Part shown: positions 1 through 58,027 of the stretch, piece after piece
How positions within the stretch are numbered: the first letter of the stretch is position 1
Layout: each line of letters opens with the position of its first letter
Assembly (NCBI GenBank): GCA_000442015.1
Contig: KE561064.1
Span: 1 to 58,027, forward strand
Direction: 5' to 3'
Length of the DNA: 58,027 bases
From: Rozella allomycis CSF55
Lineage: Eukaryota
The notes under the pieces: model-generated
What the model was told of the DNA's origin: nothing
Database searches by the model: none
The model's input: the letters and a program-made list of their open reading frames with translations, nothing else
Program-made: the position numbers and the translations under genes

Positions 1-133
1 ACCTCCCCGTCCAGTTAACGAGCACTGCGAGACTTGTTAACGATAAAACGTTTAGAACAAGGAAAATGGAAACTATAAATAGATTGGAGGCAACGCCACT
101 GAGGAATAAAAAGGAGAGTAATTGCCAAGCCAC

Positions 134-858
134 ATGCGTTTTTTCTCCTTGATTCTAGTAGTTATAGTCTCTGTAGGATGCTTTCCTGAAGAAACTGGCT
201 TTGAAAAAGTACCCGATGATATTATTTACCACCTGTACAAGCTTCTTCCAATTCAGGATGCTCAGGCATTAAGATACTGCAACAAGAACTTTTGTAGCAA
301 GTTTCCAAAAGATTATATTAAATCTACAGTTCCCAAGCTTTTAACTTTAATATATCGTGACAAGAGACAAGATGTTTTAAGACTGCTATCTACGAAATTG
401 ACACGCAGCTTGATTATCAAAAAATCTAACAGTGCTATCGATCAAGTCATAAAATATTGTTTATTGACCTTTGAAGATAACTTTAATCGAATGATGGTGA
501 GGGATTTGGTTCTGATGTTGTTCGCATAAAACAAACGCTTTTGGAGTGTCGTTCTTTTTCAGAAATTGATTTATTTGAACAATACGACCTAAGACAACAT
601 GGATTTGAAGCATTTTGGAACTTTTTAGTATTGTTTCGAAATGAAGTAGAAAATATGGGTCTAATTAGGATTGCGATTGAGCAGGACGATATTGAAGCGT
701 TCAACAAAGCCATTGAAAGTTGCAAAGAGGCTGGTTACAAATTTAATGAAAAATCTCCAGAATTTACGTCTTTCATTGAAGAAAATGGGGCGGTCAATAT
801 TCAAGAGAACATTTTTGAAAACGGATATTTCGATGCATATGATGAAGAATATGAATAA
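134..858 (+). CDS. Signal peptide + F-box protein, split by a frameshift or unusual intron near 480-546
   Basis: MRFFSLILVVIVSVGC (signal-like) is followed by an F-box (FEKVPDDIIYHLYKLLPIQDAQALRYCNKNF). A second frame is open 487-858 (SNDGEGFGSDVVRIKQTLLEC...). TATAAATA lies at 74-81. Confidence 0.65.
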
Positions 859-877
859 AATGATATTAATATGGAAT

Positions 878-2617
878 TTATTTGCTAAGAACTTTTATAA
901 TTTCTTGTCTTTTATCGCTTGAAAGCTGGGAATATCGTATTATGTACTGTCGCAAGGTAATTCCACCATTGTATTCTTGGAAAAATGAAAATCTAGGATT
1001 ATGAGTTAGTAAAGCGACAAGAAAGTCTATTTTCGCACTGTTGATAATTGATTCAACTTGACTAACAGTAAGATTGACATTATGTTTCTTCAATAAACCC
1101 TTAAATACTGTCACGTCTCCTTCTTTAATGATTTCATTTAGGAGAATTTCTTCTGGTATTGATTTATGTTTAATTAAAAGATCAATAAACTCATGATTAT
1201 TTTGTATTATTCTTTTTAAAATTGACTTGTCAACTTGGGGGTTTATTAAAAGAAGTTGATTGAATGCATTAATAATATTATTTTCAATAGCACAATCTAT
1301 GGCGGCATTGAAATCTATGAGCTCTCTATTAATGGTGTCTCTATAATCGTCAATTATATCGGCTTTCATCATTGTGCACATATCCTTTATATTAATGCTA
1401 ACATTCCATTCTTTCAAAATGTAGTTAATAATAACTCTCAGTTTCAATTCCATAGACCATTGAAATATGTTTTGTGCTTCAAATTCTGTAAAAATACCGA
1501 CAGCCTTTTCAAACACGGGAATCTCATCAAGTTGCATCAAAGCTTTGAAATGAAATTGGTCAAGAAATCCTTTCTTGTATAAATATTCATTAATAAATAT
1601 ATCATTAGAATCAAATGCCCTCAATATTAATTGATATTGAGAAGAAAAATCAAAGTTTTTGAATACAACTTCCAAAGTATTATGATTTTGATGTTGAAAT
1701 AAATATGTCGGTAAATTAATAAATTTTGAATAATCGATCTTGATTTTCTTCATAAAATATTCAGCCAATTTCGCAGAATTTACTTTAATGCTGAATTCAG
1801 CGTGACTATACAAAAGTTCACGTGTAAAGGCATAAATATTTTGAAGATATTTATAAATCTTAAGGGCATCCATTTTCAAAACCACGTGAATGATGTCATA
1901 AATGTCATGTGAATCATCGGTGTACTGAAAATCTAGAATGGTATTTTGACTTTTCTTCACTAAATACTTAAAAACAGCATGAGCATCATTTTTAATTGCA
2001 ACTTCGACAAAAGAATATAATTCCTTCATAAATACTTTCCTTGTTAAATGCAGTCTAGCAAACTCTTTGAATAATCTCAAATAATCACCTTCAATTATTG
2101 AAATAAGGATTTCCATGATATCGTTCGTAAAATATCTATCAATAAGAAACGTTGCTTCGTTCAATAAATGATTATTTTCTAGCATAGCGTCAATAATCTT
2201 CATAAGGGGAATTTCAAATTCAACAGTTTCTTTTACCAATTCGTCAAGCAATGCGTGATTATTTAGGCAATGAAGATATAACTTCAAAGTGGAATTCAGG
2301 TCGTTCTTTCTGAGAATATGTCTACGTGAAAGTCTAGAGTTCAAAATATTGTTAGCCTTTTCTAGTTGTCGAGTTTTAAAGCAAAAATCTAAGTATTCGG
2401 ATGCAAGACTCGTGTGATCTATTCTAAAATTGCTGTTAAGCTGTCTGCTACACGATCTTAGTGCTATTGAATTTTCTACAGGTAAGTATCTATAAATTTC
2501 ACTGATAATTTCATTTGAACAACTAAGAAGACTGGCCTTTTGATTTTTTAATCTTTCTAATTCAGAACATCTAGTAAAAGAGATAAAGAAAATCAATAGT
2601 GAAAAAAGAATTTCCAT
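878..2617 (-). CDS. Signal peptide + F-box + degenerate ankyrin-like helical repeat protein
   Basis: ATG at 2617, MEILFSLLIFFISFTRC, then an F-box (LLSCSNEIISEIYRYLPVENSIALRSCSRQL). Repeated 'AIKNDAHAVFKYL / AIENNIINAFNQLL / IIKEGDVTVFKGLL' units follow. Intronless. Confidence 0.7.
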   Translation of the reverse strand: MEILFSLLIFFISFTRCSELERLKNQKASLLSCSNEIISEIYRYLPVENSIALRSCSRQLNSNFRIDHTSLASEYLDFCFKTRQLEKANNILNSRLSRRHILRKNDLNSTLKLYLHCLNNHALLDELVKETVEFEIPLMKIIDAMLENNHLLNEATFLIDRYFTNDIMEILISIIEGDYLRLFKEFARLHLTRKVFMKELYSFVEVAIKNDAHAVFKYLVKKSQNTILDFQYTDDSHDIYDIIHVVLKMDALKIYKYLQNIYAFTRELLYSHAEFSIKVNSAKLAEYFMKKIKIDYSKFINLPTYLFQHQNHNTLEVVFKNFDFSSQYQLILRAFDSNDIFINEYLYKKGFLDQFHFKALMQLDEIPVFEKAVGIFTEFEAQNIFQWSMELKLRVIINYILKEWNVSINIKDMCTMMKADIIDDYRDTINRELIDFNAAIDCAIENNIINAFNQLLLINPQVDKSILKRIIQNNHEFIDLLIKHKSIPEEILLNEIIKEGDVTVFKGLLKKHNVNLTVSQVESIINSAKIDFLVALLTHNPRFSFFQEYNGGITLRQYIIRYSQLSSDKRQEIIKVLSK

Positions 2618-2866
2618 TGTCACGTGCTTTGAAAGTTTAAGTGTCAACAGTTGATAGTTTAAAAAACACGCATACGATTAATTATTAAAAATTAACACAT
2701 TACTAATAAGTAATATTCAAATTTGTGCCTTTGAATATTGCCCATTCGCTGAACGATAACTTATAATCCTATAACTTTATTTTACTTATACAAAACGCTA
2801 ATTTTTTCCTTGGTGTCACCTAGGAACCTTAAAACTGAAGGCTTGTTGAATCGTGAAATTTGCAAA

Positions 2867-4429
2867 ATGTCGTCAGATTCGGATTACTTTTATGAAGAAG
2901 AAGATAATGCAGAAGATGACTTTTACGATTCTACTCATGACGATTATGATCACTTCAAAGAGGCAAAACCAGAATGGCAAGTAGACTTTAAAGTTTTGTC
3001 GGCCCAAACAATAGAATCCATGCTTGGGAAAGAGATAACTCAAATTTCAAGTATTCTAGGTTTAGACACAGAGATGGCAATAATACTCTTGCGATACTTT
3101 TCTTGGAACAAGGACAAGACCATCGAAAGGTATATGGAAGATCCAGAAAAGGTTCTAGTTGATGCAGGCATTAAAGATGAATTCGCGCAGCCAAAAATAA
3201 TTTATATAGATAATTTCGAATGTCCGATATGCTGCGTTATCAAAGAAAAAGCAGAGGCCTTTGATTATTGTGGAGAACATTGCTATTGTACACAGTGCTA
3301 TTCTCGATACTTGACTACTAAGATAGTAGACGAGGGGGAAGCTCGGAATCTCAAATGTCCTGGCGGATGCAAATTTGTTTTGAATGATAAAACAGTCAAG
3401 CTATTGGTGAGTAACGATGTGTACACAAAGTAACAGAGTTTTCACAACAGAAAATAGATATGAGATTATGCATCTTAGACATTTTATTTCAGATTTGGCC
3501 AATATTAAGTGGTGCCCAGCCCCTAATTGTGATCATGCAGTGGAATGCCAATTATCTTACTCTACAAAAGCAAAATTGATCCCAAATGTTTTGTGCTCAT
3601 GTGGATTTTCTTTTTGCTTCAACTGCCTTCTTTCAGATCATCGACCTGTACCTTGCTCCATTCTAAAAAAGTGGATAAAAAAGTGTTCAGATGATTCTGA
3701 AACTGCCAACTGGCTTTCTGCAAATACAAAAGAGTGTCCAAAGTGCCAAGCAACTATAGAGAAGAATGGTGGCTGTAATCACATGACTTGTAAAAAATGT
3801 AAACACGAATTCTGTTGGATCTGCTTGGGTGATTGGTAAATATAATTTTGTTAACCCATCAAAGGAAAAAACATGGCACCACGTATTATGAGTGCAATTT
3901 ATTTAATGAAAGTGAGCATTCGGCTGTATTAGATGCTCAATCAAGGTCGAGAAAGCAATTGGAGAGGTATCTTCATTTCTATACTCGGTACATCAATCAC
4001 GAGCAAAGTATCAAGCTGGAACACAAGTTAATGGAAAAACTTGAAAAGAAAATGGAAGAAATTCAACAGACAACAGAATATTCATGGATCGAAGTACAAT
4101 TTTTCAAAAGGGGGTTAAACGTTTTAACGGAGTGCAGGAATGTCTTAAAATACACTTATGCTTTTGGTTATTACTTGGCTAGAAATAATTGGACTCTGAT
4201 ATTTGAAGAAAATCAAAAAGATTTGGAATTAGCAGTGGAATGCCTCGCAGAATTGTTGGAGAAACCCTTAAATGTACAGGAACTTTCACAGTTAAAGCAG
4301 CAAATTTTGGATAAATCGGTTTACGTGGATTCTAGAAGAAAAATTCTTGTAAACGATACTGCAAAGGGTTTGTTTGAAGATAGGTGGGATTACTTACCGA
4401 ATGAGGAAGGGAGTATCAGTAATGTATAG
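2867..4429 (+). CDS. Ariadne-family RBR E3 ubiquitin ligase (ARIH1/Hel1-like)
   Basis: Acidic N-terminus, RING1 (CPICC), IBR (WCPAPNC), RING2 (KECPKCQATIEKNGGCNHMTC) and Ariadne domain. Introns 3430-3457 and 3836-3864 restore the frame. Confidence 0.95.
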
Positions 4430-4645
4430 CAAATTATAATAAATTAAATTTATAATGAACAACATTGAAATATGATTTGTTGAGTTTCTATTTTTTTTCA
4501 TAACTGAATTTTATTTAGTAGACCAATGTAAAGCCAGAGGAATATTTCTAAGTTGGTTCAGGGGCTCTTGACACAATCATAAAGCCTATATTTAAAATAA
4601 TTCTATTAATATAACAAAAAAGAATTGGAAATTTCGTAAACAAAA

Positions 4646-5260
4646 ATGTGTTATAGCTGTAGAAATGATCATGTTTGTTGCTGTTCTTGTCCATGCAGAT
4701 CTTGTTTTTTTGTTAAGACTCATGCCTTGAATTGGATTCCAGACTTCCCAAGGCACTATGCGTGCTTTACCTGCAGGCGCGCTTGGAAGCCGCGCCATAC
4801 CATAGGTGTAAACTTTGAAAGACTCATATCATCTCAGCGAAAGGAATTAAGTTGGTCAGCAAAAGAAGCTCTAATCTCTCAAGCTTACTGTCAGGCTTGG
4901 GATTTAAAAAGAGTGCCCCGCTGTACTTGTGGAAGAGGGGGTGTAGAAATGGGCAAAAAATTCCGAGCTCCATCACCGAAAGATGAAAAAGCTTGGCGAG
5001 AGCTTTTGGATTTATGTACACTAGCTGGATCGTTTAGCTTTGGTGACTGTTACAGACCTCATCATGAACGGGCTTGTCATGGTAAACAGGAATGGGGAAA
5101 CTCCCCACTGAATAAATTGCTCGGTGCACTAATCATGAAAGATGATGTGGAAAAATTGATGAAATATTGGTCGCGCGGAGTCTTTGAAAAGGAATCTGCT
5201 TTAAAAATGGCAAAAAAGCTTCGCTCTCAAAAGTGTCTGGCTTTTTTAAATAGAAATTAA
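4646..5260 (+). CDS. Cys-rich putative zinc-binding protein of unknown function
   Basis: Intronless 204-aa ORF with HYACFTCRRAWK ... CTCG..GVEMGKKFRAPSPKDEKAW and a Cys-dense N-terminus. Confidence 0.7.
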   Translation: MCYSCRNDHVCCCSCPCRSCFFVKTHALNWIPDFPRHYACFTCRRAWKPRHTIGVNFERLISSQRKELSWSAKEALISQAYCQAWDLKRVPRCTCGRGGVEMGKKFRAPSPKDEKAWRELLDLCTLAGSFSFGDCYRPHHERACHGKQEWGNSPLNKLLGALIMKDDVEKLMKYWSRGVFEKESALKMAKKLRSQKCLAFLNRN

Positions 5261-5404
5261 CTACCCTTTTTAATGGAAGACATGGTGATTTTATAGTTTA
5301 ACGTTGTAATTCATATACATTTATTGATAGCGTCAAATAAAGATTTATGAGTACGTCAATTTATTTTGGGAAAGACTTACCCATTAATATTCTAATAGAT
5401 GATA

Positions 5405-5499
5405 AATTTAAACTAAACTTATCGCTAATTACGATATTCATCTAAAATCTAAAAATAGATTACCATCTTATAAATATCAGCCGCCGAGAGTTCGGACCC
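5405..5499 (+). promoter_or_regulatory. Duplicated upstream/promoter region with TATA box (copy 1)
   Basis: tctaaaaataga..catcttATAAATAtcagcc.ccgagagttcggacccATG is nearly identical upstream of both paralogs (5500 and 12174). Confidence 0.7.
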
Positions 5500-6231
5500 A
5501 TGTTTAAAAATTATCTTGCTCTGTTGGCACTAAGCTGTATAAGATCTAACCCAGTTGCTTCAAATGATTCTGTAGAGTTTCGCATATCAGAAAACCTGGA
5601 TTTGAAATCTAGTGATGGTTTTGCTGTGTTTGGTGACAAGGCTAAATTCCTTGTGGCTGTTAAAGACGCCAAGCTGAAAGATTATGAGTTTTCTTATGGT
5701 GGCAAAGATGTAAAGTTGATGGCGAAAGATGATGTTCAAGGAGAGTTCGAAGGTGAGATTACGCCTGAATCTAAATTGGAATACAAGCATCAAGAGAAAG
5801 GAGCTGGATCTGTTAGTCTTGTTGATGATGTGCATACTTTACTCAGTCTCAAGTCGGCATCTAGTTCACAGGTTCTCGAAGACGGTGTTTGGAAGGTTGA
5901 TTTTGTAGCTGACTGCAAACAACGAAAAGAAATCTTTGGCGATTGGTTGATTGAGAATAGCGTCATAGCGGAAAACAAGAACTATTGTGATGGATTAAAA
6001 CATGACTACAAAGTAGAAAATGATACACCTGTTCTAGGCCTCTCCTTTCAACATGGAAATCATAAAGAGATGGTGGAGACTTCTGTTGATCTTTCAGGAT
6101 TGTTCAGTGGTTTTAAAAATATCTTAATCATGGCTGTTATTGCACTAGTATTGATTATTGCCCTTTTCTGGGCTTGTTGTTGCAAAGGAGCATGTTGCAT
6201 TTTTTCATTGTGTAAGAGAAGAAAGATATAA
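5500..6231 (+). CDS. Type I membrane protein with Cys-rich cytosolic tail, paralog 1
   Basis: Signal peptide, ~185-aa ectodomain, TM segment (ILIMAVIALVLIIALFWA) and tail CCCKGACCIFSLCKRRKI. Clearly paralogous to 12174..12923. Confidence 0.85.
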   Translation: MFKNYLALLALSCIRSNPVASNDSVEFRISENLDLKSSDGFAVFGDKAKFLVAVKDAKLKDYEFSYGGKDVKLMAKDDVQGEFEGEITPESKLEYKHQEKGAGSVSLVDDVHTLLSLKSASSSQVLEDGVWKVDFVADCKQRKEIFGDWLIENSVIAENKNYCDGLKHDYKVENDTPVLGLSFQHGNHKEMVETSVDLSGLFSGFKNILIMAVIALVLIIALFWACCCKGACCIFSLCKRRKI

Positions 6232-6256
6232 ATAAATCACAATTTAGTTTATTTAT

Positions 6257-6958
6257 TTATTTTTTGTTTCTTTTTATCTTGTTGAATCCAAGGCAGCTGG
6301 ACACTGTTGTAGATTGATACCCAGATTTGACGACCAATTTCATAACTTCGTCTAATATTTCAATGGACTTGCTGTTGTCTTCAAGCATTAGCACGATAGA
6401 CTTTTCTGTTATTCGATTTTTCAATTCTTTGAGCACCTTTTCCGTATAGTTTGTTTGAGAGTAGTATTTCCAATCCTTCGCATCTTGTGACCAGCCAATC
6501 ACATGATAATTTTGGCTTCTTACAAAGTTAAACACGGGTTGGTTTATTTCACCATATGGAGGTCTAAACAGTCTGGAGGTGCCATTAATTTTCTTTAGCA
6601 TTGCGTCCATCTTTTTAAAATCTTCCTTCATCTTTTTGATGGGCATGTCAACATAACTTTTGTGGGAATAAGAATGATGACCTATCTCGTGGCCTTTACC
6701 AATGGCCGATTGGATTATCCCGGTTGCATTGACCCCCATTGTTTTCATGGACTTACCTAACAGGAAGAAAGTGACTTTATGAGTATTGTACTTGGTTTCT
6801 AAGAGAGAAAGCATTGGCACCATAAATTTGCGTGGACCGTCGTCGATGGTGATTGCCACTGTGTTATTTTGACGGCATTTTCGAATCGATAGTCCTGATG
6901 GCAGGAATGAATTTTTGCAAGAGACTAGACAAATGAAGAAGACGAAGACTAGGAACAT
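6257..6958 (-). CDS. Secreted CE4/NodB polysaccharide (chitin) deacetylase
   Basis: TIDDGP, HHSYSH, FRPPYG and DAKDW motifs plus a signal peptide. Motif 5 reads IVLMLE, with no His. Confidence 0.9.
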   Translation of the reverse strand: MFLVFVFFICLVSCKNSFLPSGLSIRKCRQNNTVAITIDDGPRKFMVPMLSLLETKYNTHKVTFFLLGKSMKTMGVNATGIIQSAIGKGHEIGHHSYSHKSYVDMPIKKMKEDFKKMDAMLKKINGTSRLFRPPYGEINQPVFNFVRSQNYHVIGWSQDAKDWKYYSQTNYTEKVLKELKNRITEKSIVLMLEDNSKSIEILDEVMKLVVKSGYQSTTVSSCLGFNKIKRNKK

Positions 6959-7190
6959 TACTAGACTATTTTTAGTAACATGAAGTTGGCATAATTCATT
7001 GAAAATAGAATTAAATATACTTGTAAGTACACTTCATATAATTTTGATTTTCCATTCTATTGCACTATTAATTCAATGTATAAATCTGCTCTGTTTCTAT
7101 ATTTGGTCGAAATGTTCACACCCTAAAATCGTGATAAACGAAAGATAGAGAATTCACGAAAAATCTCCGTGAATCAAGAGCTTGATTTTC

Positions 7191-8327
7191 ATGGATTTAT
7201 TTACGTACCAACAAAATTCTATTTCGAAACTATTACCTCATTCTTATGACGAACAGGAGTTGAATCGAGCAATCCCTCGGACTGAATACTCAGAGAAGCC
7301 ACGAGTTTCATTGAGTTTAAATAGGAACAAAAGGTTGGGGATAGGGCGATACGCAACTGTTTATGAAGGAGACTTGAATTACAAATCAGAGTCGATTCGC
7401 TGTGCGTGCAAAGTATTTTCAGATGAAGATGGCGAAGATTGCTATGTGATGGCCATTGGAGAGATTTTAATGCTTCGAAGATTTACCGATTGCCCATTTA
7501 TTCTGCAAGTGTTGGCAGTAATTGAAGAAAAGACATGGACAGGTTCTATGGAACTGAATAGACTGACGAAGCAATACTTTTTGGAAAGTGAAATGAATAA
7601 CTTATCATTTTCAGAATTATTAAACTCGGATGATAGCGCTTTTGAAGAATCAATTGCAGCTATGAAGCTGGTGGGAAGGAAGCAGAGCAAACTAGTTTTA
7701 GCGCTGCCTCTAGCGGAACAAGGAGACCTTTGGAATTTAATGCAGAATAAGCCTGAAACATTTACAAGAGATTATGTTTATCAATGCACATACCAACTTG
7801 CTCAAGCGGTTGCTACAATCCATGCCCAAGGAGTAGTTCACCATGACATTAAACCACAAAATGTGCTTGTTAACAATGACGGATCACTAATGCTATCAGA
7901 TTTCAGCAATGCGTGTGTTGTTGATAAAGAAACGCTAATGTTATATGACGGTCTTGGACGAGGAACCACGGCCTTTTGTGCTCCGGAGATTTTTTCACGA
8001 AAAGAAGGCTATGATTTTGCGGTAGACATTTATTCTCTTGGAGTTCTACTTTTCACCTTGCTAAATGGGCAAATGCCATTTTCTAATGTCGCGCACCCGC
8101 CCTCCATGATTAATGCTATAAAGAAAGGGTTTTGGGCTTATCACACACCGCCTGGATATTACGGAGACATGGTTAAGATTTTGGATGGTACCAGTTTAAT
8201 GGATGAAGAGCCCTTATTTTTGTGGATTCAAATGTGCACACAAGTGAAGGCGACGGACCGACCTACAGCAGATCAACTAGTGAAAATGATAGAGAAAAAT
8301 ATTCCGGAAAGCGCAATGAATAAATAA
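7191..8327 (+). CDS. Ser/Thr protein kinase (divergent)
   Basis: LGIGRYATVY, CACK, HHDIKPQN, DFS, GTTAFCAPE and DIYSLG motifs. Confidence 0.92.
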   Translation: MDLFTYQQNSISKLLPHSYDEQELNRAIPRTEYSEKPRVSLSLNRNKRLGIGRYATVYEGDLNYKSESIRCACKVFSDEDGEDCYVMAIGEILMLRRFTDCPFILQVLAVIEEKTWTGSMELNRLTKQYFLESEMNNLSFSELLNSDDSAFEESIAAMKLVGRKQSKLVLALPLAEQGDLWNLMQNKPETFTRDYVYQCTYQLAQAVATIHAQGVVHHDIKPQNVLVNNDGSLMLSDFSNACVVDKETLMLYDGLGRGTTAFCAPEIFSRKEGYDFAVDIYSLGVLLFTLLNGQMPFSNVAHPPSMINAIKKGFWAYHTPPGYYGDMVKILDGTSLMDEEPLFLWIQMCTQVKATDRPTADQLVKMIEKNIPESAMNK

Positions 8328-8697
8328 AATTAATGCATTTTATTAATTTGCTAAAGAGAATATTCAACATCGCAAATTTTTGTGTTCTCAATGTGCTTTG
8401 CGAAGCTATGAATATAGTCTCAAGAAATCGCAAATATATACAAAAATATTCCAAGCGGAGCGGAATTCTCCTTGACTTTTAATCCACGATTGGAAAGTAG
8501 ATCAGTATCTATTCTTGATTCCGAAGCAATAAAGCGCATATTCTCTCTTCCAAATCCCCTTAGAATGATTTTTTAATCACTCGGAACACCTATGACGAGT
8601 ATTTTCATCTGAATGTTTATTTATCAAATTAACATATTTCCAAAATTCAACCCCGATAAGAAATTGCCTACTGAGCCACGAACATAGAGAAAAGCTG

Positions 8698-10150
8698 ATG
8701 TCATCTGACTACCAAACATTGGATGAGGAAGGTGCGTTCAACGTAAATGATTTCGTGCTTTTTTAAGTAGCGACCCGTGCGACGTAAATTTAGAGTTGGA
8801 ATGATTGCCATGTTTTCATCGATTATCCTAACTATATCGGTTCTCATCTTTGCATTTTTCACATCCAATGACATAGTAGTTCATCATCCAACCATAAAAT
8901 TATTCAATAATGCAAGAAATGATGTATCAACAGAAACTGTCCTAATGATATCGATTGATGGAGTCCGTGCAGAATATATCGATCGAGGATACATGCCGAA
9001 CCTTGAAAAACTTGCTAATGAGGGAATAATGGCTGATGGTATGATTCCAGTGTTTCCCTCCTTGACATTTCCTAATCACTACACGATAGCAACAGGATTG
9101 TACCCTTACCTACATGGAATAGTGAACAATGAATTTTATGATCCTTCACTGAATGAGACATTTTCATACAAGAAACCAAATCAAAATGAAGGAAAATGGT
9201 GGGGCGGTGAGCCAGTAAGAAATATATTTAAGAATTATAATTAGATTTGGAATACAGTTCAGAAACATGGAATGACTTCTGGTGTCTACTTTTGGCCTGG
9301 CGCTGAAGTGAGTGGCAAATACCCTAACTATTACGTCGAGCCTTACAATGAAACTATTCCAAATCATGAAAGATTAAAGACAGTATTGGAATGGTTGGAT
9401 AAGCCCAGAAGACCTTCTTTTCTAGGAATGTATATTTCAGATGTTGATACAGCGGGGCACAACTTTGGACCCAATTCTTTTAAAGTCAATAAAGCACTAG
9501 AAAGAGTGGACAATGTGATTGGACTTTTAATTAGTGAATTAAAGAAAAGAAACTTGTATGAAAAGGTTCACATTATGATCGTTTCGGATCATGGGATGAC
9601 TGAACTTTCTGATGAAAAGATTGTCTTTCTCGATGAATTAGTGAATATGGGATGGATTGAAAGAAGTGACACAGGCCCATTTGTTTCTATTTGGCCAAAG
9701 AAAAATAAAGGTAAACGAATATTTTTGATCTGATCTAAAGAAGAAATAGTTTATCAAACCTTATATGAGAAAAGTTTAATAAATAATCATTTTTCAGTTT
9801 TCAAAAAGGAATATTTACCAAAAAGATATCACTACAAAGACAATCAAAGAATAGCTCCGATAATTGTTCTTTGTGATCTTGGATGGCTAATGATGAAGAG
9901 ATCAGTTGACAGACCATCGTTTAATGGCATGGGAACTCACGGTTACAATCCAACAGACAAAGACATGCACGCATTGTTTGTTGCAAAAGGCCCCAAGTTT
10001 GTTAAAAATTCTAATTCCTTCAAAATACCAGAGAACAGAATTCCATCTTTCAGAAACCTTGATCTTTATCGCGTGGTGACACGTGTTCTGGAAATTGATG
10101 GGTCACCAACAAACGGAACAGATACTTTGATTCGGCTAATCTTACAATAA
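8698..10150 (+). CDS. Ectonucleotide pyrophosphatase/phosphodiesterase (ENPP/Npp1-like, type II membrane)
   Basis: MISIDG, FPSLTFPNHYTIATGL, DTAGH, SDHG and GTHGY motifs with an N-terminal TM. Introns 8743-8770, 9215-9244 and 9711-9740. Confidence 0.93.
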
Positions 10151-10166
10151 AAATAACTTTATATCT

Positions 10167-11278
10167 TTATTGACATTCACGCAAGCGATAAATTATTTGT
10201 TTCCCATTGAGCATTGAGAATGAATTGTCAAACTCAAAAGTAAATTTGCTTTCATCATTAGATTTCAATGTGATAGAACCAAATTCTCTTCTTTCATTTG
10301 TATTGCCATCAGTTTTAATTATGATGTCTCCTTCGATAACACAAAAGTCTAGAATTGCTGCTTTCCCTTCAAAGTTTTCGGAAACAGACAAACTTGATCT
10401 TGGAGATACATCTGCTGTTTTAATTGAACCCTCTCCTTTTTCAAATCCACCATATTGAATGGGGACTTGTGTCACATCAATCACGTCTAACAAAGCCTTC
10501 CTAGCCTTAGTATAGCTTGCCATTAAAAACTTGGATTGTGTTCTCTTGGACGTAAACCCAGCCATTAAATTATACAAAACATCCATAATGGAAGGGACAT
10601 TAATAAACATCTTCTTTTGCAGCATTTCAGGATAATTATCCTGGAAAAGAGTTATAATTTCTTTTGTGATGGCTTTCATTCTTTTGTCCATGCGAAACAT
10701 GCTTGCACCAGCATAATCATGCACCTCTAAAATAGAATTTAATATACTTACCTGCGTAATAGTGTCGATTCCATTTTCAAAGTCTAACAATTGAATCGCT
10801 CTTTCCATCAGCTGCACTCTCCATCTCAAAAACATGGTGGTATCTTCATTCTTAAAAACCTTGTCTGGATCCATCTTTCCATAAACATTATATGTTATAG
10901 GTCTGCTATTCTTGTCAAACCCATATGTAAAGCCAAGTGAGCTGATTTCATCATCAAAAGTTTCTTGAATAATTTCATTGACCCTAAACTGTTTTCGCCA
11001 CTGCTTTAAATCAAGGTGATCATTTACCTTCAATGCATTAATGAACATCGTTACGGCATCGTTAACGACTCTATTTCTAGCCACCAAAAACTTTTCAATT
11101 ATACATATCTGAGCTCTATTTGGCTGACTGAGGTCATTAAACTCTACATTCCACATGTTTAGCTAAATCTACAGTTTCAATATTTTACTTCTGAATTCTC
11201 AAGGCCTTCCTTTGCATTATCATTAAAAACTTTAATAAATTCTGATACTTGAGGGCTGGAATATTGATCGGATGTCAT
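10167..11278 (-). CDS. CRAL-TRIO/Sec14 lipid transfer protein (Sfh5/patellin-like) with C-terminal GOLD-like domain
   Basis: KFLVAR, FLRWRVQLMERAI, HDYAG, FQDNYPEML..KMFINVP, VPIQYGG; C-terminal FEFDNSFS..GKQIIYR. Two short introns are inferred. Confidence 0.88.
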
Positions 11279-11620
11279 GTGCTAGTCTGCGCCACAGATG
11301 AAAGGGATTGGAAATAATTTCAATTTTTAAAAGCTACATAGTGAATGCAAATTTTTATTGTCTTAAAGCAATGAATTTTGACTTGTAAATTACTGGTTGC
11401 CGGAATTCCACCGAAATTTCCTATTTCCTGCAAGTCAATGGACAGTAGCTATTCTTCTATCTTAAAAGCTACAGCTACAGCATCTGTAATGCAGTTGATG
11501 GTTATGAGTGGCTCTTCGTATTTATTTACTTCAGTATTTTCACTATCAGATATTAATTAGTATTTCTTCAAATCCAATTTAAGGCAATATGAAGAAAATG
11601 TTGAAAATATAATAAAGAAG

Positions 11621-11953
11621 TTGGCATCGTCCTTGGATTCTTGTCAACTCCTTGAATCAATCAACAAAGGACTACATGTTGGAGTAGACCGGATCATAGC
11701 GGATATGGCAGAAATAAACCAACAACTTCTTTCTTTTCAAAATTGCATGAAAAATCCAATTTCCAAAGCAAGACTAAGAAGAAATAAGGTGTGTGACGTA
11801 TCAAACCATGTTACGGATTGCAAGGCGGCGCTAGGTGGACAGTTGGCGAGTACTTCTGAATCAAAAATATCTCTTTCAGAAGATATTCAAATTATGAAAA
11901 GCGAAATAAGGAAACTTAAGGGAATGATAATAGTAGCCAAAATAAACACCTGA
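11621..11953 (+). CDS. Hypothetical protein exon, possibly coiled-coil; gene structure unresolved
   Basis: 110-aa open frame without recognisable motifs and with no clear ATG start. Confidence 0.3.
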   Translation: MASSLDSCQLLESINKGLHVGVDRIIADMAEINQQLLSFQNCMKNPISKARLRRNKVCDVSNHVTDCKAALGGQLASTSESKISLSEDIQIMKSEIRKLKGMIIVAKINT

Positions 11954-12173
11954 TATTTAATAATGATTCGTTAGTCAGGCCTCTAAACACCTATGAATCT
12001 ATAAACTTAGCTTTATCAAAAACAATCACATCTAATGTAACTAATAATCAACAGATCATAAATTAAAATTTTAACTAAAGTCGAATACAATACTATCGCT
12101 GATTACAATAACAATATAAATTCTAAAAATAGAATATCATCTTATAAATATCAGCCACCGAGAGTTCGGACCC

Positions 12174-12923
12174 ATGTTTAAAAGTTATCTCGCCCTTTTA
12201 GCACTAAGCTGTATAAGATCCAACCCAGTGGCTCCAAATGATTCTGTAGAGTTTCGCATATCAGAAAACTTCGATTTGAAATCTAGTGATGGTTTCGCCG
12301 TGTTTGGTGACAAGGCTAAATTTCTCGTGACTGTTAAAGACTCTGAGATCAAAGATTATGAGTTTTCTTATAAGGGCAAAGATGTCAAGTTGATTGCAAA
12401 AGACAATGTTCTAGGTGAATTTGATGGCGATATCACAATGGACCCGGATTTTAAACTGGAAACTAAGCTGGAATACAAGCATAAAGAAAAAGGAACTGGA
12501 TCTGTTATTCTAGTTGATAATGTGCATACGTTGCTCAGTCTCAAATCGGCATATAGTTCACAGAAGCTCGAAGGTGGTATTTGGAAGATTGATTTTGTAG
12601 CTGATTGCAAACAAAGAAAAGAAATTTTAGGAAATTGGTTGATTGAAAACAGCGTCATAGCGGAAAACAAGAACTATTGCGATGGATTGAAACATGAATA
12701 CAAAGTAGAAAATGATACACCTCTTCTAGGTCTCTCTTTTCAACATGGAAATCATAAAGAAATGGTGGAGTCCTCTGTTGATGTTTCAGGATTGTTCAGT
12801 GGTCTTAAAAAGATTTTGATTATGTCTGTGGTTGCACTAGTATTGATTATTGCCCTTTTCTGGGCTTGTTGTTGTAAAGGAGCATGTGGTATTTTTTCAT
12901 TGTGCAAGAGAAGGAAGATATAA
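12174..12923 (+). CDS. Type I membrane protein with Cys-rich cytosolic tail, paralog 2
   Basis: Aligns end to end with 5500..6231, with a 6-aa insertion around MDPDFK and the same upstream sequence. Confidence 0.85.
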   Translation: MFKSYLALLALSCIRSNPVAPNDSVEFRISENFDLKSSDGFAVFGDKAKFLVTVKDSEIKDYEFSYKGKDVKLIAKDNVLGEFDGDITMDPDFKLETKLEYKHKEKGTGSVILVDNVHTLLSLKSAYSSQKLEGGIWKIDFVADCKQRKEILGNWLIENSVIAENKNYCDGLKHEYKVENDTPLLGLSFQHGNHKEMVESSVDVSGLFSGLKKILIMSVVALVLIIALFWACCCKGACGIFSLCKRRKI

Positions 12924-13139
12924 ATAAACCATGAAATATTAAAATTTATTATCAATTTCTTATGCTGATGATTTGAAGATATCTGACTTACTATTTACTA
13001 ACTGACTTTTACACTCAAATATAACTAATAATTGTTGAACTTCGTGGGCTCTCTCGGAAAGTGAAACCAAACAAAAACTGGCTCCCCAAAGGTGAAATAA
13101 GTTGTGAAAAAAGGATAATATATTTGATTTCTCGTCATT

Positions 13140-14144
13140 TTATTTAGGAAGTAATAATTGCTGACTTCTCTCCCTATTCTTCAACCATGTGTAGTAAGAT
13201 GAACCAAGGAGAATAAAGATTATTCCGGCAACTCTGTAAGATGTTACAATTTCTCCAAGTAGATGGGCGGCCAAAATTGTTTGGAGTACACCCCTAACTG
13301 CTGATGATATCATGTGAGTTACAGGACTTTTGAAAGATAATAATTAAGTTTTACCTAGTTATTTGTATTTGTAAGAATCCTGCTACATTAATGAGAAACC
13401 CACTTATTCCCTTTAAAAGAATATAAAACCTGTTACCGTGATTATTGCACTTCTCAAAAATGCCGACCTCCCGAATAGAGTAAAATATGCACCAGCGTCA
13501 GGTCTTTCAAAAAGAACAAAGGGAATTAGACCAAACGCAGAAAAAACATTGTTATAATATACCATGTCAAACATTCCGTTTTCGGTTATAGCAAATGATT
13601 TCTTGATTACCACTGCGTGAAGAGCGGTAGTAAATGAAGAAAGACATCCAAACACTATGCCTTTAGTAGATATATTAATTTCCTTTTCAGCGAAAACTCC
13701 AACAAGAAATCCAAGAAATACAATGCCACAAGATGACAAGATTGCTATAGACGGTCGCGTCTTCAAATACATCCATGACAAGGAAACGGTTATAGGAAGC
13801 ACTAAAGATCGTGCTACTTGATACAAAGATGCATCCAAGTAATTCAAACAATACGTATTCATAACTAATCCAAAAATATTTACAAGAATCATCATTGAAA
13901 GTTTTTTGAGAATATTGATATTGATTTCGGGAAGTTCAATAAAGTTGAAAATTGATAAAATGTGAAGAATGATGACAGCGATGACAAGTTGAGCAAAGAG
14001 AAAGGTAATGGGTATAGGGAGTGAATTTAAAGCCTGTTTGTTCAGCAAGACTGTCGTAATCGAAGCGAATACATAAAAAGACACTGCAAATATCACTTTG
14101 ATGGGTGAATGTGAGATATCAGTGTTTTTGACCTTGTCGCTCAT
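13140..14144 (-). CDS. Nucleotide-sugar transporter (SLC35C1/GDP-fucose transporter-like, TPT family)
   Basis: TVLLNK, CLNYLDASLYQVARSL, YYNN, and a later exon SPVTHMISSAVRGVLQT. Multiple TM segments; TAA at 13140-13142. Confidence 0.88.
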
Positions 14145-14174
14145 ATCAGGTGCTACGCCACATTGAAACTTAAT

Positions 14175-15270
14175 TTATTTGTTAAATTTAGCATAGCACC
14201 GCTCGTAATCTTCAACGTCAAGTTTGCTGCCTAACACAATGGGAGACCTAGCATGAATATCATCAGGAACTATATCAAGAATGCGATCCCTTCCTGTTGA
14301 TGCCTTCCCACCCGCCTGTTCAAGGATCATCGCCATTGGAAAGCATTCATATAGCAATCTAAGTTTACCATTCTTAGATTTATTATCAGCAGGATATGCG
14401 AAAACACCTCCGTATAACAAAGTTCTGCGGACGTCCGCAACCATGGATCCAATGTACCTTGCTGAATACGGCTTTCCGTCGGCAGGAAATTTAAGTGAAT
14501 TAAAATATTCTTTTGTAGGTTCATCCCAAAATAAGGAGTTTCCTTCATTGACAGAATAAATTTTGTGCCTCTCCGGAATTTTTATCTACCTGTCACATTA
14601 ATTTTGTCCTTACTGAAGGATGAGTAAGAATAAACTCTCCAAGATTCTAATTAATTAGGAAAATATTTTCATACTGGATCCAATGTGTATCCATTTACTC
14701 CGTTGCCAGTAGTCAAAACCAATGTCGTGGAGCTACCGTACATAGCGTAACCAGCTGCAACCATTTCTTTTCCTGCCTTTAATACATCACGCTTAGAAGC
14801 ATTTGCAGGATCGCTAACATGGTATATACCAAAAATTGTGCCGATAGAAACACCAGCATCAATATTTGAACTTCCATCAAGGGGGTCAAAGACTACGGCG
14901 TATTTTCCAGTTCCCAGCCCCTTACTGTCAACTATGATTTCATTTTCGTTCTCTTCTGATACAAGAACAGAAACTCTTCCAGAAGATTTTAAAGAGTTAA
15001 TAAATGTATCGTTTGCCAATACATCAAGCTTTTTTACATCTTCTCCTTGTACATTAGTTTTTCCAGCTAGACCAGTTCTTGATTATTATTGGTAGAACTT
15101 TATTACAGGTTCGCTAATCCTGATCTTCTAACCTGTGAGGCAACAAACTTGCAGCCTAGTTGAATGGAGGTCAGAAGTAGCGTAAGGTCACCTCTAGCAT
15201 TAGAATGTCTTGTTTGGTCATGTAAAACGTGCCTTGATAGAGTAATCAAATTGGTTTCTATATTGTCCAT
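14175..15270 (-). CDS. FBP1: Fructose-1,6-bisphosphatase
   Basis: [42 protein letters not shown] and [13 protein letters not shown] motifs. Several tiny introns. Confidence 0.97.
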
Positions 15271-15325
15271 CTTGTGGCTTTGCAAATGTATTATCAAAAA
15301 TCCAAAATGACTTTTATTAATGAGT

Positions 15326-17298
15326 TTAAATTTGAATGTTATTTTTACGAACATAATTAAGGAATTGACCTGGTAATTCTGCCAAGACACATTGCGCTAG
15401 CATCTCCTTATTTTTCATGTCGCGCAACGGAACGAACTGAATATGTTTCGAAGAAAATACGTTACTTGCACTATGTCTGCAGAAGCGTTAATACCGTTCC
15501 AACATAATGCTCCACCATCTCCATCAAGAACTTCCATGCTAGAAAAATCTGCATTTCCAACTCCGACGATGATAATGGATAACGGAAGCACGCAAGCTTC
15601 CTGGATGATAACTTGCTTTGTAGATTCCAAATCAGTTATTTCTCCATCTGTGATTATCAAAAGAACAGAGTAGACTTTCGCTTTCTCATTAGCATTTTTC
15701 CGTGCTATGTTGCAAAATTTTCTAATCATTGGTTCAAAGTTGGTAGGACCCCAAAGTGTTACATATGAAAGTGCGGTTTTATAGGCTTGCAATACACCTT
15801 CGGTGCCGAATACGAATTCCTTTCATAAAAGCCAAATGTTTGTTACATTGTTTGGATCTAAAGTGCAATTGAAGTCAAATAACACTTGCTCGTTTGGAAA
15901 CTTTGCACCAAAACCGTAAACAGGGAACATTTGATCCCTGTCGTAATTTGAAATTATTTCACCGACGGCAGTAATTGCACGAGCATAGTCATTTTCAAAG
16001 TTGCCATAAATGTAATGTAGTGAATTTGGCGCATTAGGAGGGCTTTAAACTGAAATTATTTGCATTATTTTACCCATTAGATGCAGTGAAGTCAATCGCG
16101 TAGGCCGTACTAATTTCCCAGCCGCTTCTTAAATAATCCACAAACCTTGAATAAAATTTGTGTGAAAAATTACGAATGTAGTGTAAACATTTCAAAACGT
16201 AAGCATTTTATGATCCCTGAATTTTGATAGCCCGGTGTGCTCTTATACTGGTCATTTATGAGTGCAAACGTCTTGGGAATATTAGAAAAATCATTAATTG
16301 TAAACAATATTCTGATCAATAATGATTATTACCTCAAATGATCCAACAGGCGTGTTCTTGCCATTTGATTTGAATTTGAATAATTCAAACCGAAGCGGAG
16401 TAGATCTAATTCCTTGACAGAGTCTGGAAAATGTTATGTCAACTTTCTTGATTGTATTTTTTCAAATTGTATTACTTTCCATTTGGGGTTCCTTTCAGGG
16501 TTTTTCACAATCTCGCTTTCATAGGAAATGATTCTATCATTTGGATTATCAGGTTTTGATCTTGTAATTTTGTAAAAGAATTCTGGGTAATGTATTCAGA
16601 TCTTTTACTATCAGAGGAAAACAAGGACGAAAAGAATGAGACAGGTTTTCCCTTGGTGGTCAATTCAGATCCAGAAAATTCCATTCCAATTTGAATTTAA
16701 TGTAGCCATTTACTGAATGAATGTATTAAAATCCTTTTGCTCCTCGTATTTAACAATCAAATCTCCACTTTGACCTCTTCTGTGGCTTTAATTGGACATC
16801 GATGATCTTACCGAATCGGAGCTTGAAATTTTGAGTCTGGAGATGTCATTAATTGTGACATTTTGCATTCCTAAAACCTTAAACGATTTTTTGTACTATC
16901 GTTCCAATCAAATCGTGTTTTGACAAATTGCGCAGATCATCATCATCCTTGTCATATACTTCAAAACGAAGGATTTGAATTGATTCAAAGTAATAATTCA
17001 CACAAATAGTGGTGGAAAACACGGGGTTTGAATCATTCCTACAATGTTGATGTAGATATCATATCGTACATTTTTACTTCTGTCATTCCCACCATTTTAA
17101 ACGTTGGTGAGGCAATACTCGGATGTTTTTCCATGATGTATACGACGATGAAGGGATCACTCGGACGGTGCTTTAGTTATTGATTTACCTTGGATAAAAT
17201 GTCTAGCTTGGGGATGTTTCTGTTCAATTGTATATTTATGATTACTGGCATTCAAGATGTAAGTCTATAATGGCAGCGGGTCCATAGTTTTGGTCCAT
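15326..17298 (-). CDS. Copine (C2-C2-vWA)
   Basis: AIDFTASNG, FPVYGFGAK, LWGPTNFEP, LLIITDGEITD, LPLSIIIVGVG and DIVQFVP motifs. Upstream exons read as C2 domains; many micro-introns. Confidence 0.92.
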
Positions 17299-17354
17299 CT
17301 TTGATTCGTAAATTTCGCAAAACAAAATGTAGAAGGAATGTTACGTGATTTTTA

Positions 17355-19282
17355 TTACAAATACTTTTGTATATTTGCAAACAAAACTTTTTGACTGTCT
17401 CTTTCTAAGAATTTTTTGAAGTTATCATGCGAGGGTGTTGATCTCTTGGCTATAGCTACAAGCACAGGCAACCAGCGGGGGTAACGCTTTTACAATCAAA
17501 ATATTTATTTACTTCAATTACAATATTTTCATTACTGATGGAGTTCCATATATCAACTACACTATTTACAGTAATAGAATGGGCAAGCCCTAGTAGGAAT
17601 AACTTTTCATGTGAAACAACTATTTGTGATGCGAGCGCTGGATTTCTTTTTGACAGGAATAATAGAAAATTGAAAAAATTTGGTCTCCATTGCATTACTT
17701 GTTCTTCAACCTTATTTATCTAAAACTGAAAAACATGTACAATATCGCCAACGAATTGTTCTACATCTCCTTGAGCATACAAGAAATTATAGAAATTATA
17801 TTCGAGATTTAATGTGCGTTTAATGTCTAGAAAATCCAGTGGCACTGATATTGATCCCGTTGTACTCAAATCAGATTCAATGAAGCTCTCCAGAAAAAAG
17901 CGTGGGTTTTTGGTTCGTATATCAAATGACATTGCAATTGATAGTTTTACTTTAATTAATCAGGGTAAATTTTACTAACTTTGCTGATTCTTGCATTCAG
18001 TACGTACGTCATAAACTTTCCTTTGTCTATAAGCAGGCCTTCTACCCCCTTAAGTAAGATCGATATTGCCCAGAGACAGTATTCGGAGTTTTGGAATTCT
18101 TTATCCGTTACTATATAATCTATGAAATGGTAATTAGCATCGTAGGAAACCTCAAAGTCTTTGTGCAACCTTTCAATAAGAAGAATTTTATCTAAATTAT
18201 TTAATGACTGATATTCTAATGCTATCTTGTATTGAATGTCACTTCTTATCATAAACACGAGCCATATTGTCCTCCCAAAATTATTTTTCGTAAACGAGGA
18301 CTATTACGTTCCTAGATTTCCAATTACCATCGCGTTATTTAGGCCTAAAATTTTAACTGAAGATTTAACAATGTTAACAAAACAACACGAGACCTCATAA
18401 AACGTAAAATGATCGTCCGCTGGAGGAGAAACAGTGCTGCTTAAAAGGGAGTTCAAGCATAGGGAACATGAGTCTTCGGATTCCAAACCTGAAAAGATTG
18501 GCAATAGCGTTTCTATGCAAACTTATTAATAGAAACCTTTTCGGTTACTAAAGAAAGCATTTGAAGTAAAATCTGATGTTAAATTTGAACTCAAGATGTA
18601 AACAAGTTCCACCAATGTATCATTATCTCGAGGAATTCTATCAATAAACTACTAAATATGTAGAAAATTGAATTGGTACTTTGGGCTTAAAGCTCTGAAA
18701 AATACGATCGATATTAGCAGACTTTACATCTTCATTCAAGTAGGCAAAAATTGGCTTTTCTATAACCGCATGAGGAAACAGAAGTTTGGTAATCCAATCA
18801 ATTAATCTTTTAGTAATGTCGATGCCTTTTGAATGATTATTTATTTAGCTTTACCATTTGTCGAATCGAGTTTGTTCTTGTCTCTAGATTTTACATCCTT
18901 GTGTGCGTTTTACCTATTTTGTAGCACTGAATGCAAATGCACCAAAAAATTCAATAATTGTTGCTCATCTCCTGCAGCTGCTCCCACTAAAATGTGTTTG
19001 TCCATTCGAAACTCAGATTCCTTCTTTTTGATAATCTTTTCAATTTGCTCCCAATTATTTTTTTTTGCTTGTGAGCTTGTGCCCGAATAGAAGGCAGGCA
19101 TATGGACGTCTTTGGGGAAATAATGAACTAGAATTTGAGCAATCATGTAACCATTGCCAAAGTCTCTGAAAAATTAAGTATATGGAGTGTCATTACCGTT
19201 TTATATTTTTAAATGAGCTTCCCAAATCTAATGATTGGAGCCAAATTATTAAATCGCGAGAAGCAAATGTTGACATGGACAT
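17355..19282 (-). CDS. SPATA4/SPEF1-like calponin-homology (CH_2) flagellar protein with long helical C-terminus
   Basis: SRDLIIWLQSLDL...R|DFGNGYMIAQILVHYFP...KKNNWEQI. The downstream ORF pieces (17456-18504) are on the same strand; the 3' end is approximate. Confidence 0.7.
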
Positions 19283-19404
19283 TGTTGATTAAACAATAAA
19301 TAATAGAAATTCTTGTTTTATATAACAATATAATATTTAAGAAATATCATGCATAGGTATTAATTGTTCGCAGTTGAACCTTCGACTTGCAGTTACTTCG
19401 CCAC

Positions 19405-20709
19405 ATGGATTTCATCATTCAAGATGGATCCCCTTTAGAAAACGCTTTGGGGTTTAAAGAGAATGTCCAAGCTGCAGATTTTAAATTTTTCAAATATTCC
19501 TCACGCTATTCGGAATTCTTGAATGAGTGGTTTAGGATTCTCATAACCACATTAGTAAATTTTTTATTATTCGGAGATAAGTAAGACGAAACGTGCCATG
19601 ATATAATAGTTTAAAAGTTATATATTTGGCTATGTTTGCTCTCTATGTACTTGTCTTTTTATGTCGAAACTTTCTGATCGTTTTGCTTGGTTCTCCTATC
19701 CTTTGGATATGTAGTTTTACATTATTGGCGAGAATACAGTACTGGATCTGCATTTCTACTATTAATTCATTGAATAGGCATTTGTTAATATTACGTCGCT
19801 TTGTTAAAAAGACAGAGAATTTAGATTTCCATTCGTCTTCACGTGCATCGTATGTAAAAAATTGGCTGAAAGATTTTTCTGATTTCGAAATAGAATCTTC
19901 AAAAATTATCAAAGACTTTCACGAATGTTTTATGGATAAAGAGGATTTATCCGAGTTGTTTCATATTTTGAGATTTAACGCGCTAGCCTGTAAAATGGTA
20001 TCAAAATGCTTATTCTCAATTCTATTTTGCAAAACCTTAAATTTGTGGACACAAGGTATTAACTATCAGCTAATTTGAGAAAGGCATGCCCAAAATTGTC
20101 GATTGCGTCTCAAATGAATTCCCCTTGAAAACCAAGTTTAGCCCCGAACGCCAGTTAAAATTACGCCTATTAAATTTAATCGAAGATATTCAAATATCAA
20201 TTAAAATCGGACTTGAAGAAAATGTAGTACATGAAAGGCTGGATTCAGTCCGCGAACAATGCCAGTCGCTAGTGTTGTGCTTGGAGAGTTTAAAAAAGAT
20301 AAAAGAAAAAGAGTATCATCCTGATAAATTGCATTGCATGAAGGAAGGAAGTGAAAAAATTAACGAGTCAAACCTAACAGAGTCTATTGACGAAATCGAT
20401 TCAGAAAATGAAATTCAAATAAAAAGAAATGAATCAAATGACATTGAAGATTTGAATGCTATATTAAAGCCTCCAATACCAGTTTTAGTTTCTCAGAACG
20501 AAGAGCAAATTCATAGACTTGAAACGATACCCAAAGTATATACTTTCATTTAGCTAAATTAGCTAACGAGACAAGAAAGAATTGCTAAAGCAAGAGAAGA
20601 GCGTCAAGAAGAATTGAAAAAGCAAGAATTGTTGAGTCTAAATATGGACATTGTCAGAGAGTTAAAAATGTCTCAATTTTCTAAAATACGAACGCGGTTA
20701 GCAGAGTAA
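19405..20709 (+). CDS. Vezatin-like (myosin-binding) membrane protein
   Basis: N-terminal QDGSPLENAL and FKYS..SEFLNE, a two-TM stretch, and C-terminal LTRQERIAKAREER...IVREL, which resembles fungal vezatin homologues (recalled similarity). Confidence 0.55.
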
Positions 20710-20816
20710 ATAAATAGCAATCTAGAAAAGAAATGATTAATAAATTTATATCAATTAACGAGACGTCGTATTTTTAGAAAGCAAAGTCTCGGAGAAATAT
20801 CTCTACAAGTACAGTA

Positions 20817-21743
20817 ATGCGAACAACATCTTTCTCCATACTTGCGTTATTTTTCTCCAAAGCTCAATTACAGCAAATTGTGTACCCTACAGATGTAATA
20901 AGTGCCCATATGGCATTACCGGCTTCTACTTTCGCTCCTAACGCGAAGGGCCTTTTTAGCAGTTGCTTGACGTTCAATAAGCTAGCCCTGACATTTGATG
21001 ACGGGCCTGATCCGTAAGAAATAGTTATTATTTTAACCAGAACAACTACTCCGCTAATATTAGACTACCTCAAAACCTCAAGTCTCAAGGCCAATTTCAT
21101 GGTTCAAGGCAGTCTAGCCAAGCAATATCCCGACATTGTGAAGAGAATTGTGAATGAAGGTCATTTTATAGCAAGTCACGGATGGAACCACACTAATTAC
21201 ATGACGCTATCCTCAGCCGCCATCATCAGCGACCTCACTGCGGCAAAGCAAGCAATTTCTAGTGCATCAGGTGTAGAAGTTGCGTTTTTCAGGTTCCCAT
21301 ATGACAACTACAATGACACTTTGGTTGATCTCGTAGCCAGCCAGCATTACGCAATAGTGATGCACAACGTAGATTCCCTGGATGATCAGTACTGGAACGC
21401 TGCACAAACAACAACCGAAGTCATGACTGCTGTTGAGAAACTGGGAGTTCTAGGGCCCGTCATTCGAATGCACGACACCGTAATTGAAACTGCGAATACA
21501 CTGCCTGGACTTGTGCCGCAACTGATCGGCAAGGGATACAAGTTTGTTAAAATTGATGAATGCATTGGATTGGCTAACAGCACTGTGACGAATACTTCTT
21601 TATTGCCACCTGCACCAGCGCCTACAACTGCGGCACCAGTGCAACATGAGAGCAACAAGGTTATTACTAATTCGGCGGCATCGTATACGCTTTATGGAAC
21701 GACTATTGCTTTTGCAATGTTCGCGGCATACCTCTTTATGTAA
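20817..21743 (+). CDS. GPI-anchored CE4 chitin deacetylase
   Basis: Signal peptide, LTFDDGP, SHGWNH, FRFPY, IRMHD, a Pro/Thr-rich linker and a hydrophobic C-terminus. Intron 21014-21040. Confidence 0.92.
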
Positions 21744-22011
21744 ATAAACTATTGAAGTGACTACATTATATCATATTTTCCTTTTCATGGAGCAGATGGA
21801 GACGATAAAGACAGATGAAGACTTTGCGGTTTTTAAGGACTCTGAGGTGTAGTAGATTGGACTCGTGACTGTAAGTTTGATGGATGATATTTCTAGTTAT
21901 ATTTCATATGGGCCGACCCCCAGTGCCCCCCTCTGCGCCACAATTTGATTTTTTGAGCTCAAAAGCAAGGACATGAAACTTATTATTAAAAATAGAATCG
22001 TTGTGTTCACT

Positions 22012-22060
22012 GGGTAAAAGTGAAGATCAGGGGAGCCAGGTATGAGCTTATTTTCCCGCC
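22012..22060. mobile_element. Merlin terminal inverted repeat copy, truncated at assembly join N22061
   Basis: GGTAAAAGTGAAGATCAGGGGAGCCAGGTATGAGC matches the copy at 22746. Confidence 0.8.
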
Positions 22061-22061
22061 N

Positions 22062-22745
22062 AAAAATTAAAATTTTATCCTGGTTCTCCATACCTGCCAC
22101 GCATAGCTTTTCACTTTGATTTATTGAGATTGTGTAAATCCATGTATCCTCAAGCTAATTTACCATCTGGGGATGTATAAAGGAACATTTCACTGCCACG
22201 TTGCCCCAAGAGGGCTATAAAAGATCTATGGAAGCGTTAAGACAATATATGTGTTACATGCGAGACGTTGAGCACCTACGACTTGAAGGAATTACTCCTC
22301 CTTATTTAAATTGTCCTGCTTGCATAGTTGATGGAAGATGTATCGTTAAATTTTTTGATGGTAATTTTACTGCGAAGCGTTATTGTGGGGTTGCGACAGG
22401 ACCAATTAATAAACTCTTGATAGATAATGGATATTTTAAAGATGTTGGAGATTTAAGCTTTAATACATCATCAAGTAATGCATCCTGTTCTCATTTCATC
22501 GCTGGAAATAATGTATCCAAAAATAATCCAATATGCGACGTTTCCGGTATCTTTGGCTCAATTTGTTTTCCCGGATTTCCATTTCGTTTTCATAATATTG
22601 AAAGAGGAGAGGGTTTGAAATATGCCATGTCTTTGCTCACGAGTTTGAAGTACGAATTCAAGCAATCTCCAATTGTTGAGAGGCCTCGTTGTTCCCTTTA
22701 AACATGGCATAAAATTTTTACATGTAAGCAAGCGCTATTTGTTTT
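22062..22745 (+). pseudogene. KDZ (Kyakuja-Dileera-Zisupton) transposase fragment
   Basis: CPAC...FDGNFTAKR, CSHFIAG, DVSGIFGSIC..GFP and GEG.KYA fit the KDZ core. It is truncated and abuts a Merlin TIR. Confidence 0.7.
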
Positions 22746-23175
22746 GGTAAAAGTGAAGATCAGGGGAGCCAGGTATGAGCATATTTTCCCGCCATTTTTA
22801 ACAGCCAATAGGAATGCTCGTCATTAACTTGCGCGCCAAAATTTGAAAAAGGAAATTTCGAAAAGTACCAACTTAGGCGCCAAAATTTGAATCTGAAATT
22901 TCCTGAAAAATAATTTATTGATTTAGTTGATATTTAGCAGCGATATGTCGTACCATAAAAGAGAAAGTGCTTACAAACTTCTTCCTGTACATGAACTCAT
23001 ATAAATACTCTTCCAAATGTATTCTTGTGTTAGTTCCTTTCATTTTTAACATTCTCTTAACATTTTTCCAACTATTTTCAATATTTTGAGTGTGAACGTT
23101 TGGATCTAAGGGAGAAACAAAGTTTTGAGAGTGATTTACTGTTTGATGCTCATAATCCATGTCCAGTGCCCGTAT
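22746..23175 (-). mobile_element. Merlin (IS1595-like) transposon 3' end: transposase C-terminus plus TIR
   Basis: HQTVNHSQNFVSP..NVHTQNIENSWKNVKR...YLYEFMYR; TIR at 22746-22770. Confidence 0.9.
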
Positions 23176-23176
23176 N

Positions 23177-23990
23177 CAAACATCCGAAGTCATTGCGTCT
23201 CAAATCATGAAAGTCATCGAAGAACTGGAAACTGATAAATCCATTTCAGTGGTCACCGACAATGCATCAAAGAGGCATATTTGCCAATGGGCGCGCCGCA
23301 CATGTAATGAATCTTCTTATTAAAGATGTCTGTGAATTGGAAGACTAACATGAAACGCTTGCGGAAGTACAATATGTTTGCAAATTTGTAAGGGACCATC
23401 ATGTGTTAGCAAAATTTAATGAATTCTGGATAGAATACAAAATCCAACGGCATCTTGTTAATTCTGTTCCAAATCGATGGTACTCCCAGTACAATTCATG
23501 TAACAATTTGTTGAAAGCAAAATACGCAATATCATTGTTAAGTGAGGAAAATGACATTCTTGGTAGCATTACCGCGAAGGATAAAGTGGAGAAGTTTAGA
23601 GACATTATCGCGGATCATTCTTTCTGAATCAACGTTAAAGAATTTTTAAAAGTATTAACATGTCCGACAACATTGATTGGAAAATTTGAAACGATGGCAG
23701 TGATTTATCGCTTGTGTACTCCAAGTTTATGTACCTGACACATGAATGGAAAACAATGCCTGATCTGAAAAGGTAGAAAAACTTGCATTTATCTATATTA
23801 ATCAATATCGTTTAGACAGTATGGACTCACGAGACTACATTGGTAAAAATGATTCAATGAGCGAAGAAGACTGAAGAGAAACACCACTTAATTAATATAT
23901 TTACTTACTTACTCACTTACCGGTATACTTACAGGTACTTACGGTAACTTACCGTATAGTAAATCTTACTTACCAAATTTGCGAGGGCTC
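23177..23990 (+). pseudogene. Degenerate hAT-family transposase fragment
   Basis: SVVTDNAS, AAHVMNLLIKDV and PNRWYS motifs, interrupted by stops and frameshifts. Confidence 0.75.
23900..23972. repeat. Degenerate (TTAC)-rich array with an 8-bp-arm palindrome
   Basis: ttacttacttactcacttaccggtatacttacaggtacttacggtaacttaccgta; TACGGTAA-C-TTACCGTA at 23940-23956. Confidence 0.7.
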
Positions 23991-24392
23991 TCAAAATAAA
24001 TTTGCGCACAATTTGCGACGAATTTTGCGAAAGGGTTTTTGAATTACAGATTTCGGAATTCTCGTACTTTTCGTTTTTTGTACTCCTTTCAAAACGCAAA
24101 AAATTAGAATAAATAGACAGTTTAATCTTATAAGAAGTCGCCGTCTGACAAGTCATTGCTTAGATCGTCCAAACCAAAGTTCGTGGACGAAACTTTACGC
24201 AAAAAACCCAAGATGGTGACTTTTAGAGAGTCTTAGTTTCCCAATGATACCTTGGAGTACATTTATTTATGTTTTGAAGATTGCTATGAAGTTTTGGCTC
24301 AGTCGCCTAACAAATAAACGAGCAGTACTGGGTCTGCTATCGTCGCACGAGAATAACTCGAATAAGAAAGGTCTTTTTTAAAAAAAAACTAA

Positions 24393-25824
24393 GGTAAACG
24401 TGAAGATCAGGGGAGCCGTTCCTTCCATTTTTAACATTCTCTTAACATTTTTTTAACTATTTTCAATATTTTTGTGTGAACGTTTGGATCTAAGGGAGAA
24501 ACAAAGTTGTGAGAGTGATTTACTGTTTGATGCTCATAATCCATGTCCAGTGCCCGTATGTCATGATATCCAGCCAATTCATCGGACAAAATTCTCTGTA
24601 CCCTTCTTATTTTTTGTTTTATAAGATCAGTGAGTGTGGCGGCGGTTCTGTCGGGCACAATTGAGTAAAACGTATTAGTTTCATTACCTTGTGCATTTCT
24701 CTCTATTCCACCAAAACCAATAAGGCTTCCACTAATCTTCCGCGGTCGTATTTACGTTTAGCGATAAGCGCTTCGTCTATCTCAACAATCATGCCATAAC
24801 CACCTATTTGATGATTTGGCTCGTGGGTTTAAATGGATATNGAAAAATAATTTATTGATTTAGTTGATATTTAGCAGCGATATGTCGTACCATAAAGGAG
24901 AAAGTGCTTACAAACTTCTTCCTATACATGAATTCATATAAATACTCTTCCAAATGCTTTCTAGTGTTAGTTCCTTTCATCTTTAACATTCTCTTAACAT
25001 TCTTCCAACTATTTTCAATATTTTGAGTGTGAACGTTTGGATCTAAGGGAGAAACAAAATTTTGAGAGNGATAAGCGCTTCGTCTATTTCAACAATCTTG
25101 CCATAACCACCTATTTGATGATTTGGCTCGTGGGTTTGGAAGTAATAAATGGTTATTTCGCGGCAAAAACGATACCAATCAATCACTGTCTTCTCCGAAA
25201 CGTTCAATTCTCTTGCGGTGCATCCCACAGTAGCCTTAGTGCTCCATTTGTAAATAAGCAGAATAATGGTTCTTAATGACAAGCGAGAATGTTCAAAGAA
25301 TGTACCCTGTCTTAATGACACTTTTAGCATTTCCATNAATAAGGGCTTCGTCTATTTCCACAATCTTGCCATAACCACCTATTTGATGATTTGGCTCGTA
25401 AGTTTGAAAGTAATAAATGGTTATTTCGCGGCAAAAGCGATACCAATCAATCACTGTTTTCTCCGAAACCTTCAATTCTCTTGCTGTGCATCCTACAGTA
25501 GCCTTGGTGCTCCATTTGTAAATAAGCAGAATAATTGTCCTTAATGACAAACGAGAATGTTCAAAGAATGTACCTTGTCTTAAGGACACTTTTACTCTAC
25601 ACGAACGCTTCTGGCATTTCCATATTACGCCGTCTTAGCAATGGTGCTTCTTTAAAGCCATNGTCCGGTATAAGGTGATAAAACCTCGGTTGTCCTTACT
25701 TCTTCATACAATTCAAGGAAGTTAATCGAAGTCAATTATCAGGGTACCCCGGTCGTTCACTGGCTCCCCTGGAACGACTTAGAAATTTCCGAAATATTTG
25801 GCTCCCCTGATCTTCAGTTTTACC
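24393..25824 (-). mobile_element. Merlin transposon fragments (several variant copies joined by Ns) bounded by inverted TIRs
   Basis: TIR GGTAAACGTGAAGATCAGGGGAGCC at 24393 and an inverted GGCTCCCCTGATCTTCAGTTTTACC at 25800-25824. IGGYGKIVEIDEALI and PDRTAATL...SDE..GY motifs. Ns at 24841, 25069 and 25337. Confidence 0.88.
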
Positions 25825-25940
25825 AAATCTAATCTTTATTGTTCATTAATTTTAAATCAATCTTTTCCTCTAGTCAATTTGAGTTTGTTACAAACATATA
25901 CATCAGGGAAAACCCACATCTAACAAGAGGTTTCCCGTCG

Positions 25941-27157
25941 TTAAAATGCAAGAAAGTGTTCTACCAATACTTCGGTCCCGGTTAACATGCTAAAGATTTC
26001 TTGATGTTCACCGCTGATGCATATCTCCATGCATTCTATCAGCACGCATGGAAGAGACGAAACATCATTACCCACAATACTCTGCAGTAACTACACAACT
26101 CCTTTCTCAACAATTACTCACAGCACCTCATTAAACGCCATGTGATGTGCTCATACAGAAAATAACGCAGGAAAAGTTCTATTCTCTTCCCGGTATACCT
26201 TTCCTCAGTCTCCGCCTGAGCTGGTCCGTCACTCTGACGGAATCAGTCTAAAGGCGATTTGCCCATGTACATGGCAATCGCGATTTGGAAGATCCATCCT
26301 TGCATTGTGAACTGGCTTAGGTGTGACAGTTCTCCTCAGAACTCCCGCCTTCCCAGGCTGATTCCAAAAGAATTAAGATCAGAGTGTTTATGAAAAGCGG
26401 AAACGCAATTTATAAATAAATCTAGTTTTAAAGCTTAAGTGGCTGGTTCCAGTCAATATTCCGAGTTCCAGATGACAAAAAAAACAATCCAAAACGTAGA
26501 ATCAAGAGCTGCTGGGACAGACCACACAGCTCGAAAATGTTCNTTAAAATGCAAGAAAGTGTTCTACCAATACTTCGGTCCCGGTAAACTTGCTAAAGAT
26601 TACTTGATGTTCACCGCTGATGCATATCTCCATGCATTCTATCAGCACGCATGGAAGAGACGAAACATCATTACCCACAATACTCTGGCAGTAACTACAC
26701 AACTCCTTTCTCAACAATTACTCAAAGCACCTCATAAAACGCTATGTGATGTGCTCATACAGAAAATAATGCAGGAAAAGTTCTATTCTCTTCCCGGTAT
26801 ACCTTTCCTCAGTCTCCGCCTGAGCGGTGCCGCCTCTGGTCCGTCACTCTGACGGAATCAGTCTAAAGGCGATTCGCCCATGTACATGGCAATCGCGATT
26901 TGGAAGATCCATCCTTGCATTGTGAACTGGCTTAGGTGTGACAGTTCTCCTCAGAACTCCCGCCTTCCCAGGCTGATTCCAAAAGAATTAAGATCAGAGT
27001 GTTTATGAAAAGCGGAAACGCAATTTATAAATAAATCTAGTTTTAAAGCTTAAGTGGCTGGTTCCAGTCAATATTCCGAGTTCCAGATGACAAAAAAAAC
27101 AATCCAAAACGTAGAATCAAGAGCTGCTGGGACAGACCACACAGCTCGAAAATGTTC
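25941..27157. repeat. ~600-bp near-identical direct duplication across assembly join N26543
   Basis: 25941-26542 matches 26544-27157 with scattered substitutions and small indels. Confidence 0.9.
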
Positions 27158-27560
27158 GGGCAGCTAGTGGAAACAAGCATAGGAGAACCAACGTTTGAAA
27201 AGTATTGTCTGTCAGGCCAACTGAATTTAAGCATTGGAGATATGAAACAATCGCAACTTGAATTATTGAAATCCCAAATATTTAAAAAAAGGTTCTATAC
27301 TGGTTCCTGTCAATGTTCCGAGCCGGAACTTATCCTGGTTCCAGATGCCAAAAAAACCAATCCACAACGTAGAATCAAGAGCTGCTGGGACAGACCACAC
27401 AGCTCGAAAATGTTCGGGCAGCTAGTGGACACAAGTATAGGAGAACCAAAGTTTGAAAAGTATTGTCTTTCAGGCCAACATAATTTAAGCATTGGAGATA
27501 TGAAACAATCGCAACTTGAATTATTGAAATCCCAAATATTTATAATAAGTTCTATACATG
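27080..27560. repeat. 258-bp-period tandem duplication
   Basis: gtagaatcaagagctgctgggacagacc... starts at both 27111 and 27369. No N lies between the two copies. Confidence 0.85.
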
Positions 27561-27839
27561 AAATCAATGTTGTCTGGAAATAACTAGCAATAGATAGAAA
27601 TTTATCAAAATATGACACTATTATACTGATGGGTGTAATTATAACAGTTAAAATTGCTTTAAACGTTTCTCTATGCATAGTCGCTTGGAAAGCGTTGGCG
27701 CTTGGTCCACACCGTTTTCTTGTGGCTAGGCGACAACGAAAGCGTTGACAAAGGGGAAAATGTCCGAAATTATTCATCGCTGTCGGCTCCAAGCTTGGGT
27801 CTGGAACCAGCCCCTAACTTATTAAACATTTTCAGGAAA

Positions 27840-28560
27840 ACTTGCTTCTGTTCGTATTATAGTCTTTTTGAAATATAGAAAAGCTTGAAAAGATATTGCG
27901 TCACTCAAGATTAGCTGCTACACAATCGACGTCACCGTAGTCTCAAAATATATATCCCATTAGTCTATTGATTTTCAAATGTCTTGGTTTGCCAATAAAT
28001 ACAGTGTCACCGAATTTTTTCATAGTACCGTTAAATCTTATCTATTTAATCTGCCATTCTTGACCGATGATAATCAATTAATTTGTGACTCAATCCCCGC
28101 GTAAGAATTTTCAGGTATGCAATTTTAATAATTTCTTCTGAACATAAGCACGAACATGATGATATCCATCCTCAATATTATTTGTACGTCCATGCATTGA
28201 AGCCGTGTTTGCATATTCTTCATTATGAAATCGTCTTTATTTATTCTGACATTGAGCTAAACACTTGTCGTCAATACTCAATATGAATTCTTTAAGCATG
28301 CCTAAAATAATTGTTGTCGACTTTAGTCTATTACATCATTGTTGTTGCTATACACTTTTATTCCGTTATTCCTAAGATAATTCCCCCAGTAACAATTGTT
28401 CAAATTGTCTTTCTCATGCTGTTAAATTTCATCTTCCTCAGACATTATAATAATGCCATCAACATATATGCTACAAAAAGCATCCGTTGGTTTGCGTGCT
28501 TAAGGCAATATACCATTCAGACGTGCACTTCTTAAAACAGACATTTCCCAAATCTGATCG
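27840..28560 (-). pseudogene. Possible decayed MULE-like transposase remnant
   Basis: The minus strand near 28160-28190 reads GRTNNIEDGYHH, resembling the MULE RTNNxxEGxH motif. Heavily interrupted. Confidence 0.3.
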
Positions 28561-28726
28561 ATATTGATTGAAGTGCGACTTCTACATTTTCGCCTCCATG
28601 CTCCGATCGGCATATATATATATATCGTTTTATNACCAAAAAATCTCGTAATAACTATATTCAAAAAAATTGAATTCTGAAGAAAACTGTTGCGTGGCGG
28701 CAAGTTTCTGACTTCGATCTGTTACC

Positions 28727-29919
28727 ATGGACAAATGATTCTTAGTAGCAATTCCAAAAGTAACAAATTAGCAATCATTTAACTCATAGATGACGCGGCT
28801 ATTGAAACATTGATTGCATCTAAATCTGCTCCTTCAATACCTACCAAATATCGCACCCTATATATTCAACAAGAAGAAAAGAAGGCATTCAATTGTGCAG
28901 CGAAACGATTTTATGATAAGTTAGTAGGATATCAAAAAATGACATGATAGATTGATACACCAGCACCTGGATATTATGATAAACCTAATACACTGAATGT
29001 GAATATTACAGCCAGTGAGAAGGGGAATTCATCCTTTGCATCCAAAGTAATATCTATTATGATCATTAATTCAGTCGAAAAGATTTGAAACACCATCTGA
29101 CTGGTACTGGAAACGGCAGCTTGGTCCTAATAGCTACTTCCCAAAATTGCCAAAGGATATGTCAGTTATGTCGATATCCGATTCGACAACACGATGCTTC
29201 AAGCCGCCGACAAAAGTTTTTAAAAGGCAAAAAAATTATGCGTTTAAAATTTAAGAGTAGTGTCCGAACCAATTATTGAAGATGAAAAAATGACTGACGC
29301 AGAAATCCGTGAATTAACGAGCCTTAAGCCTGCAGCTGCACCACATACTAGAAAACACAAAATAAAATCAACTAATGAAGCCAAAACTGTAAAGTTAAAA
29401 AGGCTCGGATTTCAAACATCAGCTCCAAGATGTTTGGAGGAGACTGTAATGCATGTCGCGCCAGGTGAGTATTCCTTGGATGATTATTATAAAATGGATA
29501 AATATACACCTTCATTTAAATACCAAAGCGAAAGAAGGTAAATTTATGACTGTTAATTTGTCAGATCATTGATTGAAAGTTGTAATCCAGCCCCTAACAC
29601 ATATACCTTGCCATCAATATTCAATAACAAAACTGTTAAAACTGAAATAAAAAAACATAAATCAAAAGAAGATGTTATATTCCACCCATCTCAACAAAGC
29701 CCGGGACCTGGAGAGTACAATCCCGGCAAACCATATAAAAAGTCTCAATCATTAGGGATTATGTTCTCAGAGACCCCAAGAAGTACTTTTAAAATTACAG
29801 ATAAAGAAAATCAATTAGGTTTCAGTAAGTAATAGTGTGGTTTTAGAGTCAGGTTTGCCTTTGGATGATGCTTTGCATAAAAGATCATTTCATCATAACG
29901 TACAAAATAAATGGATTTA
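28727..29919 (+). CDS. STPG1/SHIPPO (sperm-tail PG-rich repeat) axonemal protein
   Basis: APSIPTKY, AFNCAAKRF, TPAPGYYD, APGEY, PAPNTY and SPGPGEYNP repeats. Several micro-introns. Confidence 0.8.
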
Positions 29920-29927
29920 AGCTTTTA

Positions 29928-31540
29928 TTAAATCTTTAATGTTGAAATATGCGAATTATTGGTTCCATTGAAGAATATTATACCAGAAGCAGGAACGTAT
30001 TGATTAGTTAGTAGTTTAATGATTTCTTGTGATGCGACGCCCCCAATAAACGAGGCTATGTTATGAAGTTGACATCCCTGATAGCGTATTCTAAAATAAC
30101 AAAAATGAGTGCATTACATTTCCTTGATAGCATCTTGGTGAATTTCGAAATCACACGTAGATTTGACAAAAGATTGAAAACTATCAACGTTTTGTTGGCT
30201 AGGATATTTTCCAAAGGTTTCCTTGAATTTGTCTGCCAATTTAAGTGAATAGTAGAGGTTTAAATCAATGTCACTTGTGAATTTCCAACGATTGGATTCA
30301 TCGGCAAGTAAGGGGAAATTCAGAACTTTTATCTGATGGCAATTCTTAAAAAAATCTTCAATTTCTTCTTCAGAAATAAAATTATCTGACAGATTGTTAA
30401 TCTGCATTTGTCTCTTTAAAATGTCATTGAAGTTGTTCTTGTCATTATTAGATTTGTTTTTATAACTAAATGAACGTTAATAATGATAACTTACATTCCT
30501 TGTAGCATTATGTAGCTTTCAGTGTCAGAATGCATATCAGGCAAAGCACCATTCAATGGAAGTCGAGAATTTTCGTCATAGAATACTTTCAATGCTTTAA
30601 CAAGTATCCAGAAAGGCGTTAAATCTTCTCTTGGAACGTTTCTTGATTTTTCAAACAATCCATTTAGCTCTTTCATATCAAATTTAGACCAAACTTTGTG
30701 AGCGAAATGTAAAGCCTCATTAAAGTTTTCCTCGTCGCCAGTTTTCTGTTTCTTTTTTATCATTTTCTTAAAGGAATCTTTATCTTGACTAGTTTCAGGG
30801 TGTCTTCCATGAATCTATAAACAAATGGATAAATTTGGTACCTTTTTGAATTCATTTAACACTTTCAATAAAATTACAACAAATGGAATGTGTGAATATT
30901 CCAAAGATGACATTGATTCCATATCAATTGAATCGCAATAATTGCATAGTTCTTCAAAAGGTTTATTCAAACAAAGATCAAAATACTTATTTTCTTGACG
31001 TGAATTGAGGACACAATGCTTCGATAAAGATATCTGAGTGTACCCTACAAGACCGTAAGACCTACAAAGAATCAATGGAATATTTCTTTGTCTTGAATAG
31101 CTCTCTAATTTTTCCAATGATTTTTCAGGCATTTGGTCAGCAACAATAATCAAATTAAATTCATCAAACACTGAAAACTTATCATTTCCAATTAATTCAA
31201 TTGGATTTTCTGCAATAAAATTAGTGACTACATTTTCATTCAATTGCGATAAAATTTCTATTGCTTCTGCCCCTCTTTGGGCAGATGCTTTTCTCGAGAA
31301 AAAATTCCTTCCTATTTCACTTTCACGGTTGACGGCATTATCTATGATTGTAACCTGACCTATTCCAGGCAATACCAAATTCTTTAATGTCTCTGTTCCT
31401 GTTGCAGTTGCGAATAACAAACAAACATGTGATTTCTCTAATTTTACTTGTCCGTGTTCTTCCCAAAGTCATTTTAAATGATTTGAATATATTTACCTGA
31501 GTTGTCGATCATAGCGAATGGTTTTCTGACTAACTTCCAT
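29928..31540 (-). CDS. NAE1: NEDD8-activating enzyme E1 regulatory subunit (NAE1/APPBP1/Ula1)
   Basis: RYDRQLR|LW, ATATGTETLKNLVLPGIG, HIPFVVIL, ENFNEA, LPLNGALPDM and ASQEIIKLLTNQYVP motifs. Confidence 0.95.
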
Positions 31541-31678
31541 TTAAATAAGAAATTCCAAGCCCCTACCTAGAATGAAAACCTGAACACGATTATTAATTCA
31601 AAACCCTTGGAGTTAAAAATAATATTAATGCGAAAATTGCATACCGCACCGCGGTTATAAGCATGAAATATCAGTTTT

Positions 31679-32351
31679 TTAAAATTTTATTGTTGGTGGT
31701 AATGTAGAAGGTATTTGAAACGTCCCATTTTTATGAAAGCTAGAAAGACAGCAATCAATTAAATAAAGACCAACACAAAACTCTTCTTTTGACAGCAATC
31801 CGTCCTTGTCATAATCCGCGAGATCCCTATTAAACGTAATAACATGAATTACCAAATTTTTGCCAATTCAAGCGAATCCAATCTGCTCTTTTCATAAACA
31901 TTTTTCACTTCAGGTCCCTGCATCTTTTCACCGCGACTGAACTTGACAAAACAGTCACTGTATCTTGATCTCATTGCCTGATCTATTGGCAGCCAAAAAG
32001 TTTCCACATTATCCATCAAAGATTCTCTGCTCTGATTCAACGCGGTCTTTGTTTGAGAAGACGGGGTTTCAGGACGCCTAATGGGAAGCGGCGGGGGAAC
32101 ATGCATACGCGGAGGAAGAGGCGGTGTTGAATCTTCATTATCGTCGAATTTAACATAGCAATTGGGGAATAACCCTGTTTGATTTGTTTTCAATCTTGTT
32201 CCGATGCTCCATCCAGCTTCTTTTGCTGGAGTAACTATAATAATAGTAAAATCAGAGTGATACTGTTTATTATAATGTCGTTTTTGTCGAATTCAAGCTC
32301 ATCTGCTGCATCTGGAGTACAAGGATATAGGGCAATGCCAGATCTACTCAT
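31679..32351 (-). CDS. SH3 + proline-rich + EH-domain protein
   Basis: ALYPC..DAADELEF..ND, GLFPNCYV, PPLPPR, and KSRLDSLELAKIW|DLADYDKDGLLSKEEF. Confidence 0.85.
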
Positions 32352-32451
32352 TGTGAAATTTCGAATACACCTTTCTTTCGAACAAATAGCTATAATTTAC
32401 TTTAGTTTTTAAAAGCTCATAAAATGACTAAGATATATTAATAAAAATATT

Positions 32452-35043
32452 CTATTTATTTATTCCCACTCCTTGAAATGTGCCGGTCATTGAAATTTCA
32501 TTTTCCAGAGGAAGATATGTTGCATTTTGCATGGAGGGCGTGTAGCAACAATCAGCTGCAGGAACCTTGAAAACATCTATGAAATTGGCTTCGTCTTTGG
32601 GGTTTAATAAATAATAGAGCAAGTCGCGACAATAGACTGGAGAAAATTGAGGATCCACAGCCAGCGATACATGCATATAAGGGCATTCCTTGTCGATAAT
32701 AGTTAAAAGTTCATATTTATCATTGATTGAATGTTTATCAAAGAACACCTGCGATGAAGAAGAGTCTTGGAGATGAAGATCAACGAGTTTAACATGTAAG
32801 GCAACGGAATAATTATCGTAATAGATTGCTTTAATGTTGAAGAGAACTTCAAATTTAGAGAATTCGTGAAAGAGATCAGAAAGCATTAAATATGCTGAAT
32901 CGCAGTTGTTTGAATGAGAGAGAGTGATGTGATAACATTTTAATTTTGTGGAATCTTCTCTGGGAGTTAAAAGACCTTTTTGATCAAATTGTTGTAAGAT
33001 TGATAAAGCAGGGGTAGGTAATGATTCAAAAAGAAACTTTTTTACTAAAAATTCGTGTTGTAGAATAATCCCATAATATTTGTAATATTGAATGCCTGAT
33101 TCTTTAGTTAGAACCTCTTGAAATGAAACGGCATAATCTATGGAAATAACTTTAGCAGGGAAATTATACAGATTTATTTTTTCGAAATATTTTGACCATT
33201 TTGTTTCACTTTTTGTAATAAAATTGTAATAAATTTTAGATTTTTCTTTTAAATTATCAAAAATTGCATCAAATCGTTTTCCTAATTCAATTTCTGGTGG
33301 CACAATTGAAACTGAAAAAGCTTTAAATTCTTTTTTGTTGAAAGGTTCGTTTGCTTTTACTGAAGATTTTATAACTTGATCATAATGAGAAACTGTTTGA
33401 GGGGTCATTGTTGAATTAAAATTGCCACGATTTTCAACTCTACGAATTAAGACGTTGGAATCCTTTGTTGAACAATCAATGATGTGAACTTTAGCGTGTT
33501 CAAAATAACTTAAATGATTGAATAACAATTTTCTAGCTCTGGAATTTATATTCATTTTATCACAAATGACAATTTCAGTTTCAGATTCATTTAAATGAGA
33601 AATAACTTTTGATTCAAACGGATTTTTTATATAAAAGTTTTTGTTTGGCACTTTATCTGAAATCACGTGCTCAATTCTAAATTCTTTCAACGTATCCGCA
33701 ATTGCCCTGGCCAAAGTGGACTTTGAAGATCCTTGAGCACCAATCATTACAAACACATGCTTTTCAGGCAATTCAGTATTTAAAAATGTTTCAACAGTTG
33801 CATTCAAATAGAACTCACGCCCAAACAAGCTAATTATCTTATTCTCCAACCATTCAAAGAAATAATCCAATAAAGGCAAATTTGATGAACATTTTCCAAA
33901 TCCTTTCAAGACAAGCGAATTTCCTTTTTGTTGTTCAGAATAAAAGAACAAAATTATCTCTCTCGTAAATTTATTCATCAAAGGACAAACTTTATTGCCA
34001 AACGCTTCACTTCCCGCCAAAAGCGATCTTAGAATTTCCCTAATATGTCTTCTAAATCCATAATGATTTTTAATCTCTGAAATTTTACTGTTTGGATTCA
34101 ATTTCATAACTTTCCATTTAAAGAAAAATGAAGAATCATTAGCATAAACAATCACCCCTTCTGAATGCTCTCCCATCACAATCCCAGTCTTGATTATCCC
34201 ATTCAACTTTTCATTTAAATAACTTTTATTAATCTTTTCATATCTGGTCATCTTCAGTCCAAATTTATTTGTCAATTCATTTAGATCCGGCAACGGCATT
34301 AGTTTATACGGGTAACTCATTTCTCTACATGCAATAACAACAACGGTCGGTTCATCAAATCCAGACCAACTAACGTGAGGATCATTAACATCATCCAACA
34401 ATTCAAAAATCAGTGAGTATTTTGGACCTGAATTCAAAAAAGTTATCAATTCATTCGTTTTCTCATCCAAATCTTTTTCATTCACTTCAACAAATTGTTT
34501 GATAAAACAATAACGCACCATCTCTGCGTGTTTGTACCAGCCATTATTTTGATTTCCATGAACACATGATTTAGAACAGAATAAAATATCCTTCAAACTA
34601 TTTTTATCGTATTTGCCGTCCGCATTCGGCTTGCAGTAAAACGCTGACATACCACTATTCTAAACTATACACAAATCTTACCCAAATGCACCATTCAACT
34701 TGAAAGAAAGATAAACATCATCATCCTCAATATTATCAATCGCACTTTCCAATGTTTCCAATTTGGGCACACACACTCTTCCATTCTCAACGTCCTTTAC
34801 CTTTTCCCCCACATTAAACATCTTTAACAATGGCGAAAAGGCAACTTGGCCAGTTTCTGCATCGAAAAAACCTCCACGGAAATTAAAAGGTGCTCGGTTA
34901 TACGCGAAAAGTGATTCGTCAACAACTTTAAAAAATACAAGCTGGTGTTCGGAATATGATGATTTAAAACTTAATTCTTTCACTTTTACGGATTTAGGAT
35001 ACTGATCTGCAAAAGACTTCCATTGTTCCAAAGGCGTTTGCAT
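32452..35043 (-). CDS. Trl1-type trifunctional tRNA/RNA ligase (Rnl1 adenylyltransferase + polynucleotide kinase + 2H cyclic phosphodiesterase)
   Basis: KMFNVGE, motif I FKLNG, FELLDDVNDPHV, SEGVIV, FFFKWK, P-loop GAQGSSKST, DKMN, and 2H motifs HITL and HVSL. Intron 34655-34681. Confidence 0.88.
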
Positions 35044-35239
35044 CTCTAGTGGCTGATAGTTTTGACTGTCGCTGCAACCATTTAAGGGTGATATATTTAA
35101 ATCGGCCTCTTAAAATATTTTTAATTTTATACTTTTGATATGTTATATTTGACAATATTTGAATTCTAAACATTACTTGCAATTATGCTCATGCCCAGAA
35201 TTCATAATTGTTGCTGTATCTTGGTAACATACGTAATCC

Positions 35240-35926
35240 ATGACTATTTACTCTCAAAAAGCGCGGGAAGAGTGGTTCAAAGTAAATTTCGCTGCTTCTC
35301 AAATCTACGACAAAAGTAACGATCACACATGGATTAAAAGGCTCAAACGGTCCTTCCAGCTCAGTTCAAGTGCAAGTGAAAGACTTCATATGCAAAATCA
35401 AGAAAAGTATCCCACTGAACCAAGATTAATCCAAAACCAGAAACTGGAGATTGAATGGGAGACTGATATTGAATATCCAAATCTCAAAGAAAACAATAAA
35501 GACAATGTGCAAAGAAAGTCACCGCTGCATACTGCTTCATTGAACCAGTCTAATGACATTTATTGTACTCCAAAAAGGGGAACGAGAACTTTAAAATTAG
35601 AAAATGAACAATTGGACATCAATCGCATTTCTGTTTTTGCTACACCGAGAAAAGTGTCAAATGTTTTGCACAAACTGCCAGAGAAAATCACGCCCGAAAT
35701 TGCTCAAAACATGGACTTTGCGACTGTAAAGCAATGGATCATAAACTATTTAACAAAACTGGATGCTAGGACGATGCAATTAAAGTCGAGTGAAAGTATG
35801 GACTTAAGATCGGAAAAGATGCGTTCATTACATAGAGCTATTAACTTGTGGCCGGATCTAACTAGTGAAGAAAAAGAAGAATGCTTTTCATTGATTCACA
35901 AGTACAGAAAGATGAAGATGTTTTAA
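35240..35926 (+). CDS. Hypothetical protein, 228 aa
   Basis: ATG-started intronless ORF ending TAATAAA. It has several S/TP-K/R sites and no recognised domain. Confidence 0.7.
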   Translation: MTIYSQKAREEWFKVNFAASQIYDKSNDHTWIKRLKRSFQLSSSASERLHMQNQEKYPTEPRLIQNQKLEIEWETDIEYPNLKENNKDNVQRKSPLHTASLNQSNDIYCTPKRGTRTLKLENEQLDINRISVFATPRKVSNVLHKLPEKITPEIAQNMDFATVKQWIINYLTKLDARTMQLKSSESMDLRSEKMRSLHRAINLWPDLTSEEKEECFSLIHKYRKMKMF

Positions 35927-36005
35927 TAAATGCTTTTTGAATGCTAATAGTTGCTAGTTAAATATTGTGCGATTAACCACGTATTTCTGAAATTTAGAAT
36001 TTGCA

Positions 36006-39000
36006 ATGAATGTGTTCGGTTTGTTTAAATCTAGCACACCCCAAGAAACCCACAATGACATGAACCCCTATATACTAGAAACTTTAAAGAATGCGCAAGA
36101 AAAGGTTATAACAAAGAGTAATCCACTAGGCCCCTTATTGAAACTTTCGCCCGATTCTTTTTTCCCGCAGGATCAGAGTTTATTTACAGAACAAGACAAA
36201 AAACATGTTCCTGATAAAATAAAAGCGCTAGATTTAGATATTACTAGAATGCTGGACTGCTTTGTCGCTACAGGTGGTATTTGGAAGAATAGAACAGAGA
36301 AAAAGTCGCATAGGAATAATACGGACGAGCTGGCCACTTTTCTTAATTCAAGGTATATTTTTTGATTTGTGTTTGAAAGATATGGAAAGAGATATTTGAT
36401 GTGGAATCTTTCATCTGAAACAAACTATGATACGACACCTTTCCATAACCAAGTGGAGTATTTTAATATAATGAGGATTGTATCTTTTGATATGAAGACG
36501 TTGTTTGATATTTGCAGGACTATATCTACTTGGTATTTATTGGATCAATCGAATGTCGCCATTGTACATTGTTCTACTGGACTCGCTAGAACTGGTATGC
36601 CAATAGACAATAATTATAAAAGGAATTGTGTTTGCCTGTCTGATGCGATACTGTGAGCTATTTGAATCTGCGTTTGATGCATTTGAATATTTTGTAGCGA
36701 GAAGAACGCCTGAAGATGATTCGTGGGTTACTGTGAGTTATTTAAGAATACTGAAGCATTTCGATAGCATAATTGTATCACAGGGAGCTGTTCTGAATCC
36801 TTTTCCACTGCGATTGCATTGTATTATTTTGAATAGTATACCAAATTTTGATGGAAATGGTTCGTGTGATCCTGGAATAGAAATATACCAGGAAGGAAAA
36901 TTGGTGTATTCTAGTACCCTTGTCTTGGCTGAAGAGCAATTGAGTCGGTTGCAGCTGAAAGGAAACGAAGATGTGGAGCCTGTTGAGCAAATAATATATA
37001 AAGATGAGCATAATATACTTTTCAAGATAAAGGAAGTGGAGGTATTTGGCGATATCCATATTAGAATATTCCATTATGGCCAAACGGACACGAATATGAA
37101 TATACTAAATTTGAGTTTAAACACTGGTTTTATTACTCCTGCGTTTATAAGATTTCATTTGAAGGATGTTGAAATTAGGGAGAGCAATAGAATGAAATTT
37201 TCTGAAGATTTCTTTGTTGATATGGCGTTTTCGCAGGGCAGTAGTGATAATTATGTGAATTACCAAAACTTGTTGGAAGCGTCACTGTCGAGCAACATAA
37301 CATTGTTGAGTGAGCGTCATTCAGTGACTGCTGATGCCAAATTACAGAAAGCGCTTGAACTGCAAGGAAACACCAAACTGTTTGGTAAATAAGAATGTAT
37401 AATTTAATTTAGCGCGATTGGCGTTGCAGTTGTCGTCTAATAGTATCCATGAGGCGCATGAAATAGTTTCAAGGTATTCAAAGTCGAGCATTTATTCTCA
37501 AATATCGTCAGAGTTTATTGAATTTGGGAAAAATAAATACAAGAAATCACGCGGCCATCAGCGCAGAAAGTCGTTTGGGGCTGGCAATGGTGGATCTGTG
37601 AGTAGCGTTGAATCTAGGTTTAGATTTATGGCTGATAATGTTCATAATAAAAGAGGAATTAATCGATCGACTGCAGCGTCGCCTGTTGAATCAAAACCCT
37701 TGTCTGCGTTACCGATAGAAACATCTAAATTTGAAACATTTTTAGCAAACGATTCTCAGAATGGAAAAGAAGAATACAATGAGTTGAAAGAAAGCAAAGA
37801 TGCTGAAAGCAAAGAAACTAATGATATTGAAAAGAATGAAATGGTTAATGGAAGGCCACCAACACAAGAAAATGGAAATATTTCCCCTCCTCCCTTGATT
37901 CCTGGAATGGCTCCACCTCCTTCAGATTCAGGGATCCCACCCCCTCCACCATTAATAGGTATACCACCACCTTTAATGCCTGGAATACCACCACCTCCAC
38001 CGTTGATGCCAGGGATTCCACCACCACCACTTTTACCTGGAATGGTTCCACCGCCACCACTACCTGGTAGTTTAAATGGAGTTCCACCACCACCGATAAT
38101 AGGAATGGCAGCACCTAAACCATCCAAGAGAGTGAAGAATACACTTCATTGGGAAGAACTGAATGATCAAAACATAAGAAATTCTATTTTCAAAGAATTG
38201 ATTAGCAGTGATAGCCAAATATCACTAGACATTCAACACTTTGAAGGTAATTTTATTATTGATTGATGAAAGAAATGTTTGTGATTAACCCAGAAGATCA
38301 AATTGAAAAGAAAAAGGAAAAACCAAAGAAAAAGTAAAATTTAATTAATTGAAATATGAAAGGGATAAAAATATTACGCTTTTAGATCTGAGAAGGTCTA
38401 ATAATGTATCGATTGGATTAGCGAAATTTACGAAACGATATTCCAATGATGAAGAATTTTTGAAAGCTTTAATAAACGATGATGAGCAAATTACAGCGGA
38501 TGATTTGAATACTTTACTTGGATTATTACCAACTGATGAAGAAAAGGAGAAAATATTATTGTTTCATGGTGATTTTAGACTATTGGGGAGAGCTGAGATT
38601 TTCATGATGACATTTCTTAAAGAGCCAAACATTAATTGGATTTGCGAAAGACTATTGTACAAGAGATACTTTAAAGATGAGTATGAATCATCTATACAAA
38701 TTTTGAATGATTTCAACGATGCATTTGATAAACTGAGGAGGAATGCATCTTTGAAAGTTTTGATTGGGGCTATTTTAGAGCTTGGAAATATGACGAATTA
38801 TGATTATGGGAAATCCAATTCATCGTTTAGAAAAAAAGCTGCTGGATTTAAAATTGATAGTTTGGTTAAATTGAAAGATGTAAAGAGCAAAGATGGGAAA
38901 TCATCACTTTTGAATTACTTGGCGCTTGTTTGTGAAAAGAGTGATCCAATGGTGTTACTGATTCCTGCACAGTTTCAAGAATTGGGGCAATTGAAGCTGT

Positions 39001-39671
39001 TGAATACTGCAAGTGTGATTGAAGATTCTAAAATATTAATAAATAATTTGAAAATGTTGAAATCACCGCCAGAGAGTGAAAATAATTCTTCTAAAATTTC
39101 TGAATTTATGAATTGCATTAATCCGTTTTTAATTGAAGCTGAAGAAGATTGTTTAGTTTTAGATTTGAAGATTTCAGAGTTTCAAAACAGTTGGGCGCAA
39201 ACTGCTGAATATTTTGGGGAAAGGGTTGATGAAAAGACGCCAGAGGAATTGTTTTCATTGTTGGATCAGTTTTTTAAATATTTTGATCAAGCTATAAAAC
39301 AAAATGAAGAAAAGAGGATTTTAGAAAAGAAGCGTTTAGAGAGTATAGGGAGGAAGGGTTCAGAGGGTAAAGCATCAGATAATATGAAATCAGAAGTATC
39401 ATCATTGAAGTCACCAAGAAGAAGAACTATTCAACCAGAAAAACCAAAAGATGAAACAATTCATGGATTTTCTAAAGATGAGTTGCTTGATCATGGCTAT
39501 TTCAAACGTCAAAGTGTTTCAGTTGATAATTTAAAAGAAATGGCAAATCTTTTAAGTTCAACCCCTTCAAGCCCTTTGATAGTTTCAAGATCAAAATCTG
39601 CTTCAAACGTTCAAGATGAAATTTGTACAAATTGTTTAAAGAAACTCAATCAATGCCTCTGTGAATTTTAA
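36006..39671 (+). CDS. Formin with N-terminal PTEN/tensin phosphatase and C2 domains (PTEN-C2-FH1-FH2)
   Basis: WNLS, VHCSTGLART, IPNFDG.GSCDP and LNTGFI; polyproline FH1; FH2 with LHW, LLDLRRSNNVSIGL, ILELGNMTN and GFKIDSLVKLKDVKS. Introns include 36353-36379, 36595-36622 and 37385-37412. Confidence 0.92.
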
Positions 39672-39752
39672 AATAAATTATGCATTACAAACAATTAAAT
39701 ATGTTGAAAAGTTTTAAATTACACCTTTAAATCTTTAAATTTTAATGTCAAT

Positions 39753-42700
39753 TTATTCTAGTAATAGTCTAGTTAATTCAGTTTTCGCTTCTTTGCAGAC
39801 TTGAATGCTTTCAACCCAATTAGTTTCCAATAAAATTTCTTCAACTTGCTCATTCTCAAATCCATTCAATGTAGTCAAAGCCAAATACAATTGCTCAGCT
39901 GTATACCTTCTAATCTAATTTCACAATTAACAAATATCATTACAAAGGGATATCGATGCACTAGAAACTTGAAAATCAGCGGTAAAACTAATTTAATTTC
40001 AATATTCCCAATACAAGTACACAACACCCTCGCAATAGCTTGTAGTTTCTTTGAATCTTTGCTCAACATTTCTTTTTGAATCAACTCGACTAATTTCACT
40101 GATGGTTTTATAACAGACAGAATATGCTCAACCGAATTCAGAAACGGCATCACTATTCTATCCTTTTTGCAATGATCCTCTAAAATCTGTTCAAGAATAT
40201 TCATCCATGGAATTGATGCATTTTCTTTAATAAAATTTATTAGAATCTTTAAATCATCATTCATGTCTCCAAAATAGCCAGCATTTATCGTTAATCCAAG
40301 CAACAAGGAATACTGAAATTTCGGAATTGTGAATAGTTGAACAATATTGAAATGCCAATCGCCGCATAAATTTAATCTTAGAAATTCACATTCATCAAAT
40401 TGTAACATTGATAAACAATTTAAAGTTTCTAATGCTTTTTCTCTGACTTTATCTATTTTATCAACTGATTGTCTAATAACAAGATTCAATATTTCATAAA
40501 AGTTTGAATCAGTTGGATTAATGATTGATGGATGGTTGATTATTATTTGCATAGCTTCTAATCTAACAAACGATCCAACATCACCCCTCGAATCAATTGT
40601 ATAATCATTCAAATTCAATACAATATTTTTTAAAATTAATTTTCTTGAATTTAAATTTATTTCATTAATTAATTTATTTATTGAATTCAATGCATTTCGT
40701 TTTGCTTCGGCGTTGAATTGGATGGCAGATTCAAATAATGAAGCACGCAGCAATCCATCAATTATTTTATCAGAAATTGAATCGTTATTAATTTCTTTCA
40801 ATGGCAATCCACCAAGAGCAATCGAATACGCAGATCTTTTAACGGGATCTTCCTTTTCTAGTCCCTTTAACAACATTTCAATAAACTCTTCATGTGGATT
40901 TACAAACTTTATTAAAACAGACAAACAATCTGCTGCTGCTTCATGAATTAAATTTTCTTTTCTTTCAAGCATTTTCTTTATAAACTCCAAATACCGCTCA
41001 ATACTCTTAGTTGAATCACCACTCTTAGTTGGTAGCCATTCAAAAATGTTTTTAATTAAAACACAAAATGAAGCACAAATAATTTCAGATGAAAAATCTA
41101 CAAAATAAGAATCATTAAAAATATCAATAAAATCAACAAAATCAAAAACTTTTTCAATTTGTAAATTTCCTATTTGAGAAAGACCCAAAATACATCCATG
41201 AAACACTGCCATTTCATTACAATTCTTTGCCTTTTCAATCAAATACTCTATTTTATTTATCAAAAATTTATTATCAATATTCAACCAGTTCGAAAGTGAT
41301 GATGCCATCAATTCTCTAGTCTTTACATCCCAATGAAATAATTGCTTTTCAAATGCATACTCAATCAACGGAATTCTATATTCTTCAAACTGAAACACTT
41401 CTGTTGACGCTGTTTGGAATGAATTCACTCGATTGCCAACAGAAAAATAGTCCATTATAGACATTAATGAAATTCCATTCGTTACACTAGCCTTATTTCA
41501 ATCAATTACATTCCACTTACAGTTCTACCAACCCACTCTTGAAACGCAGCTGAACACGCGCGTCTCACCTGCACTTCTCTATCCAACAATGAAACACAAA
41601 CCAATTTATTAATCAATCCATCAAATTTTGCATAAACATCCTCATGTCCTTGAAAACATCGACTAGCAGTCCAACAAGCATACGCTGCCGCATCCCTAAC
41701 ATTCTGGCCATTCATTCCATGGATCATTGGATTCAACTCAAATCCAAGCGCCTCGCAAACAATAATCAAAATTTTATCTAAAAATATCTTTGGAACCAAG
41801 CCACGATGCAACAATTGAGCAAAAGTTAAACAAAGGCCATGAAGTAAATGGCATTGATAAACTGAAGGCTCAGAAAATGTAAAAATATCAACAAGACACG
41901 TCAAGATTTGGTTCGCCATGTTAAATGGCAATCTATACACAATTCTTGCTATCCCTTTAGCAACTGACCATCTTATAACAGTCTCCTTGTCGCCAACATT
42001 CTCAAGCAGAAAATTTATTATTTCATCAACTGATTCATCAACCCAAACTTCTTCATCTTCCATTTTCTTCACCTCTTCAAATGCTTCACTCTTCAACAAT
42101 TTCCTCGTTCCATTAAATAGCCGCCAATGATTCTTCAAAGGCTCCATCAACACAAGCCCACATCGCTGCAACAACTTTACTTTAATCTTTTTCCAATTAG
42201 TATCAGTTCCTGTCTCAAGATTAATAACCAACAATAGCAACATTTTAGCCGGCTCAACAAGTCTCTCTCTCCTCGCCTTTTTCATCAAGATACTCCAAAC
42301 ACTCATGATACTTTTCGAATAAACTTCATTCGCAATATTCTCCCTAGTAAACAAGATAAACTCTTGGAATTCCTCGGCAGCATCCTCGCGGGAAAACAAA
42401 TTCGCATGCCACAGAATACTGGCATCCCTCTCTTTGGCACTCAAAACGAACCATCTTCTTTGACTCTCAACAATTTTCTTGAAATTTTCTTCAGTGAACA
42501 GCCGCTTCAAAGGAAACGGCATTAGAATCATCATGGCACTCCACAACAAGAAAATATACCTGGTCTGCCACGAATACTCTTCCTTCATATCCAAAACTAT
42601 ATTCTGTAGAGTTTGAAATGTCGCCATATCATGCGAAAGAAAACGCGTAATCGTCTTGGAGCCGCGCACATTGCAAAACGTATACAGGATATCACAATAA

Positions 42701-42927
42701 TAATTCAAACATTTAACATCACTTTGCGCGTGAAATAGGATTTTATCACATAGGGGTTTGATCATTCTTTCCAAACAATTGTCAAGCAGAAACGGCTGCT
42801 CCTGGTATTCTGACACTAGGCTTTTGATATGGCCAAGTGTATTTTCATTTATAGCCTCGCTGTTAAATAACTCGAAATAGACCTTTTCATCAAAGTACTT
42901 TCTTTTGCACTCGGTATCGTTTGTCAT
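39753..42927 (-). CDS. TBCD: Tubulin-specific chaperone D
   Basis: YQEQPFLLD, VRGSKTI, VIRWSVAKG, VRDAAAYACW, LDREVQVRRACSAAFQE.VGR and DYTIDSRGDVGSFVR motifs. Confidence 0.95.
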
Positions 42928-43032
42928 TATGAATTTTCGTAAAGTTCAAGGTCGAGTTTAAATGTCAAAAGCCAGGTAAGATGAAAACTTAATTTAACTG
43001 GGACCCACCAAAAAATTGGAGTAATTCAAAAA

Positions 43033-43294
43033 TCGGCACTTCAGGCAGGGCATTTTACGATGCATCAGAATTAGTTCTTTGGCGCATAGGGAAGAAACGG
43101 GGATTTTCCTCTCCCAAGTCGATGGGGAAAACGGCCTCAATTTACCGAAACGGTTGGCAATTCTGGAGCTTGGATGCCACAGATGTCACATTTCTACTAA
43201 ATTTCTATGGGATACCAAGCAAAGGGATAGTCTAGAAAGAATTGACAGGTTGGCTATACATTGTTCACATTGCCGAGTGAAACGTCCTGTTTTT
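43033..43294 (+). ncRNA. Candidate structured non-coding RNA of unassigned family
   Basis: GC-richer intergenic block with nested helices 43046-58/43277-89, 43071-80/43236-45, 43104-11/43124-31 and 43168-73/43215-20, ending in TTTTT (43290-94). Confidence 0.5.
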
Positions 43295-43342
43295 GTCTAA
43301 AAATATCGAATGTTCTTGAAATTAAAAATGCGTTTATTTTAA

Positions 43343-46300
43343 TCATCGATTCATATTCTTTAATTCTTTAATAAACTTGTCCATGTGCGCGTGCTGGTTT
43401 TGGATTCGACCATATGTAGATCTTCTATAACTGACTTTTAAGGAATCCATTTTAACTTCGTTTTTGCCTATCTCAAACGAAATATATGGATTACAGTCAT
43501 GAGCATTGAGTTTGTCATGAAAAGTGTGCGATGAAAACTCAATGGGTTTTTTATTCAGAGTATGCACGCCAACCATGTTATTCTTTGATCTTTTTAACAT
43601 TGATTTATTCTACTATATTTAAGAAAAACATATTACAAAGTTCTTTTCAGGGACCGAGAACGACCTGTGTCTTCCAGTAGACTTGACAGACATGAAATCA
43701 TCATACTCCACCAGCACTCGAGTGTCCTTCATAAGAGCTTGATGAGATTTAGGCTGCATTTGATCATTATCAAATATGGAGTCTGATTTTTCAATCATCA
43801 ATGTCATCACTAATGCTACTTTATCTAATGGATTGGGGCCAGGAAATATAAATGGTCCAAAGATATTAGCCAATTTAGCGATGCAATCGTCCCTATTTTC
43901 ACCAAAAGATATTCTAGTAAGATGACTGCAAAAGTACTTTAATAGTTCCTTTTTGCCATTCTCGATAGATTTTAAAATTCTAGAAATCTCTTCAGGCTTT
44001 ATGTTTGAATCATTGCTATTGTTACAAAGACTAAAGATAGTTGATTGGACGTTAGTATCGAGCGCTAAAATGGAATCGATCATAATCATTCGCTTCAACA
44101 GGCCAACCAAGACTTCAATCTTATCATTCTTGTATTCAGAAAAGTTTATTCTTGTTCCGTTTCGTAGGTCGGAATAAATTTGGTCAACAGCATTACTTTG
44201 ACGACAATTGCCATATAAACTTACATAATCTACTCCTTGCACTTCAACTATCTGGCAAATTTCCTTGATTTTCTCAAAGTAATACTCATCAGAAGATTCT
44301 TTAAATGAATCGCCTATACTGTGGAGACTTTTATTCTCGTCTATTGTGGTCTTTGAACTAAAAGATGCCATAAATTTTTTTATCGATTTAATTGTATTTG
44401 AAGAATTATTTGAATTGGAAGTCGAGAATATTTTTTCTTCTTCCAATATGATATTCGTTGTCTCAATCACTTTCTCATTTGTCTTGTTGAGCCTAATAAA
44501 CGATCTGCCAAAACTTGATGTCGATTGGGCCAAATTAATACTAGACTGTTTCACAAGCTTAGATATCGAAGATGGCGTGTATTGATTTATTATGTTCTCC
44601 ACCTTTGACATTAATGTGTCCATATGCTCATCAGCAGAATTTCTAAAGTTTAAGTAGCTCGTAATTCCAACAATGTTTTGATAAAAGTATTCCGAAAAGG
44701 TCAAGATATTTTTGAATTCTTTCATGGCGATTGGATTACCCATAAAATCACTGAAATCTAATCTGCTGGTAGAAAAAAATCGAAAATGATCGTTATTCGG
44801 TTGGATTACACCAAGAACATCTATGAAATGCAAGAAAAAATTAATTACTTGCAGAACTAAAATACCTTACGTAACTCTCACGCAAAACATCACCATCTTG
44901 GTATATATAGCAAATATTATTCTTAAGACCTGCCTCCTTGTAGTCTACAAAATTGTACAAATGAAAGTAGATATCATAATCCTTCCATTTTTTACTTAAC
45001 ACTCTGGCTTTTGAATCTATATCACGACTCTAACTTTAATTTTACCTTGGTATTTTAAGTGATGTGTTGTATCCCGGAATTTGTTCAAAAAAGAAAGTTT
45101 AGATTCCCTTGTTAGCGCCTTAAAAATAAAGCTCGTAGAATTCTCGAAATCATGATATTTTGACTTTTTGAAAATGTTTTCTTTAACTTTCAAAGCCCAT
45201 TCCGCAGAATTTTTAAAATCAATACGCAGTCCTAATGGATCACCATCTTTTATTAAGTCCTGGCAACGCGAATCATCAAGGTCAAACAAAGCTATAGCTT
45301 TGTAAGGTTTCTTTTTGGAAGAGCTTTTCTTTAATCCGTCAATACTGTTAAGTTTTGCCCAATTTCTCCTCTTTGTAATAAGGATTTTATCATTTAACAA
45401 AAACAATGTCAAGGACTCCTTGGTCTTTAAAGAAGATGGATCAACTTCAAGACAGTCGATATTAGAAATATACCAACGACTTGAATTAATTATATTTGCT
45501 AGGCAACCTTCAATTAAGTCATACACTAAAAATATTTGGGTAGACGCTTTTGCCTTGTCCAAACCTTTGCAAAATGATTCCATTTTCAATTTCAACTCCA
45601 GCATTTCTGACTTTTTCTCTTCATTTTCAGTATTTTTAACTAGCGCTAAATTAATTTCTCGAAATCTTTCTTACCATCGACGAGCAATGTGTATCGAGGA
45701 ACTCTTTGAATAGTTTCCATCAACAATTGTTTGATATCAAGACGTCCCTCTGTGGTTCTTGTCAAATCATCTAGAATAGTCTTAAACGTTATGTTTTCAG
45801 CTAGCAATTTCTCTAATGTTTCAATGGCGTTTGAAAATGATTTAACAAATTCTTCATACACTTCCATCTTTTCAAACTAATTTTGAGAAAAGAATTGAAT
45901 TACATTTTTGGTGAAAATTAAGATCAATTTTCTATCAAAATCATCCACAAGGATACCGTCTACCTCAAGTTGGACTAGTTCTTTCAACAACGCTTGATTA
46001 AATTCAAGAATTTCATCTATATTGTTAAATATCATTTTGTATTCAAAAACGGGAAGGGGATAGTGATATGCGAGATTCTCTGGAATGGTGGAGTTTGACG
46101 TTGGTTTTAATGCATTCATAAAGACCTCTCAAAGATAGAATAAAAAATTACATTTTTCAAGATTCCCAACTTTCTCACATAATTTTTCTCTGTCTCGATT
46201 AATTCTAAAGTTGCCGATATTCTTTTCGCCTCCATTCCAGATTCTGTTTTCGATGAATTACTCTCCACTGAGTATGTTGAGAATCTAGTTCTCAACTGTG

Positions 46301-47390
46301 AGTTATGTCGAGCGAGTTGTTTTTGTTTTAGAATGTCTGGATTCCCTATGGGTTGCCCGAATGTGCGGTATAACACATCCCATGAATGATCATTTTCTAT
46401 TAGCAAAACAATCACTTGCTTACCGTCTTCTAAATCCTCTATATTGTAATCGAGAACAATATCCACATTTATAATGTGTTGAATTTGACTATTTTCCAGC
46501 GACAACAACGCTCTCGATAAGTTGTGATCTGTGACTTTTTCCAAATAGTCTGACAAATTCTGTGCTGAATACGTCACATCTACTGTCTCATTCTTGGATT
46601 GATAATTTGAAGAGAGCGGTCTCATAAAAGTATTTTTGAAGTTGCTCTTTTTGAACCCTTTTGATGAATCCAAAAATGAATTCTTGAATTTTTCCGATAG
46701 CAAAGATTTTGACATGCGTCTTTCTCTTCCCTGAGATCTAACCTCCGAGAGCGATGTATTTGACTCTTGACTGAGGCCCATAAGAGATTCGTTGAAAACA
46801 TGAGAAGAAAGTGAAGTAGTAAGAGTAGAAAAGCCACCTTCAGTGTGCATTGCTTTGACATATTTTCTAAGAATGAACAAACTTATTGCCTTAGAGAACG
46901 ACTTTGTTTCAAGGGCTTGTGCAAACTCATAAAATTCTTTCCCAAGTGAATGAATAATTTTGAAGCCCTTTCAAATCGAATATTGTACCTTACTTTTTGG
47001 CATAAAACTATAGCCCTAATAAAATCTTCGTTTCGCAACTTTTCACCTTTGTTGATGCCAAGAATTAAAGAAATGCACAATGGTCCCCCAAACAATTCAT
47101 GATTACCAACGAAGTGATAATGATCTAATGGTCACTAAACTTTATCGTTACCTCTAGGTAAACCATTAGAATCCCAAAAATATTGCTTATAATAACCAAT
47201 TTTATAATTTATAACCGCTGAATCATAAATGGCAGAATAATCAACATCTGGCTCCATAATCGGAATAACAAACGGAAATCCTTGGTCCCCAAAAAGCTTC
47301 TCAATCACCTCCTTTAATGCATATATCTAAAGATACTTCAATTGATTGATGGGTTCTGTTATGCTGTCTTAAAGGTACAGTATCCTCCAT
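43343..47390 (-). CDS. Multi-exon RhoGEF (DH-PH) protein with C-terminal degenerate RhoGAP-like domain
   Basis: ELIETEKNYVRKL and LLMETIQRVPRYTLL (DH); LFLLNDKILITK (PH); VLVGLLKR...HLTRI...LANIFGPFIF (RhoGAP fold). Exon joins are approximate. Confidence 0.75.
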
Positions 47391-47464
47391 GTAGCTAACT
47401 TGTTTTGTTTACGGTTATAAAACAAAAATTTTCCGATAAACAATAGAACAAAAAGTAAAAAAGT

Positions 47465-48408
47465 TTATGAATAATTTTTTATCATTTCAAACCAATAACT
47501 TGAAGTGCTCATTTGCTCATCGCCAAGCTCCTTCAATTTTTCGCGATTCTTCAATATCAATTCTTTCTTCTTGGTTTTGTTGTTTAACTTGGCAGGTAGC
47601 GCAGTAAGTTTATCAACGTCATCGAAATGGGCTGAAGGAGTTTTCCTGATCTCTTTAATTCGTTTTTGTAAATCCGCAGTCAAGTTTTTGTATCTTTGCG
47701 CTTCATCCTGTGCAGTCTGCAATTCTAGCTTTAGTACAATCGAATTGCTTTCTCCTTGACTAATTTGAGTGCTCATCAAGTCTTTTTCTATCTTCAGTTT
47801 TTGCATTGTTTCTTTCTCCTTTTGTAGTTGAGCACGCAGCCGTTTATTTTCATCAACTAAATTTTCTGACGACCGCTTTAATTGGTTATAGTTGTTAATA
47901 AAAATATGAAAAAGGTTTGATAGATCTCTTGCTTCTTTTTGAAGGTTTATATTGTTATCTACTGAGTAAGGATCAGACAATGAGTAGTTCGGTCCATTTT
48001 CTGTCACGGATAATCTCTCTAACTGGCTTTTCATGTTTTTTAAAAGCAAGGAAACCTCAATCTTTGATTCAATCTCATTGTCTAACCTCTTCTTGAGTTC
48101 TTGATTTAACGCATCACTATCTTGTAATTGGAATATACTCTTGTGTAATTCTCCTATTGATGTTGCATGAGCATTTTCATTGTTTGTGTATTTGATAAAG
48201 TCTGATTGCGCATTTTCTTCCATGAAAATTGTTTACAAGGTAGCAATAACAAGAACAAAAATAAATAATATAAAGTGTATATTCGAGGTGAAAATGGTAT
48301 TAACTTAAGTTGCCATTTGCCAATAATCATTTCTGAAGTCCGGATCGTCTCCCTGTCCGATAAGTGGTACATAACATAAGTAGCATCCAATAAATACTCA
48401 AACACCAT
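47465..48408 (-). CDS. Membrane-anchored coiled-coil protein, unknown
   Basis: Hydrophobic stretch YTLYYLFLFLLLLP followed by a 252-aa heptad-rich ORF. Confidence 0.6.
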
Positions 48409-48477
48409 GTAGAACTAATAAGATTTTATATACCGTATGCGCGATTTATTTGATAAATACTTTCCTCTCTACATTCT

Positions 48478-49138
48478 ATGAACCCTTTTACGAAATTTCG
48501 CGCCAAAATGACAAATATTGTCTCCACAGCGGATTTGCTGGAAATGACGATAAAGACCGGTGAAATACCATCAGCGTTACACTCTGTGCAAAATTCTTAT
48601 CAAGATTTGTTAAATCTTAGACAAACTCAAATTGAAGGACAAAGAAGCTTGATTAAAAGTAAGGATTTTATTTTCTGTACCTAAGAGTGGATGAAAAATG
48701 TAGAGAAAAGCAAATTAGAATCGCAAAGGCCCGAAAACAAGACTGCTGAAGAGCATCAACGACTTATGGAAAAACTGGACGAACAGAAATTCATTACGGC
48801 CAAACACATTAATGACCTGGAATTTGCATTAACGTAAACATTTTTATATAATGCTATATAGATCGTTGGAAAAAGAAAAGGGGCAGCTAGAAAGAGAGAT
48901 TGAGAAATTGAACCAACAATCCCAAACGTTAGACGAAAGGTATGAAGTGATCAACCGGCAAGAAATGTATACACACATAGGCTTCGAAGCAATTGTTGAA
49001 GAAGGAACTGTCAAAAAAGTACGAGTAAAGAATTCGATTAAAAATGATGTCTTTACGTTGAAAGTAGCCGATTTAAACAAATTAGACGAATTTGAAAGAG
49101 CGAATTATCTTTGGAGTTTATTAAGTGCAAAATCATAA
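48478..49138 (+). CDS. SPC24: Kinetochore Ndc80-complex subunit Spc24-like
   Basis: Coiled coil (FITAKHINDLE..LEREIEKL) and C-terminal DEFERANYLWSLL. Two micro-introns. Confidence 0.7.
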
Positions 49139-49139
49139 A

Positions 49140-50571
49140 TTAGCTGATTTTTGATTCCAATAATTTTTTCATTGAATTTACGGGTTCTGAGGTTTTTAGT
49201 TTTACTACAACACCATTCCCTGACGCTGAGGATGAAATCCAATCAGGAAGCAATTTTTCTAATTTTTCTATTTCTTTTTTTGATTCATCTATGTTGATTT
49301 TGATTTTTCTTTACCGTATGATAATCCCAACAAAGGATTCTGAGAGAGTGATTGTAACACTTCGTGAATAAACAAACTGGTCTTTCTTTTACTCAGAAAC
49401 AATCTTTTAGACAAAAAATATAGCTTTACATATAAAGAGCATCCATTAATGAAGATAACAAAAATAAATCCGGTTTTTCTTTCATCATTTTGAAATTAGA
49501 TTCTTTTTCGAGTCTAGCCTTTTCTTTCAACCTAACTCTCTCAAGGAGAGAAAGCTTTTTATTTTCTGCAGGTAAAGCATTTTCTTTTTCTTCTACATTT
49601 TTATCTAAATCGCTTTTAGCCGAAATAGGGATCGATTGTTGAGATTTATTAGAACTATTCACGTCGACATCATAAAGTTGAGTTTCGGGAATTTCAGATT
49701 TATTTATCCAAATCGTCTTTAATCGTTTTTCAAACAAAGCTTTTCTCTTATACAAAAATTCGCCAGATTGAATCGCTCTTTTCGCTTCTTCGTCTGTAAC
49801 AGATTCAATGTTTTTATTAAATTGAATAGCATGTGAAGATGTCCGCTTTCCCTCAAACATTACTTTAACTGGCTCAAAAATGTATCCCTCGGGATAAACT
49901 GTCTTTATTTGCTTCAGGTGGCCTTCATTCACGTTTCTCTTGTAAATGACACAAAATTATTACTTTCTGCAGACATTTTCTATCGGTTTTTTCATTTTAT
50001 GGAATATACATGTCTCACCTCTGTTGGACACAAATGACACAGTAGAATCTAATGCCATAAAGATTCGATATAAAGATTCCAGTCTTTCGGGCAAACTCAC
50101 TTTTGTTAAATTAGGCACTTTTAAATGGGCATACTTTTTATACGCCGGTATCTTATCATCCGATTCTAACAAGTTTTTTGGCTTTACAGCATGTGTGTCA
50201 CTTGTCTCCAAAATTTTGCGCGCAATACTTTCATTTTTAATATTCTATGACATTAATAACTGAAAATATACTTTTGTAACAAAACTATCTGAAAATGACA
50301 GTGCCTTGTCCTCAATAGACCTGGCTTTAGACTCTTTCTCCAAAATATCTCCCTCCTTCTCTTGTCTTTGTCTATTTTCTCTTTTATCTGCGATTTCTTC
50401 TTTGTTATCAAAACTGACTGCCACCGAATCCGATGGTAGCGACATGTTGAAAGAGACGATTTTTTCCTCCGATTCATCTTGAAAAACTTTGAGTTTCTTT
50501 TTTTCCTTAGCATATGGTGATGTCTGCCTCTTTGTCGTCCGCAAATATGACTTTAAAGATGATTGTTTCAT
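49140..50571 (-). CDS. CDT1: DNA replication licensing factor Cdt1
   Basis: LPERLESLYRIFMALDS, FHKMKKPIENVCR, HLKQIKTVYPEGY, SLLERVRLKE and LLPDWIS motifs; PIP-like MKQSSLKSYL N-terminus. Confidence 0.88.
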
Positions 50572-50639
50572 TCAGTCGCGTCCGAAATTTCGCATTTTAA
50601 TTTTTATAAATTCAAATCAAAAAGATTTTATTTATATTG

Positions 50640-51130
50640 CTACACAGCCGAATTTTGATAACTTGTAGCTTTTTGATCTTCTGGTAATTGTATTGGTCTA
50701 GAATTGGGTTGATTAAAATCAGGAAAACTGGGGATGAAGGAAACAATAACATAGGCTACACCAAAAATACAAGAAACACTAGTAACGTATATTTGAAATG
50801 CCTTTTCATTATATACAAGACATCCGAGACTATTTTAGTTCAATATTGTTTTCGTTACAAAATTAAAGCGAATCCCCTTCCTTTGTACGTGTGAATAAAC
50901 TTTAAATATTCAACTGCTATTTCATTCACGGGATTATTAACGTCAATTGATATCAAACCAATGCAAAATATGCTAGTGTTAATTATCCAAATCCGTTACA
51001 TAACATACAAATGAGATATTATATTCGCAAATCCACCAGAAAAAATATCAACTAAAGAGGCTATAAGAATTTGCACGTTTAATATCCCATTAGCTATTTT
51101 GAAGGCAAGGAATAGCTTATCCGAATCCAT
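50640..51130 (-). CDS. TVP15/COPI-associated Golgi membrane protein
   Basis: Not in the ORF track. Minus-strand exons read MDSDKLFLAFKIANGIL..., FIHTYKGEGFALIL and IFGVAYVIVSFIP, forming a small multi-TM protein. Confidence 0.6.
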
Positions 51131-51412
51131 TTTAGAAATTTACCATGAATATAACAGCATTGGTAATTGAGGCATGCTATGAACATTTAATGGTAATCGT
51201 AATCAAAAATACTATAATTGTTTATATCAATGCGTTAATAGACCATAATAAAAATTGCTCGAGTCAATTAAGAAATCGTATTGTAATTAGTCTATGAAAA
51301 CAAAGGTATTTAGAGAGAAACAGCAATAAGTAAAGATAGTGGTACCTTTTTAGAGATTAGGAAAAGAATAAATTGGTAACTCGAATGGTTCATTCAATTC
51401 AAGAAATTTCGA

Positions 51413-53186
51413 ATGTCAATTCGTCATCTTCACAGGAGACTTATACCATTGATTTTCGGGTTTGGAGTTGCTGTAGCCACCCAAAGACATGGACCTTACT
51501 ACAGTGTTTTTTCTAATACCGCATCAACTTTTTTTCTAAGGCCATTAAGATTGCAGTGTGAAACAGATGAAACTCAATTAATACACTATACTTTGAAAGT
51601 GGATGATTTGTTGCCCCAGAAAAGAATTCCTCGACTCATGTTTTATGTTTCATGCATGATCAGATTTTTTCAACTTGGTATCTACTTTATACCGGCATTG
51701 CTGACCTTTCCTGTGGCATATTTGACGCAAGAAACCGTGTTTAAAAGCTCTATGAAAAATTGGTACAAGTTGCTTAGATGGACTTTACGAAAATCTGGAC
51801 CAACGTTCATAAAACTTGGGCAATGGGCATCTACAAGACCAGATATTTTTCCAGAAACATTTTGTGTTATACTTTCTAAATTACACGATGATGCATACAA
51901 ACACGCATACCAAGATACCATAGATATATTTAGAGTAGAATTGAATTCAGCGCCAAACGAAATATTTGACACTTTAGATCCTGAGCCTGTTGGATCTGGT
52001 TGTATAGCTCAAGTAAACTATGTAATCATATTGTAAAGGTTTATAGAGGAGTATTAAAGAAGAATCGCAAGATAGTCGCCGTAAAAGTTAGACATCCCAA
52101 CGTGGAAAATATTATAAAGAAAGATCTCGCTTTAATGTATTTTATCTTTAGGTCTATTGATTCAATACCATCGATGGAATGGATTGGTTTTTCTCGTCAA
52201 TGGATGGAATTTGGGACTATGATGTTAAAACAACTGGACTTTCGATTAGAAGCTAAAAATTTACAAAAGTTTGGATCAAATTTCAGATCTGACCATCATG
52301 TAGTTTTTCCGTCCCCGATTTTGGAACTAACGACTGAAGGGATCTTAATTGAATCATTTGAAGAGGCGTTCCCTGTTCAAGATATAATAAAACTAAGTGA
52401 CAATAGATTCAACGGCCTAAAGTCGCAGGTAGCTTTCTTAGGCCTACATTCATTTCTTAAAATGATGCTGTTGGATAATTTTACCCATGCTGATCTACAC
52501 CCAGGTAATACGAAAATTCATACTCAAAAGGAAATATTCTTGTTAGATTTGTAAAGAAAGTGTCCTACTTGAATAACTTTTGGTTAAAAACCCCGTTTCC
52601 TGTTTTCGTGCCATTTGAAGAGTCAATTGAGTCGGTAGATTTTATAGACGATAACAGGCCGATAGATGATCTACCGCTGCACATCAATTCCCTTCAAGAC
52701 CCTATTCTAAAAGAATTTCCGAATGTTTACGATCCTCAATTGATTTTCGTAGACACCGGATTAACAATACAGTTGGCCAAGCCTCAAATGAGAGACTTTT
52801 TGGACTTATTTGAAGCATTAGTTTTACAGAAAGATGGTTATAAAGTGGGTAAACTTATTGTTGAAAGATCACCGCAAAAAGCGCCTGCATTGAATCCAGT
52901 GCAATTTTGTTCAAAAATGGGAGAAATGATTACAGGCTTGCTTCAAGAATCAGGTTTAAATTTTGTAAAACATGACTTTGGTGAAATATTACTTTCGGTT
53001 TTTAGAATGGTCAGAGATCATCATGTTGTTCTTGATGAAAGATTTACGAATTTGGGAATGAGTCTAGTGATATTAGAGGGACTTGGGCGCCAGCTGAGCC
53101 CTTCGACAGATTTGTTTGAAGCAGCAAAGCCAGCTTTACTTTTAGCATTACGAAAGTGGATTAATTTAAAGCATGAATGTAAATAA
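51413..53186 (+). CDS. ABC1/UbiB atypical kinase (ADCK2-like, mitochondrial)
   Basis: GPTFIKLGQWASTRPD, GSGCIAQV, VAVKVRHP, QLDFRLEA, HADLHPGN, FVDTGL and LEGLGRQL motifs. Confidence 0.94.
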
Positions 53187-53225
53187 AACTATTTGATTTT
53201 TTATCGTGTATTTTGGAATTTTATC

Positions 53226-54712
53226 ATGTCAGAAATTCTTGGTGTACTGTTCAGAAATCTCAGAGAAGATACAACTATAGATGAATTGATAGTGGCCCAA
53301 TTATTGTCACTCTCGAATATTCAAATATCGGTGGAAAATGCTACTAGATTATTAATATATTGTAACGGCAATTTGGACGAAGCATGTTCCTTTTTATTAG
53401 ACCTGATAGGTGGAAAATAATACATTGATTAAACCGAATCCTTGCGTTATTTTGAGAGGTCTTGAGCATGCGATAAATTCTTGTTACTTGAATGCGTTGT
53501 TGTTCTCTTTATTCTCTGTTCATGATAACTTGGATTTTTTGCTGATTAGACCATTAGAAGATATGGGTAGAGATATCCTTCGAAAATTCACCCTTTGGCT
53601 AACGAATCAAATCCGTAAAGGACGTTGTATTGATGCATTCATTGTACACGAATACAGAATTTGTCTATTCGATCTTGGATTTTCCAACTATGGCGACATT
53701 GAAAAAGAACATGACGTTTACGAGTTATTCGGTTTTTTATTTGAAATGCTTGATGGTCCATTGCTAGCATTGCGCCAATCATTCCATCATGGCGCGAATG
53801 AAGATGTCAAACGAGACCAACGTGAAATTTTCGAAAGATCCATTCAGCTATCAATACTTTCTTCAAAAGACTCGTATGATTTATCCTTGATGATGAATGA
53901 TTTCTTTTTTGAAAACATTGTACCAGATTTAAACAGATTTGATTCCGCAAACGGATCGTTAAAAGTTAACGCATTGAGCACTTTGAATTTGCAACCTTTT
54001 TACAATTTTCACGGAGAAGTGTTCAGGCATGAAAGTGTGTTTGTACCAGTGGTAATAAAGAGATATACCGCAAAGCGAACCAAAAATTCAAAGCAAATAT
54101 TAATACCTTTTTACATTAATGCATCTAAATATATCTCTAGTAGCAATAATGGTTCTAGAAGGAGCTCAATGTTGGAATTCAAAGAATGTCGATATTTATT
54201 TGTTTTGAGATCAATTATTTGTCACGTTAATTCAGATTCCTTNTCCTTTCTACATTAATGCATCTAAATATGTCTCTAGTAGCAATAATGGTTCTAAAAG
54301 GAGCTCAATGTTGGAATTCAAAGAATGTCGGTATTTATTTGTTTTGAGATCAATTATTTGTCACGTTAATTCAGATTCCTTAGATTCAGGACATTATGTT
54401 TCTTTTGTTGCGCAAAAGCTGAATGGTCACGACGAGTACAATGTGTCATGGATAAAGTACGATGACATGGGCGTAAATCCAATCACGCTCATGGATTCAT
54501 ATAAAGAGAGCATTGAAGTACTTTTTGAATACATTGGAAAGAATGCCTACATGTTATTCTATGAACTGATAGATTTAGAAAATCTTGTCAAGGCAAGCAA
54601 GGAATATCTGTTACAAGAAGCCAACAATCAATCTGATTATTTACTGGCCCTTAAATTACAAAACGACGACTTTAAGAAGAATAGCAAGGAGAGCGTTTGT
54701 GCCCAACAATAA
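53226..54712 (+). CDS. Ubiquitin-specific protease (peptidase C19) with N-terminal UBA-like segment
   Basis: NSCYLNALLF (Cys box), EHDVYELF, SGHYVSF and WIKYDD motifs. Interrupted by an assembly duplication at N54243. Confidence 0.88.
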
Positions 54713-54795
54713 ATTTTAGTTTTTTGATTTTTCGTTTTTGATGGGAGATAAAAAGTTGAATGATATTTTGCACAGCAAGTAAATTTTCACCAAAT

Positions 54796-57458
54796 ATGAA
54801 ATCAAAGTATACGAGAAAGCCGTACCCGCAAACCAGCTGTACCGATTTTGAAAAGTAGGAATGCAACTGAGGAGAATGAATTTACTGAAAAGAAATATGA
54901 AAGAAGAAAGTCTATTAAGAAAAAATATACAAAAGGGTCGGAAATTCGTAAAATGGATGTTGAGATTGAGGGAAAAGAAGAGGGTGAATCGGTTAGTCGA
55001 GTAGCAGGAGAAATGGAAGAAGATTTGATTATAGAATATGACGATGATGTTGACACAAAACACCTTGATGGTCCTTCATTCATTTCTGTTGTAGAGGAAG
55101 CGAAACAACAAGTGGAAAAGGTGGTGGATGACAAAGTAGAAACGAAAAGGAATCGTTTTAATTATTTCCAGAAAAAAGATCATCGCAATGTAGTGAAAGT
55201 TGGAGATGCATGTGCTATAAAATTATCGACGGAGACAGAATCGGGGCCTGCTAGTCCCAGCATAAAGATGCCAGAATTCAGCCGAGTTGATAAAGTAGAT
55301 ACCACACCAAGAAAGAAACAGCAAACGAAACAAGAATTTATTGAATTTGAGAGTGATGAAGAAAAGTTTGATGAAAAGAATATTGTCAATGAAAAGAGTA
55401 ATTTGAATGAAAAGAATAATTTGAATGAAAATAACAATTTGATTAATCTTTTGATTAATGCTGATGATTCATTGATCAAGAATTCTTCAGAAACAAGTTT
55501 AGAAATTGAAGAAGCAAAACCAAATAAAAAGATCATAGAAATTCCAATAAATTTGAATAATGAAATGAAAGAAAAAAAGAAGAGAAAAACCAAAGAGGGT
55601 GAAAATGAAACCGAAAAGAAGCCAAAGCCTAAAAAGGTGAAAGAATTAGAAAAAGGGCAAAAGAAAATTTCCCCTTCATTCATTGCGACATCCACAACAA
55701 CTCCAACAATAGAAATTAAAGTTGATTATTATTATTCACCGAATCGTTTGTTCAACAAGTCGGTAGTTTTAGAATTTACAATTGACGCGTTGCTGAGAGT
55801 TAAAACAAAAGAACCAACAATATTTATGTTATCAGAATCGCTTATTTTCAGGTTTGAAAAGTACCAAAGAGTTTACATTTACGCAAATCGAAAAGTGGAT
55901 CGACGTTGTTTCGTTTTCTGTGTCAATCCAGTTTCTGCTAATGCTGTGAGAGATAATTTGATTGAAATGCATAATGAAGAAAAAATAAATGAAATCGTTG
56001 TAAGGTTTAAAATATCTCAAGATGTTGTTAAAGAAAACAAGGACGATGTTGAGTACATTCCTAAAACATCAAATTCTAAATCATTTTATTCTAATGAAAG
56101 AATAATTTTACCAAAAAGAATGACAAGAAGTTCGTTGGATTATTTTAGCTATGAAAATGGCGGGCTAGAGATAACGTTGCCTAGCTTCGCCACACCAATT
56201 TACATTCCAACAAAAGAAGAAAGAATGAATCCTGGAATGGAATTATTTATTTTCAAAGGAATAACTCTCTATGTTGCTGATCTCAGAAGATTAAATGATG
56301 GAGAATTCTTAAGTGACAACATTATCAATTTCTATTTAATGCATTTGTTTGATGAGAAATATTCTACAATAAAATCCAACATTCATTTAATGTCAACCCA
56401 TTTTTATTCTTCTTTTAAAGCCAGTTATGCAAAATACAAGAAAATAATAAAATCTACAAATCCAGATGAAGTTTCAATTTACCCCCATGAAGATGTTAAA
56501 CGGTGGACTAAAAATGTAAATATTTTTAAAAAAGAATTTATTATAATCCCAATCCATCAAAATTATCATTGGTCTGTTGTAATCATTTGGAATGCTTTCA
56601 ATATGTTTGAAGATCATGACATTAACGTTCTGTTATCCAAAGGAATTGAAAATCCTGATAGCGAAGTTTTTGATTATTATAAAACAAATCTCGCTTCATT
56701 GGAAGAAGAAGAGAGAGAAAAGGAATTAGCCTATCAATTCTACAATCAATCTCTTTTGGAATCACCAGATCTTTACGAAAATTCAGAAACAGTTATTAAC
56801 TTGACCGATGCAGAAATATTAAACACTCCAGAAACATCATCAACAAAACAATTTAGAAATAGACTAGATGAAATTCAAGATAGCTTTCTAAATGAACGGC
56901 TTAAGGATCAAGACATTGAAATGGAGATTATTGAAAGTAGACATCCTAAACAACAGTAAATAGAATTGTTCAATTTAAAAAAGGTGCCACATGTTTTATT
57001 TTGATTCACTTGGTGGAAGTAGAACTTGCAAAAGTATATTTGAAAATCTCAAAACATATTTAATCGCAGAAGCTAAAGAAAAATATAACATCAATGCCAA
57101 CTCTGATTATATTTCCACTTTCAATGTCAGAGTAACAAAAATTCACTATTCTTTATGCCAGTCTCCAATTCAACCAAACTGTTATGATTGCGGTGTTTAT
57201 CTCTTAAAGAACATTGAACAATTCTTTATACAACCAAAAGAAACTTGTGAATTAATTCTTGCAATGAAAGCAGCGGGAAGGTCACATACATCTCGTCTGG
57301 ACGCTTCAAACTGGTTTACTCATGGCGATGTTTCCAAAAAGCGTCAAGAATTGTACGACTTGTTTAGGAGAAAGCAGAAAGAACACTACAGCAGTAGGTT
57401 AACTCATATGCCTACGGTTGACCTTTCTTCAGAAGATGTTTGTATTATAGAAGACTAA
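54796..57458 (+). CDS. Ulp2/SENP6-7-like SUMO protease (peptidase C48)
   Basis: DGEFLSDNIINFYL, RWTKNVNIF, IPIHQNYHW, YFDSL and QPNCYDCGVYLL motifs; C-terminal SIM-like VCIIED. The start exon is inferred. Confidence 0.92.
55370..55441 (+). repeat. Coding 18-bp minisatellite, 4 copies (NEKxNL)
   Basis: gatgaaaagaatattgtc / aatgaaaagagtaatttg / aatgaaaagaataatttg / aatgaaaataacaatttg. Confidence 0.8.
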
Positions 57459-57514
57459 CATTCACAATAAATTTTAATTTTACAGCACAGTATACAATTT
57501 ATTTCAAATTTAGT

Positions 57515-58027
57515 TTACAACAGAAAGCCATCGTGTGCCGAATCATCTTGTTGCTTTGCCTTTTCATTTTCCTGAGCTTGGTCTTCTGGCTTTGCTTTTG
57601 TTTCTTCCAAGTTCTTCTTGGATTGATCGTTGTTCTTTTTGCATTTCTTCTTTTTTCCGCGAGTATTTTTTGCACGCAAATATTTCTTCTTTGGTTTTGC
57701 TGGCGTAATCGTATTGTCGGTAGATGCCAATCCATCATCATCCGTATTTTCACTTGAATCGTACAAATCTTCGTCAGTTGGTGCATTCAATTTGGTCTGT
57801 GAATTGTCATCTAATGCAGCGTTGTTATCAGAGCTAGAAGTGTCAGAAGCAGCAGTGGAGTCAATGTCACCATATACATTACTCCCATCGTTGGAATCGA
57901 CACTGTTTTTTCTATTAGATTTTTGAGCCTTTTTAACTTTTTTCTTTTTGACCGTCTTTTTGGGTTTCGGTTTAGGTTGTGTAGAATCTTCAGTGGGTTC
58001 AGGCGTATTATTATCCTCTGTGGGCTT
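57515..58027 (-). CDS. 3' part of a low-complexity acidic/basic protein running off the window
   Basis: Open minus-strand frame rich in D/E/S and Lys clusters, ending at TAA 57515. No domain recognised. Confidence 0.55.
   Translation of the reverse strand, partial: KPTEDNNTPEPTEDSTQPKPKPKKTVKKKKVKKAQKSNRKNSVDSNDGSNVYGDIDSTAASDTSSSDNNAALDDNSQTKLNAPTDEDLYDSSENTDDDGLASTDNTITPAKPKKKYLRAKNTRGKKKKCKKNNDQSKKNLEETKAKPEDQAQENEKAKQQDDSAHDGFLL

What the first reader, a model, noticed from the sequence alone, without database searches (positions are those of the whole stretch)
134..2617. Convergent pair of related signal-peptide + F-box genes: candidate secreted SCF-hijacking effector family
Seen: both proteins begin with a 16-17-aa hydrophobic leader ending in Cys, followed at once by an F-box. 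They stay alignable past it (LLSTKLTRSLIIKK vs ILNSRLSRRHILRK). The long one carries degenerate ankyrin-like repeats and has no introns in an intron-rich genome. Known: F-boxes bind cytosolic Skp1, so an ER-targeted F-box is useless to its own cell. Poxvirus and Legionella ankyrin/F-box proteins co-opt host SCF ligases. Inference: this is an endoparasite effector family exported into host cytoplasm to redirect ubiquitination.
Basis: partly seen in the sequence, partly recalled or inferred. Interest (0 to 1): 0.8.

Follow-up and report, generated by a model that had tools for sequence, protein, structure and literature searches.

The report
Secreted F-box protein family in Rozella
A fungus-like parasite that lives inside other fungi carries about 25 genes for F-box proteins with export signals, two of them in this window, and probably uses them to turn its host's protein-disposal machinery to its own ends.

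Summary
Both genes start with a 16-17-residue hydrophobic leader, then a divergent F-box (Pfam E 0.015 each, below cut-off). The genome is Rozella allomycis by database names. Leader plus F-box recurs: 17 of 65 Pfam F-box hits carry a leader (13 of 628 internal methionines do; 9 of 71 other open frames, a weaker contrast). Paralog searches raise this to 25 places on 14 contigs, with ankyrin, leucine-rich or degenerate helical tails. The long protein's N-terminus docks on the parasite's Skp1 in a model (0.77, best control 0.02; textbook pair). Its tail is an alpha-solenoid, ankyrin-like but unproven. Corrections: the long gene lacks the F-box Leu-Pro; the short gene has a frame break; public models drop the long gene's leader and box. 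Secretion, host entry and ubiquitination are inferred, not shown; SignalP could not be run. Best reading (0.6): exported SCF substrate adaptors, working like Hessian fly SSGP-71 and Ralstonia GALA.

The parts
134..529 (+). Gene A, first open frame (131 aa): leader, F-box, three or so helices shared with gene B
134..181 (+). Gene A leader, residues 1-16 (signal-peptide-like)
   Evidence: hydropathy rule only
200..319 (+). Gene A F-box, residues 23-62; keeps the Pro of the Leu-Pro motif
487..858 (+). Second open frame (123 aa stop to stop), probably the 3' part of gene A beyond a frame break; the public model P0012 bridges the two frames with a predicted 56-nt intron
   Evidence: likeness to gene B not significant (E 0.06)
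878..2617 (-). Gene B, one open frame of 579 aa: leader, F-box, alpha-solenoid
2567..2617 (-). Gene B leader, residues 1-17 (signal-peptide-like)
   Evidence: low pLDDT region
2411..2530 (-). Gene B F-box, residues 30-69; Cys-Ser in place of Leu-Pro; modelled on Skp1
881..2404 (-). Gene B helical-repeat region, residues 72-579; ankyrin-like alpha-solenoid, inferred substrate-binding part

Best explanation
Genes A and B are two diverged members of a family of about 25 signal-peptide + F-box genes of the endoparasite Rozella allomycis. The leader takes the protein into the ER and is cut off; the protein is secreted across the unwalled parasite surface and reaches host cytoplasm by an unknown route. 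There the N-terminal F-box binds host Skp1 and so joins Cul1-Rbx1, while the variable C-terminal repeat region (ankyrin, leucine-rich, or the degenerate alpha-solenoid of the window group) picks host proteins for ubiquitination and proteasomal removal. Shown here: architecture, family, lineage restriction, a Skp1-docking model. Inferred: cleavage, secretion, host entry, ligase activity, targets. B is the likely full-length adaptor; A is a short, spliced or decaying copy.
For: 17 of 65 Pfam F-box hits have a leader, against 13 of 628 internal methionines (p 2e-11); without the 26 hits of a leaderless family, 17 of 39 against 9 of 71 other open frames (p 4e-4). 25 places on 14 contigs, with tandem arrays on C723, C93 and C119. 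23 of 25 keep the F-box Pro. Tails: Pfam Ank_2 E 3e-19 to 4e-12 in 4 of 4 C723 genes, LRR hits in C119/C442 genes. No further membrane segment and no KDEL-type tail in 25 of 25; Lys/Arg in the first 5 residues in 13 of 25 and no consistent positive charge after the hydrophobic stretch. Neither window gene has a Met between leader and box. Model of B 28-132 with the parasite's Skp1: score 0.77, best of 3 controls 0.02, runs agree in at least 85% of contacts, partner pLDDT 61-68, interface on the box and the C-terminal Skp1 helices; the mark was reached by 51 of 78 solved and 2 of 108 mismatched microbial pairs, 71 of 105 solved and 2 of 126 unrelated eukaryotic pairs; F-box/Skp1 is a solved textbook pair, so the pass may be from memory. 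B folds as an alpha-solenoid, mean pLDDT 81.9; ankyrin proteins head three searches. Of 11 profile hits among 1.84 billion representatives, the 7 best are this species. The thallus is unwalled, sits in host cytoplasm and induces host septa (PMC6317583).
Against: Signal peptides were judged by a hydropathy rule, not SignalP; against first methionines of other open frames the overall excess is only 17 of 65 versus 9 of 71 (p 0.052). Both window boxes are under the Pfam cut-off, and B has Cys-Ser for Leu-Pro, one of 2 of 25 without the Pro. Public models of B start at Met139 without leader or box, as does that of its closest paralog at the box (P0008). Seven of 25 members have a Met between leader and box and could make cytosolic forms. 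[quoted passage not shown] The Skp1 used is the parasite's own. Ankyrin likeness is middling: Z 10.8, rmsd 6.3 over 226 residues, under the tool's mark of about 13 for repeats; TM 0.16-0.28; Atlas recognition 2160, under 2300. Boxes of C723b-d and C47 score only -0.9 to 9.8 bits and are counted by paralogy. Gene A is interrupted.
Confidence: 0.6

Rival explanations
1. The proteins are secreted and bind host Skp1, but act as decoys: they tie up Skp1 or block SCF assembly instead of bringing substrates. Short members such as the 131-aa frame of A would be pure decoys.
For: A ends soon after the box in all contigs that cover it; several members are short. The Salmonella effector GogB binds Skp1 through an F-box-like motif and inhibits IkB degradation (PMC3386239, passages). 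B lacks Leu-Pro.
Against: 15 of 25 members are single open frames of 377 aa or more with repeat tails; many diverged tails suit many substrates better than one target. Eight of 25 contain unresolved bases, so some short frames may be assembly breaks.
Confidence: 0.13
2. The leader is an uncleaved membrane anchor that leaves the F-box in the parasite's own cytosol, tethering its SCF to ER, mitochondrion or phagocytic vacuole.
For: The parasite has its own single Skp1 and the model docks on it. Some leaders have 18-25 uncharged residues. No translocation step is needed.
Against: In A and B the hydrophobic core is 13-15 residues and followed by small-residue (-3,-1) sites; charge after the stretch runs from -3 to +3 with median 0, unlike anchors with a cytosolic C-terminus (positive-inside rule from own knowledge). 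A species-limited, tandemly expanded family is unusual for housekeeping.
Confidence: 0.12
3. The proteins are secreted but stay at the interface or in the food vacuole; the boxes are decaying relics and only the repeat regions act, as binders of host proteins.
For: Sub-threshold Pfam scores in the window group; loss of Leu-Pro in B and its closest paralog; no entry motif.
Against: The box is the best-kept part across otherwise 20-30% identical paralogs; the Skp1 model passes even for B.
Confidence: 0.1
4. The leaders are not translated: the genes start further down (as the public models of B have it) or are pseudogenes, and the leader-box link is a chance of open reading frames.
For: Public 441-aa models of B start at Met139. 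A is broken. Single-gene shuffles pass the leader rule 3-5% of the time.
Against: The 138 codons upstream of Met139 are open and 49% identical to a paralog. Variant letters in contigs of runs X1 and X2 at codons 84-128 are 5 synonymous to 3 non-synonymous, where 79% non-synonymous is expected (p 0.014; 0.044 at 72%). Public models of 5 of the 9 paralogs looked up match my leader-bearing frames exactly, and so does P0003.
Confidence: 0.05

Closest known systems
Hessian fly (Mayetiola destructor) SSGP-71 effectors
   Same: Large expanded family in a eukaryotic parasite; N-terminal F-box followed by repeats; bind host Skp proteins and are thought to mimic host E3 adaptors (PMC4617103 and PMC7330099, passages). 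The fly's effector genes encode signal peptides (abstract start).
   Different: Insect saliva injected into plants, LRR tails only. Here an intracellular parasite of fungi, with ankyrin, LRR and degenerate solenoid tails. No homology was tested; independent origin is assumed.
Ralstonia RipG/GALA type III effectors
   Same: N-terminal F-box + LRR, paralog family, bind SKP1-like proteins, box needed for virulence (PMC4617103, passages).
   Different: Bacterial, delivered by type III secretion, no ER signal peptide.
Legionella AnkB, poxvirus ankyrin/F-box (PRANC) proteins, Salmonella GogB
   Same: F-box or F-box-like motif joined to ankyrin or LRR repeats, engaging host Skp1 (PMC3386239, passages).
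   Different: Bacterial or viral; poxvirus and GogB boxes are C-terminal; no ER signal peptide (own knowledge).
Nematocida displodere NemLGF2 (signal peptide + RING)
   Same: Related lineage (microsporidia); species-specific expanded family with signal peptides and a ubiquitin-ligase module: 235 members, 152 with signal peptide or N-terminal TM, 113 with RING (10.1101/047720, passages).
   Different: RING domain, not F-box; C-terminal; animal host; ligase role also untested there.
Rhizophagus clarus effector candidate NLS_30765
   Same: Fungal predicted secreted protein with an F-box-like domain, proposed to act on host SCF (PMC4746824, passages).
   Different: One candidate, not a family; plant symbiont; no test reported in the passages seen.
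Giant-virus ankyrin and F-box/ankyrin proteins (mimivirus, pithovirus, pandoravirus)
   Same: Best Foldseek matches of the model of B (35 at E<=0.001, best 4.8e-5), some named F-box + ankyrin.
   Different: TM-scores only 0.16-0.28, identity 10-18%; a shared repeat fold, no evidence of transfer; no leaders examined.

Membership tests
F-box domain (PF00646) | Pfam score at or above 20.5 bits | tested here: not met
   15.6 bits, E 0.015 for both A and B; 18.9 bits for B in the genome search
F-box domain (PF00646) | Detection by a profile of related boxes | tested here: met
   E 1.2e-5 (B) and 3.5e-5 (A) among 2390 frames with a profile that left both out
F-box domain (PF00646) | Leu-Pro at the start of the box, gene A | tested here: met
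   Val-Pro
F-box domain (PF00646) | Leu-Pro at the start of the box, gene B | tested here: not met
   Cys-Ser. In GogB, loss of this pair had only a slight effect (PMC3386239)
F-box domain (PF00646) | Three-helix box fold | tested here: inconclusive
   Three short helices at B 35-63, pLDDT 61-66, 70-75 in the shorter model
F-box domain (PF00646) | Binds Skp1 | tested here: inconclusive
   Model for B passes (0.77, best control 0.02), but this is a solved textbook pair and the parasite's own Skp1; A was not modelled
Classically secreted protein | Cleavable N-terminal signal peptide | tested here: inconclusive
   Hydropathy and (-3,-1) rules met; SignalP not available
Classically secreted protein | No further membrane segment, no ER-retention tail | tested here: met
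   0 TM-like windows after residue 35 and no KDEL/HDEL end in 25 of 25 frames, some of which are incomplete
Ankyrin-repeat protein (gene B) | Pfam ankyrin match | tested here: not met
   None at E<=10
Ankyrin-repeat protein (gene B) | Ankyrin fold | tested here: inconclusive
   Top VIA row ASB7 Z 10.8, rmsd 6.3, 226 aligned; Foldseek viral E 4.8e-5, TM 0.24; Atlas 0.94-0.96 with low recognition
SCF-hijacking F-box effector (SSGP-71 / GALA type) | Export signal + N-terminal F-box + repeat domain in an expanded family of a parasite | tested here: met
   25 places; Ank and LRR tails
SCF-hijacking F-box effector (SSGP-71 / GALA type) | Expressed during infection and delivered into host cytoplasm | not testable with these tools
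   Needs RNA, proteomics or microscopy of infected hyphae
SCF-hijacking F-box effector (SSGP-71 / GALA type) | Assembles with host Skp1-Cul1-Rbx1 and ubiquitinates host proteins | not testable with these tools
   No host Skp1 sequence was in hand; biochemical test needed
SSGP-71 family itself | Homology to SSGP-71 with about 13 LRRs | tested here: not met
   No LRR in A or B; no insect protein among the 11 profile hits that could be named

The most novel reading that the evidence does not exclude
Rozella runs a modular library of about 25 ER-exported SCF substrate adaptors with three kinds of tail and no recognisable entry motif, with which it rewires a fungal host (for example the septa it induces). 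They may need no translocon if they meet host Skp1 in cytoplasm that the parasite engulfs. A second, recent expansion of 26 leaderless F-box + ankyrin genes could be part of the same arsenal. With the signal-peptide + RING family of Nematocida displodere, this would make ligase mimicry a recurring strategy of the Rozella-microsporidia lineage, and the first F-box effector arsenal of a fungus-on-fungus parasite in the library searched.
Probability: 0.3. Interest if true: 0.8.

Novelty: new variant of a known kind. Interest (0 to 1): 0.62.

Why it matters
No effector of Rozella turned up in the papers searched, although it remodels its host. A defined family of exported ligase adaptors gives baits: each tail should pull down the host protein that the parasite removes, which would map what a fungal cell uses to resist an intracellular parasite. 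It would extend F-box mimicry from bacteria, viruses and a gall midge to the base of the fungal tree. It also shows that public gene models hide the architecture: those of gene B lack both leader and box.

Tried and rejected
Expression: no RNA holder listed among 15 runs; this says nothing on expression. Run X6, the one holder laid that is not marked as a possible source of the DNA, does not cover the break in gene A. Structure searches for the box itself: no F-box chain among the 50 rows for the 303-residue model, best Z 7.3; no F-box-named cluster among the Atlas rows for residues 22-110; PDB sequence search gave Cyclin-F at E 0.88 only; Foldseek PDB had 0 matches at E<=0.001. Longer homologs of ORF A: 0 of 175 candidates. 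The 487-858 frame does not align significantly to B (E 0.06). Intron rescue of gene A: 8 GT-AG options of 38-149 nt and 7 short options, 3 of them 32 nt or less; none has the GTAAG-type donor of the Skp1 intron seen, so splicing stays open. Host-entry motifs (RxLR, LFLAK and others, recalled): no shared motif in 25 members. Bacterial lipobox: 2 of 25, neither window gene, so a lipoprotein reading was dropped. Hidden leader exon for the leaderless family: 0 of 26. Diversifying selection: 14 variant letters are 7 synonymous, 7 not, which points to purifying selection. Tree of 62 of the 65 boxes (3 dropped for a stop or short length): leader-bearing boxes fall in several clades with little deep support, so one origin is neither shown nor rejected. 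Literature: 'Rozella'+'F-box' 4 papers, 3 listed, none on this family; 'secreted F-box' 0; six-term chytrid search 0; searches listed nothing on it; PMC10406608 passages were irrelevant. Subscription papers, including any genome paper of this species and its supplements, were not seen and may mention the expansion. Earlier notes of this scan: none on this family by place, sequence or words.

Full report
What is there. The window is contig C716 of G000 (11,859,274 bases, 1059 contigs). An open frame of G000 is identical to a protein named Rozella allomycis, and the one homolog of the long window protein among 7996 scored candidates has the same name. ORF A is 134-529 (+, 131 aa) and ORF B is 2617-878 (-, 579 aa). 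Pfam places an F-box at A 25-58 and B 31-62, each 15.6 bits and E 0.015, under the 20.5 cut-off, and no ankyrin.

Are the boxes real? A profile of 16 leader-bearing boxes from other contigs, one of them a paralog of the pair, finds B at E 1.2e-5 and A at 3.5e-5 among 2390 open frames. A keeps Val-Pro at the start of the box; B has Cys-Ser, one of 2 of 25 members without the Pro. AlphaFold2 gives three short helices at B 35-63 with pLDDT 61-66. A complex model of B 28-132 with the parasite's only Skp1 scored 0.77 against a best control of 0.02; the three runs agree in at least 85% of contacts, partner pLDDT is 61-68, and the interface is the box on the C-terminal Skp1 helices. That mark was reached by 51 of 78 solved and 2 of 108 mismatched microbial pairs, and by 71 of 105 solved and 2 of 126 unrelated eukaryotic pairs. 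F-box/Skp1 is a solved pair, so the pass shows likeness, not binding. My alignment was not used, host Skp1 was not tested, and A was not modelled.

Are the leaders real? SignalP was not available. I used a rule: best 10-residue hydropathy of 2.2 or more in the first 25 residues, uncharged, starting by residue 13. A scores 3.40 and B 3.25; shuffles pass in 265 and 142 of 5000. Across the genome, 17 of 65 PF00646 hits pass, against 13 of 628 internal methionines (p 2e-11). The harder control is weaker: 9 of 71 other open frames pass at their first Met (p 0.052), several of them ordinary secreted proteins; leaving out the 26 hits of one leaderless family gives 17 of 39 against 9 of 71 (p 4e-4). 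None of 25 members has a later membrane-like segment or a KDEL-type end. Thirteen of 25 have Lys or Arg in the first five residues, and charge after the hydrophobic stretch centres on zero, which fits cleaved signals better than anchors with a cytosolic tail (own knowledge). Neither window gene has a Met between leader and box; 7 of 25 members do. The terminal Cys is not a family mark (7 of 25).

The family. Paralog searches added members that Pfam misses, giving 25 places on 14 contigs. I chose these for having leaders, so the 22 of 25 that pass the rule are no test. Four boxes (C723b-d, C47) score under 10 bits and are counted by paralogy. The count is a lower bound by the tool's own note. 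Tandem arrays lie on C723 (4), C93 (4) and C119 (5). Tails differ: clear ankyrin repeats in 4 of 4 C723 genes (Ank_2 E 3e-19 to 4e-12), LRR hits in C442 and C119 genes, nothing in Pfam for the window group (C716, C814, C47, C699, C752, C817). Fifteen of 25 are single open frames of 377 aa or more; 8 of 25 hold unresolved bases. A profile of the window group hit 11 of 1.84 billion representatives: the 7 best are this species; the other four are an unnamed double F-box protein (E 1e-8) and three weak hits at E 1.5e-4 to 7.7e-4. A separate, more uniform family of 26 leaderless boxes exists; 5 of 5 members scanned carry strong ankyrin repeats.

The tail of B. The model is an alpha-solenoid, mean pLDDT 81.9, pTM 0.63, from 11 aligned sequences. 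Ankyrin proteins head three searches: Atlas features 0.94-0.96 with recognition under the tool's mark; Foldseek on viral models, 35 hits at E 0.001 or better, TM 0.16-0.28; VIA top row ASB7, Z 10.8, rmsd 6.3, 226 aligned, under the mark of about 13 for repeats. 'Degenerate ankyrin-like' is a fair lead, not a result.

Complications. Gene A has a second frame at 487-858 that ends 19 bases from the stop of B. The public model bridges the break with a predicted 56-nt intron (P0012). Contigs of X1, X2 and X5 show no indel there, but these runs may be the source of the DNA. Earlier notes of this scan put introns of this genome at 26-32 nt, and the Skp1 intron reads as 26 nt, so a 56-nt intron is doubtful. 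A may be short, spliced or decaying. Public models of B start at Met139 and lack leader and box. Against that start: the upstream 138 codons are open and 49% identical to the C817 paralog, and variant letters at codons 84-128 in X1 and X2 are 5 synonymous to 3 non-synonymous (p 0.014-0.044).

How it most likely works. Rozella enters Allomyces through an infection tube that pushes the host membrane inward, grows as an unwalled plasmodium in a compartment within host cytoplasm, engulfs host cytoplasm and induces septa (PMC6317583, passages and introduction part 1 of 2). SCF ligases work in cytosol and nucleus (established knowledge), so a box sent into the ER has no partner in its own cell. The simplest reading is export, then binding of host Skp1, with each tail choosing host substrates (0.6). 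Rivals: Skp1 decoys (0.13), membrane-anchored adaptors of the parasite's own SCF (0.12), secreted binders with relic boxes (0.10), untranslated leaders (0.05). Architecture, family and lineage restriction are shown; Skp1 binding is modelled; cleavage, secretion, entry, activity and targets are inferred. The entry step is the largest gap: no shared motif was found.

Comparison with what is known. It works like Hessian fly SSGP-71 (F-box + LRR, binds host Skp proteins; PMC4617103 and PMC7330099, passages) and Ralstonia RipG/GALA, and recalls AnkB, poxvirus ankyrin/F-box proteins and GogB (PMC3386239, passages). It is not a member of those families. In the same lineage, Nematocida displodere has a signal-peptide + RING family (10.1101/047720, passages), and microsporidian host-exposed proteins are enriched in signal peptides and species-specific large families (PMC5423893, passages). 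One F-box-like effector candidate is listed for Rhizophagus clarus (PMC4746824, passages). Ten searches listed no paper on this family; most subscription papers and their supplements are outside the library. UniRef names some members 'F-box domain-containing protein', so the domain is annotated, but the leader-plus-box family was not found described.

Verdict. A real family and a well-founded but untested effector hypothesis. The strategy is known; the host-parasite setting, the ER route in a fungal relative and the three tail types make it a new variant. Interest 0.62.

Noticed in passing
G000, 26 places (e.g. L017, L028, L033, L041, L065): A second, recent expansion of leaderless F-box + ankyrin genes with the box right at the start Met; 5 of 5 scanned have strong Ank_2 hits; no upstream leader exon in 0 of 26.
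   Followed up: partly
window 1-39: A 37-40-base dispersed repeat 95 bases upstream of gene A: 14 matches in the genome, several at contig ends, very high word depth in runs X1 and X2; possibly a transposon or MITE end.
   Followed up: partly
window 1354-2396: Contigs of X1 and X2 show a second, about 95% identical version of part of gene B at lower depth; four of its changes match the model P0001 of another assembly. A collapsed partial duplicate or a haplotype. In X5 a contig branches to unlike sequence at 2436.
   Followed up: partly
window 2867-4429 (+): An Ariadne/ARIH1-type RBR ligase gene directly beside gene B (UBA_ARI1 E 2.6e-14). ARIH1 works with cullin ligases (own knowledge); adjacency is probably chance.
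   Followed up: no
L002 1130-1459 (C817): The closest paralog of B keeps only the end of a leader; upstream lies an unresolved base and, on the other strand, a frame that looks like a retroelement fragment (by eye). The leader may be disrupted or misassembled.
   Followed up: no
window 5500-6231 and about 12174-12923 (+): Two near-identical genes with a signal-peptide-like start and, in the first, a C-terminal hydrophobic segment followed by a Cys-rich tail; no Pfam family over cut-off.
   Followed up: no
window 6260-6958 (-) and 21018-21740 (+): Polysaccharide (chitin) deacetylase-type genes; the first has a leader and Pfam E 1.3e-22, the second is by eye.
   Followed up: no
L100 1345-2157 (C769): Signal-peptide-like leader + ankyrin repeats without an F-box, related to the tail of the C723 genes.
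   Followed up: partly
L072 128-1150 (C47), L012, L040: Further unnamed genes with leaders next to F-box genes, suggesting local clusters of secreted-protein genes.
   Followed up: no
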